A DNA stretch of 64,000 nucleotides from an uncultured Mycoplasmatota bacterium (lineage in GTDB: Bacteria > Bacillota_I > Bacilli_A > RF39 > UBA660): contig URNW01000005.1 of the NCBI GenBank assembly GCA_900549285.1, positions 794-64,793 of the forward strand, read 5' to 3'. The notes below the pieces were generated by a model that saw only the letters and a list, made by a program, of their open reading frames with translations, had not been told where the DNA came from and did not search any database. Position 1 is the first letter of the stretch. The number at the start of each line of letters is the position of its first letter. Shown here piece after piece: positions 1 through 64,000 of this stretch. A program made the position numbers and the translations under genes.

Positions 1-57
1 TAGATATTACTCTTTAAAATCGTTAATACTTATAATATTAGATTGAGATTAAAGAAA

Positions 58-98
58 AATATGTACATAAGTAATACCTGTTGTACATATTTTTATTT
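58..98. terminator. stem-loop terminator (bidirectional) beyond the 3' end of the LtaS-like gene
   Basis: 10-bp perfect inverted repeat aatatgtaca (58-67) / tgtacatatt (82-91). It is flanked by an A-run upstream and a T-run downstream. Confidence 0.5.
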
Positions 99-138
99 TA
101 TTCACTTCTGAGCTATTTATTAAACCTCTTTTTACCAA

Positions 139-2079
139 TTAATTTAAAAGATATTCATACATATTATATTTTATTATATTAGCACTTAAAGTAAAACGAT
201 TAGATACTAAATTATTCATATTTCTTATATATTCTTCTACATTCTCTAAAGTTACTCCCTCTTTTAAAGTAAACTTACCATTTTTGTATGTTCCATAATC
301 ACTTACCCAACTACGATTAGAAAAGATTGCTAATCCTGGGGCATCACTTAATATATCTTTCCCTATAATTAATCGGGAATCATATTCAATACCAAATAAG
401 TTTAATAAAGTAGGTAATACATCAATTTGACTGCCAACTTTATCTACTTCTACTGTTTTTGCTTCACTATTCCAAAGAATGAAATTACTACGATTTACTT
501 CCACTATTTCATCTCTTTCATAATCACTTAATTCATTTACTTCATCTATTGTTAATGTATATGGATAGTGATCCCCAACTAAAGCGATAACGGTATCTTC
601 TAAAATACCTTGTTGATCTAAATTATTTATTAGACTTTCTAAAGCTTTATCTAGTTCTATTTGGGTAGCTAAATAAGCTTTTACATTATTAGAGTATGAT
701 AGATCTTTAACATAATCTTTATTTTTAAGAGCAATAGAATTTCCTGTGGAATTATAGGCATATGGAGCATGTCCTGAAACAGTTACATAATAAGTTACAA
801 ATGGAGTGTTATCTTTATATAATGGGAATGTTTTATTAATCATATCAACATCACTAGGAAGCCAACTGCAATTTATTAAATCTTCCATCCCATTTCCACA
901 TCCCATATAAGAAGTAAAACCTAATGTTTTCATGGTTTTTTGTCTACTATAATAAGTGTATGTCCAGTTATGATAACTATTTTTAGTATAACCAATTTTA
1001 CCAAAAGCATTTCCTAAAGCATAAGAAATTGTTGGTTCTAATTTTTTCCAATCAGATAATACTGATTGAGTAGGAATTAATCCTGTTGTAGCTTGAAATT
1101 CTCCTCCTGTAGTACTTAAAAAAACTGGTGAATAAAAATTATTAAAGACAAATCCTTCATGAGTTAATTTATATAGAGTTGGAGTTAATTCTTGATCAAC
1201 AGCGATCATATTAAAGCCTTCTGCTAGAATAAAAATGAGATTTTTACCTTTAAACATACCTGTATATTCATTTTTATTGGTAGATTCACTATTTTTAAAA
1301 TACTCTAACATATTTTTTATTGTCTCATTGGATTCTTTAGCAATTAAATCATCAAAATTAATTGCTATTTCATTATATGTTACTACTTCTTCTTTCTCTT
1401 CTTCTTCATCTTTTGGTATATCTGGCTCTTCTTTTCCCGTTAATTTTTCTTCAAAGCCAAATATTACTCTTTTTATATCTAGTCTCGTATAAGTAAATAA
1501 ACCAAATGTTTCAGTTGTCTTTGCCTCACTATTAATATTATAGTATAGATTATAAGCAGAATATGTTTCATCTTTATTTATTAATAAACACAAAAGAGAT
1601 ATTCCCCAAGTTATTAAAATAACCAAAAAGCAGACAATTAACTGTTTCCAGTCTGCTCTTTCAAAATTAATTCTTTTATGAAAAATTATTAATAGAATAA
1701 GTGGTACAAAAAAGAGGATAACAATCCATAAATTCTTTAATATTATATCACTAATAATATTTGTAAAATCAAGAGCATTACTAGCTAATCCTATGGTATT
1801 AAATGAAAAAATATTACTAAATAGTCGGTGGAAAAAGAATTGAAAGCAATAATATAAAATTAATCCTATGCTTAATAGATAAATCATTATTTTATTACCT
1901 TTATTTTTAAATATATTTACTAATAAGTATAAGATTAATATAAAAGGAATACTAAATAATAAGGTTAAAAAAATTCCATTCGCACTTTTCGTAATAAATA
2001 TTTTTGTTAATATCTCTAAATATATTACTAAAAAGCTAAGATAGAATATTGTGCTAAATTTTTTCTTCATGTACTTCAC
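139..2079 (-). CDS. LtaS-family sulfatase-like phosphoglycerol transferase (lipoteichoic acid synthase family)
   Basis: 646-aa ORF. An N-terminal multi-TM region is followed by an alkaline-phosphatase/sulfatase-type extracellular domain (LIFILAEGFN, VSGHAPY, VGDHYPY). Confidence 0.75.
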   Translation of the reverse strand: MKYMKKKFSTIFYLSFLVIYLEILTKIFITKSANGIFLTLLFSIPFILILYLLVNIFKNKGNKIMIYLLSIGLILYYCFQFFFHRLFSNIFSFNTIGLASNALDFTNIISDIILKNLWIVILFFVPLILLIIFHKRINFERADWKQLIVCFLVILITWGISLLCLLINKDETYSAYNLYYNINSEAKTTETFGLFTYTRLDIKRVIFGFEEKLTGKEEPDIPKDEEEEKEEVVTYNEIAINFDDLIAKESNETIKNMLEYFKNSESTNKNEYTGMFKGKNLIFILAEGFNMIAVDQELTPTLYKLTHEGFVFNNFYSPVFLSTTGGEFQATTGLIPTQSVLSDWKKLEPTISYALGNAFGKIGYTKNSYHNWTYTYYSRQKTMKTLGFTSYMGCGNGMEDLINCSWLPSDVDMINKTFPLYKDNTPFVTYYVTVSGHAPYAYNSTGNSIALKNKDYVKDLSYSNNVKAYLATQIELDKALESLINNLDQQGILEDTVIALVGDHYPYTLTIDEVNELSDYERDEIVEVNRSNFILWNSEAKTVEVDKVGSQIDVLPTLLNLFGIEYDSRLIIGKDILSDAPGLAIFSNRSWVSDYGTYKNGKFTLKEGVTLENVEEYIRNMNNLVSNRFTLSANIIKYNMYEYLLN

Positions 2080-2170
2080 CTAAATTTATTATAGCAGAAA
2101 AATAGAATTTTAAAAGAATTAACTTCCTTTTTTGGTCTTTTTTCTGTATAATTATGTCAGGTGATAGAAA

Positions 2171-2602
2171 ATGAAACAAATTTGGGATATTTATCATAAA
2201 TATGAAGAAATTATTAACTATCTTATTGTGGGAGGATTAACTACTTTAATTAGTTTAGCAGTAAAATATGGATTATTATTTACAATATTAGATGCTAGTG
2301 ATGCTATGGAGTTACAAATAGCCGTTATTATCTCTTGGATTATTGCTGTTGCTTTTGCTTATTTTGCTAATCGTATTTTTGTTTTTCATTCTAAATCTAA
2401 ACAATATTTAAAAGAAGTTAGTGGTTTTGTTGCAGGTAGAGTTGCAACCTTAATTATGGAGATGATTATAATGTGGTTCTTTGTTACTCTTCTTGGATTA
2501 GACAGTAATTTGTGGGTTATTGTTTGGACTATTGTTGCCCAAGTTTTAGTTATTATTGGTAATTATGTTATTAGCAAAGTATTTGTGTTTAAAAAGGACT
2601 GA
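2171..2602 (+). CDS. GtrA-family membrane protein
   Basis: 143 aa with 4 TM segments. N-terminal YLIVGGLTTLISL and C-terminal NYVISKVFVF are typical of GtrA-like proteins. Confidence 0.75.
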   Translation: MKQIWDIYHKYEEIINYLIVGGLTTLISLAVKYGLLFTILDASDAMELQIAVIISWIIAVAFAYFANRIFVFHSKSKQYLKEVSGFVAGRVATLIMEMIIMWFFVTLLGLDSNLWVIVWTIVAQVLVIIGNYVISKVFVFKKD

Positions 2603-2645
2603 TAAGGTCTCTTTTTTATAATTAGAATTGTTATGGAGGATTAAA

Positions 2646-3338
2646 ATGAGAATATTATTGGTTTTTGTTATTATTTTATTATCTACGGGTTGTGGTAGTT
2701 CATCCATAAAGCTTAATATTAACTCTGAAAAAGTACAATCTTTATATAATATGGCTACCCCTATAGAAGATGCCACTATACTAAAAAATCTTTATGAAAA
2801 TCCCAATACATTTGAAAATCAGTATATATTATCTATATCGATCAATAATTATCTTAATGAACAAAATGAGGTTATTAAATCTATCTCAAAAAATATTGTA
2901 GAAGAATATGTTTATAAAATTTTTGGAGATAATATTTCTGTTAAGCATGAGAAGGTTTATGTTCTTTCTGGTGATTATTGTGGATTCGATTACAATGAAG
3001 AACTACAGCAATATGAATTCTTGCATGGTTGTAGTGGAAATATGAATGAAAAGTTTTATCGCAAAATAACTAGTGCAATAGAAGAAGATGATAAAATTAT
3101 AATTTTAGAAAAGTCTTTATATGTTTATTACAATTTTGATTCAGAAATTTCTCATATTACTATCTATAATAATATAATTGATAGGGATATTATTCAAACT
3201 TATGATGTGGATTCTCAGAAAAATATGGATATTAATATTGATGATTATCTTGATCATGCTAGTACTTATCAATATGTTTTTAAAAAGGTTGAGGATCATT
3301 ATATTTTTGATCATTTTACTTTATTAGATAATATATAA
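2646..3338 (+). CDS. putative lipoprotein, function unknown
   Basis: The ORF track gives 2628. The internal ATG at 2646 yields MRILLVFVIILLSTGC, a signal peptide with an L-S-T-G-C lipobox. Confidence 0.6.
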   Translation: MRILLVFVIILLSTGCGSSSIKLNINSEKVQSLYNMATPIEDATILKNLYENPNTFENQYILSISINNYLNEQNEVIKSISKNIVEEYVYKIFGDNISVKHEKVYVLSGDYCGFDYNEELQQYEFLHGCSGNMNEKFYRKITSAIEEDDKIIILEKSLYVYYNFDSEISHITIYNNIIDRDIIQTYDVDSQKNMDINIDDYLDHASTYQYVFKKVEDHYIFDHFTLLDNI

Positions 3339-3348
3339 TTAGTTATTT

Positions 3349-3383
3349 AAACAAGAAATATAGATATGTTTTCTTGTTTTTAT
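3349..3383 (+). terminator. rho-independent terminator after the lipoprotein gene
   Basis: 10-bp stem aaacaagaaa (3349-3358) / tttcttgttt (3370-3379), followed by Ts. Confidence 0.7.
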
Positions 3384-3483
3384 ATGGAATAAATGCTAAA
3401 ATATATTCGTCTCTTTATTTAGTTTTAAATTGAATTTTTAACGATAAAAATTATCATAATAAATATTGGAAAGGAGTGTAAAA

Positions 3484-5430
3484 ATGTTTCAATTAGTATC
3501 TAAATATAAGCCTAGTGGAGATCAACCCCAAGCGATAGAAAAATTAGTTGAAGGGATTAGGGACGGCAAAAAAGAACAAGTATTACTGGGGGCTACTGGT
3601 ACAGGTAAAACGTTTACAGTTGCCAATGTTATCAAGGAAGTGAATAAACCAACTTTAGTTTTAGCTCATAACAAAACTCTTGCTGGGCAATTATATACTG
3701 AATTAAAAGAATTTTTCCCAAATAATCATGTAGAATATTTTGTCTCTTATTACGATTATTATCAACCAGAAGCATATGTACCTTCTAGTGATACTTATAT
3801 TGAAAAAGATGCTTCTATTAATGATGAAATTGATGAACTTAGACATGGTGCTACTAGTGCTCTTATTAATTATAAAGATGTTATAGTAGTTGCTAGTGTT
3901 TCTTGCATATATGGTATTGGGGAAAAAGAAGAATATGAAAAATCTATGCTTATTTTAAATATTGGTCAACATATTAAAAGAAATGAAATTATTAATCATT
4001 TGATTGATATGACTTATGAGAGAAATGATTTAGATTTCCACCGTGGAACTTTTCGGTGTCGTGGAGATATTATTGATGTGATCCCTGCCAATGAACATGC
4101 CCATGGTATTCGTATTGAATTATTTGGAGATGAAATAGATCGCATTTGTACTTTTGATCCAGTAACAGGTGTTATTGTTAGTGATAAAAAAACAATTACT
4201 ATCTCTCCTGCTTCTCACTTTGTTACTAGTCCTGAAAAATTAGAAGAAGCGATTAAAAGAATTGAAAATGAATTAAAAGAAAGACTTCAAGTTTTAAAAA
4301 GTGAGGGAAAATTACTTGAGGAGCAAAGATTACGAGAAAGAACCAATTATGATGTAGAAATGTTAAAAGAAACAGGATTTTGTAATGGAGTAGAAAATTA
4401 TTCAAGACATCTTGCTTTGCGTGGTGAAGGTGAAACTCCTACTTGTTTGATTGACTTTTTCCCAAAAGATTTTTTACTTATTGTAGATGAGTCTCATGTT
4501 ACCCTTCCTCAAGTTCGGGGAATGTATAATGGAGACAGAATGCGGAAACAAACTTTGGTTGATTATGGTTTTCGTCTTCCTAGTGCTTTAGATAACCGTC
4601 CTTTAAATTTTTCAGAATTTGAAAGTAAAATTAATCAAGCTATTTATGTATCTGCTACTCCTGGTGATTATGAACTAGAACATACAAATGGTAAGTATGT
4701 AGAGCAAATTATTCGCCCTACAGGATTACTTGATCCTACCATTGAGGTTAAACCAACCGAAGGACAAATTGATGATATTGTTGAGCAAATTAAAGAAAAA
4801 AGAGAAAAAAAGGAAAGAGTTCTTATTACAACTTTAACTATACGAATGAGTGAAGAGCTTACTAATTACTTAAAAGAAATGGGAATTAAAGTGGCTTATC
4901 TTCACAGTGAAATAAAAACTCTAGAACGGCTTAAAATTATTCGCGAGTTACGTTTAGGGGTTTATGATTGTGTCGTTGGTATTAATCTTTTAAGAGAAGG
5001 ACTTGATATTCCAGAGGTTAGTTTAATCTGTATTTTAGATGCGGATAAACAAGGATTTTTGCGAAGCGAAAGAAGTCTTATTCAAACGATTGGGCGAGCT
5101 GCTAGAAATGCTTCAGGTCATGTTATTATGTATGCTGATACAGTTAGTGAAGCTATGGATTTAGCTATTAAGGAGACTGCTAGACGTCGGGAAATTCAAG
5201 AGCAATATAATTTAGAGCATCACATTACTCCTAAAACAATTTCAAAAGAAATTAAAGAGGTTGTTTCTAATGAAATTGAAAATAAAGCTCAAAAAGCAAA
5301 AATGTCTAAGAAAGAAAAAGAAAATATTTTAGTAACATTGGAAGAAGAAATGCGTGAAGCTGCTAAAAACTTAGATTTTGAAAGAGCCATGGAACTTAGA
5401 GATATTTTATTGGAAATGAAAAGTAACTAG
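3484..5430 (+). CDS. uvrB: excinuclease ABC subunit B
   Basis: Contains GATGTGKTF Walker A, a DESH box, the helicase C region and a C-terminal UVR motif ([11 protein letters not shown]). The ATG at 3484 lies 7 nt after aaaggag; the ORF-track start 3466 is an upstream TTG. Confidence 0.95.
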
Positions 5431-5452
5431 AATGATCTAGTTATTTTTTTTT
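5425..5452 (+). terminator. uvrB terminator
   Basis: Stem aactaga (5425-5431) / tctagtt (5436-5442) with a 4-nt loop, followed by a 9-T run. Confidence 0.7.
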
Positions 5453-5475
5453 ACTATAAAGATAGAAAACATATG

Positions 5476-6393
5476 TTATTTTAAAAATCCTTTAATGATA
5501 ACATCTTCTGCTTCTTTTTCACTTAATCCTAAAGTCATTAATTTTTTTAGTTGTTCACCAGCTATTTTGCCAATCGCTGCTTCATGAATTAAATTAGCAT
5601 CAATATTTTTAGCATAAATTTCTGGAATTGCTTTTACTTTGCCTTCTTCTTTTATAATGGCATCACACTCAATATGAGCATAGCATTTAGTATTTCCTGT
5701 AACATTGGAAACAAATTCTTGATAAGATGAATTTTCTGCAACACTTCTACTTGTTACATGAACACTAGCATTTTCACCATTTAAATCAACAATAAATTCT
5801 GTTTTTGCTTTTTCTTTGCCAGTCGTTAATATTTTTTCGGATATTTCTAAAGTTGTATTTTCTTCTAATACGGCTTTTGTTATACGTAAAGTATTATCTA
5901 CTCCTTTTATTTGCACACTATCCATATTCATTACAGAATTCTTTTTCATATAGATTTCTGTGGTCGGATTTAATACCTTTTTTCCTGTTCCTTTTCCTTC
6001 ACCATAATGTTTTTCTACGTATTTTACTTTTGCATTTTCTTCTAAGAAAAATCTATGAATACCATCATGTTCAGAATCATTATGTAAATCATTATGGATT
6101 CCACAGCCAGCAAAAATAATTACATTCGCATTTTTACCAATATGAAAATCATTATAAACAACATCTGTTAATCCACTTTCTGTTATAATGACAGGAATGT
6201 GTACAATTCCAAATAAAGTGTTTTCTTTTACATAGATATCAATTCCACTTTTATCCTCTTTATTTACAATATCAATATAACTATTTACTTTTCTTTCTAT
6301 ACTTTTGCCATTTTTACGAATATTATATACTTCTTTATTTTCATCAAAATTTTCACTAATTTTTTTTAATAGTTCTTTATCGGTATTATTCAT
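5476..6393 (-). CDS. SufB/SufD-family Fe-S cluster assembly protein
   Basis: 305 aa with a beta-helix-like repeat region. The C-terminal GEQLKKLMTLGLSEKEAEDVIIKGFL is typical of SufB/SufD. It overlaps the upstream SufC-like gene by 8 nt. Confidence 0.65.
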   Translation of the reverse strand: MNNTDKELLKKISENFDENKEVYNIRKNGKSIERKVNSYIDIVNKEDKSGIDIYVKENTLFGIVHIPVIITESGLTDVVYNDFHIGKNANVIIFAGCGIHNDLHNDSEHDGIHRFFLEENAKVKYVEKHYGEGKGTGKKVLNPTTEIYMKKNSVMNMDSVQIKGVDNTLRITKAVLEENTTLEISEKILTTGKEKAKTEFIVDLNGENASVHVTSRSVAENSSYQEFVSNVTGNTKCYAHIECDAIIKEEGKVKAIPEIYAKNIDANLIHEAAIGKIAGEQLKKLMTLGLSEKEAEDVIIKGFLK

Positions 6394-7093
6394 TTAGTCC
6401 TCCCATTAAACAGTCTTTGGCTAAAATACTATTTAACATGGTATCTTTATTGCCAATTTCTTTTATAGTTCCAGATTCTAACAGAATTATTTGATCAGCG
6501 ATTGATAATATTCGTTCTTGATGGGAAATAATGATTGTTGTTCCTTTGGATTTTGTTCCAATTTCTTTAAAAACTCCTGTTAAATATTTAAAACTCCATA
6601 AATCTATCCCTGCTTCTGGTTCATCAAATATAGATAACTGTGGATTTCGAGCAATAATTGTCGCAATTTCAATTCGCTTTAATTCCCCACCTGATAATGA
6701 ATTATTTAACTCACGATCTATATATTCTTTAGCACATAAGCCAACTTTTGATAAAATATCACAAGCTTCTTTTTTATTTACTTCTTTCCCTGTTGCTATT
6801 TTTAATAAATCATATACCGTTAGTCCTTTAAACGTTGTGGGTTGTTGAAAAGCAAAGCCGATTCCTAACTTGGCCCGCTCATTAATTGGCAATTTGGTTA
6901 TGTCTTTTCCATTTAAAATTATTTGTCCAGAATCAGGAGTTATTAGGCCCATTATGATTTTTACTAAAGTGGATTTACCACTTCCATTGGGACCTGTTAT
7001 ACAATAAAATTTACTATCTTCTAATTTGAGATTGATATTTTTTAATATGTCTTTATTATCTCTTTTAAAATTTATATTTTTTAATTCTAACAT
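6386..7093 (-). CDS. sufC: SufC-like Fe-S assembly ABC ATPase
   Basis: Walker A GPNGSGKST, signature LSGGE and Walker B SIFDEPE. It is translationally coupled to the SufB/D-family gene. Confidence 0.7.
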   Translation of the reverse strand: MLELKNINFKRDNKDILKNINLKLEDSKFYCITGPNGSGKSTLVKIIMGLITPDSGQIILNGKDITKLPINERAKLGIGFAFQQPTTFKGLTVYDLLKIATGKEVNKKEACDILSKVGLCAKEYIDRELNNSLSGGELKRIEIATIIARNPQLSIFDEPEAGIDLWSFKYLTGVFKEIGTKSKGTTIIISHQERILSIADQIILLESGTIKEIGNKDTMLNSILAKDCLMGGLNE

Positions 7094-7169
7094 TTTGTTC
7101 CTTTCTATGAGTTTTCACTCAATTTAATTATATAATTTAATTACTTTCCTTGTCAAGAAACGAATTTTC

Positions 7170-7198
7170 TTCACATTTTTCGCGGTTAGTGCTATAAT
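7170..7198 (+). promoter_or_regulatory. sigma-70-type promoter for the small basic ORF
   Basis: TTCACA (7170-7175), a 17-nt spacer, then TGcTATAAT (extended -10; hexamer 7193-7198). Confidence 0.6.
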
Positions 7199-7228
7199 TA
7201 ATTAGTCAGGTTTATAGGAGGTGGATGT

Positions 7229-7336
7229 ATGAAAACTTATAAAGTTAATTTGCCTAAAGGGGTTAAAAAGACATTTGGAAGAAGAAAAGGAGTCAAAGTT
7301 AGACTTATCAATAAAAATCTAAAGAAAAATAAATAA
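7229..7336 (+). CDS. 35-aa highly basic small protein (MKTYKVNLPKGVKKTFGRRKGVKVRLINKNLKKNK)
   Basis: Not in the ORF track because it is too short. AGGAGG lies 7 nt upstream of the ATG. It has a near-consensus promoter upstream and a terminator hairpin immediately after the stop. Confidence 0.55.
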   Translation: MKTYKVNLPKGVKKTFGRRKGVKVRLINKNLKKNK

Positions 7337-7368
7337 AATTTCAGTTGGTTAAAAACTGAAATTTTTAT
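7336..7368. terminator. bidirectional terminator between the small ORF and the gatD-like gene
   Basis: 11-bp stem aaatttcagtt (7336-7346) / aactgaaattt (7354-7364), followed by a T-run. Confidence 0.7.
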
Positions 7369-7943
7369 TTTAATAAATTTATGAAATACTGATTTAAATT
7401 ATCATTTCTAGCTAAAATTGGTCCTATTATAGAGGTAGCATAAAAGTTTTTATATTGAAATCCTTCCATCATGGTATCATGATTTCCAATTCCTTCTTCT
7501 ATATTAAAAATTATATTTTTAGTAGTACTTATTAAGTACTCCGTATTTTGAAATCCTTTAATTATTCCTTTACATAAAGATGTTGTTGCCTTTACATCAT
7601 ACACTTTTCTTTTTTCATAACGTTCTACTTTATACAAATCTAAAAAAGTAAGTATACTAATAGCATTTCCTGTAGCTAATAAGATTTTATCTGTTTTTAT
7701 ATATTTATGTATTTCTTCTTTATATGGTAACAAGCGTTGTTTTATTTCTTGTAAATTATTTTCTCTGCCACTTCCTAAATATACAAAATCATATTTAGAA
7801 AAGTCTAATTTTTCTTCTTTTTCTATTTGAATTAATTTATATTTTATATTTTCTTTTTCTAAGGCATAAGTAAGTGCTTTTATATTACCATTTTCACCAT
7901 ATAAAGTTAGTTCATGGGGATAAAGCATAGCAATTGTTAACAT
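7365..7943 (-). CDS. gatD: GatD-like (CobQ-type glutamine amidotransferase-like) partner of MurT, apparently lacking catalytic residues
   Basis: Collinear with the remembered S. aureus GatD sequence (LTLYGENGNIKAL, YLGSGRE, GPILARN). It overlaps murT by 7 nt. The nucleophile-elbow Cys and the LHGP His are replaced (see findings). Confidence 0.7.
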   Translation of the reverse strand: MLTIAMLYPHELTLYGENGNIKALTYALEKENIKYKLIQIEKEEKLDFSKYDFVYLGSGRENNLQEIKQRLLPYKEEIHKYIKTDKILLATGNAISILTFLDLYKVERYEKRKVYDVKATTSLCKGIIKGFQNTEYLISTTKNIIFNIEEGIGNHDTMMEGFQYKNFYATSIIGPILARNDNLNQYFINLLK

Positions 7944-9262
7944 AGGGTATCCTCCTTAAAAGCACTTTCAAAGGGCTTCATATAATCAAAGTTTAGTATT
8001 CCATATATTTTTTTAGCTTTACTGTTTATAATTTCTTCTTTTATTTCTGATAAAGAGTTCGCTGTTATGATTTTATCTTCAGGAATTTTGGCTAATAGTA
8101 ATCGTTTTTTTATATTTTCTTTATCTATTCCAACTGCATATATCTTATTTAATGATTCATTATTTAAAAGTTCAAATTCGATATCATAAAGCCATGATAT
8201 ATCAAAATGATTATATCTTCTGCTAATTTCTTTCCAACCTATTATTACATCTTTTAAATCATTATCTTGATAGACTTTAAATACACATTGATTATATGTT
8301 GTGGCATTTTCAGCTTTACAGTTTAAGGCTTTATATTGTTGATCATTTTTTATAAATTCAATATTATGGGTATGATTCCATTTATTTATCCCCTTTATAA
8401 TATCTAATTTTTCTAAGCCTATCTCTTTTAGAAAAGTATAACTTGCTAAAGTATTATAAGCGTTAAATAACATATCTCCCCCTATATTTACTTTTTCTTC
8501 TTCTAAAGTAAGTGTTCCTTTTTCTAAATCTAAGTTACTTCCTATTACTTCGGGTTGCTCCCATTTAAAATCACATTTAGGACAGTGATATTTTCCTAAT
8601 GTCTCAAAATTATAATATTCATATTCTAACTTAGTGCCACATTTTAAACAATAGTAAGTATTTAAGTTTTCAAATATTTGTTTTAAATAAGAATATTTAT
8701 TTTGATCTAGGGCAAAATGAATATTTTTATTAGGGACATCTAATTCAAAGTGTCGCAAAAATGGTTCATCCATTGTAGTGATAATTGTTGTATCTTGAGG
8801 CAATTTCTTTTTTATTTCTTCTAGTATCACATCTACGTGGTATTGTCTTGGTGGTTGATCTTTGGTTATATTGGTTACAATTAAATAATTAGGATTTATA
8901 TCTTCAAAGATTTCTTTTGTGTAACGTTCATCAACTTCTAATACTAGGATATCTTTTTTTATGGTACCAAATAAACTAGAATTTTTAATACATGCAGTAG
9001 TTACACCATATTTTAAGTTTGATCCAGCTTCGTTAAAACATACTGTATAATTATTTTCTTTTAATACCTGAGCTATTAATTTAGCTGTACTTCCTTTACC
9101 TGAGGAACCTGTAACGATTAATTTTATTTTAGGATATTTTAATTTCTTTAAAATTTTCTTATCTATTTTTAGAGCTATTTTACCTGGCATGGAACTACCA
9201 CGGTGAAAAATTTTTCCTGCAGTGAAAGCTAATTTACCCATCATAATACTAATTATTTTCAT
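7937..9262 (-). CDS. murT: lipid II isoglutaminyl synthase subunit MurT (Mur ligase family with Cys-rich ribbon and DUF1727-type C-terminus)
   Basis: TGSSGKGST P-loop and a CLKCG...CPKC zinc ribbon. The ORF is 441 aa and is coupled to the gatD-like gene. Confidence 0.8.
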   Translation of the reverse strand: MKIISIMMGKLAFTAGKIFHRGSSMPGKIALKIDKKILKKLKYPKIKLIVTGSSGKGSTAKLIAQVLKENNYTVCFNEAGSNLKYGVTTACIKNSSLFGTIKKDILVLEVDERYTKEIFEDINPNYLIVTNITKDQPPRQYHVDVILEEIKKKLPQDTTIITTMDEPFLRHFELDVPNKNIHFALDQNKYSYLKQIFENLNTYYCLKCGTKLEYEYYNFETLGKYHCPKCDFKWEQPEVIGSNLDLEKGTLTLEEEKVNIGGDMLFNAYNTLASYTFLKEIGLEKLDIIKGINKWNHTHNIEFIKNDQQYKALNCKAENATTYNQCVFKVYQDNDLKDVIIGWKEISRRYNHFDISWLYDIEFELLNNESLNKIYAVGIDKENIKKRLLLAKIPEDKIITANSLSEIKEEIINSKAKKIYGILNFDYMKPFESAFKEDTLC

Positions 9263-9320
9263 ATACTCACCTGACTATGTAATTATTTTACCATTTTTGT
9301 TGTTACTTTTAAATGTTTAT

Positions 9321-9349
9321 TTGACACGAAATGTAAATTATAGTACTAT
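9321..9349 (+). promoter_or_regulatory. glmS promoter
   Basis: TTGACA (9321-9326), a 17-nt spacer, then TACTAT (9344-9349). It lies about 30 nt upstream of the glmS ATG. Confidence 0.6.
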
Positions 9350-9381
9350 TTATTTATAAAGATAAAGGAAGTGATATAAAT

Positions 9382-11193
9382 ATGTGTGGAATTGTTGGGT
9401 ATGTGGGTAAAAAGAAGGCTGCTCCCATATTAATTAAAGGACTTAAAACATTAGAGTATCGTGGGTATGATTCGGCTGGTATGGCAATTTTACAAGATGA
9501 GAGTATTGCTATTTTAAAAGATAAAGGAAGAATTTTTAATTTAGAAAAAATTCTTGATATTAAGGATTTAACCAGTAACATAGGTATTGCTCATACTAGA
9601 TGGGCTACTCATGGTGTGCCTTCAAAAGAAAATGCTCATCCACATATGGATCAAAATCAGCATTTTGCTGTTGTTCATAATGGAATACTTGAAAATTATT
9701 TAGAACTTAAAGAATTTTTAAAAAAGAAAGGATTTTCCTTTACTTCACAAACTGATACGGAAGTTATACCCGTTTTAATGGAGTATTATTATCAAAAGAG
9801 TGGAGATGTTTTAGAAGCTTTTAAACAAATGTTAAATGATTTAAAAGGCAGCTATGCAATTCTTATTATAAGTCCTCTACTTTCTGATACAATTCTTGTT
9901 GCTAAAAAGAATAGTCCTTTAGTACTTGGTATTGGTAGTGATGGTATTTATGCTGCAAGTGATATACCAGCAATTATCGAATATACTAATCAATTTTTCT
10001 TCTTAGAAGATGATGAGAAAGCGATTATTCATGATGGTATTACTTTTTATGATAAGAGTTTTCAAGTAATAGATAAAAGTAGCAAAACCATTGATTGGAA
10101 AATGGAAGCGATAGATAAAAATGGTTATGAAGATTATATGTTAAAAGAAATTCATGAACAACCAGAAGCTCTTAAAAATACTTTAAATGGGATTATTAAA
10201 GAAGAAAAACCTATAGAGTTTTTGAATTTTTCTTTATCTAAAGATTACTTAGAACATTTAACTAATATTTATATTGTAGCTTGTGGTACTGCTATGCATG
10301 CGGGATTGGTTGGAAAATACGCGATTGAAAAATTATGTAGAATTCCCGTACATGTTGTTGTTGCTAGTGAATTTCGTTATCAGGATCCCATATTAAATAA
10401 ACATTCTTTATGTATTTTTATTAGCCAATCTGGAGAAACTGCCGATACTATTGCGGCTTTAAAGTTGGCTAAAAAGAAAATGGCTAAAACAATCGCGGTA
10501 ACAAATGTTTTTGAATCTTCTATTACCAGAGAAGCAGATTATACAATATACACTCATGCAGGTCCTGAGATTGCTGTTGCATCTACTAAAGCTTATATTT
10601 CTCAAGTAGGATTAATAATTGTATTTGCTATGTATATGTGTGAAATTCTTCAAAAAAATGGAGAGCTTTGTCAACTTCTAAAAAAAGATTTTCTCTATTT
10701 ACCAGACTTAATGAATCAAGTTATAGCCCATGAAAGTGATTATCAAGCTTTGGCTCATAAAATGGTTAAAGAAACAGATTTATTCTATATCGGCAGAGGA
10801 AATGATTATCATATTGCTTTAGAGGGATCTCTTAAATTAAAAGAAATTAGTTATATCCATAGTGAAGCATATGCCGCTGGAGAGTTAAAGCATGGTCCAA
10901 TTGCTTTAATTGATGATGGTACTTTTGTGGTTGGAATTACTACTGACCCAGTAACTTCTGAGAAGACCCTTAGTAATTTAGAAGAAGTTAAATCAAGAGG
11001 AGCTCATATTATTTTAGTAACTAATCAGAATCTAAATGAAGAACATGTGATTCATATTCCTAGTATTCATCCTATTATCAGTCCAATCCTTGCTATTATT
11101 CCTTTACAGTTTATTGCTTATTTTATTGCCAAAGAAAAAGGCTTAGATGTGGATAAGCCTAGAAATTTAGCTAAGTCTGTTACGGTTGAATAA
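9382..11193 (+). CDS. glmS: glutamine--fructose-6-phosphate aminotransferase
   Basis: MCGIVGY N-terminal nucleophile, two SIS domains and a C-terminal KSVTVE. Confidence 0.95.
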   Translation: MCGIVGYVGKKKAAPILIKGLKTLEYRGYDSAGMAILQDESIAILKDKGRIFNLEKILDIKDLTSNIGIAHTRWATHGVPSKENAHPHMDQNQHFAVVHNGILENYLELKEFLKKKGFSFTSQTDTEVIPVLMEYYYQKSGDVLEAFKQMLNDLKGSYAILIISPLLSDTILVAKKNSPLVLGIGSDGIYAASDIPAIIEYTNQFFFLEDDEKAIIHDGITFYDKSFQVIDKSSKTIDWKMEAIDKNGYEDYMLKEIHEQPEALKNTLNGIIKEEKPIEFLNFSLSKDYLEHLTNIYIVACGTAMHAGLVGKYAIEKLCRIPVHVVVASEFRYQDPILNKHSLCIFISQSGETADTIAALKLAKKKMAKTIAVTNVFESSITREADYTIYTHAGPEIAVASTKAYISQVGLIIVFAMYMCEILQKNGELCQLLKKDFLYLPDLMNQVIAHESDYQALAHKMVKETDLFYIGRGNDYHIALEGSLKLKEISYIHSEAYAAGELKHGPIALIDDGTFVVGITTDPVTSEKTLSNLEEVKSRGAHIILVTNQNLNEEHVIHIPSIHPIISPILAIIPLQFIAYFIAKEKGLDVDKPRNLAKSVTVE

Positions 11194-11261
11194 AAAAATA
11201 ATGATAAATTGGTGCTTTTTGAAAATCAAAAAATAAGAATGAAATAATTGAGGATAATGTA

Positions 11262-11499
11262 AAGCCTAATTTATTAAAAAGAAATTTTACTACTGATGCT
11301 CTCAGCAAAGTATGGGATACTGATGTAACTAGGTTCGCGAGCATATTTATCTACAATAATAGATTTGTATGATAAACATGTAGTTTCTTATATAATCTCT
11401 AAAAGGAATGATTTAAAATTAGTGATGGATACTTTAAATGAAGCATTAAACAAAGAAAAAAATGTACACAGACTTATCATTCATAGACAACTAGGCTAA
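11262..11499 (+). pseudogene. IS3-family transposase (OrfB) fragment, frameshifted and truncated
   Basis: Translation gives KPNLLKRNFTTDALSKVWDTDVT. After a frame change it gives YLSTIIDLYDKHVVSYIISKRNDLKLVMDTLNEAL...LIIHRQLG. These are the typical N-terminal part of the IS3/IS150 integrase core. There is no start codon, no DDE region and no inverted repeats. Confidence 0.6.
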
Positions 11500-11514
11500 A
11501 GTCAAAAGTTAAGA

Positions 11515-11541
11515 AAAAGAGAAAAATGATTTTCTCTTTTT
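11515..11541. terminator. bidirectional terminator at the 3' end of galE
   Basis: 11-bp stem aaaagagaaaa (11515-11525) / ttttctctttt (11530-11540). Confidence 0.6.
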
Positions 11542-11567
11542 AATACACTATTTTTTATTGGTTTCTC

Positions 11568-12605
11568 CTAAATGTGATTCACATCATTATTAGTAACGAC
11601 TTGTCTGTTTTTGGTAAAATTATAAGCATCTTTACACATATCTTCCAGTGTTTTTTCAGCTTTCCATCCTAGTTCTTTTTCAGCTAAATGGGCATCAGAA
11701 TAATATTCATCAATATCACCAGGTCTTCTTGCTGTAATTTTATACGGAATTTTAACATTATTCACTTTTTCAAATGCACGGATAATATCTAAAACGCTAT
11801 ATCCTATTCCTGTTCCTAAATTATATATTAATAAACCTTTTTCTATATTATTTAATTTTTCAATACCATTTATATGAGCTCTTGCTAAATCCATAATATG
11901 AATATAATCTCTTACGCCAGTACCATCTTTGGTATTATAATCATTTCCAAATACACTAAGTTCTTTTAATTCACCTGTTGCAACCATAGAAATATATGGC
12001 ATTAAATTAGCTGGTATTCCGTTTGGTTCTTCACCAATTATTCCTGATGGGTGTGCTCCAACTGGATTAAAATATCTAAATATTAATATTTTCCAATTAT
12101 TATCTGATGTATATAAATCTTCTAGTATTTTTTCAACAAATAGCTTGCTTGTTGAATATGGATTAGTGGTTCCACCAGTTTTGGCTTTTTCTGTTAAAGG
12201 AATAAATTCAGGAGTTCCATACACTGTTGCCGTACTACTAAATATAATCGATTTAACGTTATGTTCATTCATTGCTTTTAAAAGTGTTAATACACTACTT
12301 ACATTATTAATATAATAATCAATTGGTTTTGCTACACTTTCACCAACAGCTTTGTATGCTGCGAAATCGATTACATAATCAATTCTGTTTTCTTCAAATA
12401 TTTTATTTAAAATGTTTTTATCTAAAACGTTTCCTTCATAGAATTTAATTTCTTTTCCAGTCAATTTTTTTATTTTTTCTAATATGGTTGGTTTACTATT
12501 GCTAAAATCATCTAGTCCAATTATTTCATATCCAGAATTTAATAATTCAACACAGGTATGACTACCTATATAACCTGTACATCCTGTAACAAATATTTTT
12601 TTCAT
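11568..12605 (-). CDS. galE: UDP-glucose 4-epimerase
   Basis: GCTGYIGSH Rossmann motif, a YSTSK catalytic motif, a 345-aa length and a GalE-like C-terminus. Confidence 0.85.
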   Translation of the reverse strand: MKKIFVTGCTGYIGSHTCVELLNSGYEIIGLDDFSNSKPTILEKIKKLTGKEIKFYEGNVLDKNILNKIFEENRIDYVIDFAAYKAVGESVAKPIDYYINNVSSVLTLLKAMNEHNVKSIIFSSTATVYGTPEFIPLTEKAKTGGTTNPYSTSKLFVEKILEDLYTSDNNWKILIFRYFNPVGAHPSGIIGEEPNGIPANLMPYISMVATGELKELSVFGNDYNTKDGTGVRDYIHIMDLARAHINGIEKLNNIEKGLLIYNLGTGIGYSVLDIIRAFEKVNNVKIPYKITARRPGDIDEYYSDAHLAEKELGWKAEKTLEDMCKDAYNFTKNRQVVTNNDVNHI

Positions 12606-12632
12606 AAAATCCTCTTTCTTTATCTTATTATA

Positions 12633-13112
12633 CTATAATTTTTTCATCAATTCTATATTTCTATTAAAATACCCATTCACATAATAAAATTTTTGAGCAT
12701 TTATATTATAAGCAAATACATCTATTAAGATGCCTTGACATCCAACACTTTTAAAATAATCTTCCATGTGCTTTAATAGTTTTTTACCTATACCGTTTGC
12801 TTGATATTGCTCTTTTACTACTAGTTCTGTTATTCTTGCCCTCTTAGGAGCAGCAAAATCATAAGTCTTTTCGTCATCATTATTAATCAGCCCAATAATA
12901 AGTCCGACAATTTCTTCATTTTCTTTGCCTAAGAATATTTTACCTTCAAAAAGGCTCACTTCTTTCATTGTTTTTTCAAAGTATTTTTCACGATATTCAG
13001 GTGTTAAAATATTATATTGCTCTCTATCTATTTTGGTAATAAAACTTTGAAGATCTACTAATAAATCTTTTATATTTTCATTATATTTTGAGGAATACTC
13101 TATTATTTCCAT
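12633..13112 (-). CDS. GNAT-family N-acetyltransferase
   Basis: 159 aa with the acetyl-CoA binding motif QANGIGKKLL. Confidence 0.7.
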   Translation of the reverse strand: MEIIEYSSKYNENIKDLLVDLQSFITKIDREQYNILTPEYREKYFEKTMKEVSLFEGKIFLGKENEEIVGLIIGLINNDDEKTYDFAAPKRARITELVVKEQYQANGIGKKLLKHMEDYFKSVGCQGILIDVFAYNINAQKFYYVNGYFNRNIELMKKL

Positions 13113-13117
13113 ACTCT

Positions 13118-13828
13118 TTATTTTTCCCTTCTTACCTTTATTAAAAATTTTACATTATTATTCCAAAATCTTTTTATTCTTTTTGGCTCTTTTATAATTC
13201 GATATAGCCATTCTAAATTAAGTTTGATAAATATTTTTGGAGCTCTTTTTTTTACTCCACTTAAAACATCAAAAGAACCCCCTACACCTATATAAATGCC
13301 TTTTTTAGCATTTTCTATATATTTAGAAATCAATAATTCTTGTTTGGGTATTCCTAACGCTACTAAGCATATATCTGGATTTAATTTAACTATTTTTTGC
13401 ATTTCTTCTTCTTTATTTTCAATATAACCATCAGAGTATTCTAATATTTTAATATTAGGATATTCTTTTTTTATTTTTAGTACTAGTTGTTCTAATACTT
13501 CTTTGGTTGTACCAAATAAAGCCAGAGTATATTTTTCTTTATTAGCAAGAGATAAAAGATATTCTGCTAAGTCAATTCCTGTAATCCGTTCCACTACATT
13601 CATTCCTATCTTTTGACATGCTTTTACTACAGCAATACCGTCAGGAACTAAAGAATTATTATAATCAAGCAATAGATGTTTTAAAGCCTTTTCTTTTTTA
13701 CTTAACATAAGAGTCTCTGGATTTACAGTGATGATAAATGCTTTTATGTTTTTTTTCAATTTCTCTTTTAGTTGTTCTTGATATTTTTCCTTTGATTCTT
13801 CTGTTATTCTCTGCAAATATTCTTTCAT
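13118..13828 (-). CDS. tagA: WecG/TagA/CpsF-family glycosyltransferase (N-acetylmannosaminyltransferase-like)
   Basis: 236 aa with PDGIAVV, ALGIPKQE and LEWLYR motifs typical of the GT26 TagA family. Confidence 0.75.
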   Translation of the reverse strand: MKEYLQRITEESKEKYQEQLKEKLKKNIKAFIITVNPETLMLSKKEKALKHLLLDYNNSLVPDGIAVVKACQKIGMNVVERITGIDLAEYLLSLANKEKYTLALFGTTKEVLEQLVLKIKKEYPNIKILEYSDGYIENKEEEMQKIVKLNPDICLVALGIPKQELLISKYIENAKKGIYIGVGGSFDVLSGVKKRAPKIFIKLNLEWLYRIIKEPKRIKRFWNNNVKFLIKVRREK

Positions 13829-13829
13829 T

Positions 13830-16286
13830 TTATTCGTCCTTTTCTTTTTTTATATTATTAATAAATATTAGCCACTCTTTTTTTACCGTATCAAATTTGT
13901 AAGCATCTACATTTTTTCTTGCTTTATTACCCATTTTTTGCTTTTCTTTTACTGAATATTGTAAATATTTCTCTATTTTTTTAAGATATTCTTTTCTATT
14001 TCTATTCTCTATTAAATATCCTGTAGCTGGTTTTATTATTTCTTTTGCACCTTCGGCGCTAGAATATGCTATACAAGGCACTCCAAAACTCATAGCCTCA
14101 ATTAGTACTAATCCAAAAGATTCTTCTTTGGAAGTCATCAGGTACAAAGTTGAATTTTTTAAAGTTTTTTGAATTTCTTTTTTAGGTTTGAATCCCCATA
14201 ATTTAATGTTTTTTTCTAAATTAAATTCATTAATTAGACTTTCTATTCTTTGACGATTTGAACCATCTCCATAAATATTTAAAAATACATCTTTATTATC
14301 TCTTGTTAGTTCATTCATAATATGAATTAGTTCATCCATTGCCTTCTCATTTTCTAATCTTCCTATAGAGATTAAATTTTTATTATTAAGTTTTGATATT
14401 TCTTGCTCATTTGGATAATAATCTAGCGCTAAAGGAATATATTTCATATTGATATTTATTTTATTTTCGTATTTTAATAACAAAGTTTTACTTGCAGGCA
14501 TAATATAGTCTATATTTTGAAAGTGATTTAATTTTTTTATATATTTTGCAGTTACGTTATAAGTGTGTTCTTGATGTATTTTTATTGCTTTGTCTCGACC
14601 ATATTTATTTAATATTTTACTAAAGGAATATCTTGTAGAAATTATTACTTTAGCATCATTATTAATAATGGATTTCTTTATTAGATAATTTTTATTAAAT
14701 AATATATAAATAGATTTTATTCCCTCTTTTAATATTTTTAAAATATTTTTTTCTCTTAATGCAGTTTTAAATTCTTTTTTATTAGATGTAATATTCATTA
14801 AATGTTTGATTTTTACTCTTTTATTAAATTTAAATGGCTCTTCTTTTTTACGGTATAAAGATATGACTTCTACTTCGTATTTTTCGTCTAGCATATTAGC
14901 AATATTTGATATTGCATTTTCTATCCCACCATAGCCAAGATGTAAACTCAATATGGTAATTTTGCTATCATTAATTTCCCTTTTTTCAAATGATTTTATT
15001 TCATTTAATAAATATATAAAATAAATTGATATATAAATTGATACTGCTGGGGCAAGATAAGCATGTCCTGCTGTAGATGATATTCCCAAGGTCATAAATA
15101 TTATCATTAAATAGAAGAAAATATTAATATTAAATTTAGTGGATTTTGATTTTCTTTTTTTAAAATATATAATAAATGTATATATGAATGGAAAAGCAAC
15201 TATAAAAATCGCTAATAATCCTAGATGAAAAAATATATCTAAAAAGTCTATTTCTATTAATTTTTCTACTCTATAATTAGAAATTCGATCTGTATTAGAA
15301 TATCCCATCCCAAAAAGTAAATAACTAGGTCTGTAATTTTCACTATAAATATAATAAGAATTTAGTGCATATATGTCGCGGTCACTAAGTAAAATTGAAC
15401 CTAATTGTTTCATACTATTTAAAAATTTACTTCCTTCATAATAACTTGAAATTTCATTTTCTATTTCTGTAATCTCTTGAGATTCTTCTATTGATATAGA
15501 ATTTTTTAAATTCATCGCAGAGTAATTTCCTGACATATAAATCGTTGTAATTAGAAAGGCTCCAAAAGTTATTATTACAATTTCATTTAATATTCTTTTC
15601 TTTTTTAGAAGTGTCGTTATAAATATTAAAAAGGTAATAATAATAATGCCAAATAATGTCACTTTTGTTCCAATTAAACTAATTGTAAATAAACTTAGAA
15701 TGAACAATATTGAAAATAATAATTTATGTTTTTTTAGCAATAAGTAAATAAAAGGAAAAAGTAGGAGCAAAATTGTTGATACTTCATTTGCGGAAAAGTA
15801 CCATCCTACTGATCCAGCATAGCTACTATTAGAATAAGATTTAAAATTAATATCTAAAATAGTTGGTATTATTATTATTAAAATATAAAATATTAAATTC
15901 CATAACATTATTTTATCTAATTTGTCTTTTTCAAAGCCACTTTCATCAAATATGTTTAATAATGCAAATGTTAATACTGGAAAATAGATGAATTTTAAAA
16001 TGTATTTAAGCTCACTTACTAAAAAAGTTAGATTTAATAAATCATTTTTAAATAAGAAATATCCAATTATATATATTATAATTCCTAAATAATATAAAAT
16101 CGATATTTTTTTAAATTTACTTGCAGATAAGAAAAACACATAAATATAAGCTATAATAATTGCTAATCCTTTAATAATCATTCCTACTGATAAAAAATTT
16201 TCCACCATTCTATTATTTAAACTTGTTAATAAGTCTAATAATGGTAAGGTTAATAAAAATATTTCTAGTAATCTTCTTTTTTTCAT
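13830..16286 (-). CDS. fusion protein: N-terminal polytopic O-antigen ligase/polymerase-like (Wzy_C-type) domain plus C-terminal GT4 glycosyltransferase
   Basis: Residues 1 to about 440 form at least 10 TM helices with a large loop. The C-terminal roughly 370 aa carry GRLENEKAMDELI and the EX7E motif (EESFGLVLIEAMSFGVPCIA). Confidence 0.6.
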   Translation of the reverse strand: MKKRRLLEIFLLTLPLLDLLTSLNNRMVENFLSVGMIIKGLAIIIAYIYVFFLSASKFKKISILYYLGIIIYIIGYFLFKNDLLNLTFLVSELKYILKFIYFPVLTFALLNIFDESGFEKDKLDKIMLWNLIFYILIIIIPTILDINFKSYSNSSYAGSVGWYFSANEVSTILLLLFPFIYLLLKKHKLLFSILFILSLFTISLIGTKVTLFGIIIITFLIFITTLLKKKRILNEIVIITFGAFLITTIYMSGNYSAMNLKNSISIEESQEITEIENEISSYYEGSKFLNSMKQLGSILLSDRDIYALNSYYIYSENYRPSYLLFGMGYSNTDRISNYRVEKLIEIDFLDIFFHLGLLAIFIVAFPFIYTFIIYFKKRKSKSTKFNINIFFYLMIIFMTLGISSTAGHAYLAPAVSIYISIYFIYLLNEIKSFEKREINDSKITILSLHLGYGGIENAISNIANMLDEKYEVEVISLYRKKEEPFKFNKRVKIKHLMNITSNKKEFKTALREKNILKILKEGIKSIYILFNKNYLIKKSIINNDAKVIISTRYSFSKILNKYGRDKAIKIHQEHTYNVTAKYIKKLNHFQNIDYIMPASKTLLLKYENKININMKYIPLALDYYPNEQEISKLNNKNLISIGRLENEKAMDELIHIMNELTRDNKDVFLNIYGDGSNRQRIESLINEFNLEKNIKLWGFKPKKEIQKTLKNSTLYLMTSKEESFGLVLIEAMSFGVPCIAYSSAEGAKEIIKPATGYLIENRNRKEYLKKIEKYLQYSVKEKQKMGNKARKNVDAYKFDTVKKEWLIFINNIKKEKDE

Positions 16287-16346
16287 ATTTTACCTCACAT
16301 ATTTTAATTATATCGTATTTAATAGTATTTAAAAAGCATAATTTCT

Positions 16347-17303
16347 TTAATTATGCCTAAAATTATACAAGCTACAATATAATTTTGTTAATGTTCTATT
16401 TGTTTTTACGATTCTTTTCAAATAATTAAACCTTTTTAAATAATTACATTTTCTCCATTTTGGATCTAGCTTATATAGATATTTAAATGCTTCATTTATA
16501 AAAGTATCTCGATCTTTTTTATCTTTAATATATCTCTGTTGTATAGTGTAATCTGTTAAAATCATAACAATAAGACTAATTATTGGTTCTTTAGGATAAT
16601 CAACTTCTTTAAGATTCTTGACAATTATTTCTATGATTTTAAAAATATCAAATATTCTTTTGTCTCTTATTGTTGTTTCACTTTTTTCGTGTATAACATA
16701 GTATGTCAAAAAGTCGGCTATTTTTCCTATTTTTTTGGCATTTAATAATGATTTAATAACAAATGGAGCATCTTCATATTTTAAATTTTCTTCAAATTTA
16801 ATATTATTTTTTTTGATCATATTCATTTTATAAATTTTATTGCATGGTCCTAAATTGATAAAATTAATTAAACTTGGATTGCTTTTTAATGATGAATCTT
16901 TAAAGTTTACAAATTCTATTTTTTTTAATTTATCATTTCTATCTTCAAAATAATTGCATATTACAATATCGCAATTATCTTCATCAGCTTTTTTTATCAT
17001 TTTTTTACAAAAATTTTTATCTAAATAATCATCTGAATCAACAAAAGCAATATAATTTCCAGTTGCATTTTCTATCCCTAAATTTCTAGTTTTTCCAATA
17101 CCTTCGTTTTTTTTACTGATATATTTTAATCTTTTGTCTCGATATAATTTTATTATCTCTTCAGAATTATCAATTGATCCATCATTAATGACAATTATTT
17201 CAATATCTTTATATGTTTGCGTTATTAAAGAATCCAGACATTTTCTAAGATATTTGGATGTGTTATATACTGGAACTATTAAACTAATTTTTGCCATTTT
17301 CAC
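16347..17303 (-). CDS. family 2 glycosyltransferase
   Basis: SLIVPVYNTSKYL, INDGSID and FVDSDD motifs. Confidence 0.8.
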   Translation of the reverse strand: MKMAKISLIVPVYNTSKYLRKCLDSLITQTYKDIEIIVINDGSIDNSEEIIKLYRDKRLKYISKKNEGIGKTRNLGIENATGNYIAFVDSDDYLDKNFCKKMIKKADEDNCDIVICNYFEDRNDKLKKIEFVNFKDSSLKSNPSLINFINLGPCNKIYKMNMIKKNNIKFEENLKYEDAPFVIKSLLNAKKIGKIADFLTYYVIHEKSETTIRDKRIFDIFKIIEIIVKNLKEVDYPKEPIISLIVMILTDYTIQQRYIKDKKDRDTFINEAFKYLYKLDPKWRKCNYLKRFNYLKRIVKTNRTLTKLYCSLYNFRHN

Positions 17304-18229
17304 CTCTTAAGATAATTATAAAATAAATATGCATTATTTTTTATAAGAAAATTCCTAATTTTTGATTTTATAGTTTTAGCTTTTAAATGAACATAACAAT
17401 TATTGATTTTTAAGATTTTATTATATTTCTTAAAATCTCTATATTTTAACCTTGTTGAATAATAAATTAGTGAATTATTAATAAAAGCTATTAAATCTTT
17501 ATTTGGATTAATATTTGCTAATTCTTTTTTTAGAAAATTAGCTTGTAAAATCATATCCTCCATTTTTTTTATTTTTTTAGAATAGTCATTAGTTGTCATT
17601 AAACTATTTTTTCGTTTTACATAATTATAACCAATATAAGAAATTGATTTTACTTTTTTAGCTTTAGCAATCACTAAAGGAATTAAGCCATAATCTTCAG
17701 CAATACAATTTTCCATAAATTTAAATTTATTCTTTTTATAATATTTAGCACTATAACAATAACTCCATGCATTTTCTATATAATGATATTTTAATATCTT
17801 ATTAAAAGCACTTATACCATCAATAGTATTAAAGCCAATTTCTTCATACTTAATAATTTTATCATTAACTATATCTTGAATTTGAAAACGGATTAAATCA
17901 GGATTTCCTTTTATTTCATTATTTATTGTTTCTAATAGTGTTTTTTCAAAAAAATCATCACTATCTAAGAACAAAATATATTCTCCTTTTGAAGCCTCAA
18001 TACCAAGATTTCGTGCTTTACTGAGTCCTGTTTTTTCAGCAAAAATTTTACTAAAATTTTTATATTTTTTAACATATTTATCAACTATTACTTCACTATT
18101 ATCACTACACTTATCACAGATAATTATTACTTCATAGTTTTGATATGTTTGATTTACTATACTATCTAAACATTTTCTTAAATAATTTTCTACATTATAA
18201 ACAGGAACTATAATACTAAACTTAATCAT
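17300..18229 (-). CDS. family 2 glycosyltransferase
   Basis: SIIVPVYNVENYL and FLDSDD motifs. It overlaps the downstream GT2 gene by 4 nt. Confidence 0.8.
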   Translation of the reverse strand: MIKFSIIVPVYNVENYLRKCLDSIVNQTYQNYEVIIICDKCSDNSEVIVDKYVKKYKNFSKIFAEKTGLSKARNLGIEASKGEYILFLDSDDFFEKTLLETINNEIKGNPDLIRFQIQDIVNDKIIKYEEIGFNTIDGISAFNKILKYHYIENAWSYCYSAKYYKKNKFKFMENCIAEDYGLIPLVIAKAKKVKSISYIGYNYVKRKNSLMTTNDYSKKIKKMEDMILQANFLKKELANINPNKDLIAFINNSLIYYSTRLKYRDFKKYNKILKINNCYVHLKAKTIKSKIRNFLIKNNAYLFYNYLKR

Positions 18230-18236
18230 ATTTACC

Positions 18237-21200
18237 TCATTTATTGTTATCTTCTAAAATTATTTTTGCAGTAATTAATAGATTTGTAGAAAATTCGTTT
18301 TTAACTATATTTTTTTTATTTAAAAATTTATCTATGCTTTCAGGTAATTTATCAATATTTTTATCAATAAATATGATACTTTTATTGTCTTTTAACATCT
18401 CAGTAAATTCTTTTAATTTGTGATTAAAAGCACTTATTACTATGCATGGTGTATTAGTAATTAGAGAAAATATTAGACCATGTAATCGATCGGTAACTAC
18501 TAATTTATGCCTTGCAAAATTTTTCAATTGTTCGTACACAACATAGTTTCTTTGGATTTTTTTGATATTTGTTGTCCAAAGATTATTAGTAAAACTATAA
18601 TTATTATCAACAGACTTAATTATTTTTAATATTTCTTCATACTTATTTTTATCTAAACCGCTTTCATCGTTTAAATCTCTTAAACAACACATTATTCCAT
18701 TACGATTATAGCCATAATCAAAATTTAAGTTTAGTGCTAAATCCAAAGACTCATAACATTTTGCATTAAAAAAATTTTTTTTAGCAATTTCTAAGCTAAT
18801 ATGTCCACGAGTAAATATAGTTAGATTATGATGTTTATTATAAATTTCTTTACTTATTTCAAATTCCTTATCATCATTAAAATAAATTGTTTGAGGTAAT
18901 ATAATGATTTTATTATTTGGAAAGTTTTCAATTATAATTCTTCGAACATTTTCTTCATTTTTAAACTTATTTCCTAAATTGCCGCCCCCTTGTAAAAATA
19001 TTAGATCATCATTATTTATAATATTCTCTAGATAAGGCAATGTATCACTAAATTCGTAAGTTGATACTTCTATTAATTTATAGTCCTTGAAGTATTTCCT
19101 AATAAACTCATATTCTCCATAAGTTATGGCAGCGTCACCAATGTTACTATGTTCACTAGTACCAATTAATATTATTTTCTTGGTAAAATATAAATTAGAT
19201 AGTTTTTCATCTCTTAAAAAATCATATTTCTTTTCAAAATCATACATTTGGTCATGAAGTAAATAAACTTTATTTTGCATATCTATCAAAATATCATTAT
19301 TTTTTTTTATATTTTTTTCGATATCGTCGATAAGTAACTTTTCTTTGTTATTAAAATTATTAATTAATATATCACTTTTATCTTTTAATATTTGTAATGA
19401 TTGATTGCTTTGATTACTTAAGTTGTCATTAACTGCTTCTGCCATAATATTATAAAAAACTCTTTTAAAAGGTCGATATAGTGGCCCTAATATTTTTTGC
19501 TTTAATGATTTTCTATTAGTATTTAAACTGCTAATAGTGGACTTCTTTATAACTATATCTTTCATATAGCCATGTTCAGCTTCAAAAAGTCGTAAATCAA
19601 AAACATGATTTAAACATCTGCTATTATAGATTTTTTTCTTGTCATTATTTTTCAATGCTTGACTAAATATTTTATTTAATCGAATTAATTCTTCAGCACC
19701 TACTTTGCCATTCCAAGGAGCAACTATTTTTAAATCTTCTTCAGTTAGGTTAATATCTAATTTAGCAAAATTCTTTTTTACTAAGTCACGCATCATGTCG
19801 ATTGTTTTTTTATTTTGGCCAGCAGAACCAGCATGCCAACGGTGATAATATAATACTTCTGGGATACTACCAACTTTCATACCTTTATCAAAGCATCTTA
19901 ACCAAAGTTCCCAATCTTCAACATGACTTCTACTTTCATCATACCATAAATTATTTTCTATAAAGAATTTTTTGCGGAACATTATTGTGGGATGATTAAA
20001 TGGACAAGTAAATATACTCCATGCATGAGCCATTTCACCTTCAAATGATATTCTCTCTTCGTTCATATCTCCAAAATATTCAAAATTAGATGTTACTAAA
20101 TCAATATCGCTATGTTCATTTAAATATTTAACTTGTTTATAAAGGCGATTTTTTGCTATACGATCATCATCATCAATACGAGCAATATAATCAGCTTTAG
20201 CATTTTTAATGCCAATATTTAAACTTTTAGCAATACCTGCTCTTTCCTCATTAATAATTAGGTTAACCCGAGGATCGTCATATTTCTTTAAAAGGTTTAT
20301 AAGTTCGTCATTTTCATTGCCATCAACTACTAAAATAATTTCGAAATTATCATATTGAAATCCATGTTCCTGCTCTTGTTTTATAAGAAGATCATCAAGA
20401 ATTTGCTTAAAGTACTCAACTTTTGGTTTATACATTGGTATAATTATTGAAACATCTGGTTTTATTTCACCAAGGCAATCACTTCCTCCGAGTTTTAACC
20501 ACTCCTTATAATATTCATACCATTTGGGATAGGTTTTAAATAAATACCAGCTTTTCCAAAATTTACGAGTTCCCCAAGCATGAACAATTTTAGCATTACT
20601 AGCATCTCTTTTATAACTTGGATAGAAACAATATGCTCCATTTTCACCAACGCAAGTAACATTCACATTAAATTCTTGAATTAATATATTTAAAATACCT
20701 TGATCGGGTAATACTAAATTCTCGGCATATTCGATAGTTTTATCAAAACACCATTTTGTCATTTTATCATAATCTTTTAGAGTATCTGCTACTGTTATTA
20801 AACCTGAACTCATGTTATACCTAGTCATATCATAGTTAGATATAGGTATCTTAAAGCTGGTTCGAACTGTATCAGTTGTTTTATAAGACTTGTTTTTTGG
20901 GTCTTCAAAATTAGCAGACATACCACTTTCCTTGGCTTTATCAATTATTGAATCTAGTTTACCGCAAATTAAGACATCCGTGTCTAGCCAAGTAATAGTT
21001 TCATATTCGTTTAATAAATCGAACATATAGTATCTAGAAAACATTAATGGTGAAAATTTTTCAAATGCTGGCAATGCTTTAATATTGTCTGGTAATTTAT
21101 AATTAAATTTAATAAATCTACACGGAATTAAATCTTCTATTATCTTTTTATCCTTTTCATCTATTTTATCATAATAATATATAATTGCTTCATCAAATAA

Positions 21201-21293
21201 TCTATCATTAGTATCTTTTAACTGAATTAATAGATTTCCAATTAAAGCAGGCCTTGTATCAGCTATCATTATTGCATTTTTTTTCTTTTTCAT
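18237..21293 (-). CDS. three-domain enzyme: GT8-like, GT2 and polysaccharide pyruvyl transferase-like domains
   Basis: N-terminal part has WLDTDVLICG and PDQGILN (GT8-like). The middle has VSIIIPMYKP, ARIDDDD and EDWELWLR (GT2). The C-terminal part has SNIGDAAITYGE and TDRLHGLIFS (CsaB/WcaK-type pyruvyl transferase). Confidence 0.6.
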   Translation of the reverse strand: MKKKKNAIMIADTRPALIGNLLIQLKDTNDRLFDEAIIYYYDKIDEKDKKIIEDLIPCRFIKFNYKLPDNIKALPAFEKFSPLMFSRYYMFDLLNEYETITWLDTDVLICGKLDSIIDKAKESGMSANFEDPKNKSYKTTDTVRTSFKIPISNYDMTRYNMSSGLITVADTLKDYDKMTKWCFDKTIEYAENLVLPDQGILNILIQEFNVNVTCVGENGAYCFYPSYKRDASNAKIVHAWGTRKFWKSWYLFKTYPKWYEYYKEWLKLGGSDCLGEIKPDVSIIIPMYKPKVEYFKQILDDLLIKQEQEHGFQYDNFEIILVVDGNENDELINLLKKYDDPRVNLIINEERAGIAKSLNIGIKNAKADYIARIDDDDRIAKNRLYKQVKYLNEHSDIDLVTSNFEYFGDMNEERISFEGEMAHAWSIFTCPFNHPTIMFRKKFFIENNLWYDESRSHVEDWELWLRCFDKGMKVGSIPEVLYYHRWHAGSAGQNKKTIDMMRDLVKKNFAKLDINLTEEDLKIVAPWNGKVGAEELIRLNKIFSQALKNNDKKKIYNSRCLNHVFDLRLFEAEHGYMKDIVIKKSTISSLNTNRKSLKQKILGPLYRPFKRVFYNIMAEAVNDNLSNQSNQSLQILKDKSDILINNFNNKEKLLIDDIEKNIKKNNDILIDMQNKVYLLHDQMYDFEKKYDFLRDEKLSNLYFTKKIILIGTSEHSNIGDAAITYGEYEFIRKYFKDYKLIEVSTYEFSDTLPYLENIINNDDLIFLQGGGNLGNKFKNEENVRRIIIENFPNNKIIILPQTIYFNDDKEFEISKEIYNKHHNLTIFTRGHISLEIAKKNFFNAKCYESLDLALNLNFDYGYNRNGIMCCLRDLNDESGLDKNKYEEILKIIKSVDNNYSFTNNLWTTNIKKIQRNYVVYEQLKNFARHKLVVTDRLHGLIFSLITNTPCIVISAFNHKLKEFTEMLKDNKSIIFIDKNIDKLPESIDKFLNKKNIVKNEFSTNLLITAKIILEDNNK

Positions 21294-21377
21294 AATTTAC
21301 TCCAATTTCTAATAATATTACATTATAATTATAACAACTTTAATGTTATTATGTCAAAAAAAAATGGCAATTAACCA

Positions 21378-22820
21378 TTAATTTCCCAGTTCAGTTATTA
21401 ATATAACTTTAGTTTTCAACTTTTCATTAATCTGCTTTTTTATTTTTCCAAAATGCATAATATCTGTAACCAAAACAGCATCAACTTTTGGAATACTATC
21501 ATATAAATTTAAAACTGGTATTTCATCTTTTCGCAATATTCTCTTACCTAAATACTTACATCTATGAATGATAAAAGTCTTTATATCAGAATTTGTTTCT
21601 ATGTAATTAGGTGAAATGATACATTTCACCTTGATGGATGTGTGTAACAATCCATCAATTAAACTTTCTTGATATTTGGTATTTTCATAAATTGCCACAC
21701 TTTTTATTCTCTCTTTTTTCAAAGTGTTTTCTAGTGCTTTTGAAAACTTAATATTATAATCATATTTGTTATTAAATTCTATATCACGATACCAATTTAT
21801 TATTTCTTTTCGACTGTTAGTATATTCTTTATTACTTTCGTTAAATCTTGATTCCATAAACCGCTTCATTTCTGGTTGAAGCCAGTCTTTGCCATCGACA
21901 GTTTTCCTGTTACGTAATTGGGCATATGTTGGCGCTTCGAAATTAGGAATTACTCCAAGTGTTAGTAATACATATCCTGCATAACAATGTTCCCATGGAC
22001 ATTTGTTACCAATACTACAAAAATGAATCACTTCATTAATATCTTCAAAAATATTTTGAATAATTGGCCCTCCAGCAAAGCATGGTGCAAAATTACCACT
22101 TTCTAAATAAAGTGTTGAAATCCAATCTCCAGCATAGCAAAACTCATTTCTATGTTCTCCCCAAATAGAATCTTGAAACTTAATTAAATCAGTATCAAAT
22201 TTATTCCAATTTTCCATGTGTTCTTTGTTTGACAATTTTGTCAATTTTTTAAAATTATTATTATTATCTCGTGATTCAATTATGTGAGGAATAGCACCAC
22301 AGTTATCGATACATTTTTGAGTTATTTCATCAATATACGGAATAGATTTATCATTGGCTGTTAATTCTACGGTATATGATATACCTGAATCACGTATCAT
22401 TTTTACATTTTCAAAGAATGTATCTAATAGATTTAGTCTTTTTAATTCTAAAAATTGATAGGAAAATTTAAAAAATAATCTTTTTTTCTTATCTTCATCT
22501 AACTTACAATATTCCTTTATCTTATTAGTAAGCGATCCATTAGTTACGATAGTTACATAATGTCCATTATCTAGCATTGCATTAGTCAAATCCAAAAGAT
22601 ATGGTGCTAAAAGTGTTTCGCCAACAGCACAAAGGTTCATCATACAAGGGCCACCAAGCCGCTCTTTACTCAAAGCATTTTTTATGGTTAACATATCATA
22701 TTGTAATTTAGGAATATTTTTGTCAAACGAATTAGTTTGAGCTAAATAACAATAATGACATTTAAAATTACACACTGTTATTGGAATTACGACATTGATT
22801 AATCTTTTTATTTTATCCAT
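21378..22820 (-). CDS. radical SAM enzyme with extra Cys-rich region and a C-terminal Rossmann-like extension
   Basis: CNFKCHYC (CX3CX2C) near the N-terminus. Additional Cys clusters are CYAGDW...CFAGG and CSIGNKCPWEHC. The ORF is 480 aa. Confidence 0.7.
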   Translation of the reverse strand: MDKIKRLINVVIPITVCNFKCHYCYLAQTNSFDKNIPKLQYDMLTIKNALSKERLGGPCMMNLCAVGETLLAPYLLDLTNAMLDNGHYVTIVTNGSLTNKIKEYCKLDEDKKKRLFFKFSYQFLELKRLNLLDTFFENVKMIRDSGISYTVELTANDKSIPYIDEITQKCIDNCGAIPHIIESRDNNNNFKKLTKLSNKEHMENWNKFDTDLIKFQDSIWGEHRNEFCYAGDWISTLYLESGNFAPCFAGGPIIQNIFEDINEVIHFCSIGNKCPWEHCYAGYVLLTLGVIPNFEAPTYAQLRNRKTVDGKDWLQPEMKRFMESRFNESNKEYTNSRKEIINWYRDIEFNNKYDYNIKFSKALENTLKKERIKSVAIYENTKYQESLIDGLLHTSIKVKCIISPNYIETNSDIKTFIIHRCKYLGKRILRKDEIPVLNLYDSIPKVDAVLVTDIMHFGKIKKQINEKLKTKVILITELGN

Positions 22821-22831
22821 TTTAGCCTCCT

Positions 22832-23563
22832 TTAAATAAATTTACATTTAGTTTCTTTTGCCCATTTTCCTATTAATTCAATATTTGATTTCATTTTTAA
22901 GAAATTATCATAAAACATCCACTCATGCATAAAAATATAAATTTTATGTTCATCAATTTTTTTTATTTCTTTTAAAACATCTTGACAATTATCTAACCTA
23001 ATATGAACATTGATATATTTCATTTTATCTTTTAAATATACGCCTTTTTGTTTTATTAATCTTTTTTCATGTTTTTTTAAATTGTAACAGTCAATATCTA
23101 TTTTTTCACTAGCAAATAATTTATTGATCTTTTGGCTTCTTAAAAATAATAATTGTTCATAAGTAATATTATAATTATGTAATCTTGTCAATTTAGTCAA
23201 ATTTAAACCACAAATTCTATTTATTTGAAATTTAAAATCACAAAACAAATTTTTAAACTCTGATAAATTAAGATTTGTTAAATTAGTATTTCCGTTTTTG
23301 CCATGAAAATTAATTTTTAGCCATCTTCTATTTTTTTTAAACTCCTTTTTATATTTATCTGTACAAAAATTCAAATTAAAAGATGCGTTCATATTTTCAC
23401 AAAAACAATAGAGGTGAAATACCATATTATATTTGTCATGTAATTCCTTTAGTAAACCCATTGTCTTATTTGCAAAAATACTATCATAATAATTACGATT
23501 GGCATTTAAATCTTCAAATATATTAATTGTATCATCTATTGAGATGTGAGCTTTTTTAATCAT
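22832..23563 (-). CDS. hypothetical protein (possible divergent carbohydrate esterase; very tentative)
   Basis: 243-aa ORF inside the glycan operon. The N-terminal HISIDDT is reminiscent of a NodB-type motif. There is no firm assignment. Confidence 0.35.
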   Translation of the reverse strand: MIKKAHISIDDTINIFEDLNANRNYYDSIFANKTMGLLKELHDKYNMVFHLYCFCENMNASFNLNFCTDKYKKEFKKNRRWLKINFHGKNGNTNLTNLNLSEFKNLFCDFKFQINRICGLNLTKLTRLHNYNITYEQLLFLRSQKINKLFASEKIDIDCYNLKKHEKRLIKQKGVYLKDKMKYINVHIRLDNCQDVLKEIKKIDEHKIYIFMHEWMFYDNFLKMKSNIELIGKWAKETKCKFI

Positions 23564-23572
23564 TAAATCTGC

Positions 23573-25117
23573 CTATGCTAGCAAGTAAACGTTGCAATTA
23601 AATTGAGTACTTGCCTCATTATCAAATACATATTTTTCTTCTAAAAATTTTATAAATGTTTCTTTATCAGTTAATGAGTTTATAAAATCTAAATTGTTTA
23701 CATCTCCAGCAGGTAGCATTATTATTTTGGCTGGTTTTTCCGCTTCATATAAATCATTTGCTAATTCATTTGCATCTTTGTTTTTTCTTTCTTCAGAGAA
23801 TCCACCTGCAAAATAAATGTGTTTTGATGTAGCTATTCTATTTGTTGGGTAATAAATTGTATCATCCACATTAATAATTTGTATCGTATCATTTTCTTTT
23901 GTATTATCAAGAATATATTGTTGCATAGCGCTAGCTACTGGGGTTGTAACGTTAGCTCTTTGGATAGAATCTTTTAACAAATCTATAGAAGTTGGAATTA
24001 TTAATATAAAAACTAGAATTATTGTAGTTATATTTTTAAATTCAGTATTTATTTTTAACATATTAATATTTTTGTAAACATTATCAAAAAGCCAAGATAC
24101 TATTACTACAATAATTGGGACAAATGATATAAAATAATGTGTATAAGCCCACGCAGCTCCTCCAGTAAGTGAGTTTGCATATAAATTAATTAGCATTCCT
24201 AAAAATGCTATTAACAAAATTTTAAAAGTTTCTTTTTCTATTTTAGGTTTTGTTAAAAAATATAAAAATGCTATTGCACAAATTGTAAATGCTTGCGAAA
24301 CATTTGTGAGATTAATTAAATCAAATACTTTAATTAATCTGTTGGTTAAAGTAATTTCGCCAAAACTATCCATTACTCCAAAATATACTATGTCTAAACA
24401 AGCACTAAGAGCACCGTTTTTAATTAAATATATTAGGAATGGTAATAAACATATTGCTATTCCTAACAAAATCAACCCCATTGCTCTAAATAATATTTTT
24501 ATTTTTTTATCTTTAATTAAGCAAATAGAAACTACTATAATTTGACTTATGAAAAACGCACATAAATTTGCTCGTAATAAAAATGTTGCTGAAAAACATA
24601 TACCAATTATAATAAGTTCATACCATTTTAATTTATAATCACTATATAAAAATTTAGTCACAAAATAGGTGGCTATACTTATAAAAGTTATAGCATATTC
24701 TTCCGTATAATTCCCACCATTAATAGTGTAAAATAATAAAAGCATTGAAAATATTGTTGAAAAGAAAGACACCCACTTTTTATCTTTAGTTATAATTTTA
24801 GCCGTTTTATATAAAAATATAGCTCCAATAAATAGAAAAATAAATTCAATAATAAAAATTCCAAAATCATAATTAATTGTTAATCCTAGTGCATCAATGA
24901 AATAAATTAATGGTCCCTTGTTATCAACTATTTCTGTATATAAAACTCTTCCTTTATTTAAAGCGTTACCTACAGTTGCAAATATCGCAGAATCGTATCC
25001 ATGTCCATGTCCTTGTGCTAATGGAGAAAAACACATTTCAAACGACATTATCCCGCAAAAAATAAATAATATTATAATTGGTAATTTACTTAAAAGTTTA
25101 TTGATTATCTTTTTCAT
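23573..25117 (-). CDS. GT-C-fold polytopic glycosyltransferase (ArnT/PMT-like)
   Basis: 514 aa with about 12 TM helices and a soluble C-terminal domain. It overlaps the upstream polyprenyl-phosphate GT2 gene. Confidence 0.55.
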   Translation of the reverse strand: MKKIINKLLSKLPIIILFIFCGIMSFEMCFSPLAQGHGHGYDSAIFATVGNALNKGRVLYTEIVDNKGPLIYFIDALGLTINYDFGIFIIEFIFLFIGAIFLYKTAKIITKDKKWVSFFSTIFSMLLLFYTINGGNYTEEYAITFISIATYFVTKFLYSDYKLKWYELIIIGICFSATFLLRANLCAFFISQIIVVSICLIKDKKIKILFRAMGLILLGIAICLLPFLIYLIKNGALSACLDIVYFGVMDSFGEITLTNRLIKVFDLINLTNVSQAFTICAIAFLYFLTKPKIEKETFKILLIAFLGMLINLYANSLTGGAAWAYTHYFISFVPIIVVIVSWLFDNVYKNINMLKINTEFKNITTIILVFILIIPTSIDLLKDSIQRANVTTPVASAMQQYILDNTKENDTIQIINVDDTIYYPTNRIATSKHIYFAGGFSEERKNKDANELANDLYEAEKPAKIIMLPAGDVNNLDFINSLTDKETFIKFLEEKYVFDNEASTQFNCNVYLLA

Positions 25118-25889
25118 TGGTCATCAACTTTTTCCCCTTCCTACGAAGATAAAATCCTACCCTAAGACTGTTATACATAGTTTTCAATACCTTCATTTTG
25201 CTTTCTCCTTTTTTGTTATCATATCTAAGTTCAAAACCTATTTCATTAAATTTTGCACCAGATAAATATAATTTATATAATAATTCCATCATACAAGCAA
25301 AGCTTTTTTCTTTGATTGGATCTTTTCCAAAATTATTCACTAATTTATTTATTATTTCATTAGTATAGATACGATAACCGCAAGTATAATCTTTAACATT
25401 TGGAATGTTAAGTATTATCTTATAATAAACTCCAGCCATATCGCTCATAAATAAACGATGTTTTGCAACTCCTATGACATTTGATGTGGCACAATATCTT
25501 GAAGCAATAACGCAGTCATAACCTTCTTCTATTTTATTTAACATATCAAAAATATATCTTGGATTATGAGTATTATCTCCATCCATTAAAACCATATAAT
25601 CACCCTTTTTAGATAATTTAATGAAGCTTTCGATAGCTGTATTTAATCCTCCAACTAGTCCTTTATTTTCGTTATGATCAATTAAATGAATGTTTTTGTA
25701 CTTTTTAGCCATTTCTAATATTTTATCTTTAGTCTTATCTTTACTACAGTCATTAATTCCATATACTTCAAGAATAAAGCCTTTATCTTTAAGCTTTTTT
25801 TCGTGTTTATTCCATTCTTCAATTAAATCAGTTATATTTAATTCTTCGTTATAACATGGTAAAAATACTAATATTTTTCTATTTTTCAT
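25098..25889 (-). CDS. polyprenyl-phosphate glycosyltransferase (GtrB/ArnC/Dpm1-like GT2)
   Basis: LVFLPCYNEE and MDGDNTHNP motifs, and a short soluble GT2 of 263 aa. It sits between the GtrA and GT-C genes. Confidence 0.7.
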   Translation of the reverse strand: MKNRKILVFLPCYNEELNITDLIEEWNKHEKKLKDKGFILEVYGINDCSKDKTKDKILEMAKKYKNIHLIDHNENKGLVGGLNTAIESFIKLSKKGDYMVLMDGDNTHNPRYIFDMLNKIEEGYDCVIASRYCATSNVIGVAKHRLFMSDMAGVYYKIILNIPNVKDYTCGYRIYTNEIINKLVNNFGKDPIKEKSFACMMELLYKLYLSGAKFNEIGFELRYDNKKGESKMKVLKTMYNSLRVGFYLRRKGKKLMTNEKDNQ

Positions 25890-25907
25890 TACTCTAAACT
25901 CCTAACA

Positions 25908-26261
25908 TTACTTTTCTTGACCAATCCATTTTTTTCTTATAAAATACATTACAAAAAATGGTATTACAATTGAAAATCCTTTACTTATCATAAATACAAT
26001 TAATTTATTAGAATTTTCAAAAATCATTACTCTAAATATATATACTATTAAATCTGCTAAAACAAAACCAATTAAGAAGGTAACAAAAAATTTTAGAAAT
26101 ACTTTCATATTCTTTTTATTGTATACATATTTTGATGTCATGAAATATTGTACTATAAATCCTGTTATTATGCCAATAGAGTTAGCATAAATAACTGGAA
26201 CCCAAATTTCTGTAAGCCAAGATACAAATATATCTATTACAGTTACAAATACACTAATCAT
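25908..26261 (-). CDS. GtrA-family membrane protein
   Basis: 117 aa, 4 TM segments, contains KYVYNKK. Confidence 0.7.
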   Translation of the reverse strand: MISVFVTVIDIFVSWLTEIWVPVIYANSIGIITGFIVQYFMTSKYVYNKKNMKVFLKFFVTFLIGFVLADLIVYIFRVMIFENSNKLIVFMISKGFSIVIPFFVMYFIRKKWIGQEK

Positions 26262-26293
26262 AAAATACTTAACAAAAGATTTGTGTTCATTTA

Positions 26294-27421
26294 TTATTTT
26301 TCCTCACTTTTACTATTAAACTTTGCTATTATTGCATCAACTATACGTTTGCTAGCATGACCATCACCATAAGGATTTGATGCATGACTCATTTTTTCAT
26401 ATTCTTTACTATCAGTCAGTAATTTTTTGGTTTCATTATAAATTTTTTCTTCATCTGTTCCAACTAATTTTAAGGTTCCTGCTTCAATTCCTTCTGTTCT
26501 TTCAGTGGTTTCTCTAAGTACCAATACTGGCTTTCCTAAAGCCGGTGCTTCTTCTTGAATTCCTCCACTATCAGTAAGAATTATGTATGATTTATTTTGA
26601 AAATTATGAAAATCAAATACTTCAAGTGGTTCAATTAGTTTTACTTTATTGCAACCTTCGAATATTTTATTTGCTATTTCTCTAATCTGGGGATTCATGT
26701 GTATTGGGTAAATTACTTTAACATCACTAAATTCATCAACAATTTTTTTTATGGCTTTAAAAATATGTTGCATTGGATTTCCCAAGTTTTCTCTTCTGTG
26801 AACAGTAAGTAAAATCATTTTTTCTCCTGGTTTAAACCATTCAAATTCTGGATGTATATAATTATTATCAACCGTTGTACTCATTGCATCAATAACAGTA
26901 TTGCCAGTAACATATATCTTACTTTCTTCTTTACTTTCTTTAAGTAGATTTTCTTTGCTCAAATTCGTTGGAGCAAAGTACATATCAGTCATACAATCTA
27001 CCATTTGACGATTCATTTCTTCAGGAAATGGTGAATATTTATTATTTGTTCTAAGACCTGCTTCAACATGTCCAATTGCAACCTGATTATAAAATGCTGC
27101 AAGCGCTCCTGCAAATGTAGTTGTTGTATCCCCATGAACTAAAACTATATCTGGTTTAACTTCTTTAATTACTCCTTCAAGGCCATTTAAAGCTCTGATA
27201 GTTACATCACTAAGAGTTTGACTTTGTTTCATAATATTTAAATCATAATCCGGTGTTATTTTAAAAGTTTTCAATACTTGATCTAACATTTCTCTATGTT
27301 GGGCTGTAACACAAACAATACTTTCTATTTCACTTCTACTTTCAAGTTCTTTTACAAGTGGAGCCATTTTTATTGCTTCAGGTCTTGTGCCGAAAATACT
27401 CATTACTTTAATCTTTTTCAT
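26294..27421 (-). CDS. mnaA: UDP-N-acetylglucosamine 2-epimerase (non-hydrolysing)
   Basis: FGTRPEAIKMAPL, HVEAGLRT and DSGGIQEEAP motifs. Confidence 0.9.
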   Translation of the reverse strand: MKKIKVMSIFGTRPEAIKMAPLVKELESRSEIESIVCVTAQHREMLDQVLKTFKITPDYDLNIMKQSQTLSDVTIRALNGLEGVIKEVKPDIVLVHGDTTTTFAGALAAFYNQVAIGHVEAGLRTNNKYSPFPEEMNRQMVDCMTDMYFAPTNLSKENLLKESKEESKIYVTGNTVIDAMSTTVDNNYIHPEFEWFKPGEKMILLTVHRRENLGNPMQHIFKAIKKIVDEFSDVKVIYPIHMNPQIREIANKIFEGCNKVKLIEPLEVFDFHNFQNKSYIILTDSGGIQEEAPALGKPVLVLRETTERTEGIEAGTLKLVGTDEEKIYNETKKLLTDSKEYEKMSHASNPYGDGHASKRIVDAIIAKFNSKSEEK

Positions 27422-27432
27422 TTTTTCTCCTT

Positions 27433-28488
27433 TTATTCAACAAAATATTTAATTATTGGAATTTTTTTCAATATTAAAATTACTAAATAACTTACTATAA
27501 AATATAGAAAAGCACCTAAAATCATAAATAATATATTTCCTTCATTTGAAGTAAAGCCTATTGATCCAATATATAAATTTCCAATAATATAAAGTATTAG
27601 CATGTGTAAGAAATAAATTCCCCCAGAATTTTGACCTATACTTGTTATTATTTTCTTTAAAAAATTCGGCATATTTTTCAATCTATCTTCTAAGAAAACA
27701 AATATTGTATAAAACGAAACACAATATAATGCGACTGGAAATCTACTATAATCATAAAATGGCTTATCAGCTATTCCAAATCTATATATGTTATATTTAG
27801 CATAAATTAAAATTAGTATAATACCAATAATAGTTAAAACTATTGGAGTTATTAACTTTAATTTTTCTTTTAATATTTTTCTATTATCAAAAATATATTT
27901 TCCTAAGATAAAGTATCCAAATTCAGAAAATCCTACTGCAAATAAAGGCATGGATATAAATGAAAAGAATTGAGAAAAAGTTTTAACTATAAGTGGTATT
28001 ACAAACGTAATAATTAGCAAATAATTAAGTTGCTTTTTCGATATTGAATAATACAATTTGCTAACTATAGGGCTCAACAAATACAATGCTATTAATGGAT
28101 ACATAAACCAAAGATGACTTACTTGCACATTAAAAAACATCGCTTTTAAAGAATAATTTAAATCTATATTCCAATCTAAAACATATTTACAAAATAATAA
28201 ATAACAGATTGTCCAAAATAATAATTGCACAATTCTCTTTACTACTCTTTTAAAATGATTCCTATCCAAATCACTATCTTTTCTTATTAAGAAACAACCT
28301 GAAATCATAAAAAATAAAGCTACTGCTATAGAAAAAATTGAATTTAAAATTAGTACTAAATTAAAACTTAACACATCTGTTCCTAATACCACATCATACA
28401 TATAACTGCTTGTAGTATGAATCATTATTACAAAAATTATTGCTATTGTTCTTATTACATCTGCAAAAATAAATCTTTCTTTTTTCAT
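27433..28488 (-). CDS. acyltransferase-3 family membrane O-acyltransferase
   Basis: 351 aa with 10 TM helices and an N-terminal DVIRTIAIIFVIMIH motif. Confidence 0.7.
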   Translation of the reverse strand: MKKERFIFADVIRTIAIIFVIMIHTTSSYMYDVVLGTDVLSFNLVLILNSIFSIAVALFFMISGCFLIRKDSDLDRNHFKRVVKRIVQLLFWTICYLLFCKYVLDWNIDLNYSLKAMFFNVQVSHLWFMYPLIALYLLSPIVSKLYYSISKKQLNYLLIITFVIPLIVKTFSQFFSFISMPLFAVGFSEFGYFILGKYIFDNRKILKEKLKLITPIVLTIIGIILILIYAKYNIYRFGIADKPFYDYSRFPVALYCVSFYTIFVFLEDRLKNMPNFLKKIITSIGQNSGGIYFLHMLILYIIGNLYIGSIGFTSNEGNILFMILGAFLYFIVSYLVILILKKIPIIKYFVE

Positions 28489-28521
28489 TCTTTAACCTTT
28501 CCGTAAAATTTTTTAAGTATT

Positions 28522-29130
28522 TTAGTGCTTAACATTAATATTATTACCAGTTATTTCTCCTTTAGTTAGGTAATTATAAAATATTTTCATCATCATGTGA
28601 TCAAACGTCATATGTAAGTCTTCTGCTATTTGCATATCATTTTCATCAACATGCATTTTATAATCAGACATTTCTTTTAGCTTTCCACCAGAATATCCAG
28701 TTATTCCAATTACTTTAGCTCCACATTCTTTAGCATATTCGGCAGCATTTAAAACATTTTTAGAGTTGCCACTGCCTGAAATACCTATAAATAAGTCTTT
28801 GTCAGTTATTTTATTTAATAATGGAAATCTAAATATTTCTTCATAGCCAATATCATTAGCAACAGCCATCATAGTTGATACATTATCATTTAAACAATAG
28901 AAGTTAAATTTTTTGTCAACATATTCACTAATTCCTTTATTAAAATCATTTTGCATGTGAGAAGCAGTTGATGCGCTCCCACCATTACCACAAACGTAAA
29001 TAGTTCCACCATTATTGTAAGTATTTAATATAACATTCATTGCTTCATTAATTTCATCTAAATTAAATTTTTTAATACATTCAATTTCTCTTTCATAATA
29101 TTCTTTAATTGCGTTTTTAAAATCTATCAT
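28522..29130 (-). CDS. gmhA: sedoheptulose-7-phosphate isomerase (SIS domain)
   Basis: GNGGSASTASH and SGSGNS motifs; 202 aa. Confidence 0.8.
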   Translation of the reverse strand: MIDFKNAIKEYYEREIECIKKFNLDEINEAMNVILNTYNNGGTIYVCGNGGSASTASHMQNDFNKGISEYVDKKFNFYCLNDNVSTMMAVANDIGYEEIFRFPLLNKITDKDLFIGISGSGNSKNVLNAAEYAKECGAKVIGITGYSGGKLKEMSDYKMHVDENDMQIAEDLHMTFDHMMMKIFYNYLTKGEITGNNINVKH

Positions 29131-29132
29131 AT

Positions 29133-30458
29133 TTATCTCCTTCTTTCTATTTCTTTTGATTTTATAATCATTTTTACCGCTGATAATAAATCTTCGACAA
29201 CTTCATCTGGTTTAACACTATATCTATTATCTAGTCCAGCTTGGCCAGTTTTAACTAAAATACTTTTCATATGAGCATTTTCAGCCATTTTAATATCAAG
29301 AGTTGAATCTCCTATAACTATCGATTGATTTAAATCAATATTGTAATCTTTACTTGCTTTTAAAAGCATACCTATTTTAGGTTTACGGCAATCACAATCA
29401 AATTTTAATTCTGCTACTTCTCCTGGAAATCCTTTATCTTTATGGTGGGGGCAAAAATATAATCCATCAATATATGCTCCATCCCTACCAAGTAATGTTT
29501 CCATTCTCTTGTGAATATCTTCTAACTCTGAGAATGTACACTCACCTCGAGCAATTACTGGTTGATTAGTTATAACTATACATAAGTATTCTGATGAATT
29601 AATCATTTTAATTGCCTCACTAACACCATCAATTAACTCAAATTTTTCCTTATTTGCTAAAAATGGAATATGCACATTAATTGTGCCATCTCTATCTAAA
29701 AATATAGCTTTTTGTTTATGACTTAAATTACGATGTTCACATAAACCATTGATATAATCTTCATTTACACTATAGTATCTTTCTGGAGTTCCCATATCTT
29801 TAACATATTCTGTTGAATGATAAGAACATACTTTATCTCCAAAAGTAATCATTTTAGTTATAACATCCTTTTCTAAACCACATTTTTTAGGTTCTGATAT
29901 ATAATCAAATACTCTAGGAGAAAACATATAAATTCCTGAATTAACTAAATTTTTATAGTCATAATTACGATTATTCTCTTTAGAATCAAAGCCAATTACT
30001 TTTCCAACATCATCTACTACTACTAAATCACTATCAAATGGATGAGAATTAGGATGTGTAAGTAACGTAGCATCCGCAAAGTGATTACGATGATATTCAG
30101 CCATTTTGTTAAAATCAACATTTAAAAATACATCACCAAATATTAAAATAAAATCTTCATCAATCATACTTTTTAAATAATATAGCGAACCCGCAGTACC
30201 TAATGGTTTATTAGGATTCTCTTCATAGTAACTTATTTTTATTCCAAATTTATTACCATCTTTAAAGTAATCTTTTATTTTATCTCCAAGATGCCCTATA
30301 ACAATTATGATTTCTTTAATATCTGATTTTTTTAAACACTCAATTTGGTGTTCCAATATTGTTTTCCCGCCGATGGCTAACATTGGTTTAGGAATTTCAT
30401 CATTAGTAATTGAAGCAATTCTCGTTCCCTTGCCACCAGCCATAATTACTGCTTTCAT
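29133..30458 (-). CDS. bifunctional D-glycero-D-manno-heptose 1-phosphate guanylyltransferase (HddC-like) / heptose 1,7-bisphosphate phosphatase (GmhB-like)
   Basis: N-terminal MAGGKGTR sugar nucleotidyltransferase fold. C-terminal HAD phosphatase with FLDRDGTIN, a CxHH..C zinc site (CPHHKD...CDCRKP) and GDS. Confidence 0.75.
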   Translation of the reverse strand: MKAVIMAGGKGTRIASITNDEIPKPMLAIGGKTILEHQIECLKKSDIKEIIIVIGHLGDKIKDYFKDGNKFGIKISYYEENPNKPLGTAGSLYYLKSMIDEDFILIFGDVFLNVDFNKMAEYHRNHFADATLLTHPNSHPFDSDLVVVDDVGKVIGFDSKENNRNYDYKNLVNSGIYMFSPRVFDYISEPKKCGLEKDVITKMITFGDKVCSYHSTEYVKDMGTPERYYSVNEDYINGLCEHRNLSHKQKAIFLDRDGTINVHIPFLANKEKFELIDGVSEAIKMINSSEYLCIVITNQPVIARGECTFSELEDIHKRMETLLGRDGAYIDGLYFCPHHKDKGFPGEVAELKFDCDCRKPKIGMLLKASKDYNIDLNQSIVIGDSTLDIKMAENAHMKSILVKTGQAGLDNRYSVKPDEVVEDLLSAVKMIIKSKEIERRR

Positions 30459-30603
30459 ATTCCTCCTTTATATAAGTATAACATTTTTCTAGGTAATTTG
30501 CTATTTTTTTCAGTATTTTTCTTAATTTGCTTAATTATTGTAATTTTAAAAAAAAATCAAGATTTGAATAAAACTTATTAAAGCTTATATCTTGAGTTTT
30601 TTA

Positions 30604-31551
30604 TTAATGATTGTTTTTAATGTATTCAACTGTTTCTCTAACAGATTCATCAGATGTATGTTGTGCCTTCCATCCCGCATTATGAATTTTAGTTAAATCA
30701 TATTGAAATTTTGGAACATCACCTTTCCATCCACCTATTCCACCTGTGTAGTTATATTTTACATTATTATATCCTAATACCTCGCACACTATATTAGCTA
30801 TTGTAGTAACACTCGTTGCTGTTTCAACTCCCGCGTTATATATTTCAACGCCTTGTTTCATTTCTTTATCTAATGTAAATTGTAAGATCGCATCCACTAA
30901 ATCAAGTACATATAAATATGGTTTAGTTTGATGCCCATCACCTAAAATTTCTAATTCATTTGGATTTTTTTGTAATTTACGAACAAAATCATAAATAACA
31001 CCATGTGTTAAGTTAGGACCAATTACATTGGGGAATCTAAATATGACAGTATGCAAATCATTCATGAACGTATATGATGAAATAAATCCCTCACTTGCAT
31101 ATTTAGCACCACCATAATAAGAAATCGGACTTAAACCTCCTAATGTTTCTGTTAACATTTCTTGTTTATCTCCGTAAATTGCCGAAGTTGAAGCAAAGAA
31201 TAATCTTTTTATATTATTTCTTCTCATAAATTCTAGCGTACTGTATGTTGTCATAAAAGTATCGTTAAAATCTATGCTTGGCATTCTTCCGCCTTTTTGA
31301 ATATCAGAATTTGCCGCTAAATGATATACTATATCAATCTTCTCATCTTTTAATGTTTCACAAAAATTTTCTGTTTCTTCAATATTTAAATTATAAAATT
31401 TATAATTTGGATTTTCTAAGAAGCAATCAACGTTTTCTTGGTGCCCCAACGTAAAATTATCAACGCAAACAACCTCTAATCCTCTATTTAATAATTCTCT
31501 TACTAAATGAGTTCCTATGAACCCTGCTCCGCCTGTAACTAATGCTCTCAT
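30604..31551 (-). CDS. NAD-dependent sugar-nucleotide epimerase/dehydratase (SDR)
   Basis: VTGGAGFIG and YGGAKYASE (YxxxK) motifs. Confidence 0.75.
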   Translation of the reverse strand: MRALVTGGAGFIGTHLVRELLNRGLEVVCVDNFTLGHQENVDCFLENPNYKFYNLNIEETENFCETLKDEKIDIVYHLAANSDIQKGGRMPSIDFNDTFMTTYSTLEFMRRNNIKRLFFASTSAIYGDKQEMLTETLGGLSPISYYGGAKYASEGFISSYTFMNDLHTVIFRFPNVIGPNLTHGVIYDFVRKLQKNPNELEILGDGHQTKPYLYVLDLVDAILQFTLDKEMKQGVEIYNAGVETATSVTTIANIVCEVLGYNNVKYNYTGGIGGWKGDVPKFQYDLTKIHNAGWKAQHTSDESVRETVEYIKNNH

Positions 31552-31563
31552 TTTCTTTCCTCC

Positions 31564-32541
31564 TTAATTTACAAAAATGACAGTTGTACCCTGATGATCG
31601 AATTTAAATTCCATTTCTGGCAAATCTTTCATTTCCTTTCTAAATTTTTCTTGTTCTTCTTCAGGAACATAAAACAAGAAAAATCCACTTCCTCCTGCAC
31701 CTAATATTTTGCCTCCTTTGGCTCCAGCTTTTAAAGCTTTATCATACCATTCATCAAATTTAGGGTTTGATATTCCGCTTGCTAAAGTTTTTTTTATGAT
31801 CCAGTTTTCATGTAAAATTTCGCCGACAGCATCAATGTTATTATGCTCCAATTCATACTTTAATTTATAAGTTAATTCGACTATTCTTTTTTGGCCTTTT
31901 TCTTTTTCTTTAGCATTTATCATATTTTTTGACTGTTCTTTTAAAATGCTAGAAGCACTATGTTCTCCTCCAACATAAAGCATAATTAAATTTTTTTCTA
32001 ATTGATTATATGCTTCTTTAGACATTAAAATAGGCTCCACAAATACACTTCCATCACGATTAAATTGATAATAGTTAAGACCTCCATAAGCTGCTGCATA
32101 TTGATCTTGTTTTCCTATAGGATTACCTAATTTATTAATTTCCATATCACAAGCCATTTGAGCTACTTCTTCATCGGATATATACTCCCTTTTTTGACAT
32201 TTTAAATTTTTAATCAAGCCGACTGTAAATGCACTGGAAGAACCTAAGCCTGTACCTTGTGGTACATCTGCGATTGATGTGATCTCATATCCTTCTAATC
32301 CTTCTTGTTTTAAGCATTCCCTAAATATTGAATGCTCAATATCATCTAAATTGTGAACACATTCTGTTTTAGAATATTTTAATACGGTTTGTGTTTTATC
32401 AAAAGATGGATGAGATGTAATATACATATATTTCTTTATAGTTGTACTAATTACACATCCTCCATTTTTTTCATAAAATGCTGGAAGGTCACTACCTCCA
32501 CCGCATAAACTTACTCTAAAAGGTGTCTTTGTTATAACCAT
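31564..32541 (-). CDS. hddA: GHMP-family sugar kinase (D-glycero-D-manno-heptose 7-phosphate kinase, HddA-like)
   Basis: The motif PQGTGLGSSSAF is the GHMP ATP-binding loop. The gene sits next to gmhA and hddC-gmhB. Confidence 0.7.
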   Translation of the reverse strand: MVITKTPFRVSLCGGGSDLPAFYEKNGGCVISTTIKKYMYITSHPSFDKTQTVLKYSKTECVHNLDDIEHSIFRECLKQEGLEGYEITSIADVPQGTGLGSSSAFTVGLIKNLKCQKREYISDEEVAQMACDMEINKLGNPIGKQDQYAAAYGGLNYYQFNRDGSVFVEPILMSKEAYNQLEKNLIMLYVGGEHSASSILKEQSKNMINAKEKEKGQKRIVELTYKLKYELEHNNIDAVGEILHENWIIKKTLASGISNPKFDEWYDKALKAGAKGGKILGAGGSGFFLFYVPEEEQEKFRKEMKDLPEMEFKFDHQGTTVIFVN

Positions 32542-32561
32542 ACATTAATACCTCTATCTTT

Positions 32562-33302
32562 CTAATTTTCTTTTAATTGTTTATCATAATAGGATTTACA
32601 TACTTTTTTGGCACTTCCCATCATAATAATTTTGCCATGTTCTAACCACACTACTTTATTACATATTTCTTTAATTGATTCTAAAGAATGAGAAACATAT
32701 AATACCGTTGTACCTCCTTTAATCATAGACATCATTTTATTTTTACTTTTTTCTTGAAATTTAATATCGCCTACTGATAATATCTCATCAACTATCAATA
32801 TTTCTGGATCGACAATCGTAGAGATAGAAAAGGCTAACTTTGCGACCATACCTGATGAAAAGTTTTTAACTGGTACATCTAAAAATTCTCTTAATTCTGA
32901 AAACTCCACTATTTCATCAAATTTAGAATTTAAAAATTCTTTGGAATACCCTAATATTGCTCCATTTAAGTATATATTCTCACGGGCTGTTAAGTCACCA
33001 TCAAAACCTGCTCCTAATTCAATCATAGGAGATATAACTCCATCTACTTCGACACTTCCCTCGGTTGGTTTCATCACTCCACTTACTACTTTTAAAAGAG
33101 TGCTTTTCCCAGCTCCATTAGAGCCAATTAATCCTACTACATCTCCTTTTTCTACGTTAAAAGTAATATTTTTTAAAGCCCAAAAATCGCTTTTTTTTAC
33201 TCTTTTTCTTTTATCAAATAATCTAATAAAAATCATTTTAAGAGAGTTATCTTTTTCGATTCCTAAGTTAAATCGCATACCTACATTTTTTATTCTAATC
33301 AT
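32562..33302 (-). CDS. polysaccharide/teichoic-acid export ABC transporter ATP-binding protein (TagH/Wzt-like)
   Basis: GSNGAGKST, FSSGM and ILIVDE motifs. Confidence 0.8.
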   Translation of the reverse strand: MIRIKNVGMRFNLGIEKDNSLKMIFIRLFDKRKRVKKSDFWALKNITFNVEKGDVVGLIGSNGAGKSTLLKVVSGVMKPTEGSVEVDGVISPMIELGAGFDGDLTARENIYLNGAILGYSKEFLNSKFDEIVEFSELREFLDVPVKNFSSGMVAKLAFSISTIVDPEILIVDEILSVGDIKFQEKSKNKMMSMIKGGTTVLYVSHSLESIKEICNKVVWLEHGKIIMMGSAKKVCKSYYDKQLKEN

Positions 33303-33310
33303 TTTTCCTC

Positions 33311-34126
33311 CTATAAATAATAAATAAATTTATTTTGTTTCCTTTTGAAAATATAGGCACCTATTACCATCATGCCAAATCCTGATAAAAAGCAAACTAA
33401 TAAATAAAGAGGCGTAGGTGCGGTAGCATTTAAGATAATTTCTCGTGTTGCGTTTATATAAATATATAAGGGATTTAATTTAAAAATATTTTGAAGCGTT
33501 TCTGGTAAAATAGAAATACTATAAAATATAGGTGTAAAATAATTAAGTATGGTAATCATTATTCCCCATATATATATCATATCTCTTAGAAATACAGAAA
33601 CTGTAGCTAAAATATAGCCAACTCCCACTACAAACATAAACATGCAAAGATAAATAAACGGAAGTAATAAATAATAAATATTTATATAACATTTTGTTCC
33701 CTCAGCTGCATTTCCTGAAAATAATATTATCAGCAATAAGGGTAGTAATGATAATACAAAATTAATTCCGACAAATATACATTTTGCAACAGGAAAAATA
33801 TATTTTGGTATATATACTTTATTGATTAAACTAGAATTTCCAATGATTGCTCCCATAGCATTATTCGTTGCTTCACTAAAGTAGTTAAATATAACTAACC
33901 CTGTCATTAAATAAACTAAATAATTTACTCCTTCCATACTAAACTTAAACATATTGGAAAATACTATGGCCATTACCATCATCATAAGTAATGGATACAA
34001 AACACTCCATAAAATTCCTAGTACACTTCTTTTATATTTTACTTTAAAATCCCTTATTACTAATTGTTGAAGTAAAAACTTATATTTTGTTATATTATAA
34101 TATATATTTTTTACTGATTGAATCAA
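33311..34126 (-). CDS. ABC-2 type polysaccharide export permease (TagG/Wzm-like)
   Basis: 271 aa with 6 TM helices and an N-terminal LVIRDFKVKYKRSVLG motif. Confidence 0.8.
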   Translation of the reverse strand: MIQSVKNIYYNITKYKFLLQQLVIRDFKVKYKRSVLGILWSVLYPLLMMMVMAIVFSNMFKFSMEGVNYLVYLMTGLVIFNYFSEATNNAMGAIIGNSSLINKVYIPKYIFPVAKCIFVGINFVLSLLPLLLIILFSGNAAEGTKCYINIYYLLLPFIYLCMFMFVVGVGYILATVSVFLRDMIYIWGIMITILNYFTPIFYSISILPETLQNIFKLNPLYIYINATREIILNATAPTPLYLLVCFLSGFGMMVIGAYIFKRKQNKFIYYL

Positions 34127-34159
34127 TTTTACACCAACTTTCTATTTTATTATAGCAAA

Positions 34160-35239
34160 TTATTTTTTTCCTTTCAACTTTTTATATTTTCTCTTACTAT
34201 GATCATATAATATATCTGTTTTTAAAACAACGAATAGTAGTAAAATCATTAAGGCAACATAAATGGCAATTGCTAATTTATTATCACCTAAGACATAAAA
34301 GATAGATACAGCTGCAAATAAAATGTTGATAAAATAGATAATTAAAATACTAGCCATTGGAGAATAACGCATTTTAAGTAATTGGTGATGGAAATGTTCC
34401 TTATCGGCTACTCCAATATTTTGATGTTTTAATAATCTTCTTAATATTGCAAAAACAGTATCAAATATAGGAATAGCTAAAATACATAATGGAACAATTA
34501 AAGAGGTAATGGTTGTTACCTTGAAACCTAATAAAGCAATAATTGAAATCATATATCCTAAAAATAAGCTTCCTGTATCTCCCATAAAGATTTTAGCAGG
34601 AGGAAAATTATGGATTAAAAAACCTAATGTTGCTCCTAACATAATGATAGACAATATAATATCTAACCCACCTATTTGATTTATTAAAAAAGCAATAATA
34701 GCAATCGTTAAAAAATATATTGATGATACGCCTGCAGCTAGTCCATCTAATCCATCTATAATATTAATAGAATTTGTTATTGCTACAATAAAAAGAGTAG
34801 ACACAACATAACTTATATATTCATTCATATAAAATTTTAAGCCAAACAAACTAATTTCAGTTAAATTAATTTGTCCATATATTACGACGAATAAAGCTGC
34901 AAAAATTTGGGCTAGCAACTTATATCTTGCTTTAATAGGTTTAATGTCATCAAAAATACCTGTTAATATTAATATAAAACCACCTATTAAAATAGATAAC
35001 ATTTGCGTATTTACTTCCCCAAAAATAGCATATCCAATCAAAAAGGCAATATAAATAGCTAAGCCACCTAATCTTGGCATTGGCTTTTTATGAATTTTTC
35101 TAGCATTAGGATAATCTAACGCACCAACATGAATAGCAATTTTTTTGGCTATGGGTGTTAATAAAGCACTTAGTAAGAAGGTAATTGCTACAATTATAAA
35201 GACATTAAATCCATTCACTTCTAAATTCATGTGTACCAC
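34160..35239 (-). CDS. tagO: undecaprenyl-phosphate N-acetylhexosamine-1-phosphate transferase (MraY/WecA family, TagO-like)
   Basis: Polytopic protein with GLFDD-type (GIFDDI), NSINIIDGLDGLA and MGDTGS motifs. The probable start is the internal ATG at 35230. Confidence 0.75.
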   Translation of the reverse strand: MVHMNLEVNGFNVFIIVAITFLLSALLTPIAKKIAIHVGALDYPNARKIHKKPMPRLGGLAIYIAFLIGYAIFGEVNTQMLSILIGGFILILTGIFDDIKPIKARYKLLAQIFAALFVVIYGQINLTEISLFGLKFYMNEYISYVVSTLFIVAITNSINIIDGLDGLAAGVSSIYFLTIAIIAFLINQIGGLDIILSIIMLGATLGFLIHNFPPAKIFMGDTGSLFLGYMISIIALLGFKVTTITSLIVPLCILAIPIFDTVFAILRRLLKHQNIGVADKEHFHHQLLKMRYSPMASILIIYFINILFAAVSIFYVLGDNKLAIAIYVALMILLLFVVLKTDILYDHSKRKYKKLKGKK

Positions 35240-35330
35240 CTTATGTTTTTATTATACCAGTAAATTGAAGATTAGTAAAAGATTATTTTTTAATAACGTA
35301 AAAAAGTGCTTTTCTTTAGCACTTCTTATT

Positions 35331-35963
35331 TTATCTAAAATAATTAATAAAACTATATGGTAATGTTGCAAGTCTCGATAAAATTAATAATAAACAATTA
35401 TTTTGATATGCTTCTACTGGTTTTATTAATTTTTCTTTTTTGATTAATTTATATAATTTGTTTAATTCTTCTTCTGATTTAAACAATGATGATATCAAAA
35501 TAAATTCAATAATAAAAGATATTATAAAAAGTAATAAACCTATACGTATGATTAAGATATTATTAGCAAAAGCTCCTAATATAATTAAAATATAACTTGC
35601 TATTACTAAAAACGAATTCAATTTTCTCCCTGTTGCTACATTTTTTCTTTCTAAGTCTGTTTCTAGAGCAACATTAAAGGCAGTTATTCCAGCATAAATA
35701 TCTTCTCCATCAAAGACATCTGGGGATAATTTAATCACATTTCGCTCTTTGTTATAGTGATCTAAATATTTTCCACTTTTTTTAATAATATGTGGTTCTT
35801 CTTGACAATATATGGAAGATACTTTTCTTGCTATGTCAAAACCTGATAAGTTAGTCTCATTTTTTATATTTTTGGTTGTTTTTACCACACTTCTAAAGAG
35901 TAAGTTTATTAAAATCACTAATACAACAATTATTATAAATAATATATCAACAATTATTCCCAT
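35331..35963 (-). CDS. YugP-like (Zn_peptidase_2 family) membrane protein lacking the HExxH motif
   Basis: N-terminal TM segment, a conserved YLDHYN...VIKLSPDVF block and C-terminal TM helices. FNVAL sits where the family has HEAGH. Its start overlaps the cysS stop. Confidence 0.5.
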   Translation of the reverse strand: MGIIVDILFIIIVVLVILINLLFRSVVKTTKNIKNETNLSGFDIARKVSSIYCQEEPHIIKKSGKYLDHYNKERNVIKLSPDVFDGEDIYAGITAFNVALETDLERKNVATGRKLNSFLVIASYILIILGAFANNILIIRIGLLLFIISFIIEFILISSLFKSEEELNKLYKLIKKEKLIKPVEAYQNNCLLLILSRLATLPYSFINYFR

Positions 35964-37348
35964 TATCTTACCTCATAAATAGTTCCTTCTCTAGTATCTT
36001 TTAAAGTAATTCCTTGTTCTTCTAATTCTTCTCTTATTGAGTCCGCTAAGGCAAAATCCTTATTTTTCTTAGCATTATTTCTTTTTTCGATCATTTCTTT
36101 AATGTATGCTTCATCTATGTTTTTTTCTTCTGTTTTCAGTAGATCTAATGATAACACTTTATCCATCTGTTCTATTACTTTTATTTTAGTAGTATCATTT
36201 GTATCTTCTTTTAACAAATCATAAAGTAAAGTAATTGCATTCGCTGTATTCATATCATCTTCGAGACATTCTTTAAATTTAGTAATGTATATAGTTTTTA
36301 TGCTTTCATCTACACTACCATCCTTTGAAAGGCTATTTACTTTTGATTTTAATTTTTTATAAGCATTTTGGGCTCCAGAAAGTGATTCTAAGCTAAAAGT
36401 TAATTGTTTACGGTAATGACTAAGCAGAACCATAAAGCGATAACTTAAAGGATTAAAGCCTTCTTCTTCTAAAAAAGATACAGTTAATACTTTTCCTTTG
36501 GATTTACTCATTTTACCCGTAGCATCATTTAGGTGTTCCCCATGAACCCAATATTTACACCAATTATGCCCAATGAATGCTTCACTTTGAGCAATTTCAT
36601 TGGTATGATGTGGAAAAATATTATCGACACCTCCACAATGGATATCTAAATATTCGCCAAGATATTTTAAAGAAATACCAGAACATTCAATATGCCATCC
36701 TGGATATCCTTTGCCAAATGGACTATCCCATTTAAGTTCTTGCGAATCAAATTTTGATTTTGTAAACCATAAAACAAAGTCTGTCTTATTTTTTTTGTTG
36801 GTATCTTCTTCTACTGTATCTCTAACTCCACTTATTAGCTCTTCTCCAACATGATTCGTAAGTTTGTAATAATCGTGTAATTTTGAAGTATCAAAATAAA
36901 TGTTTCCTCCTGCTTTATATGCATATCCATTTTCTAATAATTTTGTAATTATTTTAATATATTCCTCAATGTTATCTGTTGCTGAACTTACAATATCTGG
37001 CTTTTTAATATTTAGTTTTTCTGTATCTTTAAAAAAAGCATCTGTATAAAATCTAGCTATATCTAATACTGTTTTATGCTCTTTTTTAGCACTATTAACC
37101 ATCTTGTCATCACCAGTATCAGCATCACTTGTTAAGTGTCCTACATCTGTGATATTCATAACACGAGTTACATCATATCCTAAAAATCTTAGCGTTTTTT
37201 CCAAAATATCTTCCATAATATAGGTTCTTAAATTTCCTATATGAGCATAGCTATAAACTGTTGGACCACAGGTATACATCTTTACAACTCCCTCTTCCCA
37301 GGGAATAAAATCTTCTATTTTTCTTGTTAAAGTATTATAAAGTTTCAT
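35963..37348 (-). CDS. cysS: cysteine--tRNA ligase
   Basis: HIGN and KMSKS class I motifs, plus the CGGVDNIFPHH zinc-site region. Confidence 0.95.
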   Translation of the reverse strand: MKLYNTLTRKIEDFIPWEEGVVKMYTCGPTVYSYAHIGNLRTYIMEDILEKTLRFLGYDVTRVMNITDVGHLTSDADTGDDKMVNSAKKEHKTVLDIARFYTDAFFKDTEKLNIKKPDIVSSATDNIEEYIKIITKLLENGYAYKAGGNIYFDTSKLHDYYKLTNHVGEELISGVRDTVEEDTNKKNKTDFVLWFTKSKFDSQELKWDSPFGKGYPGWHIECSGISLKYLGEYLDIHCGGVDNIFPHHTNEIAQSEAFIGHNWCKYWVHGEHLNDATGKMSKSKGKVLTVSFLEEEGFNPLSYRFMVLLSHYRKQLTFSLESLSGAQNAYKKLKSKVNSLSKDGSVDESIKTIYITKFKECLEDDMNTANAITLLYDLLKEDTNDTTKIKVIEQMDKVLSLDLLKTEEKNIDEAYIKEMIEKRNNAKKNKDFALADSIREELEEQGITLKDTREGTIYEVR

Positions 37349-37590
37349 AGCAAACTTCCTTTCTTATTAATATTATATTATAAAGTGTTCATAAATGAAA
37401 GATTTAATTGTTTTAGAAATTTGATACTTAAAAATTTTAATATTTTGAGATATGGAAAGAATTATTTTAAATCATAAAATACCAGACTTTTTTCATCAGC
37501 AATATTAATCATAGTTTTTACTTTTAGGGTATTACTACACATCAAATTTCATACCAAAAGTACATTCCAATCAATTAAAATAAGAAAGAA

Positions 37591-38310
37591 TTAGACTTCT
37601 TCCTTATATATTTTCATAAAGTTTTGATATAACTCTTCACATTTTTGAATATCCATTTCCGAAACATTTTGCAATGGGTTTTTTATTTTTAATTTTTTAT
37701 ATTTAGAAAATCCTAAATGATGGAATGGGAGAAATTCAATTTTTTCAATATTCTTTATTTTTTTTAGATATATTGCTAGCTCCTGTAAATAAGTTTCATT
37801 ATCCATAATTCCTGGGACTATTACTTGTCTTATCCAAACAGGTTTATGACTTTTATTTAAACATTCAATAAATTTTTCACTTTCAGAAATATCTAATCCT
37901 GTTAGCTTTTTATATTCTTCTTTATTGGGATGTTTGATATCTAAAATAACTAAATCAATTAATGATAAAAGTTCTTCATATTTACCTATTCCAACACCTG
38001 CTGTGTCTATGGCTATATGAATGTTTTCACTTTTTAATTTTTTACAAATATCTATTAGAAAATCTATTTGTAATAATGGTTCACCACCTGAGAATGTTAC
38101 ACCACCATGGTTTCGTTTAAAATAAGGTTTATTGCGAATGATTTTAGCAACTAATTCGTCTGCCGTGTAATTTAAAGATCCCATTTTCCACATTTCAGGA
38201 TTATGACAATATAAACATCTTAATTTGCAACCATTTAAGAAGATTACAGTTCTTATTCCTGGTCCATCAACTAGTCCAAATGTTTCAATAGAATTAACAC
38301 TTACCTTCAT
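37591..38310 (-). CDS. pflA: pyruvate formate-lyase activating enzyme (radical SAM)
   Basis: CKLRCLYCHNPE cluster motif. It lies directly downstream of pflB. Confidence 0.9.
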   Translation of the reverse strand: MKVSVNSIETFGLVDGPGIRTVIFLNGCKLRCLYCHNPEMWKMGSLNYTADELVAKIIRNKPYFKRNHGGVTFSGGEPLLQIDFLIDICKKLKSENIHIAIDTAGVGIGKYEELLSLIDLVILDIKHPNKEEYKKLTGLDISESEKFIECLNKSHKPVWIRQVIVPGIMDNETYLQELAIYLKKIKNIEKIEFLPFHHLGFSKYKKLKIKNPLQNVSEMDIQKCEELYQNFMKIYKEEV

Positions 38311-40538
38311 TAAATCCTCTCATGGAAAGTTCTTGAAATTACTTCTTCTTGTTGTTTGCGGGTTAAGCGGTTAAATCTTACAGCATATCCAGATACTCTT
38401 ATGGTTAATAATGGATATTTATCTGGGTTTTCCATTGCATCCATTAATGTCTCTCGATTTAAAACATTTACATTTAAATGATGAGCGCCTTTAGTAAAAT
38501 AACCATCTAATAAACTTATTAGGTTTTCTATTTGTTCTTCTTTTGTATGACCTAAAGCACTAGGGATAATTGAGAATGTATTAGAAATACCATCCCGACA
38601 ACATTTGGCATATTCTAATTTAGCAACTGAATTTAAAGAGGCTATAGCGCCAGATTCATCTCTTCCATGCATTGGATTCGCTCCTGGAGCAAATGCAACG
38701 CCTTTTTTTCTTCCATCTGGAGTGGAACCAGTTTTTGTACCATAAACAACGTTAGATGTAATCGTTAAAACGGATAAAGTCGGTTCAGCATCACGATAAC
38801 ATTTATGTTTGGCAAGTTCTTCATAAAATACTTGCGTAACTTCCTTCGCTATATCATCTACTCGATCATCATCATTTCCATATTTAGGGAATTCTCCTTC
38901 AATTTTAAAATCTATGGCAATTCCTTCTTCATTTCTGATTGGATAAACTTTTGCATATTTAATCGCTGATAAAGAATCCGCTACAACTGATAAACCTGCT
39001 ATACCATAAGCCATTAATCTTCTTACATGTGTATTATGTAAAGCCATTTGTCCAGCTTCATAGGCATACTTATCATGCATATAATGAATAATATTCATGG
39101 CATTAGAATATACTTCAGCTACTTTTGCTAACATTTTAAAGTAATTTTCTTTTACTGTTTCATAATCTAGTACTTCATCTGAATTCTTAGCAAATCCTTC
39201 AATTACTAATGTATTTTTTATTTCATCTACGCCTCCATTAATTGAATAGAGTAGTGCTTTGGCTAAATTGCATCTTGCTCCAAAAAATTGCATGTCTTTA
39301 CCTTCACGCATTGCTGATACACAACAAGCAATAGCATAATCATCACCATATAATGGACGCATAACATCATCATTTTCATATTGAATAGCATCTGTATCAA
39401 TACTCATTTTTGCACAATATTTTTTGAAGTTTTCTGGCAGATACTCACTCCATAATACCGTCATATTTGGCTCTGGGGCTGGATCTAAATTCGTTAGAGT
39501 ATGAAGGAGGCGATAACTTGTTTTAGTAACCATACTTTCTTTTGATTCGGTAATACCTCCAATAGATGCAGTAACCCATGTTGGATCACCTGAAAATAAT
39601 TCGTCATAATCTGGTGTTCTTAGGTGTCTTACCAATCTTAATTTAATAACAAACTGATCAATTATTTCTTGAATTTCTTTTTCTGTTATCGTTCCTTCTT
39701 CTAAATCTCTTTCAAAATAAATATCAAAGAAAGCATCTACACGTCCTAGACTCATTGCTGCACCATTATTTTCTTTTACAGCGGCTAAATAAGCAAAATA
39801 AGTCCATTGAACTGCTTCTTTACTATTTTTAGCTGGTTTTGAAAGATCAAATCCATAACGACTAGCCATTTTCTTTATTGCCTTTAAGGCTTTTATTTGC
39901 ATAGATACATCTTCTCTTAATTGAATTAGTTCTCTATCCATTGGACCTATTAAATCCGATAAATCTTTTTTCTTCTCTTCAATTAAATAGTCAATACCAT
40001 ATAGTGCAACTCTTCTATAATCGCCAATAATACGTCCTCTTCCATAAGCATCTGGAAGTCCTGTTAATAAACCTGCATGGCGTGCTCTTTTAATTTCATC
40101 CGTATATGCATCAAAAACGCCATCATTATGGGTTTTACGGAATTCATTTAAGTATTTATCTACTTCTGGATTTAGTTTATAACCATAAGCTTCTAATTCT
40201 TCATGAACCATACGAATGCCACCATATGGGTTTACAATTCTCTTTAGTGGCTGATCCGTTTGAAGACCTACAATACAATCATCTTCACTACATATATATC
40301 CTGCATCAAAAGCATCAATTCCTGACATATGATCTACATCTATGTCTAATACTTTCTTTTTTAATTCTTCTTTTAATAATTCTGTACAAATTCCCCATAC
40401 TTTTTGCGTTTTTTGGGTGGGACTCTCTAAAAATTTTTCATCTCCATTATAAGCTCTATAATTTTTTTTAATAAAATCACTTACATTAATTTCTTCCGTC
40501 CAAAGACCATTTTTAAAATTTTTCCATTCTTCTTTCAT
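38310..40538 (-). CDS. pflB: formate C-acetyltransferase (pyruvate formate-lyase)
   Basis: IACCVS active-site cysteines, the glycyl-radical motif RVSGYAV, and a length of 742 aa. Confidence 0.95.
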
Positions 40539-40657
40539 ATATTACCTCCATGCTAAAATATTATATCATTAATCATTCGCTCTGTTTAGATTATTTTTTC
40601 TTATTTGTCATAATTTTGATATGTTTAATTAATGTAAATTAAGGTAAACTATTAGTA

Positions 40658-41497
40658 GTGATTCATATGAAATTAGCGCAGAAAGCTTTATATTTAAATA
40701 TTTTTGTTAATTTATTTATTGCTTTTATTAAATTTGCTGGTGGTATTTTTTTTAATACCTTTACCCTTACTATTGATGGAATTTATACTATTAGTGATTT
40801 GGTAACGGATGTTATTGCTTTATGTGGAATCAAAGTTGGAAAAAAACGAGCAAACAAAACTCATCCATATGGATATGGGAAAATTTTTTACGTAGTAGAA
40901 CTCTTTATGGGAATTGTTGCTATATTGGTTAGTTCTTTTATTATTTATTTAAGTTTTAAAATTCATTATCAAAAACCACCACTTGGGGCTATTTTACTTA
41001 TTTTAGGCATTGTTTTTTTGAAATTTATTAGTGCTAAAAATTTATTTATAGTTGGAAAAAAAGAAAAAAACGAATTGTTAGTTGTTTCAAGTTTGGAATC
41101 TAAAACTGAAGCTTTTTCTACTTTAAGTTTAATTTTCATTATCATTCTTGGACAATTTATACCTAAAATTGATATGTTTGGTGGTATTTTTATAGCTATT
41201 CTTTTAATTTTAAAATCTATTCAAGCGGTTAAGCAAAATATTATTTTTTTAATTGGTTACACTTGTGAAGATAGACAATTTAAAAACAAGATTAAAAAAG
41301 TTGTTGATAAGTATAATGTTATTCACATTTTAGATATCGTACTTATTAATGATGGACCTTACTATGAACTTATTCTTAAAGTAAAAGTCAATAGAAATGT
41401 TAAAGTCTCCTATTTACTTAGAGTACAAAATAAAATAAAAAAAGAACTTAAAGCCAAAGCATGGGGCATTAAGTTCATTTATTTTCATCTCATTTGA
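40658..41497 (+). CDS. cation diffusion facilitator family transporter
   Basis: 6 TM helices plus a cytoplasmic C-terminal domain, with the motif SDLVTDVIAL. The likely ATG is at 40667. Confidence 0.7.
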   Translation: MIHMKLAQKALYLNIFVNLFIAFIKFAGGIFFNTFTLTIDGIYTISDLVTDVIALCGIKVGKKRANKTHPYGYGKIFYVVELFMGIVAILVSSFIIYLSFKIHYQKPPLGAILLILGIVFLKFISAKNLFIVGKKEKNELLVVSSLESKTEAFSTLSLIFIIILGQFIPKIDMFGGIFIAILLILKSIQAVKQNIIFLIGYTCEDRQFKNKIKKVVDKYNVIHILDIVLINDGPYYELILKVKVNRNVKVSYLLRVQNKIKKELKAKAWGIKFIYFHLI

Positions 41498-41716
41498 TTA
41501 TTGTAAAAATAGTATTAAAGATATGATAAAGAAAAGGACTCCTAAAATAAGTGTTAATCTACTAATAAATAATTCAAAGCCTCTTTCTTTCATATTTTGA
41601 AATAATACTTCATTTCCACCAGTAATGATTTGACCTGCATCACTTGCTTTATTTCCTTGTAATAATACTACTACAATTAACAATACAGATATAATTAATA
41701 AAATTGTTTCTAACAT
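41498..41716 (-). CDS. secG: preprotein translocase subunit SecG
   Basis: 72 aa with two TM helices and the LLQGNKASDAG motif. Confidence 0.8.
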   Translation of the reverse strand: MLETILLIISVLLIVVVLLQGNKASDAGQIITGGNEVLFQNMKERGFELFISRLTLILGVLFFIISLILFLQ

Positions 41717-41793
41717 AAATCATCATTCCTTTTTTGTAACAGGTATAGTATAACATAATTTTTTATTTAAAACAATATCAATCATTTATTATA

Positions 41794-42333
41794 TTACTTA
41801 CTATCAATTGTTTCTTTTACAATTTTTTCCCATCTTTCAGGTGTTGCTTCTTTATCAACGATCTTTTTTTGCTCTGTTTTTGGAATCTCACTATAAATAG
41901 GAGCATTATATTTTGCTACTCCCCCATGATGAGAACAAGCACCTCTTCCTGTAGCACAAGTTGGACTAAAAGTTCCATCCTTGCATAAGGTACAGTATCC
42001 AGTTATCTTTTTTTCGTAAGTTGTAATTGTTTCAAAGTGGTATTTTTCTTCTTCGGCAGGATAATATTTATAAACTTCGTAAATTACTCCATTTACTTCA
42101 CAATCACTAGTAACGGAAGTTCCATCACATGTAGGAATTTCATCTTCATTTTGAATATCATTATCTTCAGTTTGATTCAATACTGGATTAGAAGATTTTT
42201 CATTATCAGTATTGATGCCGTCCTTATCTTTTGACAAGGTTTGATTGTTTGAAGAGCCAATAATTATAAGTGCTAAAATAACTCCTAAAATAATCCATAT
42301 TTTCTTTTTACTTTTCTTTTTCATAACCCACAC
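41794..42333 (-). CDS. membrane-anchored DUF3761-type protein
   Basis: N-terminal TM anchor, a low-complexity linker, and a C-terminal CKDGTFSPTCATGRGACSHHGGV motif. Confidence 0.6.
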   Translation of the reverse strand: MWVMKKKSKKKIWIILGVILALIIIGSSNNQTLSKDKDGINTDNEKSSNPVLNQTEDNDIQNEDEIPTCDGTSVTSDCEVNGVIYEVYKYYPAEEEKYHFETITTYEKKITGYCTLCKDGTFSPTCATGRGACSHHGGVAKYNAPIYSEIPKTEQKKIVDKEATPERWEKIVKETIDSK

Positions 42334-42376
42334 CTGAGGCTATTATAATACTAATTATACTTTATTACAATCTATT

Positions 42377-43753
42377 TTATACAATTTTTATATTCTTCCA
42401 AGGATCTTTTCTTTTTAATCTTTTTATAGCTTTTTCTATTGTTATTTCATCTGGTTTTACTTTATCTAATTCATTCCATGCTATGGGCATAGATACTGTT
42501 AATTTTTTTCTGATTCTAAGAGAATATGGAGCTACACTTGTTGCACCTTTTGTATTTCTTACCCAATCAATAAATATCTTTTCTTTGCGTTTTTCTTTTT
42601 TCATATTGCTTGTATATTTATCTGGCCATTTTGCTTCCATTAATTTGGCAATATCTCTAGCAATTTTTCTGGCATTTTTCCAAGTTACCTTCGTACTTAA
42701 TGGTACTATGATGTGATATCCTTTTCCACCACTTGTTTTTAAGTAGGATGCTAATTTATATTCATCTAATATATTTTTTAAATCCTTTACCCCTTTCCTT
42801 AATTTTTCTAAACTTAGTTTTTCATCTGGATCTAAATCAAAGACTAACATATCAGCATGATTTATATCATTTGCTTTGCTTCCCCATACATGAAATTCAT
42901 AGCTGTTCATCTGAACTTCCGATATTAAACCATTGATGTCTTTTATGTAATAGTAATCATTTTGTTTATCATTTTTATTTTTTATTTTCTTTTTTTCTAG
43001 GAAATTATAGATATTTTCAAAATGCTTTTTGTAAAATTTTGATCCACTTGATCCATTAGGATACCTTATAGTACTAATAAGTCTATTTTCTATAAATGGT
43101 AACATATGTTTCGCTACTTCTTTATAATAATTTATGATATCTATTTTGGTTACTTTGGGATTTTTATATATTATCTTATCAGGATTTGTGATTTCTATAT
43201 GCTTGATATTATCTTTAATTTCATCCATGGTTCTATTTGTTTTAATACTTGTATTAAATTCATTTATATCATCATATAAATGATAATTATCTTTATCTTT
43301 TATAAGTAACCAACTTTTATCATCATTTTTTAATTTAACTAAGGTCCACATTCCTTTTAATCTTGAACCTTTTAAATCAAATTTTATGGGTCCTTCTTTG
43401 AAGTTTGGTTTATATCCCTTTATAGCTTCCCAATAACCTTTATCCCATAACATGACAGTTCCACCGCCATATTCACCTTTTGGTATTGTTCCTTCAAAAT
43501 TACGATAATCTATGGGATGATCTTCAACCATGATAGCAAGTCTTTTATCTTTATCGTTATAAGATGGACCTTTGGGTACTGCCCAACTTTTTAAAACACC
43601 ATTCCATTCTAAACGTAAATCATAGTGATCTTTTCTGGCAATATGATGTTGAATGCAAAATCTTAATTTTTTGGCTCTCTTGCCTGATTTACCAATTGGT
43701 TCTTTGGTTTTATTAAAATTTCTTTTTTTGTTATATTTACTTAAACTTGACAT
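42377..43753 (-). CDS. LigD-type 3'-phosphoesterase + primase-polymerase (AEP) two-domain protein, no ligase domain
   Basis: N-terminal QHHIARKDHYDLRLEWNGVLKSWAVPKGPS...VEDHPIDY...GGGTVMLWD is the PE domain. C-terminal ITNPDKIIYKN...YYKEVAKHMLPFIENRL...YKKH is the LigD Pol domain. Confidence 0.8.
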   Translation of the reverse strand: MSSLSKYNKKRNFNKTKEPIGKSGKRAKKLRFCIQHHIARKDHYDLRLEWNGVLKSWAVPKGPSYNDKDKRLAIMVEDHPIDYRNFEGTIPKGEYGGGTVMLWDKGYWEAIKGYKPNFKEGPIKFDLKGSRLKGMWTLVKLKNDDKSWLLIKDKDNYHLYDDINEFNTSIKTNRTMDEIKDNIKHIEITNPDKIIYKNPKVTKIDIINYYKEVAKHMLPFIENRLISTIRYPNGSSGSKFYKKHFENIYNFLEKKKIKNKNDKQNDYYYIKDINGLISEVQMNSYEFHVWGSKANDINHADMLVFDLDPDEKLSLEKLRKGVKDLKNILDEYKLASYLKTSGGKGYHIIVPLSTKVTWKNARKIARDIAKLMEAKWPDKYTSNMKKEKRKEKIFIDWVRNTKGATSVAPYSLRIRKKLTVSMPIAWNELDKVKPDEITIEKAIKRLKRKDPWKNIKIV

Positions 43754-43754
43754 A

Positions 43755-43791
43755 TAAAAAACCTCTAATATTAGTTTGGTAATATTAGAGG
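43755..43791 (-). terminator. intrinsic terminator at the distal end of CRISPR array 1; its 3' arm carries the SD of the ligD-like gene
   Basis: Perfect 11-bp stem cctctaatatt (43762-43772) / aatattagagg (43781-43791) with an 8-nt loop. On the minus strand it is followed by TTTTTT and then, 2 nt later, the ATG at 43753. Confidence 0.7.
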
Positions 43792-43810
43792 ATATTATGT
43801 AAGATAAAAT

Positions 43811-44102
43811 ATTTAGATTACAATATGTTTAATTATAGACTGGCGGATATTTCGACTGACGATTTAAACGAAATTAATTTAGATTACAATATGTTTAATT
43901 ATAGACATTAAAACTTTACGGGAAACAAAATTTTTATAGAAATTTAGATTACAATATGTTTAATTATAGACAAATAATTATGAAATAAAAGGGTTTAGTA
44001 CTCTTAAATTTAGATTACAATATGTTTAATTATAGACCTGTCTTTGTTTTGTGGGTTCCTTGCATCATAGTAATTTAGATTACAATATGTTTAATTATAG
44101 AC
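43811..44102 (-). CRISPR. CRISPR array 1: 5 identical 30-nt repeats, 4 spacers (35-36 nt)
   Basis: The plus-strand repeat atttagattacaatatgtttaattatagac starts at 43811, 43877, 43942, 44008 and 44073. The transcribed orientation is inferred as minus (GTCTATAATTAAACATATTGTAATCTAAAT). This rests on the AT-rich leader on the cas2 side and the typical I-B ...CTAAAT 3' end. Confidence 0.95.
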
Positions 44103-44228
44103 CCGCGTTTTTATTCATAATTTCATTTTTATCATAACATAATTTATATTTTTTCTCTATAAATTTTTAATTTTTTATAATTAATTTCTGTCGATGCTCT
44201 ACATTTTTCTCCGTATTATAGGTCGACA
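44103..44228 (-). promoter_or_regulatory. leader of array 1 with a conserved 40-nt palindromic TATAAT-containing motif (44189-44228)
   Basis: Homologous to the leaders at 48624-48750 and 52779-52902. In the minus-strand reading the motif is tgtcgacctataatacggagaaaaatgtagagcatcgaca. Confidence 0.7.
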
Positions 44229-44230
44229 GA

Positions 44231-44509
44231 TTAAATAAATTGCTCATTATCTTCTATAATTTGTGTTATAAATTCCTTTATCATCCATCTTTTATTACGA
44301 GATTTGAATACAATACAGGAATCGATACTTTTTCTCAAATATCCTTTTAATTCTATTTTCATTTTTTCTAATTGCGATTCTAATAATTCTCCTTCAAATA
44401 CTGAATTTTGAACATGATATAAATATCTTTTGCAAATTTGATAAATTTTTCTTTGTACTTTAGCAAAATCATCCACTTGTTTAATATCATAAATTAATAT
44501 TATATACAT
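44231..44509 (-). CDS. cas2: CRISPR-associated endoribonuclease Cas2
   Basis: MYIILIYDI... is a typical Cas2 N-terminal beta strand. The ATG at 44509 follows the cas1 stop directly; the ORF-track start 44548 would overlap cas1. Confidence 0.85.
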   Translation of the reverse strand: MYIILIYDIKQVDDFAKVQRKIYQICKRYLYHVQNSVFEGELLESQLEKMKIELKGYLRKSIDSCIVFKSRNKRWMIKEFITQIIEDNEQFI

Positions 44510-44510
44510 A

Positions 44511-45506
44511 TTACCACCATATTTTAAATCCTTCATATTTTTTATCATCCATTAAATGTTTTATTAACTTATATAGCTCTAATTTTATTAGTCTTTCATA
44601 AGTTACTTCTCTTTTTAGGTTTTTATGCATAATGGTTCTTTTTAAAGTATTTTCCAGTTCTTGAATCACCTTTTTTAAACTTGCATCTTTCATTTTTAAA
44701 TAGTAATCTTCTTTAACAAAATCTTCTTTTGTAATTATATTTTTATTTAAAAGTGAAAAAATGGTACGATCGACAATTAGCGGCTTAAATACTTCAGTTA
44801 TATCTAAAGTTAGAGAAAATCGTTTGGTTCCAGGTTCATGTAAATAACTTATTGTAGGATTTAACTCTGTTTGATAAATAATACTTAACGTTTTTGTATA
44901 AAGTACAGAATTTAATAATGAAATTAATACATTTACCATTGTATCTGGAGGATTTTTTATTCTTTTTTCAAAATCAATTTCTTGATTAATCATTATTTTC
45001 CACGAAGCATAATAAGTCTTTCTTATATTCCCCTCTATCCCCATTAATTCTAAAATAGTATTACAATCTTTAATTTTCATTCTTAATTTTTCTATTTCTT
45101 CTATATAAATATCTAAATTTTTTCCTCTATTTTGATAATATTTTAAGTTTCTTAAAATGTTAAAACTAGCCGCTACAATAAATTCTTTGGCTATTTCTAA
45201 TCTTTTTGTAGAATCAATATAATATTTTACTTGATTTACTAGTAAACTTCCAGATATCTTTTGCTCTTTAGGATAAAATGAGCCAATATAGTAATTATAA
45301 TAATTAAACATGTGAACATTAATCCCATAAGATCCTAAAAATTCAAATAATCTTTTATTGTATGTTATCTCGCCAAATACATAAATATCCCTTATTCTTT
45401 CTATTGGAATATCTTTTTTTAAAACTTTATCAGAATACAATGTTAAAGAATTATTATTTTTTCTTAGTTCTCCTGAACTAAATATATAATAAGATTGCTT
45501 ACTCAT
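44511..45506 (-). CDS. cas1: CRISPR-associated endonuclease Cas1
   Basis: 331 aa at the cas4-cas1-cas2 position, with a conserved GIEGN...YLHEPG-type core (MGIEGNIRKTYY, SYLHEPGTKRFSLTLD). Confidence 0.9.
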   Translation of the reverse strand: MSKQSYYIFSSGELRKNNNSLTLYSDKVLKKDIPIERIRDIYVFGEITYNKRLFEFLGSYGINVHMFNYYNYYIGSFYPKEQKISGSLLVNQVKYYIDSTKRLEIAKEFIVAASFNILRNLKYYQNRGKNLDIYIEEIEKLRMKIKDCNTILELMGIEGNIRKTYYASWKIMINQEIDFEKRIKNPPDTMVNVLISLLNSVLYTKTLSIIYQTELNPTISYLHEPGTKRFSLTLDITEVFKPLIVDRTIFSLLNKNIITKEDFVKEDYYLKMKDASLKKVIQELENTLKRTIMHKNLKREVTYERLIKLELYKLIKHLMDDKKYEGFKIWW

Positions 45507-46006
45507 ATTTCACATAATTCATAGTATGCACATTTTTTACATATACTGCTATTTAGGCAATCTGGTGCTTTTTTACTTTCTATGATCTTTCTAATTATTT
45601 TTAATTGATTCTCTATAAATAAAATATCTTCCTTTGTTAAATATATTTCTTGTTCGTATTTTTCTTTTGGTATTTTTAAAATACCAATAGGATTTTCGAT
45701 TCCGTTTTTCCATAAATGATATAAATAATATTTAATTTGATATTCACTGGCATCTTTTAAACTTTTGCTTTTTTTAATTTCATAAATGATTCCGTTTTTC
45801 ATAAAATCTATATTTATCGAATCATTTATTAAAACATGTTTTCTTTCTTTGTTATATGTATTTTCATCAATTAATTTTCCTAAACTTACATATTCACTCG
45901 TATCTTCCATCGTTATTCCTTTTGAATAATACCATAGTTTTCTTGGACAGATTAGGCTATAAGCAAACATTAAGCCAGTAATTTTTTTAGATAAATCCTG
46001 ATTCAT
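45503..46006 (-). CDS. cas4: CRISPR-associated exonuclease Cas4
   Basis: 167 aa with an N-terminal Cys (LICPRKLWY) and a C-terminal CKKCAYYELC cluster. YEIK is a RecB-like motif. Confidence 0.85.
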   Translation of the reverse strand: MNQDLSKKITGLMFAYSLICPRKLWYYSKGITMEDTSEYVSLGKLIDENTYNKERKHVLINDSINIDFMKNGIIYEIKKSKSLKDASEYQIKYYLYHLWKNGIENPIGILKIPKEKYEQEIYLTKEDILFIENQLKIIRKIIESKKAPDCLNSSICKKCAYYELCEI

Positions 46007-48119
46007 TTTCTTCTCCTATTTCAAATCCATATTTAGAACTATAATTTCCATAAACGCGATAAATATCAGATGCACCATTTATTAATGAATATATTTTTGT
46101 AGGATTATAATATATTGTAGTTGTATATTCTAACAATTTTTGTTTGCTCTGATATCTTTTTTCAAAACTAATTAACTTATCATTTGATTCATTAATTAAT
46201 CTTTCTATTTCATCATGATTTTCTACGTATATACTATCTGGTATGATAGTTATTGTGTTAATATCTCTAAATAATTTTTGTAATTCACTCTGATTATATT
46301 TTAAAGGATATACTTTTTCTAAATGATGGATTGCTTTATTTAGTTCTTCTATATAATTTGTATCATTTCTCTTTAGTTCTTCTTTGTTATAGACACTATT
46401 TATATATTCTAATTTTTCTTCTTCACTTATTAGCTTTTTGTTGTATTTCTCTAATTTTTCTAAGGATAAGTTTACAAGATTTTTGTCATAAATTCTTTTT
46501 CGTTCAGTATTGTAAACAAAAACATTAGGTTTATCTGGAATTATCAATCCTTTTCTGTTACAACGCCCTAGCCGTTGCATTAGACTATCAGCTGGTGATA
46601 TTTCAGTGTGTAGTATATCAAAACTAATGTCTAGACTTGCTTCTACTATTTGAGTTGTAATCCATATCCCATTTTTATTAAAATTTTTTATTTCAGTTTC
46701 TAATTTTTCTCTATCCTTTTTAATAAATCTTGCATGTAACAAGTGCAATTCTTCCACTTTATTTTCTAAAATTTTATATATCTCTATTGCTTTTTTTACT
46801 GTATTACATATTATTAACACTTTGCTAGATTCACTATCTTTTATTATCTTATCATAATTAAAATCACCGTCTACTATTTCTATAAAATGTCGTGTTTTAT
46901 TACTTACAGATATTTTTTTAATATAATTATTTTCGCCAATATACTCTTTTATTTTATCTTCTAAGAATGTTGGTAAAGTAGCGGTTGTAATAGCAAAATG
47001 TCCACCATACTCGTTAACTGTTTTTAAACCAATTATAATACAAGCTAGAATTACAGGCGAATACATTTGGATTTCATCCACAATTACTTTGCTATAGGAT
47101 AGAGTAGCAACGAATTGTTCTTCTCCTAGAGCTTTAAAAGGAAACTTAAATATTTGGTCTACTGTACATATAGTTAGTGGATAACTAAGTCGTTTCATTT
47201 CACAATATTCGCTATAAGTTAAATCAGAATTATTTTTTAACATTTCTCCGAAACTATCAGAATGGAGTAGGGCTATATCATTATTTTTACCATAATTTTT
47301 GCATCTTTTATAAATGTCATTACTTGCTACTTTTAATGGTAACGTATAGAAGCCTTTTGAATTGTTTAGCCAAAGTAAGGATGCTTCTGTTTTTCCTATA
47401 CCTGTACTTGCTACAATAATAATATTTTTATTTTTGTTTTCTTTAGCAAAAGTTTGAATATCATTTAATGTAAAATCCTGTTCAATGTTTTGAGCTATCA
47501 ATTTGTTTTTATTTTTTAATTCTGCTATGGTCGTTCCACTACTGGCAGCATAATCAAAGCGATTTAGCATTCCTTTTACCTTACTATATTTTTCCCAATC
47601 TTCTTCTGGCAAATCTGTTCCTCGCTTATCAAATAATAAATCCTTCAGTTTAAATCGTTTAATATTCGGATTAATATTAGGAATTACTGGTTTTACATAT
47701 TTTTCAAATATTTCTCTATATTTAGTACCATCTATATCTGTTATTCTTTTATGATGATAGAATATTGCTGTGGCAATGATTTGATATTCATTTAACCCAT
47801 ACTTATCTATTAAATATTCTTTTGGCAAAAACTTAGGGCTTAACATACCATGATTTATATTATCATTTTGATTTATTCCCTTTATTTCATTTTGAAATAA
47901 AATACTAGATTTTCCAAAATCATGGTAATAGCATGATATTAAGATCATCTCCTGAAATTCTTTGCTAAAAGCTTGAGGATATTCTTTTATAAAATTAAAG
48001 AATACTTTTAAGACTTCTTCTGTATGTTCTTCTAATGTTTTTTTGGGATGAGTTTTTGCTAAATAATTTTTAAGAGTAATTTCCGTTTTATTTTTTAGTT
48101 CTTGTAATAATTCATTCAT
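45987..48119 (-). CDS. cas3: CRISPR-associated helicase/nuclease Cas3 (HD + SF2 helicase)
   Basis: N-terminal HD domain (HTEEV..., YYHDFGK), Walker A ASTGIGKTEA and a VDEIQ box; 710 aa. Confidence 0.9.
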   Translation of the reverse strand: MNELLQELKNKTEITLKNYLAKTHPKKTLEEHTEEVLKVFFNFIKEYPQAFSKEFQEMILISCYYHDFGKSSILFQNEIKGINQNDNINHGMLSPKFLPKEYLIDKYGLNEYQIIATAIFYHHKRITDIDGTKYREIFEKYVKPVIPNINPNIKRFKLKDLLFDKRGTDLPEEDWEKYSKVKGMLNRFDYAASSGTTIAELKNKNKLIAQNIEQDFTLNDIQTFAKENKNKNIIIVASTGIGKTEASLLWLNNSKGFYTLPLKVASNDIYKRCKNYGKNNDIALLHSDSFGEMLKNNSDLTYSEYCEMKRLSYPLTICTVDQIFKFPFKALGEEQFVATLSYSKVIVDEIQMYSPVILACIIIGLKTVNEYGGHFAITTATLPTFLEDKIKEYIGENNYIKKISVSNKTRHFIEIVDGDFNYDKIIKDSESSKVLIICNTVKKAIEIYKILENKVEELHLLHARFIKKDREKLETEIKNFNKNGIWITTQIVEASLDISFDILHTEISPADSLMQRLGRCNRKGLIIPDKPNVFVYNTERKRIYDKNLVNLSLEKLEKYNKKLISEEEKLEYINSVYNKEELKRNDTNYIEELNKAIHHLEKVYPLKYNQSELQKLFRDINTITIIPDSIYVENHDEIERLINESNDKLISFEKRYQSKQKLLEYTTTIYYNPTKIYSLINGASDIYRVYGNYSSKYGFEIGEENESGFI

Positions 48120-48135
48120 TTTAACCTCCTTTTGT

Positions 48136-48623
48136 ATTTTAATGGATTATTCATAATTATAAACTGGTTCATGAACAGTAGAGCCACTATCGCTACTATA
48201 ATTTAGATTGCACTATGCATCATTATAGACGATTCTACTGGTCAAGGAATAATTATTTCTGATGGATTTAGATTGCACTATGCATCATTATAGACATTAT
48301 ATTAAAAAGAGTTGTGTTATCAAGTTAGCAAATTTAGATTGCACTATGCATCATTATAGACTGCTTAAAAAACGTTGCTTAAAGTCCCGTAAATATTATT
48401 TAGATTGCACTATGCATCATTATAGACGTATCAAGAATTAGACGCTATCGAAGTCGAAAACGAATTTAGATTGCACTATGCATCATTATAGACTTAAAAA
48501 TTAAGGATAGTGTAGATTTAAAAGAATTATTTAGATTGCACTATGCATCATTATAGACCCAACGACACTATATACAAAGATTATTTAGATTTAATTTAGA
48601 TTGCACTATGCATCATTATAGAC
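48136..48623 (-). CRISPR. CRISPR array 2: 7 identical 30-nt repeats plus 1 degenerate terminal repeat, 7 spacers (35-36 nt), embedded between cas5 and cas3
   Basis: The plus-strand repeat atttagattgcactatgcatcattatagac starts at 48201, 48266, 48332, 48398, 48464, 48529 and 48594. A degenerate repeat attttaatggattattcataattataaac lies at 48136-48164, exactly one 36-nt spacer away. Confidence 0.95.
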
Positions 48624-48750
48624 TCGTAGTTTTACTAATAAGATTGGTTTTATTTTATCATAAAGTATCTAAAATTTCTATAAATATATATAATTTTGTA
48701 ATATTTTTTCTGTCGATCTCCCAAGTTTTTAACGCTATTATAGTTCGACA
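48624..48750 (-). promoter_or_regulatory. leader of array 2 with the conserved 40-nt motif (48711-48750)
   Basis: In the minus-strand reading the motif is tgtcgaactataatagcgttaaaaacttgggagatcgaca. It lies 87 nt from the first repeat, against 86 nt in leader 1. Confidence 0.7.
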
Positions 48751-48757
48751 GAAATTT

Positions 48758-50295
<1,538 letters not shown>

Positions 50296-50318
<23 letters not shown>

Positions 50319-51846
50319 TTCTAAATCCTATAACAAAGGCATAGCCTATAAGCTTTAATTTTTTATTATCTATTAAAATTTCATATAATTCTTCTGGGAT
50401 CTTTTCTCCTGTTATGTTAGACAAGTTAGCTATAAGGTCAAATAAATCATCTGCTTTTTCCATCTTAATCATATCTAACATCTGAAATACTAATTCTTTT
50501 ATCTTATTTTCATTGTCTAATCCTTTCCGATATTTTTTTCCTATTTCTATAACATCTTCATATTGCATTTTTACTCCTCCTTCTATTTTTAGTAAAGCAT
50601 AGCAACTACTACTTGCATATTTAGTCTCATCTTCTAAGCTTAATAGCATTAATTCATTTATTAAGGGATATAAGCTATAGTTATTTAATATTCTTCTCAT
50701 TGTTTCATTATAAACATTTAAATATTCTTGTTTTGATTTAATAGCAGATTTTTTAGATAAATACTCTAATCTTTTAAAGTTATGTTTAATTTTCAGCAAG
50801 ATGTTTCTAGATATAATATTAAAATCATAGCCTTCTTCTTTTCCTAAATTGGTAATTACTTCAATATTACTTAATTTTTCTAAATTTTTTTCAGCAATTT
50901 TATTAATCATTTCATTGAATTTTTGATAAGAACGTAAATCTTCATTAGAGAAAATATCATCATTTGTGTTTATCAAAGTATTTACTGAATCATTTTGATT
51001 GATAAAAATAAATGAATTATTATAAGATGAAAAGCCAAGTGGTATTAAAGAAAACAAGAAATTACATTTAGGACATATATAGCAGTTTGGCTTAAAATTC
51101 CAATAATTAGAATTTTTTCTAGCAAAATCTTCTGTTAAAGTACGTACATAGGAAGATTTAATTTTACTATTTCCACTAATTCTACTTCCACATTCGGCAC
51201 AAAATTCATTTCCTTTTGTTTCTTTGCTTAAATAATCTTTTAAGGGTTCTTCGAAATATTTTCTAAATTCTTCTTTGGGGGCTTTTTTGCTGTTAGATGT
51301 ATTTAAAAAACTCACATCTTCCCAAAAGTTATTAACGACAAAATATGATACATCTTTAATTAAAAATATTTCTTTTAAATCGTTATTTGCTAAATCATTT
51401 AGTATGATTTTTATATTATCTTTGTAATTATCAATAGTTGACTTTTTTAAATTTTGTAAATCATTATTCCAGTCAAAGGATAACTTATTTTTTACTATTT
51501 CATAACCCGATTTATAACGATTCGAGTTTAAGGCTGTTTCTATTGCTTTTAGTTCTTCTTTTAATTCCTTTTGCTCTAAATCTTTTTCTAGTAATGATTC
51601 TAATTTTATTATTGTTTTTGTTAAAGGACAATTATTTTTATATTTATTAATCAGAGCATTAAAATAAAGTTCAGCAAAATCAGTATTAAGCATGTATTCC
51701 TTGTCTATTTTTAAAGTTGATTCTTTTATCTCACATACTCTTTTATCATCATTATTTTCTATCATTGTAAATAACCCAACGATTCCTGCATTAATACAAA
51801 AATCTTGAGTATTAAATTCTACTTGTTCCATGTTACTCCTTTCCAT
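50296..51846 (-). CDS. cas8b: type I-B large subunit Cas8b (Cst1-like)
   Basis: 516 aa between cas6 and cas7, with a CAECGSR...CYICPKC zinc ribbon. The probable start is at 51831. Confidence 0.7.
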
Positions 51847-52561
51847 TTAAAATTCTAAAATAGCCAAAGCCACTTGATCGCATTGAACCTAGGCCAATTT
51901 TATTTAGTAAACTAATTAACTCAGGCGTTCCCTTTAGTTTGAATATTCCTAAAGATGCTCTAACGCTTCCATTGTATATTTTGATAATTGTAGATTTAGT
52001 GCTTAAAGGAACTATTTTAAAATCATATAATTCTAAATTATAACCTAGTCTTTCTAAATTTCCTTTTATATTTAATTTAAGCATTGATTCGAAATTCTTA
52101 TCATCAGGTGTAAAATATGTATCTTTATTTGTACTTTGATTGTGATATCTTACTACCAACGGTGAATCAAATTTTATTATTACTTCGTCATTATAGTAAT
52201 TTCTTATTATACTTGTTCTAATTTGAATTAAATGCATTGAATTGCTTTTTAAATTAAATTCTATGTTATCTTTTTTTCTTAGAAGTAAAGCATTATAAAA
52301 TTCTATTGTCTCTTTTGTAATATCGCTTTTTATGTGGACTGTCAATATAGAACTTTCAAGCATAATTTTATCTTCCTCAAATGTTGGATTTTTTAAATAT
52401 GTGGTAAAGCAAAAAGGCTTTAATGTTGTTTTAGTGTACCATAAATCATATAATTCTTTGCTGTATTTGGTTAAAGTCTCTTTGAAAAATGAAACAATAC
52501 TTTTTCGGTAGTCTTTAGGTAGTATAAAATTATCAAGCTTAAATGTTAGATCAATTTGCAT
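51833..52561 (-). CDS. cas6: CRISPR repeat endoribonuclease Cas6
   Basis: 242 aa with a C-terminal glycine-rich loop GLGSMRSSGFGYF. It is the first gene of the operon, with GGAGG 6 nt upstream of the ATG. Confidence 0.85.
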   Translation of the reverse strand: MQIDLTFKLDNFILPKDYRKSIVSFFKETLTKYSKELYDLWYTKTTLKPFCFTTYLKNPTFEEDKIMLESSILTVHIKSDITKETIEFYNALLLRKKDNIEFNLKSNSMHLIQIRTSIIRNYYNDEVIIKFDSPLVVRYHNQSTNKDTYFTPDDKNFESMLKLNIKGNLERLGYNLELYDFKIVPLSTKSTIIKIYNGSVRASLGIFKLKGTPELISLLNKIGLGSMRSSGFGYFRILNGKE

Positions 52562-52588
52562 TTTCTTCCTCCTTTCATTTATACTTTG

Positions 52589-52617
52589 ATACTAACACAA
52601 TTTATTTGGCATGTCAA
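52589..52617 (-). promoter_or_regulatory. cas operon promoter (Pcas6)
   Basis: On the minus strand: TTGACA (52617-52612), a 17-nt spacer, then TGtTAGTAT (hexamer 52594-52589). It lies about 28 nt upstream of the cas6 ATG. Confidence 0.7.
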
Positions 52618-52654
52618 TAATAATTTTAAATAAACATGGTTTGTTTTTTTGAAA

Positions 52655-52683
52655 TTGACTTTATTTTTAAACTATGATAAAAT
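52655..52683 (+). promoter_or_regulatory. divergent plus-strand promoter reading into the degenerate repeat cluster
   Basis: TTGACT (52655-52660), a 17-nt spacer, then TGaTAAAAT (hexamer 52678-52683). Confidence 0.6.
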
Positions 52684-52687
52684 TTGT

Positions 52688-52778
52688 GTGCGAATTAATT
52701 ATACATTTTGTAATTTAAAGTGTTTTTTTAAAATTATTTTAATTAATTAGCTTATAATTAAACATAATGTAAATATTT
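52688..52778 (+). CRISPR. degenerate mini-CRISPR I (pseudo-repeat, 29-nt pseudo-spacer, pseudo-repeat)
   Basis: psiR0 is at 52688-52720; its tail cattttgtaatttaaag compares with the canonical catattgtaatctaaat. psiS1 is at 52721-52749. psiRA is at 52750-52778; gcttataattaaacataatgta compares with the canonical gtctataattaaacatattgta. The start-to-start spacing of 62-64 nt is close to the array period of 65-66 nt. Confidence 0.6.
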
Positions 52779-52902
52779 TGTCGACTTATAATATAGTCTA
52801 AAGCCTAAAAGATCGACAAAAAACTTACGAAAATATATTAATTTATAGAAATTTCAAGTAATTTTTGATGAGATTAAAGTATTTTTATTAACAAAAGTAC
52901 GA
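52779..52902 (+). promoter_or_regulatory. third CRISPR leader copy (motif 52779-52818), inverted relative to leaders 1 and 2
   Basis: The plus-strand motif is tgtcgacttataatatagtctaaagcctaaaagatcgaca, followed by an 84-nt leader. The leader shares atttatagaaa and the junction ...aaaagtacga with leaders 1 and 2. Confidence 0.65.
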
Positions 52903-52996
52903 GTTTATAATTGAATAGATTGTCATTTAATACACTTTTAATTGATTTTCCTTAATTCAATTTATTGTTCATAATTAAACTTTTGTATAATTTGAC
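52903..52996 (+). CRISPR. degenerate mini-CRISPR II (two pseudo-repeats flanking a ~34-nt pseudo-spacer)
   Basis: psiRB at 52903-52932 (gtttataattgaatagattgtcatttaata) matches the array 1 repeat read on the minus strand at 22/30. psiRC at 52967-52996 (gttcataattaaacttttgtataatttgac) is more diverged. The start-to-start spacing is 64 nt. Confidence 0.55.
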
Positions 52997-53341
52997 AGTT
53001 TTGTTATTTTTGCGATATATTGTTATAAGAAAAAAGACAGCTTATTTAAAATGACGTTAGACTTTTCTAGTTTGCCATTTAAAGTCGTCTTTTTCATGCT
53101 ATTTGATAGTATAACTTTTTATATAGAAAATCAAACCAAATCAATGGTTCGACTTTTCAATACATATAATTAATGGGGCAATAAACTAATGAGTTTTGCA
53201 CCCAAGTTAGTAATACTTGATGAATTAATTATAGCATCATTTAATAAATTTTACAAAGTCTTTTACATAAAGCAAATTAAAATTAAGTTAATTTATTTTA
53301 AAATATTAATATTTTTGCTATAATATAATTAAATAGTAAAG

Positions 53342-54019
53342 GTGATGGATGTGTTTAGGAGCGAATTAGAATTACAAAATAAATTTATTAATTTAATGAA
53401 ACAAGATAAACAAGATCATACTTATATTTCAGATGAATTTAATGCAAGATTTGGTAATGTTGATATTGTTAAAGTAAAATATGATAATAATACACCTTTA
53501 ACAAAAAAACAGGCTGATATACTTTCTAATATAGCTGCTGCAAGAATCGTTGGGTATTTGCATAAAAAATCAATGAGAACTTTATCTTATTTAATAAAAA
53601 ACTCTGGTTATACCGAAGAATATATATTATCCATTTTGTCAAAATTAAAATCAGCAAATATTATTAATGAACCAAAATACTATAGATATATAATTAATGA
53701 ACAATTTGAGTTTCCTAAATTAGTTTTTAGTTCTTATGAAGCAAAATTAACTGATTGGCAGAAAGCAATTTCTCAAGCAATAAAAAATCAAGCATTTTCA
53801 AGTGAGTCATACGTTGTAATGCCTGAAAAAATTGCTAAAAAATTATCGTTAACTAAGAAAAATTATTTTTTGTCATATAATGTTGGTTTAATCGCTGTTA
53901 ATAATGATAAATACAAAATTCTTGTGAAACCTAAAATTCAAAAAAATAATTATTCTCAGGCTTCATTAATTAGCAGTATTGCAAAATATTTAATATTACA
54001 AAAGCAAGTCGTTGCGTGA
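53342..54019 (+). CDS. hypothetical protein, possibly a wHTH inserted in a PD-(D/E)xK-like fold (tentative)
   Basis: 225-aa ORF with an extended -10 TGcTATAAT at 53316-53324 and aaaggtga before the GTG/ATG start. The candidate nuclease residues (GNVDIV ... YEAKLTDWQKA) are only a guess. Confidence 0.4.
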   Translation: MMDVFRSELELQNKFINLMKQDKQDHTYISDEFNARFGNVDIVKVKYDNNTPLTKKQADILSNIAAARIVGYLHKKSMRTLSYLIKNSGYTEEYILSILSKLKSANIINEPKYYRYIINEQFEFPKLVFSSYEAKLTDWQKAISQAIKNQAFSSESYVVMPEKIAKKLSLTKKNYFLSYNVGLIAVNNDKYKILVKPKIQKNNYSQASLISSIAKYLILQKQVVA

Positions 54020-54031
54020 CTTGCTTTTTTT
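54004..54031. terminator. bidirectional terminator between convergent genes
   Basis: Stem gcaagtc (54004-54010) / gacttgc (54018-54024), with a T-run downstream and an A-run upstream. Confidence 0.65.
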
Positions 54032-55247
54032 AATCCATATAATGACTTTTTTTAAATTCATTTAATGCTAATTGATAATTTTTTACATGAATATTTGTTA
54101 TAGCCGTAATAGGTTTAGGAACCAGATGATTATATCTATCAATGCTGTTTAATGCCTTTTCTATTACATCACTAGCATAATTAATTCTGTCTTCAATATC
54201 TAAATCTTTCATTGGTTTTAACAAATCGTTTAATGCTTCAAAATATTGTATATACGTAGTATTTAGTGATATTTCTTCAATGCTTTTACTATTACGGATG
54301 TCTTTATCTAAATTAGTATCACCAACAATTAAGTTAAATATTTCTTCTTTATTTTCAGGCATAGCTTGAAATAAAATTTCTTCCATTTTGACTTCATGCA
54401 GTATTTTAATTGAAGTATATCTTTTTATATGTCTTCCTTGTCTTTGAAAAACTTCAAGTCCTTTTTCTTGACGATTAAACTTTCTTAAAGAATAAAACCA
54501 GCCTGATGAAATTGAATTAGCACCTGATGCAATTAAAAGTAAACTTTCTAATCCACAATAACCATAAATAACATCAAAATTTGCATTGCTTAAAGTATAA
54601 TTAAAACTCATAATATTAGATAATCTAGTTGAATCAAAATTATGTCTTATAGTGTCACCATTATCTCTATCTATAACTATATGGATTCCATTAATATCCC
54701 CACTATAATTTCCTAAATCAGAAATAAAATCATTTACGTCATTCATGTTATTAAAAGCATTTTCCTGAGCCACTATTGAAACATATATTTTTTCTGACAA
54801 ATCATTTTCTTTTTTATATTTTATTGCAAATTCACACATATCAAATATCTTATCAACAATTCTTCCATCAAAGCTAGATAAGTAAACTGTAGGCAATAAC
54901 AATTTACTTACATTATATAATTTTTGATAATTAAAACATTTAATAATATATCCTTCTAGTTTTTTACTGTCTCTTAAAAATGTTCTGTCTATTATTTCAT
55001 CTGGAATATAATCCAAGTCTTTTAATTTTTTTATTTCAGAATTTTGAAATTGTTTATAAAACCATTTATTATCAACTATATTGTCAATTTCTTTTAAACT
55101 TGGATTTGTATCTTTTATTTCATTTACTTTTTCAAAAGTTTCTTCTCTTGGATCCCAGATAATACCATCTACTAAATTTTTATTCAATATTTCTAGAACT
55201 TTTGGTCTCCAGGCTGGTCCATTTTGAATATAAATCATATTACTCAC
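54030..55247 (-). CDS. hypothetical 405-aa protein, partner of the Ser/Thr kinase
   Basis: Long intact ORF overlapping the kinase stop by 8 nt. I could recognise no family motif. Confidence 0.5.
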   Translation of the reverse strand: MSNMIYIQNGPAWRPKVLEILNKNLVDGIIWDPREETFEKVNEIKDTNPSLKEIDNIVDNKWFYKQFQNSEIKKLKDLDYIPDEIIDRTFLRDSKKLEGYIIKCFNYQKLYNVSKLLLPTVYLSSFDGRIVDKIFDMCEFAIKYKKENDLSEKIYVSIVAQENAFNNMNDVNDFISDLGNYSGDINGIHIVIDRDNGDTIRHNFDSTRLSNIMSFNYTLSNANFDVIYGYCGLESLLLIASGANSISSGWFYSLRKFNRQEKGLEVFQRQGRHIKRYTSIKILHEVKMEEILFQAMPENKEEIFNLIVGDTNLDKDIRNSKSIEEISLNTTYIQYFEALNDLLKPMKDLDIEDRINYASDVIEKALNSIDRYNHLVPKPITAITNIHVKNYQLALNEFKKSHYMD

Positions 55248-56199
55248 ACTCCTTTAATTGTTCAACTTGTAAAATTGCTTTATCTATATCATTGAATCTA
55301 TTTAATTTTTGATATGAAGATAGGTTTACAATAATATTTCTAAAAACTTTCATTCTTTTTATATTATCACTAAATTTTTCTTTCCATATAATATACATCT
55401 CATCTAGATCTCTTAAAGTTTTAAAATTCTTTCTCAATTCTGGAATATACATTTCCATAGCCATTATTCCTATTGGGTACAAATCTGTTTGAAAATTCCA
55501 TTTATAATCTGGTGGATAATTTTGTTGTTCAGGTGCCCAATATCCTCTTGTTCCAAGTAAATTATGAGAAAGCATACTATTTCCTTCTTCTTCCTTTAAA
55601 TTTTTTCCTAATCCACCATCAATTACTTTATAAACTTCTTCATTAATAATAATGTTATCAGGCTTTAAATCTCTATGTACATATCCACTATTATACATTA
55701 TTTTTATATGATTTAACATTTGTAAAATAAAATCTAATACCTCATTATCTGAATAATTGTCTTTATATTGTAAGCTTGAACCTTCAAACTTCTCTTCAAT
55801 GTAGTAAGCAACCCAATAATAACTATTAACAAACACATAATTAATTGTTTCAAAAAATTTTAATTGAGGTAAATTTGAACAAGCTTTATTCATTTTTATT
55901 TCAGTGTTTATTCTTTTACATTCAGAATTTATTCTTGTAAATATTTCATTTAAAATATTTCTATCAATACCTTCTAGATTATAATTATTTGATATATCAA
56001 AATTATCATAAACGTCATATGGAGTTACATCTACAACTTTACAAGCATATTCAATGTCATCTACTCTAATAAAATAAACTTTCTTTTGACCACTATCTTT
56101 TTTTAATATTTTTACTTCGCTAACATTGATTCCTTTTTCCAATAATATTTTTTTCAAATCTTGTTCTGATAAATTAATCACTAGTACCAAATCCTCCAA
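55240..56199 (-). CDS. Hanks-type Ser/Thr protein kinase, soluble, stand-alone catalytic domain
   Basis: Motifs: YACKVV (VAIK-like Lys), HRDLKPDNIII catalytic loop, DGG (DFG variant) and GTRGYWAPE (APE motif). The true start may be the GTG at 56181, 11 nt after GGAGGA. Confidence 0.75.
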   Translation of the reverse strand: MEDLVLVINLSEQDLKKILLEKGINVSEVKILKKDSGQKKVYFIRVDDIEYACKVVDVTPYDVYDNFDISNNYNLEGIDRNILNEIFTRINSECKRINTEIKMNKACSNLPQLKFFETINYVFVNSYYWVAYYIEEKFEGSSLQYKDNYSDNEVLDFILQMLNHIKIMYNSGYVHRDLKPDNIIINEEVYKVIDGGLGKNLKEEEGNSMLSHNLLGTRGYWAPEQQNYPPDYKWNFQTDLYPIGIMAMEMYIPELRKNFKTLRDLDEMYIIWKEKFSDNIKRMKVFRNIIVNLSSYQKLNRFNDIDKAILQVEQLKECE

Positions 56200-56295
56200 T
56201 CAAAAAATAAAAGCGCAATACAAAACCTGATAAAGTCTGTACTAGCACTTTAAACCTAAAAGTATTATATCAAATAATTCTACAAATTACTACAC

Positions 56296-56865
56296 TTATA
56301 ATTTTAATATCTCATTGTTATTAAAATTGTTTTTTTGCATTTCTAAATACCATTTATATTCTTCCAATTCTTTTAAATAATCTCTTTTAAAATAATTTTC
56401 GTATAACCATTTAACTCCTTCTTCTTTAACACATATAACATCATCTTCTTCAAAGGTTATAGGATAAGGAAAAACTTTTCTCATCCTATGAAGTGCTACA
56501 TGAATAGCACTTACACTTTTATCAAATTTATATGGTAGAAATCTTAAAGAAGTAGATACATATTTATTTCTTTTATGATCTATTCCTAACTCATTTTCTA
56601 AATCAAAAATTTTTTCTTTATAAAATTCAATTTCAGAAGTTAAATAATGTACTTTTTTATTGAAATAAACTTTTCTTAACCATTCAACACATTCCTTATT
56701 TATATACATTTTTGATTTATTATCTTTATCTCTATCTATCCATAAATAGTAATCATATTTGTGTCTTCGTTTTATATTTCTTAAGACTCTTCCAATTTGT
56801 TTTGTAGTTAATGAAAACATTTCTTGAACATCTTTTCTTTCTATCCATTCTTGATTCATACACAT
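56296..56865 (-). CDS. hypothetical DNA-binding protein with an internally repeated module
   Basis: 189 aa with an N-terminal HTH-like segment (FSLTTKQIGRVLRNI). Two similar segments are ECVEWLRKVYF and EGVKWLYENYF. Confidence 0.4.
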   Translation of the reverse strand: MCMNQEWIERKDVQEMFSLTTKQIGRVLRNIKRRHKYDYYLWIDRDKDNKSKMYINKECVEWLRKVYFNKKVHYLTSEIEFYKEKIFDLENELGIDHKRNKYVSTSLRFLPYKFDKSVSAIHVALHRMRKVFPYPITFEEDDVICVKEEGVKWLYENYFKRDYLKELEEYKWYLEMQKNNFNNNEILKL

Positions 56866-57176
56866 CTCGTATCTAATAAAGGCATATCAATTACTAATAT
56901 ATCGGCTTTAATATTCTTTGTAATATCTTTCCACTCATCAATTATCATATTATAATTTCTACCTAATCTATCAATGCTTTTAATAACTAATAAATCATTT
57001 TCTCTTAACACATTTTTTAATATACTATATTGCTCTCTATTAAAATCTTTACCACTTTGCTTATCAATATAAATATCTCTTTCATCATTACCATATTTTT
57101 TAAATGCTACTAATTGTCTTTCTTCATTTTGGTCTTTACTACTAACCCTTGCATAACCAAATATTTTATTCTTCAT
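56856..57176 (-). pseudogene. serine recombinase (resolvase/invertase) catalytic domain only, truncated after ...DMPLLDTR
   Basis: GYARVSSKDQNEERQ nucleophile motif and VIKSIDRLGRN. The ORF stops at 106 aa and lacks the E-helix and the C-terminal HTH. Confidence 0.65.
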
Positions 57177-57183
57177 AATAAAT

Positions 57184-57414
57184 TTACCTTCCTATATAAT
57201 TACTAAATTCTCTAAATATTCTATCTATAACAATATCCACAAATACATCATTAAGTCCAACAATGATATTATTTTCTTTTAACTCAGCAATATAATTAGC
57301 ACAAGCAATTGCATATGGAAATTCTCTTTTATTGTCTTCAATGTTTTCCATAATTGTATCAACATAGCCATTGCATACAAACTCTACTATTTTTCTCAAT
57401 TCTTGCTCTTTCAT
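57184..57414 (-). CDS. hypothetical 76-aa protein
   Basis: First ORF of the operon, with GGAGG 7 nt upstream of the ATG. Confidence 0.4.
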   Translation of the reverse strand: MKEQELRKIVEFVCNGYVDTIMENIEDNKREFPYAIACANYIAELKENNIIVGLNDVFVDIVIDRIFREFSNYIGR

Positions 57415-57447
57415 TAGACACCTCCTTACTATGAATATATATTATAT

Positions 57448-57459
57448 GAACATTTGTTC
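57448..57459. promoter_or_regulatory. GAAC-N4-GTTC palindrome (Cheo/LexA-box-like) adjoining a TATAAT box
   Basis: gaacatttgttc at 57448-57459. On the minus strand it reads GAACAAATGTTCA followed directly by TATAAT, 36 nt upstream of the ATG at 57414. Confidence 0.35.
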
Positions 57460-57537
57460 TGTTTTCCGAGCCCTTTCTTTAAAAAAGTTAAAAAACTTTT
57501 CAAATATTTAAAAATTCAATTATATACTTTTACAAAT

Positions 57538-57575
57538 ACAAAAAAAGACTTAATTCATATTCAAATTAAATCTTT
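57538..57575 (-). terminator. terminator after the 254-aa gene
   Basis: 12-bp stem (one mismatch) aaagacttaatt (57544-57555) / aattaaatcttt (57564-57575). On the minus strand it is followed by a 7-T run. Confidence 0.6.
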
Positions 57576-57602
57576 ATAAACCTACACAATTTTAAATGCT
57601 AA

Positions 57603-58367
57603 TTATTTAATAATCATTGCTGCTATAAAACTGCCAATACTAGCCAATTCCGACAATATACTTAAAACACTTTTCTTATCTTTCATCTTAATTGCATTTT
57701 CTAATTTTTCCAATTTATCTTTACAGTCATTATTTTTCATTTCCATTTTTATTGCCTCTATTTTACTATCTAATAATTCAAACAACTTTTCATCACTAAT
57801 ATTATTAACATTAGCAACATTTCCATTGCCTTGCTGACTTATATATGTTCCATATACTATTGGACTGCCTTGACTCATATTACTTTGACCCATAACAACT
57901 TTAATATTATCATAAATAATTGTACCTAATCTATTATCATAATATCTAAAAATACTATTATCAAAACTAATTAAGCCAATATTACGGCACTCATTTAAAA
58001 TTTCTCTAATAGCTTCATTACACATATTATCAAATACATCTTCTAAATTTTTAAATGCTTCATTTCCATAATTACTAATAATTGCCTTTAATTCATTTAC
58101 TTTATAATTTATATATTCTTTTTGACCCAAAAAATTCAGTATAACAAATTTCCCAACTATACCTTTACCGCCACTTAAATCTTGCCACATTCCTTTTTTA
58201 TTTAATGTAACTAAACTTTCATTTTCAACTACAAAATCATATGGCACATACTTCATTTTTTCTAAACATAACTTTTCAAATTCTTGCCATTTCAAATCAT
58301 CACTTTTGTCTTCTTCATATACACTACTATAAACATAATTAAAAAGGCTAATATTTTTATTATTCAT
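57603..58367 (-). CDS. hypothetical 254-aa protein with a C-terminal hydrophobic helix
   Basis: Intact ORF. The C-terminal ILSELASIGSFIAAMIIK is a TM-like tail. No family was recognised. Confidence 0.45.
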   Translation of the reverse strand: MNNKNISLFNYVYSSVYEEDKSDDLKWQEFEKLCLEKMKYVPYDFVVENESLVTLNKKGMWQDLSGGKGIVGKFVILNFLGQKEYINYKVNELKAIISNYGNEAFKNLEDVFDNMCNEAIREILNECRNIGLISFDNSIFRYYDNRLGTIIYDNIKVVMGQSNMSQGSPIVYGTYISQQGNGNVANVNNISDEKLFELLDSKIEAIKMEMKNNDCKDKLEKLENAIKMKDKKSVLSILSELASIGSFIAAMIIK

Positions 58368-58437
58368 CTTACATCACCGTATAATATTATACATTATTTT
58401 TACTATATATCATAGTTATTTGCTGTTTATTCCTCGC

Positions 58438-58550
58438 AAATTTCAATAAAAAATGGTAACTCAATATAATTATACTAAATTGCCTAAAATACTTTAAACT
58501 TACTAATATGCTATTATTTTTACTGACTACTCATATTTTTTAATATACCA
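58438..58550. repeat. copy A of a ~115-nt direct repeat (promoter-bearing intergenic module)
   Basis: About 88% identical to 59569-59684. On the minus strand it contains tataat (...aggcaatttagtataattat...). Confidence 0.8.
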
Positions 58551-58562
58551 TATTTTTAAATA

Positions 58563-59513
58563 TTATTTAAAAATATTATAATAGTCATTACTTAACTTTA
58601 ATAAATAATCCTCTTTAACTATACTATCTAACCATTTACTAGGTAAATTACCATAATATATACCACTTAAACCACCAAATAATGCTCCAATAGTATCACT
58701 ATCATTTCCTAAATTGATGGCTTCAATGACACATTTATCATAACTATTATTATTCATAAAACACCATATAACTGCCTCCAATGTATCAACAACAAAACCC
58801 ATACTACTAATACTATCTACATCTAATTTACTAATATCATTATTTAATAATCTGTCATAATACTTTATATTTTCCAAACTAAAATATTTTCTATAATTAT
58901 ATTTTCTTATATTACTATAAGCATTTACTTTTTCTTCGCCACTTAATAACTCTATAACTAAAAGCACATATATAAAACAATCTAATATACTTATTTCGTG
59001 TCTATGGGTAAATGATGATACATCTTTTACTAAATTATATATTTCATTTTCATTTAATTTTTTATAATAACAATAGTAAGCAATAGGTAATATTCGCATT
59101 AAACTACCATTACCATTATAATTAAAACCTTTCATACCACAATCAGTTATCTTTTCATATCTTTTATTATAATAATTGCCTAAAGCAAAAAATGTTGCTC
59201 TGCCAATGCCGAATGCTTTATCAATAGCAATAAAATCTTTATTTGAAACCCATAAAATAAAATTATTCATAATACTTTCATAGTTTATTTTACCTTTATT
59301 ATCTATAATCGCTTTCATTGTAGCAATAACCATACTACTATCATCAGACCAAACACCTTTTACACCAATTCTATCACTACTAATCATATCTGTAACTTTA
59401 TTATTTTTAAATATTTCTCTTTTTTTAAATTCTAATGGAACACCTAAGGCATCTCCAATAATAAAAACTAATATTCCATTTTTCAATTTATTAAAATCGC
59501 ACATCATTACCAT
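58563..59513 (-). CDS. ADP-ribosylglycohydrolase family protein
   Basis: IIGDALGVPLEF, WSDDSSM and GNDSDTIGALFGGLSGIYYG motifs. Confidence 0.8.
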   Translation of the reverse strand: MVMMCDFNKLKNGILVFIIGDALGVPLEFKKREIFKNNKVTDMISSDRIGVKGVWSDDSSMVIATMKAIIDNKGKINYESIMNNFILWVSNKDFIAIDKAFGIGRATFFALGNYYNKRYEKITDCGMKGFNYNGNGSLMRILPIAYYCYYKKLNENEIYNLVKDVSSFTHRHEISILDCFIYVLLVIELLSGEEKVNAYSNIRKYNYRKYFSLENIKYYDRLLNNDISKLDVDSISSMGFVVDTLEAVIWCFMNNNSYDKCVIEAINLGNDSDTIGALFGGLSGIYYGNLPSKWLDSIVKEDYLLKLSNDYYNIFK

Positions 59514-59527
59514 CGCACATCATTACC
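59496..59527. repeat. perfect 16-bp tandem duplication spanning the annotated start codon of the ARH gene
   Basis: atcgcacatcattacc occurs at 59496-59511 and again at 59512-59527. The ATG (59513-59511, minus strand) is formed at the junction. Confidence 0.9.
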
Positions 59528-59568
59528 ACTCGACTTTATTATATATTAAATATTTATTTTTTCGCTTT

Positions 59569-59684
59569 AAATTTCAATAAAAAAGGTAACTCAATATAAT
59601 TTATACTAAATTACCTAAACTACCTTAAACCTACTAATATGCCGTTATTTTACTGACTACTCAAATTTTTTTAATACATTACCA
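59569..59684. repeat. copy B of the ~115-nt direct repeat
   Basis: Its last ~28 nt overlap the 3' end of the 303-aa gene (NGNVLKKFE*). Copy A retains a decayed version of this coding tail. Confidence 0.8.
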
Positions 59685-60568
59685 TTTCTATAATAATCTT
59701 CATCAGCAAATCTTACGCATATAACATTATTATTACTATCTAAATATAATATAACATTATCACTAAAATCAGTTCTTATTCTATACCCCTTAGATCCTTC
59801 GCCCTCAATGCCATCTAATATCTCACTATCTGCTACCATATCATCAAATTCATCTAAACCTATATCTTCTAATATATTGTTTATTTCTGTTGCCTTATCT
59901 ACATCAACATTAGCAACTCTACTAATTATATTAACCTCTCTTGGGTTCCCACCACCAACTGACAAAGCAATTCCTACTATCAATACGAAAAATAATATTA
60001 CACTAACTAAAATACCTACAAATACTTTTAATTTCTTTGTATCTTTTAAAACTGTACCACAATTTTTACATTTATAATCATTAAAATTATATACAGCACC
60101 ACACTTAGGACATTTTAATTCTTGCTTACTAATATCAACAGCATAATTTAATGCTTTCATAAAAGTATTATCTATAACACCCTCATTAGCATATACATTA
60201 ACCACTTTTTCTTCGCCGTTAACTTTATAATTTACTACCAAATAATCAATATTTTGTATTATTTGCTTCTTTTGTAAGCCACTTAAACCACCTAATATTA
60301 AACCAGCACCACCAAATAATACATTACCAACTATTCCGCGACCTATAACACTTTTATCTTTTTCTATCAATTCTTTATCGCTAATAATTGCTACATTACT
60401 AATATCTTTTAAATTAATCTTTAAAATAGGTCTTTTCTTAATATCACAAAACTGTAATTCATAGTTAGTTAATCTAACAATACAACTTGCTCCCTCTCTA
60501 ATACCTAACCCCTCATAATGTTTAACCTCTTTTGAATAAAATATTTTTTCTTTCATAACGCACCTCAC
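59657..60568 (-). CDS. hypothetical membrane protein (PH-like N-terminus, glycine zipper, zinc ribbon, TM, extracytoplasmic C-domain)
   Basis: GNVLFGGAGLILGGLSG and a CPKCG...CKNCG ribbon. The TM segment is VFVGILVSVILFFVLIVGIAL. Confidence 0.5.
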   Translation of the reverse strand: MRCVMKEKIFYSKEVKHYEGLGIREGASCIVRLTNYELQFCDIKKRPILKINLKDISNVAIISDKELIEKDKSVIGRGIVGNVLFGGAGLILGGLSGLQKKQIIQNIDYLVVNYKVNGEEKVVNVYANEGVIDNTFMKALNYAVDISKQELKCPKCGAVYNFNDYKCKNCGTVLKDTKKLKVFVGILVSVILFFVLIVGIALSVGGGNPREVNIISRVANVDVDKATEINNILEDIGLDEFDDMVADSEILDGIEGEGSKGYRIRTDFSDNVILYLDSNNNVICVRFADEDYYRNGNVLKKFE

Positions 60569-60686
60569 TATAAATAATTATATATTATTTCGGCAAAATA
60601 TACAATATCAATTATATAAATATAACTAATATTGCTATCACTGATTTCTAATAATTTTAAAATTATATATAAAGGAGGATAATCGC

Positions 60687-61019
60687 GTGGAGAATAATTT
60701 AAAGCAAATTCGTAATAGTAAAAATCTTTTGCAAACTAAAGTTGCTATGGACTTAAATATTACCCAAGAAGCTATATCTTCTTATGAAACTGGTCGAGTT
60801 TTCCCAAGTTCTGATATGTTAATTAAACTTGCTAATTACTACAATACATCTATTGATTACTTATTATGCCGAACTAAATATGATATGTCTATTGATGATG
60901 TTAAACCAAATAATATTTCTGATAATGACTTTATTTTACTTAACAAAATCAATAAATTATCTGCTACTAATAAAGCTAAAGTAGAAAGCTATATAGATGG
61001 TTTAAATGATAGTAAATAA
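60687..61019 (+). CDS. XRE-family HTH transcriptional regulator (phage repressor-like)
   Basis: LKQIRNSKNLLQTKVAMDLNITQEAISSYETGRVFPS. A GTG start lies 8 nt after AGGAGG. A hairpin terminator follows at about 61024-61055. Confidence 0.75.
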   Translation: MENNLKQIRNSKNLLQTKVAMDLNITQEAISSYETGRVFPSSDMLIKLANYYNTSIDYLLCRTKYDMSIDDVKPNNISDNDFILLNKINKLSATNKAKVESYIDGLNDSK

Positions 61020-61021
61020 TT

Positions 61022-61280
61022 ATGCCACAGCCACATCTCCTGGCTTTGGCTTTTTTACTCCAATAAATTTTAATATCTCTATACCTTTATGCTTATTTAA
61101 AAATTCTACATATTCTTTCATACTATAACAATAAATATATTTAACATCTTTCTTATATATTAAATCTGCTCTTATTGGTTTATCTTCCTCTATTCACACA
61201 TATATTCTTAAAATACCATTATTGCTGATGGTTCTTTTTATTTTATCTAACTTATTATTTAAACTATTTAAACTACCCAT
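61022..61280 (-). pseudogene. 86-codon frame coupled to the upstream gene but interrupted by one in-frame TGA (61196-61194)
   Basis: The ATG at 61280 overlaps the stop of the 127-aa gene (ATGGGTAG). The frame reads MGSLNSLNNKLDKIKRTISNNGILRIYV, then TGA, then IEEDKPIRADLIYKK...VAVA. Confidence 0.4.
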
Positions 61281-61656
61281 TATTAACACTCTCTTTCTCT
61301 CTCAATAATTCTTTCATTTTATCTATAATATTTCTTTGCTCATTAAATTTTAATATCATCTCTAAAATATTCTTTGACACATTAAATTTAACATTATCAC
61401 TAGCACTATCATTATCTAATATATTATCTAAGACTGTTATAGCCTTATTTCCCATTAAATTTATCTTATCAATGCAATTATCTACTATAAGGCTTTTTCT
61501 CTCATTTAAAACTGCTTTAAACTCGCTATTAGCAAGCCATCTATTCAATGTTGCTTCACTTACTCCAACAATTTTAGCACTTTCAACTATGCTATTTCCT
61601 TTTAACAATTCATTTATTGCTAATTCTTGTTTTACATTTAACTTAGCCATAATCAT
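61273..61656 (-). CDS. phage-type HTH protein (terminase small subunit-like / phBC6A51-type HTH)
   Basis: KQELAINELLKGNSIVESAKIVGVSEATLNRWL resembles TerS-like HTH N-termini. Confidence 0.45.
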   Translation of the reverse strand: MIMAKLNVKQELAINELLKGNSIVESAKIVGVSEATLNRWLANSEFKAVLNERKSLIVDNCIDKINLMGNKAITVLDNILDNDSASDNVKFNVSKNILEMILKFNEQRNIIDKMKELLREKESVNNG

Positions 61657-61746
61657 TGCTCCTTTTATTATTTTTAATAAAAATACTATTATTTCCTATT
61701 AAAAACTATTATTTTTCTATCTTTTTCTTTAATATTATATGTTTTT

Positions 61747-61995
61747 TTATAATTTAATAAATTCTATTATAATAGACTTACTTAAACTACTTATAGCCCT
61801 ATAATTATTAACATTAAAGCATTTTCTACTAACTGGTTTTGCCAATAAATCCAATTTTCTAGCAATATCAAAATAAGCAACTGTAAAACCTTCGCTTTCA
61901 ATTAAATAACTTAATATGCTTTGCTTCTCTATATATTTTATTATATGTTCATAATCTTCTTTTCTATTTCTTGTCTTTCTTCTATTAACATTCAA
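61747..61995 (-). CDS. hypothetical 82-aa protein
   Basis: ORF with a TTG start just after the upstream stop. No motif was recognised. Confidence 0.3.
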   Translation of the reverse strand: MNVNRRKTRNRKEDYEHIIKYIEKQSILSYLIESEGFTVAYFDIARKLDLLAKPVSRKCFNVNNYRAISSLSKSIIIEFIKL

Positions 61996-62000
61996 ATTTA

Positions 62001-62510
62001 TTAAACTACACTTAGGAACTCTTTCTTTTGGCTTTTTCTTTTTCTTAACAAACCACTCATTAACACATCTAATTCTTTTTTATAGCCATTAAAATAATAC
62101 TTATTAAAATTCGGGCTATCATAAACTTTTTTATCAAATTCTTCATTACTTAATTTCTTATTTAATATTTTTTGTAAATAATCTTCAATATCTCTAACCA
62201 TTGTCCCTAATGGGGCACCACAAACCATAATATGTAAATGCCAATTTACATATCTAATACCTTTAATTTTATTCTTAGGCATAAACTCATAACTAGGTCT
62301 TCCAACACCTTTGCATTTATATTTATAGTCAACGCTTTTTCCATCTACATTAGATAAACCAACTAAAATGCTATAATCATAATTACTATTTCCATACTTA
62401 TATTTTATAAACTTAATTAAATTATAATAAACTGCCTTTGCTTCTTCTTCACTAAATAGATAATATTCTGGGGTGCTTAATAATGTAACTCCAAATCTTC
62501 TACGCCCCAT
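62001..62510 (-). CDS. hypothetical protein with a possible HUH motif (Rep-like, tentative)
   Basis: WHLHIMV fits the HxH-hydrophobic pattern. The downstream tyrosines (NKYYFNGYKKE) could be catalytic. Confidence 0.3.
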   Translation of the reverse strand: MGRRRFGVTLLSTPEYYLFSEEEAKAVYYNLIKFIKYKYGNSNYDYSILVGLSNVDGKSVDYKYKCKGVGRPSYEFMPKNKIKGIRYVNWHLHIMVCGAPLGTMVRDIEDYLQKILNKKLSNEEFDKKVYDSPNFNKYYFNGYKKELDVLMSGLLRKRKSQKKEFLSVV

Positions 62511-62826
62511 AATTTTTACTCCTAATTTTTTCTATCAATTCTTTTAATAAAGGCACATTTACTACAATATCTTTATCATACAAATATAAATTCAAATTAT
62601 CATAACACAATAATACTAATGCTATATCATTTACTTTAATAATAAATCTATGTGGCTCAATAAAATTAACATTCGTATCAGCCACTCTAAATATAATTCC
62701 ATTTTTATATTCTAATTTCAAATTATTAAATATGCACATATTATTTAACTTATTATATAAATTCTCATTTAATGGCATATTAACTTTCTCAAATTTCATA
62801 CTATCAAACCTTTCTTTAATATGCAA
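62500..62826 (-). CDS. hypothetical 108-aa protein
   Basis: First ORF after the tRNA-proximal terminators. It overlaps the next gene by 11 nt. Confidence 0.35.
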   Translation of the reverse strand: MHIKERFDSMKFEKVNMPLNENLYNKLNNMCIFNNLKLEYKNGIIFRVADTNVNFIEPHRFIIKVNDIALVLLCYDNLNLYLYDKDIVVNVPLLKELIEKIRSKNYGA

Positions 62827-62901
62827 AAAAACTAGGATTTCCTATTGAAATTCCTAGCTTTTAGCTATCAAACAAACCAAAAGGTTTGATTTTCCCATAA
62901 A

Positions 62902-62978
62902 TGGGGCGAGATAAGGGAGTCGAACCCTTGCATAACAGAGCCACAATCTGCCGTGTTAACCACTTCACCAATCCCGCC
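62902..62978 (-). tRNA. tRNA-His (GTG anticodon), with encoded G-1 and CCA
   Basis: The reverse complement is GGCGGGATTGGTGAAGTGGTTAACACGGCAGATTGTGGCTCTGTTATGCAAGGGTTCGACTCCCTTATCTCGCCCCA. It has a cloverleaf with anticodon loop TTGTGGC, a GGTTCGACTCC T-arm, and an extra 5' G pairing with C73. Confidence 0.9.
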
Positions 62979-63079
62979 ATTTGAACAATATTAGAATATC
63001 AAATTTTACTTTAAATTGCAACTATTTTTATTTATTTTACTGTAATTTTTATAAAAATTATGCTATACTTTTGTTAAGT

Positions 63080-63113
63080 GCTAGTAAAGACTTAGTTTTT
63101 ACTAGCTTTTTTT
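63080..63113 (+). terminator. strong intrinsic terminator with no upstream plus-strand gene
   Basis: Stem gctagtaaaga (63080-63090) / tcttt-type partner tttttactagc (63096-63106), 9 Watson-Crick pairs plus a G-T and an A-T. A 7-T run follows. It lies between TGcTATACT (63061-63069) and the RBS of the next gene. Confidence 0.6.
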
Positions 63114-63127
63114 ATAGGGGTGAAAAT

Positions 63128-64000
63128 GTGATTATTTTTTCATGTTTAAAAAAAGAATTTGATGAATATGTTAATCAAGGAGTTATTAGCAATAAAGTTT
63201 ATGATGCGTATAAAGAAAAAATAGGCAAGAAAACCAAATTAAATCAAATTAAAGCTTGGGCTAATAGTTTGCCTTTTATGAAACCATTGTTAGAAAATTT
63301 ACCTAATGATGTAGGTATTGCTATTGAATTTAATATCCCTCTTACTAGTAAAAGAGTTGATTTTGTAATTAGTGGTTTTGATCTACATCACATGCCTATT
63401 ATTATTTTATTTGAATTAAAGCAATGGGAATATGTAGATGATGTTAAAAACCAAGATGCTGTTGTAAAAACTTTAATTTCCAATAAAGAAAAACCGTCTT
63501 TACACCCCTCTTATCAGGTTTTATGTTATTCTGAATTATTAGAAAATTATAATCAATACATAGAGAAATCCAAAGTCAAAGTTATCCCTATTGTGTATTT
63601 ACATAATTATATTTTAAAAGAACATGACATTTTATTTGCTAATAAATTCAAAAAATATTATAAAAAAGCATTCATTTTTGGAAAAGAAGACTCTCAAAAG
63701 TTAAAAAGTTTTATTGAAAAATTGATTGTATTTGGTGATGATCTAAATTTAATCCAGCAAATTGATCAAAGTAAGACTAAACCTAATAAAAAATTATTGG
63801 AATCTTTAGATATGATGATAGAAAATAATAAAATATATAATTTACTTGATGAACAAAAAACAATTGTTGAAGCGATTAAGTATGAAGCAAAGGAAGCATT
63901 TACTACGAATAAAAAGAAAGTTATTATTGTAAAGGGTGATCCAGGCACAGGAAAATCAGTTGTTGCTATTTATTTACTTGGCGAATTATTAAAACTTGGA
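63128..64000 (+). CDS. DUF2075-type P-loop NTPase with N-terminal nuclease-like module (partial, runs off the window)
   Basis: Open frame from the GTG at 63128 (RBS aggggtg) to the window end, 291 codons with no stop. It contains KAWANSLPFM...IEFNIPLTSKRVDFVISG...ELKQWE and Walker A GDPGTGKSV. It is absent from the ORF track because it has no stop codon. Confidence 0.65.
   Translation, partial: MIIFSCLKKEFDEYVNQGVISNKVYDAYKEKIGKKTKLNQIKAWANSLPFMKPLLENLPNDVGIAIEFNIPLTSKRVDFVISGFDLHHMPIIILFELKQWEYVDDVKNQDAVVKTLISNKEKPSLHPSYQVLCYSELLENYNQYIEKSKVKVIPIVYLHNYILKEHDILFANKFKKYYKKAFIFGKEDSQKLKSFIEKLIVFGDDLNLIQQIDQSKTKPNKKLLESLDMMIENNKIYNLLDEQKTIVEAIKYEAKEAFTTNKKKVIIVKGDPGTGKSVVAIYLLGELLKLG

Follow-up and report, generated by a model that had tools for sequence, protein, structure and literature searches.

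[quoted passage not shown]

The window, by which we mean the whole 64-kb stretch of DNA that was analysed, is chromosomal, has a G+C content of 26% and carries among its genes uvrB, glmS, cysS and pflB. Its UvrB protein shares 94% identity with the UvrB of 'Mycoplasma sp. CAG:776' and 90% with the one from Candidatus Caccenecus avistercoris (uncultured gut Bacillota lineage). As judged by ORFs and Pfam hits, the minus strand encodes a complete type I-B system, with cas operon and arrays intact. Its features are as follows.

48758-52561, minus strand: Cascade genes, the candidate regulated operon (ORFs and Pfam hits)
51833-52561, minus strand: cas6, first gene of the operon (ORFs and Pfam hits)
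50296-51846, minus strand: cas8b (ORFs and Pfam hits)
49434-50318, minus strand: cas7 (ORFs and Pfam hits)
48758-49456, minus strand: cas5 (ORFs and Pfam hits)
43811-48750, minus strand: remainder of the system (leader and array A, cas3, cas4, cas1, cas2, leader and array B)
48201-48750, minus strand: leader and array A, within the operon; seven identical repeats GTCTATAATGATGCATAGTGCAATCTAAAT at 48201-48623
48135-48164, minus strand: degenerate terminal repeat of array A
43811-44230, minus strand: leader and array B; five repeats GTCTATAATTAAACATATTGTAATCTAAAT at 43811-44102
52589-52617, minus strand: predicted promoter of the cas6 operon, TTGACA (52617-52612), 17 nt, TG-extended TAGTAT (52594-52589); promoter scan

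The TTGACA-17-TAGTAT element was the sole good promoter-like site that the scan returned ahead of cas6, and its core is kept in related loci. Arrays A and B are the source of competing crRNAs; their spacers are 35-36 nt long, while 140 spacers collected from the clade range from 34 to 39 nt and are mostly of 35-36 nt.

A degenerate mini-array upstream of cas6

Using Hamming scans for ungapped matches, we observed that outside the arrays the three segments of the window most similar to the array-B repeat all lie on the plus strand at 52691-52932, with 8-9 mismatches against at least 10 in the background; the pseudo-repeats psiR0 and psiRA are among them. The features of this region, all on the plus strand, are listed here.

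52655-52683, plus strand: predicted mini-array promoter, divergent from the cas6 promoter; TTGACT, 17 nt, TG-extended TAAAAT; promoter scan
52691-52720, plus strand: psiR0, first pseudo-repeat; 3' part intact (mini-stem and 8-nt 5' handle ATTTAAAG, 52713-52720), 5' part degenerate
52721-52749, plus strand: psiS1, spacer-like guide segment of 29 nt, TGTTTTTTTAAAATTATTTTAATTAATTA
52750-52779, plus strand: psiRA, second pseudo-repeat; first 22 nt intact (3'-handle part, 52750-52771), last 8 nt degenerate
52713-52771, plus strand: predicted mature CreR-like RNA of ~59 nt (8-nt 5' handle, 29-nt guide, 22-nt 3' handle)
52780-52902, plus strand: third CRISPR leader, directly after psiRA; 80% mean column identity to leaders A and B
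52903-52996, plus strand: vestigial array (psiRB 52903-52932, S2 52933-52966, psiRC 52967-52996), more decayed than the mini-array

Thus two repeat-like units, oriented as real repeats are, surround one spacer-like segment beside the cas locus, an arrangement found in CreR (Cas-regulating RNA) elements. The two units are degenerate at opposite ends. The last 8 nt of psiR0 agree with real repeats at 6-8 of 8 positions, with 8/8 for the ATTTAAAG handle of the functional repeat in L003, but only 6 of its first 12 nt are identical to real repeats; psiRA matches real repeats at 19-21 of its first 22 positions and at 1-2 of its last 8. The first unit thus keeps the 5' handle and the second the 3'-handle part. 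The same division is a signature of CreA and CreR, in which PsiR1 keeps the 5'-handle nucleotides and PsiR2 the 3'-handle part (Liu et al. 2023, bioRxiv 10.1101/2023.03.10.532045). As an ordinary array the unit would be aberrant: the pseudo-repeats carry 9 mismatches to the consensus, the spacer has 29 nt and the leader lies downstream of the unit. We note that a 29-nt guide falls one 6-nt Cas7 step below the normal spacers.

The ~59 nt predicted for the mature RNA assume that Cas6 cleaves psiR0 and psiRA as it does type I-B repeats in general, leaving 8 nt of repeat ahead of a spacer. RNA folding of the region was no better than that of shuffles (z = -0.25 to -0.5); for the mini-array this is expected because type I-B repeats are weakly structured. 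An Rfam search of 52300-53500 gave no match at E <= 1. Only 7 nt separate the -10 box of the mini-array promoter from psiR0, and in L057, L066 and L070 (see below) this promoter is kept as TTGACT-17-TAAAAT or TAGAAT.

The leader that follows psiRA and the vestigial unit behind it (52780-52996) were absent from the sequence-only reading of this DNA. The leader carries both TGTCGAC...ATCGACA boxes, as leaders A and B do, and in L003, L004 and L017, with Cas6 proteins 60-71% identical, the same leader precedes a live array running divergently from cas6. For S2 we found no 20-nt match with at most four mismatches in the whole window; S2 was treated as a fossil spacer. As leader 3 and the vestigial unit come directly after psiRA, the candidate regulator has the cas6 promoter on one side and a dying third array on the other.

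Such a neighbourhood could point to another explanation, namely that the mini-array is itself inert, a decayed remnant of an old array upstream of leader 3, with a likeness to the cas6 promoter that is an A/T-rich coincidence. The mini-array does adjoin the clearly vestigial psiRB-S2-psiRC and its leader; at the same place L004 has a solitary pseudo-repeat without a target, and the element is decayed in L015 and partly lost in L080. The reciprocal, handle-specific conservation of the two pseudo-repeats, on the other hand, is not what an inert fossil would be expected to keep.

Match of the guide segment to the cas6 promoter

The first 20 positions of psiS1 match the minus strand read from 52636 to 52617 at 18 of 20 bases.

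52617-52636, minus strand: target (protospacer-like) site TGTTTATTTAAAATTATTAT; its 3' end shares the first T of the -35 box
52637-52639, minus strand: CCA, candidate PAM, immediately 5' to the target on the strand of the protospacer

The mismatches fall at positions 6 and 19, and psiS1 positions 21-29 have no match to the cas6 promoter site. Position 20 of the target together with the next five bases makes up TTGACA (52617-52612), the -35 box of the cas6 promoter. The sequence-only reading had described this 18/20 match with its two mismatches, the CCA at 52639-52637, the -35 box at target positions 20-25 and a pair of divergent promoters. On re-reading of the window all its coordinates and sequences were correct; the match and the CCA were as described, the placement of the -35 box was right and the promoter scan recovered both promoters. 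The CCA lies 15 bp from the -35 box of the mini-array promoter.

Both psiS1 and its target are A/T-rich sequences of low complexity. For the 126-bp region upstream of cas6 we observed an anchored match of at least 18/20 with 0.05% of dinucleotide-shuffled spacers and, when the 126-bp regions were shuffled instead, in 0.115% of cases. A shuffle comparison had been proposed together with the match, and it places the match above chance (P ~0.0005-0.001). The 5'-anchored partial pairing of a guide with an effector cas promoter, known from CreR, is present here from position 1 with P <= 0.001, and within the relevant 126 bp this weighs against coincidence. In the window as a whole ~1.65 chance matches with three or fewer mismatches are expected, a figure that speaks for the inert-remnant explanation; over both strands (128 kb) the match to the cas6 promoter was the only non-self hit at this threshold. 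Inverted repeats of at least 18/20 with a gap of 20-250 nt occur at just three loci in the 64-kb window.

A second candidate target of psiS1 was considered, on the plus strand at 52642-52657 (14/16), over the -35 box of the mini-array's own promoter. It is unconserved in L057 and L066, and we assigned it to A/T-rich background.

Co-variation of guide and target in related loci

Related haplotypes were gathered by exact look-ups of Cas6 cluster members and variants in metagenomic contigs. We obtained four intact haplotypes with three variants of the spacer, and the whole architecture is common to all of them. Over the intergenic region L012 does not differ from the window; the three sister haplotypes (L057, L066 and L070) were each found repeatedly in independent samples. 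Samples with the locus include ERZ27242156 and ERZ24773294.

Window haplotype (window, L012): guide 1-20 TGTTTTTTTAAAATTATTTT; target TGTTTATTTAAAATTATTAT; 18/20; mismatches at 6, 19
L057 haplotype (L057-L065): guide 1-20 TGATTGTTTAGAATTATTTT; target TGATTATTTAGAATTATAAT; 17/20; mismatches at 6, 18, 19
L066 haplotype (L066-68): guide 1-20 TGATTTCTTAAAATTATTTT; target TGATTACTTAAAATTATTAT; 18/20; mismatches at 6, 19
L070 haplotype (L070-79): guide 1-20 TGATTTCTTAAAATTATTTT; target TGATTACTTAAAATTAATAT; 17/20; mismatches at 6, 17, 19

The spacer starts with TGTTTTTTTAAAA in the window, with TGATTGTTTAGAA in L057 and with TGATTTCTTAAAA in L066 and L070; the corresponding starts of the target are TGTTTATTTAAAA, TGATTATTTAGAA and TGATTACTTAAAA. 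Co-variation of the two had been named as a check in the sequence-only reading, and guide and promoter have indeed changed together at three positions: T/T to A/A at position 3, T/T to C/C at position 7 and A/A to G/G at position 11. Position 6 is mismatched in every haplotype, the guide having T, G and T against a constant base of the target (the L057 pair is a G·T wobble). Uncompensated differences between guide and target are otherwise confined to the PAM-distal end, at positions 17-19, and for each guide its own target is the best match.

In an alignment of five rows 88.9% of the cells were paired and three pairs showed a double change, against 38-57% and 0-1, respectively, in slid registers. 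If the five target substitutions are placed at random, the observed 70 of 80 matched cells, or more, are retained with P = 3e-4. The co-variation rests on three events because there are only four intact haplotypes (five alignment rows).

The rate of change differs across the region. Among the four haplotypes variable columns make up 7% of psiR0, 14% of psiS1 (chiefly the compensated sites) and 13% of psiRA, where the variable sites belong to the 3' tail and to the loop closed by the ACA/TGT mini-stem. Outside the mini-array they make up 30% of leader 3, 33% of psiRB and 42% of S2, and divergence at third codon positions of cas6 is ~17%. Both the element and its guide-target relation are thus conserved in related loci, as would be expected of a CreR element.

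These data bear directly on the inert-remnant explanation. A mini-array that is two to four times more conserved than its vestigial neighbour, three compensated substitutions from which position 6 is exempt, and an invariant CCA all speak against it, and we regard an inert fossil as improbable.

Co-variation taken alone would support any pairing of the two arms, and a further explanation has to be weighed, in which selection maintains the 20-bp inverted repeat (52617-52636 and 52721-52740) as an RNA hairpin, a DNA cruciform or a pair of protein-binding sites, independently of Cascade. With 84 nt between them, the arms lie on either side of two promoters, which would suit such a role. However, neither of the predicted transcripts includes the two arms together: transcription from the plus-strand promoter begins beyond the left arm, and that from the cas6 promoter leads away from both arms. 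The region as a whole, as said, folds no better than shuffles. Half-sites for a protein would stay conserved rather than co-vary. A stem would also leave unexplained the permanent mismatch at position 6, the invariant CCA, the start of pairing exactly at the junction of repeat and spacer, and the handle-specific conservation. We consider selection for such a structure or for paired protein sites very unlikely.

In type I complexes every sixth spacer base is flipped out and unpaired. Seed-proximal compensation, a free position 6 and a fixed CCA together form the pattern predicted for guide-target recognition by a type I Cascade.

The CCA as a candidate PAM

The CCA is invariant in 4/4 intact haplotypes, with the neighbouring bases variable. 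In Clostridioides difficile both CCA and CCT are experimentally functional type I-B PAMs, and the preferences there are YCN for interference and CCN for adaptation (PMC8406132). That system also belongs to a low-GC member of the Bacillota and its repeats also end in AAT (PMC8406132); we use it as a precedent for the PAM only.

We looked for protospacers of the system's own spacers. The 11 spacers of the window, and then 140 unique spacers of the clade, gave no protospacer in GenBank phages; a subset of 57 spacers gave none in PLSDB plasmids, and the 140 clade spacers gave none in the DNA of the gathered related loci. Exact scans of IMG/VR with spacer cores produced 0 hits, and in the supplementary tables of a PAM-repeat atlas we found no repeat resembling that of this system.

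Losses and distant relatives

In L001 and L080-82 (four samples) a 3-nt gap at the target site deletes the CCA, and the first two bases of the target are lost or altered as well. In the same loci the -35 box has changed from TTGACA to TCGACA and leader 3 is absent. L080-82 have also lost psiS1 and psiRA, with the genes from cas6 to cas5 intact; in L015 cas6 is truncated and the mini-array unit is decayed. Since the cas genes remain intact without CCA in L001 and L080-82, the circuit is dispensable. A tie between loss of the CCA and the promoter-down mutation TCGACA is suggestive only.

We sought a CreR-like unit in L002, L003 and L004 (Cas6 62-75% identical) and found none that was convincing. 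Relatives of Cas6 are few; ones above 36% identity were found neither in species-representative genomes (34-36%) nor in JGI metagenomes (<=34%), and a metagenome DNA pattern scan for the conserved 5' UTR gave 0 hits. Across the loci compared the circuit is clade-specific, and its two halves tend to disappear together.

The losses are also informative with regard to a possible addiction module of the CreTA type, in which the mini-array would be a CreA antitoxin that mainly silences a small toxin gene, regulation of cas genes being secondary. The target does lie between two divergent promoters, as does the CreA target of the type I-B CreTA of Haloarcula hispanica (bioRxiv 10.1101/2023.03.10.532045), and behind a conserved promoter-like site in psiRC (52992-53021) there is a stretch of ~70 nt flanked by hairpins. 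However, what the divergent promoter beside the target drives is the mini-array, and the 7 nt between -10 box and psiR0 leave no room for a toxin gene. Here, unlike in H. hispanica, this promoter would drive the guide RNA, and no toxin gene was found. Adjacent to the mini-array we found no creT with a promoter that is a CreA target: no small ORF is conserved or has a ribosome-binding site, psiS1 finds no 12-nt match with at most one mismatch near 52960-53030, S2 lacks a target in the window, and Rfam, as noted, returned nothing. Lineages that lack target and PAM survive, which an addiction module would not lead one to expect. A very small RNA toxin beside the mini-array may exist; that the element serves mainly as an antitoxin is, in our estimate, highly improbable.

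Discussion

The evidence described above leads us to think that the mini-array is probably a CreR-type self-regulator of type I-B Cas expression. The sequence-only reading had arrived at a CreR-like element too, and the match statistics, co-variation, handle-specific repeats, slow evolution and conserved promoter all support it. We infer that the element is transcribed and processed and that its RNA, bound with Cascade at a CCA acting as PAM, represses the cas6 operon. In this proposal the promoter at 52655-52683 would transcribe psiR0-psiS1-psiRA on the plus strand, and Cas6 would cut both pseudo-repeats to release a crRNA-like RNA of ~59 nt with 5' handle AUUUAAAG, 29-nt guide and 22-nt 3' handle. 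Loaded into Cascade (Cas8b-Cas7-Cas5-Cas6), this RNA would direct the complex to the CCA on the minus strand (52639-52637), where guide positions 1-18 except 6, plus position 20, would pair with the plus strand at 52636-52617. Cascade would thus cover the cas6 promoter at its upstream edge and -35 box and block RNA polymerase. Since complementarity ends at about position 20 of 29, no full R-loop is expected to form and Cas3 would be neither recruited nor licensed to cut the chromosome, so that repression without cleavage is predicted. The outcome would be negative feedback on cas6-cas8b-cas7-cas5, and repression should weaken wherever canonical crRNAs are in competition for the Cas proteins, or upon inactivation of Cascade by anti-CRISPRs.

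One could speculate further that the circuit is a dual self-limiting switch. [quoted passage not shown] We offer this extension tentatively and think it rather doubtful. If it is true, the combination of CCA loss and TCGACA in L001 and L080-82 would be an evolutionary sign that unrepressed Cas expression is costly and has been compensated.

Experiments have defined CreR RNAs in systems of types I-B, I-E and V-A (Liu et al. 2023, bioRxiv 10.1101/2023.03.10.532045), and the cas genes of H. hispanica are repressed, with no cleavage, by Cascade-CreA (Liu et al., bioRxiv 10.1101/2023.03.10.532045). As in CreR, we see a degenerate two-repeat mini-CRISPR with handle-specific repeats and no recognisable toxin, a guide partly complementary from its 5' end to a site at an effector cas promoter flanked by a PAM-like motif, and predicted autorepression. 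The present case differs in the target, which is the cas6 promoter here, Pcas8 in H. hispanica and PcasA in Salmonella (bioRxiv 10.1101/2023.03.10.532045). It differs also in the host, an uncultured low-GC gut member of the Bacillota, in the position of the element upstream of a vestigial leader and array, and in being known from sequence alone.

A systematic survey detected mini-arrays in ~19% of the type I-B loci of bacteria, as a rule in the vicinity of cas6 (Shmakov et al. 2023, bioRxiv 10.1101/2023.03.03.530964 / PMC10120712), with predicted targets in the cas6 promoter, e.g. in C. perfringens and Fusobacterium (Shmakov et al., PMC10120712). The element described here resembles the latter in being of type I-B, located upstream of cas6 and provided with a spacer shorter than normal, as well as in having its predicted target between mini-array and cas6; next to the target stands a type I-B PAM there and the candidate PAM CCA here (PMC10120712). 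No sequence relationship to these mini-arrays is established, Cas6 of the window being at most 36% identical to anything in the searched genome collection; unlike in the C. perfringens case, we found no phage-borne copy or mimic of the mini-array. A tolerated mismatch at position 6, seen here in a type I-B locus, was shown for mini-arrays of type I-F1, not I-B (PMC10120712). In comparison with the mini-arrays of Shmakov et al. the prediction made here is backed by natural compensatory changes.

Mini-arrays of type I-B upstream of cas6 that target the cas6 promoter have therefore already been described (Shmakov et al. 2023; Liu et al. 2023). As the element agrees with CreR and regulatory mini-arrays in every property that can be tested by sequence, we see it as a well-supported member of a described class and claim no new principle. 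Its exact coordinates are now given for reporter or small-RNA work.

Degenerate crRNA-like guides through which Cas proteins repress their own expression form a regulatory layer recognised only recently, one by which crRNA load and attack by anti-CRISPRs are sensed. The locus is probably a clean natural example of it from an uncultured, very low-GC gut Bacillota lineage. What it adds is a kind of evidence mostly missing from the published cases, within-clade co-evolution of guide and promoter at three seed-proximal positions with position 6 drifting freely. In this pattern we see the in vivo signature of the type I rule by which each sixth base stays unpaired. The loci compared also show how such a regulator may arise beside a decaying array and then be lost again in some lineages.

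Guide length and possible origin of the mini-array

The guide segment psiS1 (52721-52749) of the mini-array, the candidate CreR-like self-regulator psiR0-psiS1-psiRA beside cas6, is 29 nt long, whereas canonical spacers in the two CRISPR arrays of the window, A and B, are mostly 35-36 nt. As the shortfall is about one 6-nt Cas7 step, it suggests a shortened Cascade backbone carrying a 29-nt guide. The mini-array promoter has TATGATAAAAT as its -10 region (52673-52683); this motif recurs in leader A (48640-48650) and, with one additional A, in leader B (44125-44135). The motif shared with both leaders suggests that the mini-array was derived from a leader-proximal repeat-spacer unit.

Two further matches to psiS1 were observed. 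A second, weaker match (14/16; 52642-52657, plus strand) lies over the -35 box of the mini-array's own promoter, and the two promoters together form an imperfect palindrome centred on CATG (52635-52638). Conservation of this match was checked in the related loci L057 and L066, and it is kept in neither. The psiS1 seed has a perfect 12-nt match at 23070-23081 (plus strand), inside an ORF (22832-23563), with TCA as 5′ flank; by a rough base-composition estimate such a match is near chance.

Arrays and leaders around the cas genes

The following features accompany the arrays:
52780-52996, plus strand: third CRISPR leader and vestigial two-repeat array, psiRB-S2-psiRC
52992-53094, plus strand: promoter-like site TTGACA-18-TATATT, inside the decayed repeat psiRC, then a hairpin element
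L057 9455-9535, reverse complement: counterpart of the promoter-like site and hairpin element
L003 1487-1760 and L004 9206-9480: tRNA-like sequence and hairpin beyond divergent array 3
48135-48750, minus strand: array A with its own leader, placed inside the cas operon, with cas5 on one side and cas3 on the other
42377-43753, minus strand: LigD gene (phosphoesterase plus primase-polymerase), immediately after array B

Leader 3 is homologous to leaders A and B and has the vestigial array directly 3′ of it; in L003, L004 and L017 this leader is followed by a live array. A target for the spacer S2 was sought within the window and none was found. In L003 and L004, relatives with 62-71% Cas6 identity, the tRNA-like sequence was read by eye as a putative tRNA-His, and in L004 the interval from leader 3 to the cas6 promoter contains a solitary pseudo-repeat with no target.

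The promoter-like site is kept across all related haplotypes. The ∼70-nt element 3′ of it consists of an A-run, a hairpin and a T-run. The hairpin of L057 is strong, at -27 kcal/mol (z = -4.1), and that of the window is weak, at -12 kcal/mol (z = -0.6); the element could be a terminator of the plus-strand transcript or a small RNA.

Only a dozen or so bases separate the end of the degenerate terminal repeat of array A (48135-48164) from the cas3 start codon that follows. Synteny of array B and LigD is kept in L004, L058 and L060 (Cas6 identity across loci, 62-89%).

Loss of the CCA and adjoining target bases in a sub-lineage

Four changes coincide in one sub-lineage:
L001 1-316
L080-L082, upstream of cas6

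All four loci have a deletion that takes out the CCA together with the initial bases of the target, a -35 box that reads TCGACA instead of TTGACA, and a deletion of leader 3; L080-L082 have additionally lost psiS1 and psiRA. The cas genes are still intact throughout this sub-lineage, in which a weaker promoter may compensate for the loss of a repressor.

Follow-up and report, generated by a model that had tools for sequence, protein, structure and literature searches.

The Hanks-type kinase Stk2 of Staphylococcus epidermidis reportedly stands alone, is activated by infection and leads to an abortive response, in which it is said to act by itself and to phosphorylate host proteins; likewise, the TerY-P triad reportedly consists of the vWA protein TerY, a PP2C phosphatase and a kinase. 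PD-T4-6, from E. coli, is a single-gene defence made up of a Ser/Thr kinase of eukaryotic-like type (Vassallo et al., 2022; PMC9519451), and the KKP module of Pf prophages comprises the kinases PfkA and PfkB and the phosphatase PfpC (PMC11341870). The DNA analysed here (64,000 nt; hereafter, the window) contains a gene for a kinase of this type, which had been proposed, together with a partner gene of no recognisable family, as a candidate novel defence pair.

With Stk2, the window kinase shares a similar working model, that of a Hanks-type kinase switched by infection, but it differs in having a TIM-barrel protein and a predicted nuclease as obligate partners. Assignment to Stk2 was rejected, as residues 88-227 align only to positions 158-292 of a model of 500 (E 1.6e-12), and so was assignment to MADS, given that the kinase scored 29.1 bits with the mad6 model (NCBIfam NF047741; cut-off 460) and that the cassette contains no mad-like gene. 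TerY-P is also a three-gene defence cassette containing a Ser/Thr kinase, and KKP a prophage-borne three-gene Ser/Thr-kinase module linked to phage defence; however, KKP contains two kinases and a phosphatase, and neither a TIM barrel nor a nuclease, whereas our cassette contains one kinase and no phosphatase. Membership in either was discarded, since no phosphatase, vWA or kinase domain is present in the two partners, whose modelled folds are those of a TIM barrel and of a nuclease with a winged helix (wHTH).

The best PADLOC match of the window kinase was to PD-T4-6 (8.3e-19), also a Hanks-type kinase found in a defence context, although the match involves only the kinase core, with 65.8 bits versus 70.6 for Pfam Pkinase. 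The PD-T4-6 models are non-specific, since in each Streptococcus thermophilus genome examined they also pick out the housekeeping PASTA kinase (PMC11514479), and the match therefore does not establish membership. PADLOC files PD-T4-6 as a single gene, whereas the cassette kinase is always coupled to the gene for the TIM-barrel protein and accompanied by the nuclease gene (57/57 loci, see below), for which we rejected this assignment as well. Annotation pipelines at present miss the cassette or mislabel it as single-gene PD-T4-6.

A conserved cassette of three genes

The original prediction described a two-gene unit, with the genes for a kinase and for a 405 aa partner overlapping by 8 nt. Both ORFs exist, with the lengths reported (Table 1), and kinase and partner do occur together, but in company of a third gene, just beyond the pair, that belongs to the unit as an obligate member. 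The triad was complete, with the third gene convergent, in all of the 57 related loci with enough DNA; six more were cut by contig ends and another one was in a chimeric contig. In every locus examined, the third gene is immediately downstream of the pair or overlaps it. These 57 loci span three subfamilies of the TIM-barrel protein (TIM protein; approximately 40, 27, and 21% identity) and hosts with a GC content from 23% (Firmicutes) to 68%, and the order and orientation of the three genes, as well as the coupling of the kinase and TIM genes, are fixed down to approximately 21% TIM identity. As judged by this synteny, the conserved unit is a three-gene cassette for a kinase, a TIM-barrel protein, and a predicted wHTH-nuclease. 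Consequently, it is exceedingly improbable that the kinase and its partner form a two-gene system with an unrelated 225 aa neighbour: the two genes are indeed coupled and in the same strand, but this idea is contradicted by synteny, because the 225 aa family occurs at every locus examined, in three deeply diverged subfamilies, and its gene is within the minimal block common to the cassettes (53290-56210).

The overlap of 8 nt depended on an upstream GTG and had to be abandoned, since the 44 TIM-protein homologues compared all start at the equivalent of ATG 55238 (MIY/MIF...), which has an AAGGAG 10 nt to its 5′ side. With this start, there is a single base between the kinase and the TIM genes (TAA-T-ATG). 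The distance from the kinase stop to the TIM start varies from -4 to +2 nt across homologous loci, and translational coupling of both genes is therefore still plausible. In turn, the kinase probably starts at the GTG shown in Table 1, because this codon is 10 nt after a GGAGGA sequence and the deduced product has the length of its homologues. None of the three proteins contains TM segments (19-residue hydropathy maximum ≤1.22).

Table 1. Coordinates of the cassette genes and of their putative expression signals in the window.
Feature	Coordinates	Strand	Details
Kinase ORF	55240-56199	-	319 aa from TTG 56199
Kinase, probable start	GTG 56181	-	313 aa; GGAGGA at 56197-56192
Partner ORF as first reported	54030-55247	-	405 aa; GTG start
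TIM-barrel gene, corrected	54030-55238	-	402 aa; ATG 55238
Third gene (predicted nuclease)	53342-54019	+	225 aa; a start at ATG 53345 (224 aa) is possible; convergent to the kinase and TIM genes
Putative extended -10, TGATATAAT, upstream of the kinase gene	56264-56272	-	TATAAT with TG; weak -35 (TAGTAA); read from sequence
Promoter-like site of the third gene	53297-53324	+	TTTAAA, 16-nt spacer, TATAAT, with TG; consensus match only
Hairpin between the convergent genes	54000-54028	both	A/T runs on either side

A Hanks-type kinase without accessory domains

The only Pfam domain found in the kinase was Pkinase (1.9e-19; 70.6 bits for a cut-off of 31.7). All the kinase motifs noticed originally, YACK(VV), HRDLKPDN, DGG (which keeps the Asp but not the Phe) and GTRGYWAPE, are present, in addition to TEIK and TDL. 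Among 28 cassette kinases, there was conservation of the beta3 Lys, the alphaC Glu, HRD..P.N, the D of DxG, GT..Y.APE and TDL, whereas the insert between beta3 and alphaC was variable. The closest solved structure is the kinase domain of PknB from S. aureus (4eqm, E 1e-13). From these motifs, the product of the first gene is a Hanks-type Ser/Thr kinase without accessory domains, in agreement with the claim that it carries no TM, PASTA, or FHA module. It was also rightly distinguished from the PknB-type growth kinases, and we rejected the PknB/Stk1 PASTA family because the corresponding model (NCBIfam NF033483) gave only 55.5 bits, far below its cut-off of 450, and there is no TM segment.

The middle protein is modelled as a TIM barrel

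Pfam, PADLOC, NCBIfam, and PHROGs did not return any match for the middle protein, in which no motif had been recognised before, and scans that took in distant members gave nothing of use either; even at E≤1, there was no Pfam match among 61 members of the family, and profile searches against PDB sequences with the middle and the third proteins resulted in chance-level matches only. The family itself is large, and a profile search retrieved 651 clusters at 50% identity. The AlphaFold2 (AF2) model of the 402 aa protein (pLDDT 90.1, pTM 0.91) contains a (beta/alpha)8 barrel (residues 1 to approximately 250), a flexible loop (252-267), a beta-hairpin, and a C-terminal helical bundle (285-399); according to this model, the protein is a TIM barrel with eight strand-helix units. 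In a Foldseek comparison with PDB, as had been suggested for this protein, most of the 50 best matches had a probability of 0.9-1.0, and nearly all of them are enzymes that we take to be TIM barrels; the best ones corresponded to PEP-/pyruvate-utilising barrels, sugar-phosphate barrels, and one glycoside hydrolase. However, matches in both PDB and BFVD were weak (TMq ≤0.46) and to generic TIM barrels only, so that it is not possible to name a specific enzyme family. The top TM-scores in the viral library included a phage 'tRNA guanine transglycosylase' (TMq 0.46) and a putative queuine tRNA-ribosyltransferase from an archaeal virus (TMq 0.37).

Residues conserved across the family were Q5, G25, D56 (100%), P57, P116, E159, G184, Y186, R191, G226, Y227, D229, G246, W247, R252, G268, R273, Y274, and S276. 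The conserved Q5, S/D29-P-R, D56, E159, Y186/R191, Y227/D229, and W247 follow the barrel strands, whose C-terminal ends carry conserved polar residues. Additionally, an R-x-x-S motif (R273-S276) that is present family-wide is located just after the flexible loop. The presence in the barrel of conserved D56, E159, several Tyr/Trp, and four Arg suggests a substrate that is phosphorylated or resembles a nucleotide.

The TGT/DpdA transglycosylases and the RdrB deaminase are TIM barrels that participate in nucleic-acid conflicts. They have the same general fold as the middle protein, but we found no sequence or profile similarity to them, and there was no deaminase among its best PDB matches. A TGT/DpdA identity was considered for the barrel and rejected, because Pfam matches, including those to TGT, were absent at E≤1, TGT was not among the 50 best PDB matches, and the alignment lacks any conserved Cys, and with it the conserved Cys/His cluster of the TGT/DpdA zinc site.

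The third protein is a predicted nuclease split by a winged helix

We found 91 homologues of the third protein, in which D41, E133, K135, W139, and Q145 are invariant and E8 and E32 nearly invariant. Its AF2 model (pLDDT 90.6) has the topology alpha-beta-beta-[wHTH]-beta-alpha-beta, with the motifs E8, D41, E133-A-K135, and Q145 on the matching elements of a PD-(D/E)xK core and a winged helix of approximately 85 residues that interrupts this core between the D and ExK strands. The best Foldseek match, although with low scores (E 5e-3, TM 0.29/0.42), was 3dnx (SPO1766, MmcB-like), which we take to be a member of the PD-(D/E)xK clan, followed by the winged helices of Zalpha, ArsR, and MarR proteins; the alpha-beta-beta-beta-alpha-beta core and the E...D...ExK...Q motifs are the same as in the MmcB-like nucleases. 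The protein is basic, with 34 K+R versus 20 D+E. Third proteins from the high-GC subfamily carry the same motifs (GRPD...IEAK...W...Q) and, although their hhalign comparison with the low-GC proteins was weak (E 0.003, probability 10%), both groups were accepted as homologous because their motifs are in register and they share the same synteny. Searches in Pfam, NCBIfam, PHROGs, and PADLOC, even at E≤1, gave only weak winged-helix signals, and no Pfam nuclease family was matched. From its motifs, the AF2 topology, and one weak Foldseek match, the third protein is predicted to be a PD-(D/E)xK nuclease split by a wHTH domain. Cap4 and Card1 are PD-(D/E)xK effectors gated by a ligand or by a domain. 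The third protein resembles them in that its nuclease core is joined to a further domain, which may be regulatory, but it contains neither a SAVED nor a CARF domain.

Sporadic distribution and horizontal transfer of the cassette

A pattern scan matched only 18 of 185,579 species representatives. The TIM protein did not produce any tblastn match among the plasmids in PLSDB or the phages in INPHARED, and a scan of IMG/VR was negative with the close subfamily, whereas the more distant subfamilies retrieved three prophage contigs. Together with the neighbourhoods described below, comparative data thus indicate that the cassette is sporadically distributed and resides either on mobile elements or within defence islands. 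Copies with 98 and 85.6% identity share with the window only positions 53172-56868 and 53290-56210, respectively, and have unrelated flanks. Likewise, locus L006 shows 3-10 differences per kb with respect to the window within the triad and around 80 per kb outside of it. Comparison of these borders indicates that the cassette is transferred as one discrete block.

The three genes do not evolve at the same pace. The median identity to the window proteins was 34.5% for the kinase, 40.5% for the TIM protein, and 48.4% for the nuclease, and nucleotide changes with respect to L006 amounted to 10 in the kinase gene (six of them non-synonymous), seven in the TIM gene, and two in the nuclease gene, all synonymous in the latter two genes. 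By both measures, evolution is fastest in the kinase and slowest in the nuclease.

Genomic neighbourhoods and rival explanations

The accessory-island setting first proposed was borne out: in the window, genes for type I-B Cas6, Cas8b, Cas7, Cas3, and Cas1, plus two CRISPR arrays, lie to one side of the cassette, and a resolvase fragment and a tRNA-His gene (62902-62977) to the other. Elsewhere, four loci correspond to phage-like elements, with the cassette between HTH repressor/ImmA genes and the integrase gene, and this integrase-repressor slot is occupied by the cassette in prophages of Bacillus and Enterococcus. The cassette is also carried by an ICE with a T4SS coupling protein (T4CP), an integrase, and MNT/HepT (L034), by a Prim-Pol integrative element, by an element with relaxase, MobC, and TnpV, and by a small integrase/Rep element that is inserted at three different sites. 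In other loci, it adjoins Hachiman, GmrSD plus a methylase (L033), or a reverse transcriptase plus a KAP NTPase (L005). The commonest neighbours in 14 further genomes were serine recombinases (5), Mob_Pre (4), and integrases (3), and others included AbiA/DRT, RT-SLATT, a type I S subunit, a methyl-directed REase, and PDC candidates.

Carriage in the repressor/ImmA-to-integrase slot of prophages, as well as by ICEs and IMEs, would also fit a cassette that mainly serves the mobile element, either through addiction, in a toxin-antitoxin-like manner, or by controlling lysogeny and induction, with defence as a side effect. A nuclease restrained by the kinase-enzyme pair would act like a toxin-antitoxin system, and KKP sets a precedent for kinase modules that control both lysogeny and defence (PMC11341870). 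However, the cassette also occurs without any recognisable element, be it beside CRISPR-Cas, beside Hachiman or where capsule loci end, and it does not contain a phosphatase or any other obvious reversing activity. Additionally, the integrase-repressor slot is a classic site for defence cargo in prophages, and this context therefore does not separate both possibilities. We consider service to the element unlikely as the main role.

DNA methylase genes are found beside the cassette in L033, L034, and L064. This raises the possibility of a system resembling restriction-modification, in which the TIM barrel would modify host DNA, with the kinase helping or regulating it, and the wHTH-nuclease would cleave unmodified incoming DNA. 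The convergent arrangement of nuclease and modifier genes with a common terminator is reminiscent of many restriction-modification operons, the nuclease is basic and has a DNA-binding winged helix, and TGT-type models were among the top TM-scores in the viral library. In contrast, all fold matches of the barrel are weak, the points on which its TGT/DpdA identity was rejected apply here too, and a fast-evolving kinase is not expected as the partner of a housekeeping modification enzyme; on balance, this arrangement appears rather improbable. In such a system, the barrel could be a very distant relative of the TGT/DpdA transglycosylases.

Lastly, some cassettes are in housekeeping or capsule neighbourhoods (L005, L027-29, and L040), and two independent copies are situated inside capsule or polysaccharide clusters or close them off at one end (L005 and L027-29). 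These copies, and the similarity of the barrel to PEP-/pyruvate-utilising and sugar-phosphate barrels and to a glycoside hydrolase, would fit a housekeeping operon in which the kinase controls a sugar- or PEP-using TIM enzyme for the synthesis of an envelope polysaccharide, and the third gene encodes a winged-helix regulator. Such an operon is very unlikely in view of its presence in so few species representatives, the unrelated flanks of near-identical cassettes, their carriage by prophages, ICEs, and IMEs, and the invariance of the PD-(D/E)xK catalytic residues in the third protein. Moreover, capsule loci are recombination hot spots, and the cassette in L005 arrived with the reverse transcriptase and the KAP NTPase.

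A candidate anti-phage system

The strict conservation of the cassette, and its location on prophages, mobile elements, and defence islands, make the triad a good candidate for a new anti-phage system. From these comparisons, we lean, with about even confidence, to the view that the cassette is accessory cargo that most likely protects its host, or the element carrying it, against incoming phages or other foreign DNA. The proposal of a novel defence module with a stand-alone kinase stands in regard to its sporadic occurrence, its mobile or island setting, its transferability, and the lack of a PADLOC model, but the pair has to be replaced by a triad. PADLOC v2 has no model for the TIM and third proteins, the generic kinase domain is all that the triad has in common with validated defence proteins, and we found no description of a kinase/TIM-barrel/nuclease triad in the searchable literature.

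Within this defence role, the minimal Hanks kinase, as the fastest-evolving component and with its variable beta3-alphaC insert, could be the sensor or switch for infection. It would be synthesised stoichiometrically with the TIM-barrel enzyme and would act with it or on it, with the R-x-x-S of the TIM protein (R273-S276) as a candidate phospho-acceptor, whereas the wHTH-nuclease, which is separately transcribed, basic, and the most conserved of the three, would be the DNA-cleaving effector. We infer these roles of sensor, co-enzyme, and effector by analogy and from the relative rates of evolution. A more specific chain of events, which we put forward as a long shot, is that infection causes the kinase to phosphorylate the TIM enzyme, which would then make or destroy a phosphorylated nucleotide-like molecule, and that this would result in the cutting of DNA by a nuclease gated by its winged helix. 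The R-x-x-S after the flexible loop would be an example of a phosphorylation site in this signalling by a small molecule.

If its function is confirmed, the cassette would represent a widespread defence system (651 clusters, in low-GC Firmicutes, both Bacilli and Clostridia, and in bacteria with 62-68% GC) that contains two protein families without description in any curated database, a TIM-barrel enzyme and a nuclease core split by a DNA-binding domain. Should the small-molecule signalling be true, it would also bring a new family of immune enzymes and a new chemistry, with eukaryote-type kinase signalling joined to a nuclease. The cassette would be a compact case for examining how infection is detected by a minimal eukaryote-like kinase that lacks its own sensor domain, and how this kinase signals to an effector, and it offers obvious mutational handles. 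Because Bacillus and Enterococcus prophages carry it in their integrase-repressor slot, it could have an effect on phage therapy and on the robustness of starter cultures.

Promoters and terminator

The inverted repeats in the promoter regions of both transcription units are AT-rich and uninterpretable. The claim that the kinase gene has its own promoter is sustained in part: there is indeed a TATAAT with TG in the minus strand upstream of it (56272-56264), but in this DNA, with 26% GC, promoter-like matches are no more frequent than in shuffled sequences (32 found versus 29.6 expected), and consensus scans for promoters and terminators were uninformative. A promoter for the kinase gene is plausible. 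The promoter-like site of the third gene matches the consensus in 10 of 12 positions, ends 18 nt before the start codon, and is included in the block (53290-56210) shared with the 85.6%-identical cassette (L007).

As anticipated for the end of the pair, the hairpin between the convergent genes folds on both strands, with -13.8 kcal/mol (z -3.2) for the plus strand and -14.7 kcal/mol (z -4.65) for the minus strand. It escaped the consensus scan, probably because its T run is taken up by the stem. The hairpin is likely a shared bidirectional terminator, and its first arm is formed by the last codons of the third gene.

Organization of the kinase locus

Both ORFs of the original prediction, a kinase gene and a partner proposed as a two-gene defence unit, are present on the minus strand (see table). 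The kinase contains the motifs described for it (YACKVV, HRDLKPDN, DGG and GTRGYWAPE), with the Pkinase domain as its sole domain and no hydrophobic segment, in agreement with the proposed lack of accessory modules, and the partner, said to be of no known family, had no match in Pfam, PADLOC, NCBIfam or PHROGs. The conserved unit, instead, consists of three genes: each neighbourhood of a partner homologue contained a gene for a kinase of 281-317 aa, followed by that for a protein of ~400 aa and by a convergent gene, directly downstream or overlapping the 3' end, for a 221-276-aa protein without Pfam domain. In the window, this third gene lies directly outside the interval originally assigned to the pair.

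Coordinates of the cassette and neighbouring features in the window
Feature	Position	Strand	Description
First CRISPR array	43811-44105		5 copies of repeat ATTTAGATTACAATATGTTTAATTATAGAC
Second CRISPR array	48201-48626		7 copies of repeat ATTTAGATTGCACTATGCATCATTATAGAC
Third gene	53342-54019	+	225 aa
Hairpin	54000-54028		-13.8 and -14.7 kcal/mol; z -3.2 and -4.65
Partner (TIM-barrel) gene	54030-55238	-	402 aa
R-x-x-S motif (R273-S276)	54411-54422		in the TIM-barrel protein
Kinase ORF	55240-56199	-	Hanks-type; Pfam Pkinase, 1.9e-19
Promoter-like sequence	56272-56264		TGATATAAT
189-aa ORF	56296-56865		
Resolvase fragment	56856-57176		106 aa, N-terminal domain only
254-aa gene	57603-58367		unknown
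ADP-ribosylglycohydrolase gene	58563-59513		Pfam 3.8e-54
Zinc-ribbon gene	59657-60568		303 aa
tRNA-His	62902-62977		

The partner homologues all start with MIY or MIF, at a position equal to the ATG at 55238, which is preceded 10 nt upstream by AAGGAG; the junction between the stop codon of the kinase gene and this ATG is thus TAA-T-ATG, and not the 8-nt overlap postulated before. This spacing varies only from -4 to +2 nt among homologues, indicating conserved coupling. For the kinase, the most likely start is the GTG at 56181, 10 nt after GGAGGA, which would yield a product of 313 aa, matching its homologues. A hairpin, the likely bidirectional terminator of the original prediction, occurs between the convergent genes, and the proposed promoter sequence is present upstream of the kinase gene; promoter-like matches occur at chance frequency in this DNA (26% GC).

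Co-occurrence of the three genes

When the ORFs of all loci retrieved were searched with profiles or sequences for each protein of the triad, it was complete in 57/57 loci having enough DNA, not counting six loci cut by contig ends and L059, an apparently chimeric contig of low coverage. The pair is kept together in other genomes, but always with the third gene where the DNA suffices; co-occurrence is obligate and gene order fixed, the kinase and TIM genes being coupled and the putative nuclease gene transcribed separately and convergently. By eye, L059 (ERZ781269 contig, 2,502 nt, ~2x coverage) retains no more of the third gene than its final ~40 codons, fused to unrelated sequence that resembles a mammalian LINE-1 ORF1.

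The triad holds across three subfamilies of the TIM protein: a close Firmicute subfamily (~33-45% identity to the window protein), a middle one (L062 and L063; ~27%) and a high-GC one (L033-35 and L064, with 62-68% GC; ~21%). The third-protein profile did not detect the third proteins of the high-GC subfamily; these show the same motif order by sequence, and their motifs align in register in hhalign, at low probability (E 0.003).

Genomic context and mobility

The predicted accessory island was recognizable, with type I-B cas genes and two CRISPR arrays on one side of the pair and the resolvase fragment, the ADP-ribosylglycohydrolase gene, HTH genes and tRNA-His on the other. The arrays have related yet distinct 30-nt repeats, and the second lies inside the cas locus, between the cas3-to-cas1 and the cas8b/cas7/cas6 genes. 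The ADP-ribosylglycohydrolase gene and the two genes flanking it in this island (57603-60568) may encode a toxin-antitoxin based on ADP-ribosylation, or some other defence module.

Copies of the cassette with 98% (L006, L041) and 92% (L042) identity share with the window only 53172-56868 and ~53180-56868, respectively, and in a copy with 85.6% identity (L007) the common region, 53290-56210, comprises exactly the three genes plus upstream regions. Compared to L006, there are 3-10 differences per kb within the triad vs. ~80 directly outside; the cassette behaves as a block. The distance from tRNA-His to the shared block is 6 kb in the window, 5.5 kb in L041 and 0.9 kb in L042, indicating a variable cargo island at tRNA-His. 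The 189-aa ORF, whose start is overlapped by the resolvase fragment, had no database match, appears by eye to consist of two similar halves ending in ...V(E/K)WL...YF, and diverges from L006 about eight times faster than the adjoining triad. L041 carries a second, partial copy (88% identity) of its 5' part (window 56602-56868) on the far side of the cassette, possibly a scar left by recombination, or else a flanking repeat.

The cassette is cargo of mobile elements and defence islands. It was found on an ICE (L034), a Prim-Pol integrative element (L035), a relaxase/MobC/TnpV/serine-recombinase element (L024, L038) and a small integrase/Rep_trans element inserted at three distinct positions in Enterococcus (L002-L004), as well as adjoining Hachiman (L030), GmrSD plus a methylase (L033), a reverse transcriptase plus a KAP NTPase (L005), or DUF6414 plus recombinases (L001). 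Its commonest neighbour families in 14 further species genomes were serine recombinases, Mob_Pre and integrases, together with AbiA/DRT, RT-SLATT, components of type I and methyl-directed restriction, and PDC candidates. In three independent phage-like elements (L036/L037, adjoining smpB, and the IMG/VR contigs L062 and L063), it lies between HTH repressor/ImmA (Peptidase_M78) genes and the integrase, a position that would fit a rival explanation, an addiction or lysogeny-control module of the element, as well as prophage defence cargo; the copies adjoining known defence genes bear on a defence role. Some copies are within capsule loci or amid housekeeping genes, as could be expected from the rival reading as a housekeeping operon, to be weighed with the mobile settings of the others.

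Putative functions of the three products

The closest solved relative of the window kinase is the kinase domain of S. aureus PknB (4eqm, E 1e-13). An alignment of 28 cassette kinases showed conservation of the beta3 Lys, the alphaC Glu, HRD..P.N, the Asp of DxG, GT..Y.APE and TDL, but not of the Phe of DFG; from these catalytic motifs we conclude that they are probably active protein kinases. Those of the Firmicute clade have a variable insert of ~30 residues between beta3 and alphaC. In a Bacillus/Lentibacillus subclade (L001, L005, L010, L016, L017) the catalytic loop is HRDLTPRN instead of HRDLKPxN: the Lys is absent and, as tyrosine kinases do (HRDLAARN), these proteins have an Arg two positions further on; they may have an altered substrate specificity.

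The AlphaFold2 model of the partner (pLDDT 90.1, pTM 0.91) is confident and shows a TIM barrel (eight beta-alpha units) followed by a loop of low confidence (residues 252-267), a beta-hairpin and a helical bundle. Foldseek retrieved only generic TIM barrels from the PDB, the best, all with TMq <=0.39, being archaeal PEP carboxylase (3e-5), pyruvate kinase, ribulose-phosphate epimerase and ICL/PEPM, and weak matches from a viral structure library, with phage TGT-like proteins the highest (TM-score 0.46). An exhaustive profile search yielded 651 cluster representatives at E<=1e-3 (383 at E<=1e-10); the best 150 are mostly of 385-415 aa, the shorter ones appearing fragmentary. None of 61 sampled members matched a Pfam family, and member names in the 10 clusters looked up were only 'hypothetical protein'. 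Residues conserved family-wide (Q5, S/D29-P-R31, D56 (100%)-P-Q, E159, Y186, R191, Y227-x-D229, W247, R252, G268-R269 and R273-Y-T/S-S276) sit at the C-terminal ends of strands, as expected for the active site of an enzyme; the abundance of Arg, Tyr and Trp there leads us to suggest a phosphorylated or nucleotide-like substrate. The R-x-x-S motif (KRYTS in the window protein, RAFS in the high-GC subfamily) follows immediately on the single loop modelled with low confidence, and across the entire family it is retained in 80-93% of members; it would suit phosphorylation by a basophilic kinase, but might just as well belong to the active site.

A further rival is an R-M-like system with a DNA-modifying barrel. 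The barrel was rejected as a TGT/DpdA, because profile matches and zinc ligands were lacking and the best PDB matches included no TGT. In 3/4 loci of the high-GC subfamily (L033, L034, L064) there is an EcoRI_methylase or N6_N4_Mtase gene within 1-2 kb of the triad. This could be chance cargo of phage or R-M origin, or a sign of some connection with DNA modification.

The third protein, with 91 homologues, is the most conserved of the three; D41 (in FGNVD, invariant from F37), E133, K135, W139 and Q145 are invariant, and E8 and E32 nearly so. In its AlphaFold2 model (pLDDT 90.6) the motif residues lie on an alpha-beta-beta ... beta-alpha-beta core, with a winged helix (residues ~55-118) inserted between the D and the ExK strands; with Foldseek, the core matched 3dnx (E 5e-3) and the insert Zalpha, ArsR and MarR domains. 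The protein is basic (net charge ~+14), and we read it as a putative DNA-binding PD-(D/E)xK nuclease.

Comparison with known systems and proposed working

The PADLOC matches of the kinase (PD-T4-6 models, 8.3e-19, mad6, MkoA and Stk2) are generic and restricted to its core domain. The PD-T4-6 models respond to a Hanks kinase core of any kind and also label a PASTA kinase present in all S. thermophilus genomes examined (PMC11514479); automated pipelines would probably label the window locus as a single-gene PD-T4-6, overlooking the other two genes. The NCBIfam scores of the kinase discard PknB (55.5 vs. a cut-off of 450) and MADS6 (29 vs. 460), and the cassette differs from TerY-P and KKP because it contains no phosphatase, vWA domain or second kinase. 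No model of PADLOC v2.0.0 (2023 release) matched the TIM protein of any subfamily, and we found no description of the three-gene architecture in the openly searchable full-text literature.

Comparative genomics strengthened the proposal of a novel defence candidate, although as a three-gene cassette instead of a pair, and this interpretation is reasonable; as a candidate, the triad is best filed among the defence cassettes that include a kinase, to which it would add two uncharacterised families of proteins. A role in defence or against mobile elements is, in our opinion, somewhat favoured. The kinase would face the invader, as a sensor or switch, the TIM enzyme would be its stoichiometric partner or substrate, with R-x-x-S after the flexible loop as candidate phosphosite, and the wHTH-nuclease would be the effector, a set of roles that is unlikely to be right in its entirety. 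Median identity to the window proteins rises from 34.5% in the kinase through 40.5% in the TIM protein to 48.4% in the nuclease, and between near-identical strains (window vs. L006) the kinase has 6 amino-acid changes, while the TIM protein and the nuclease have none in spite of 9 silent changes.
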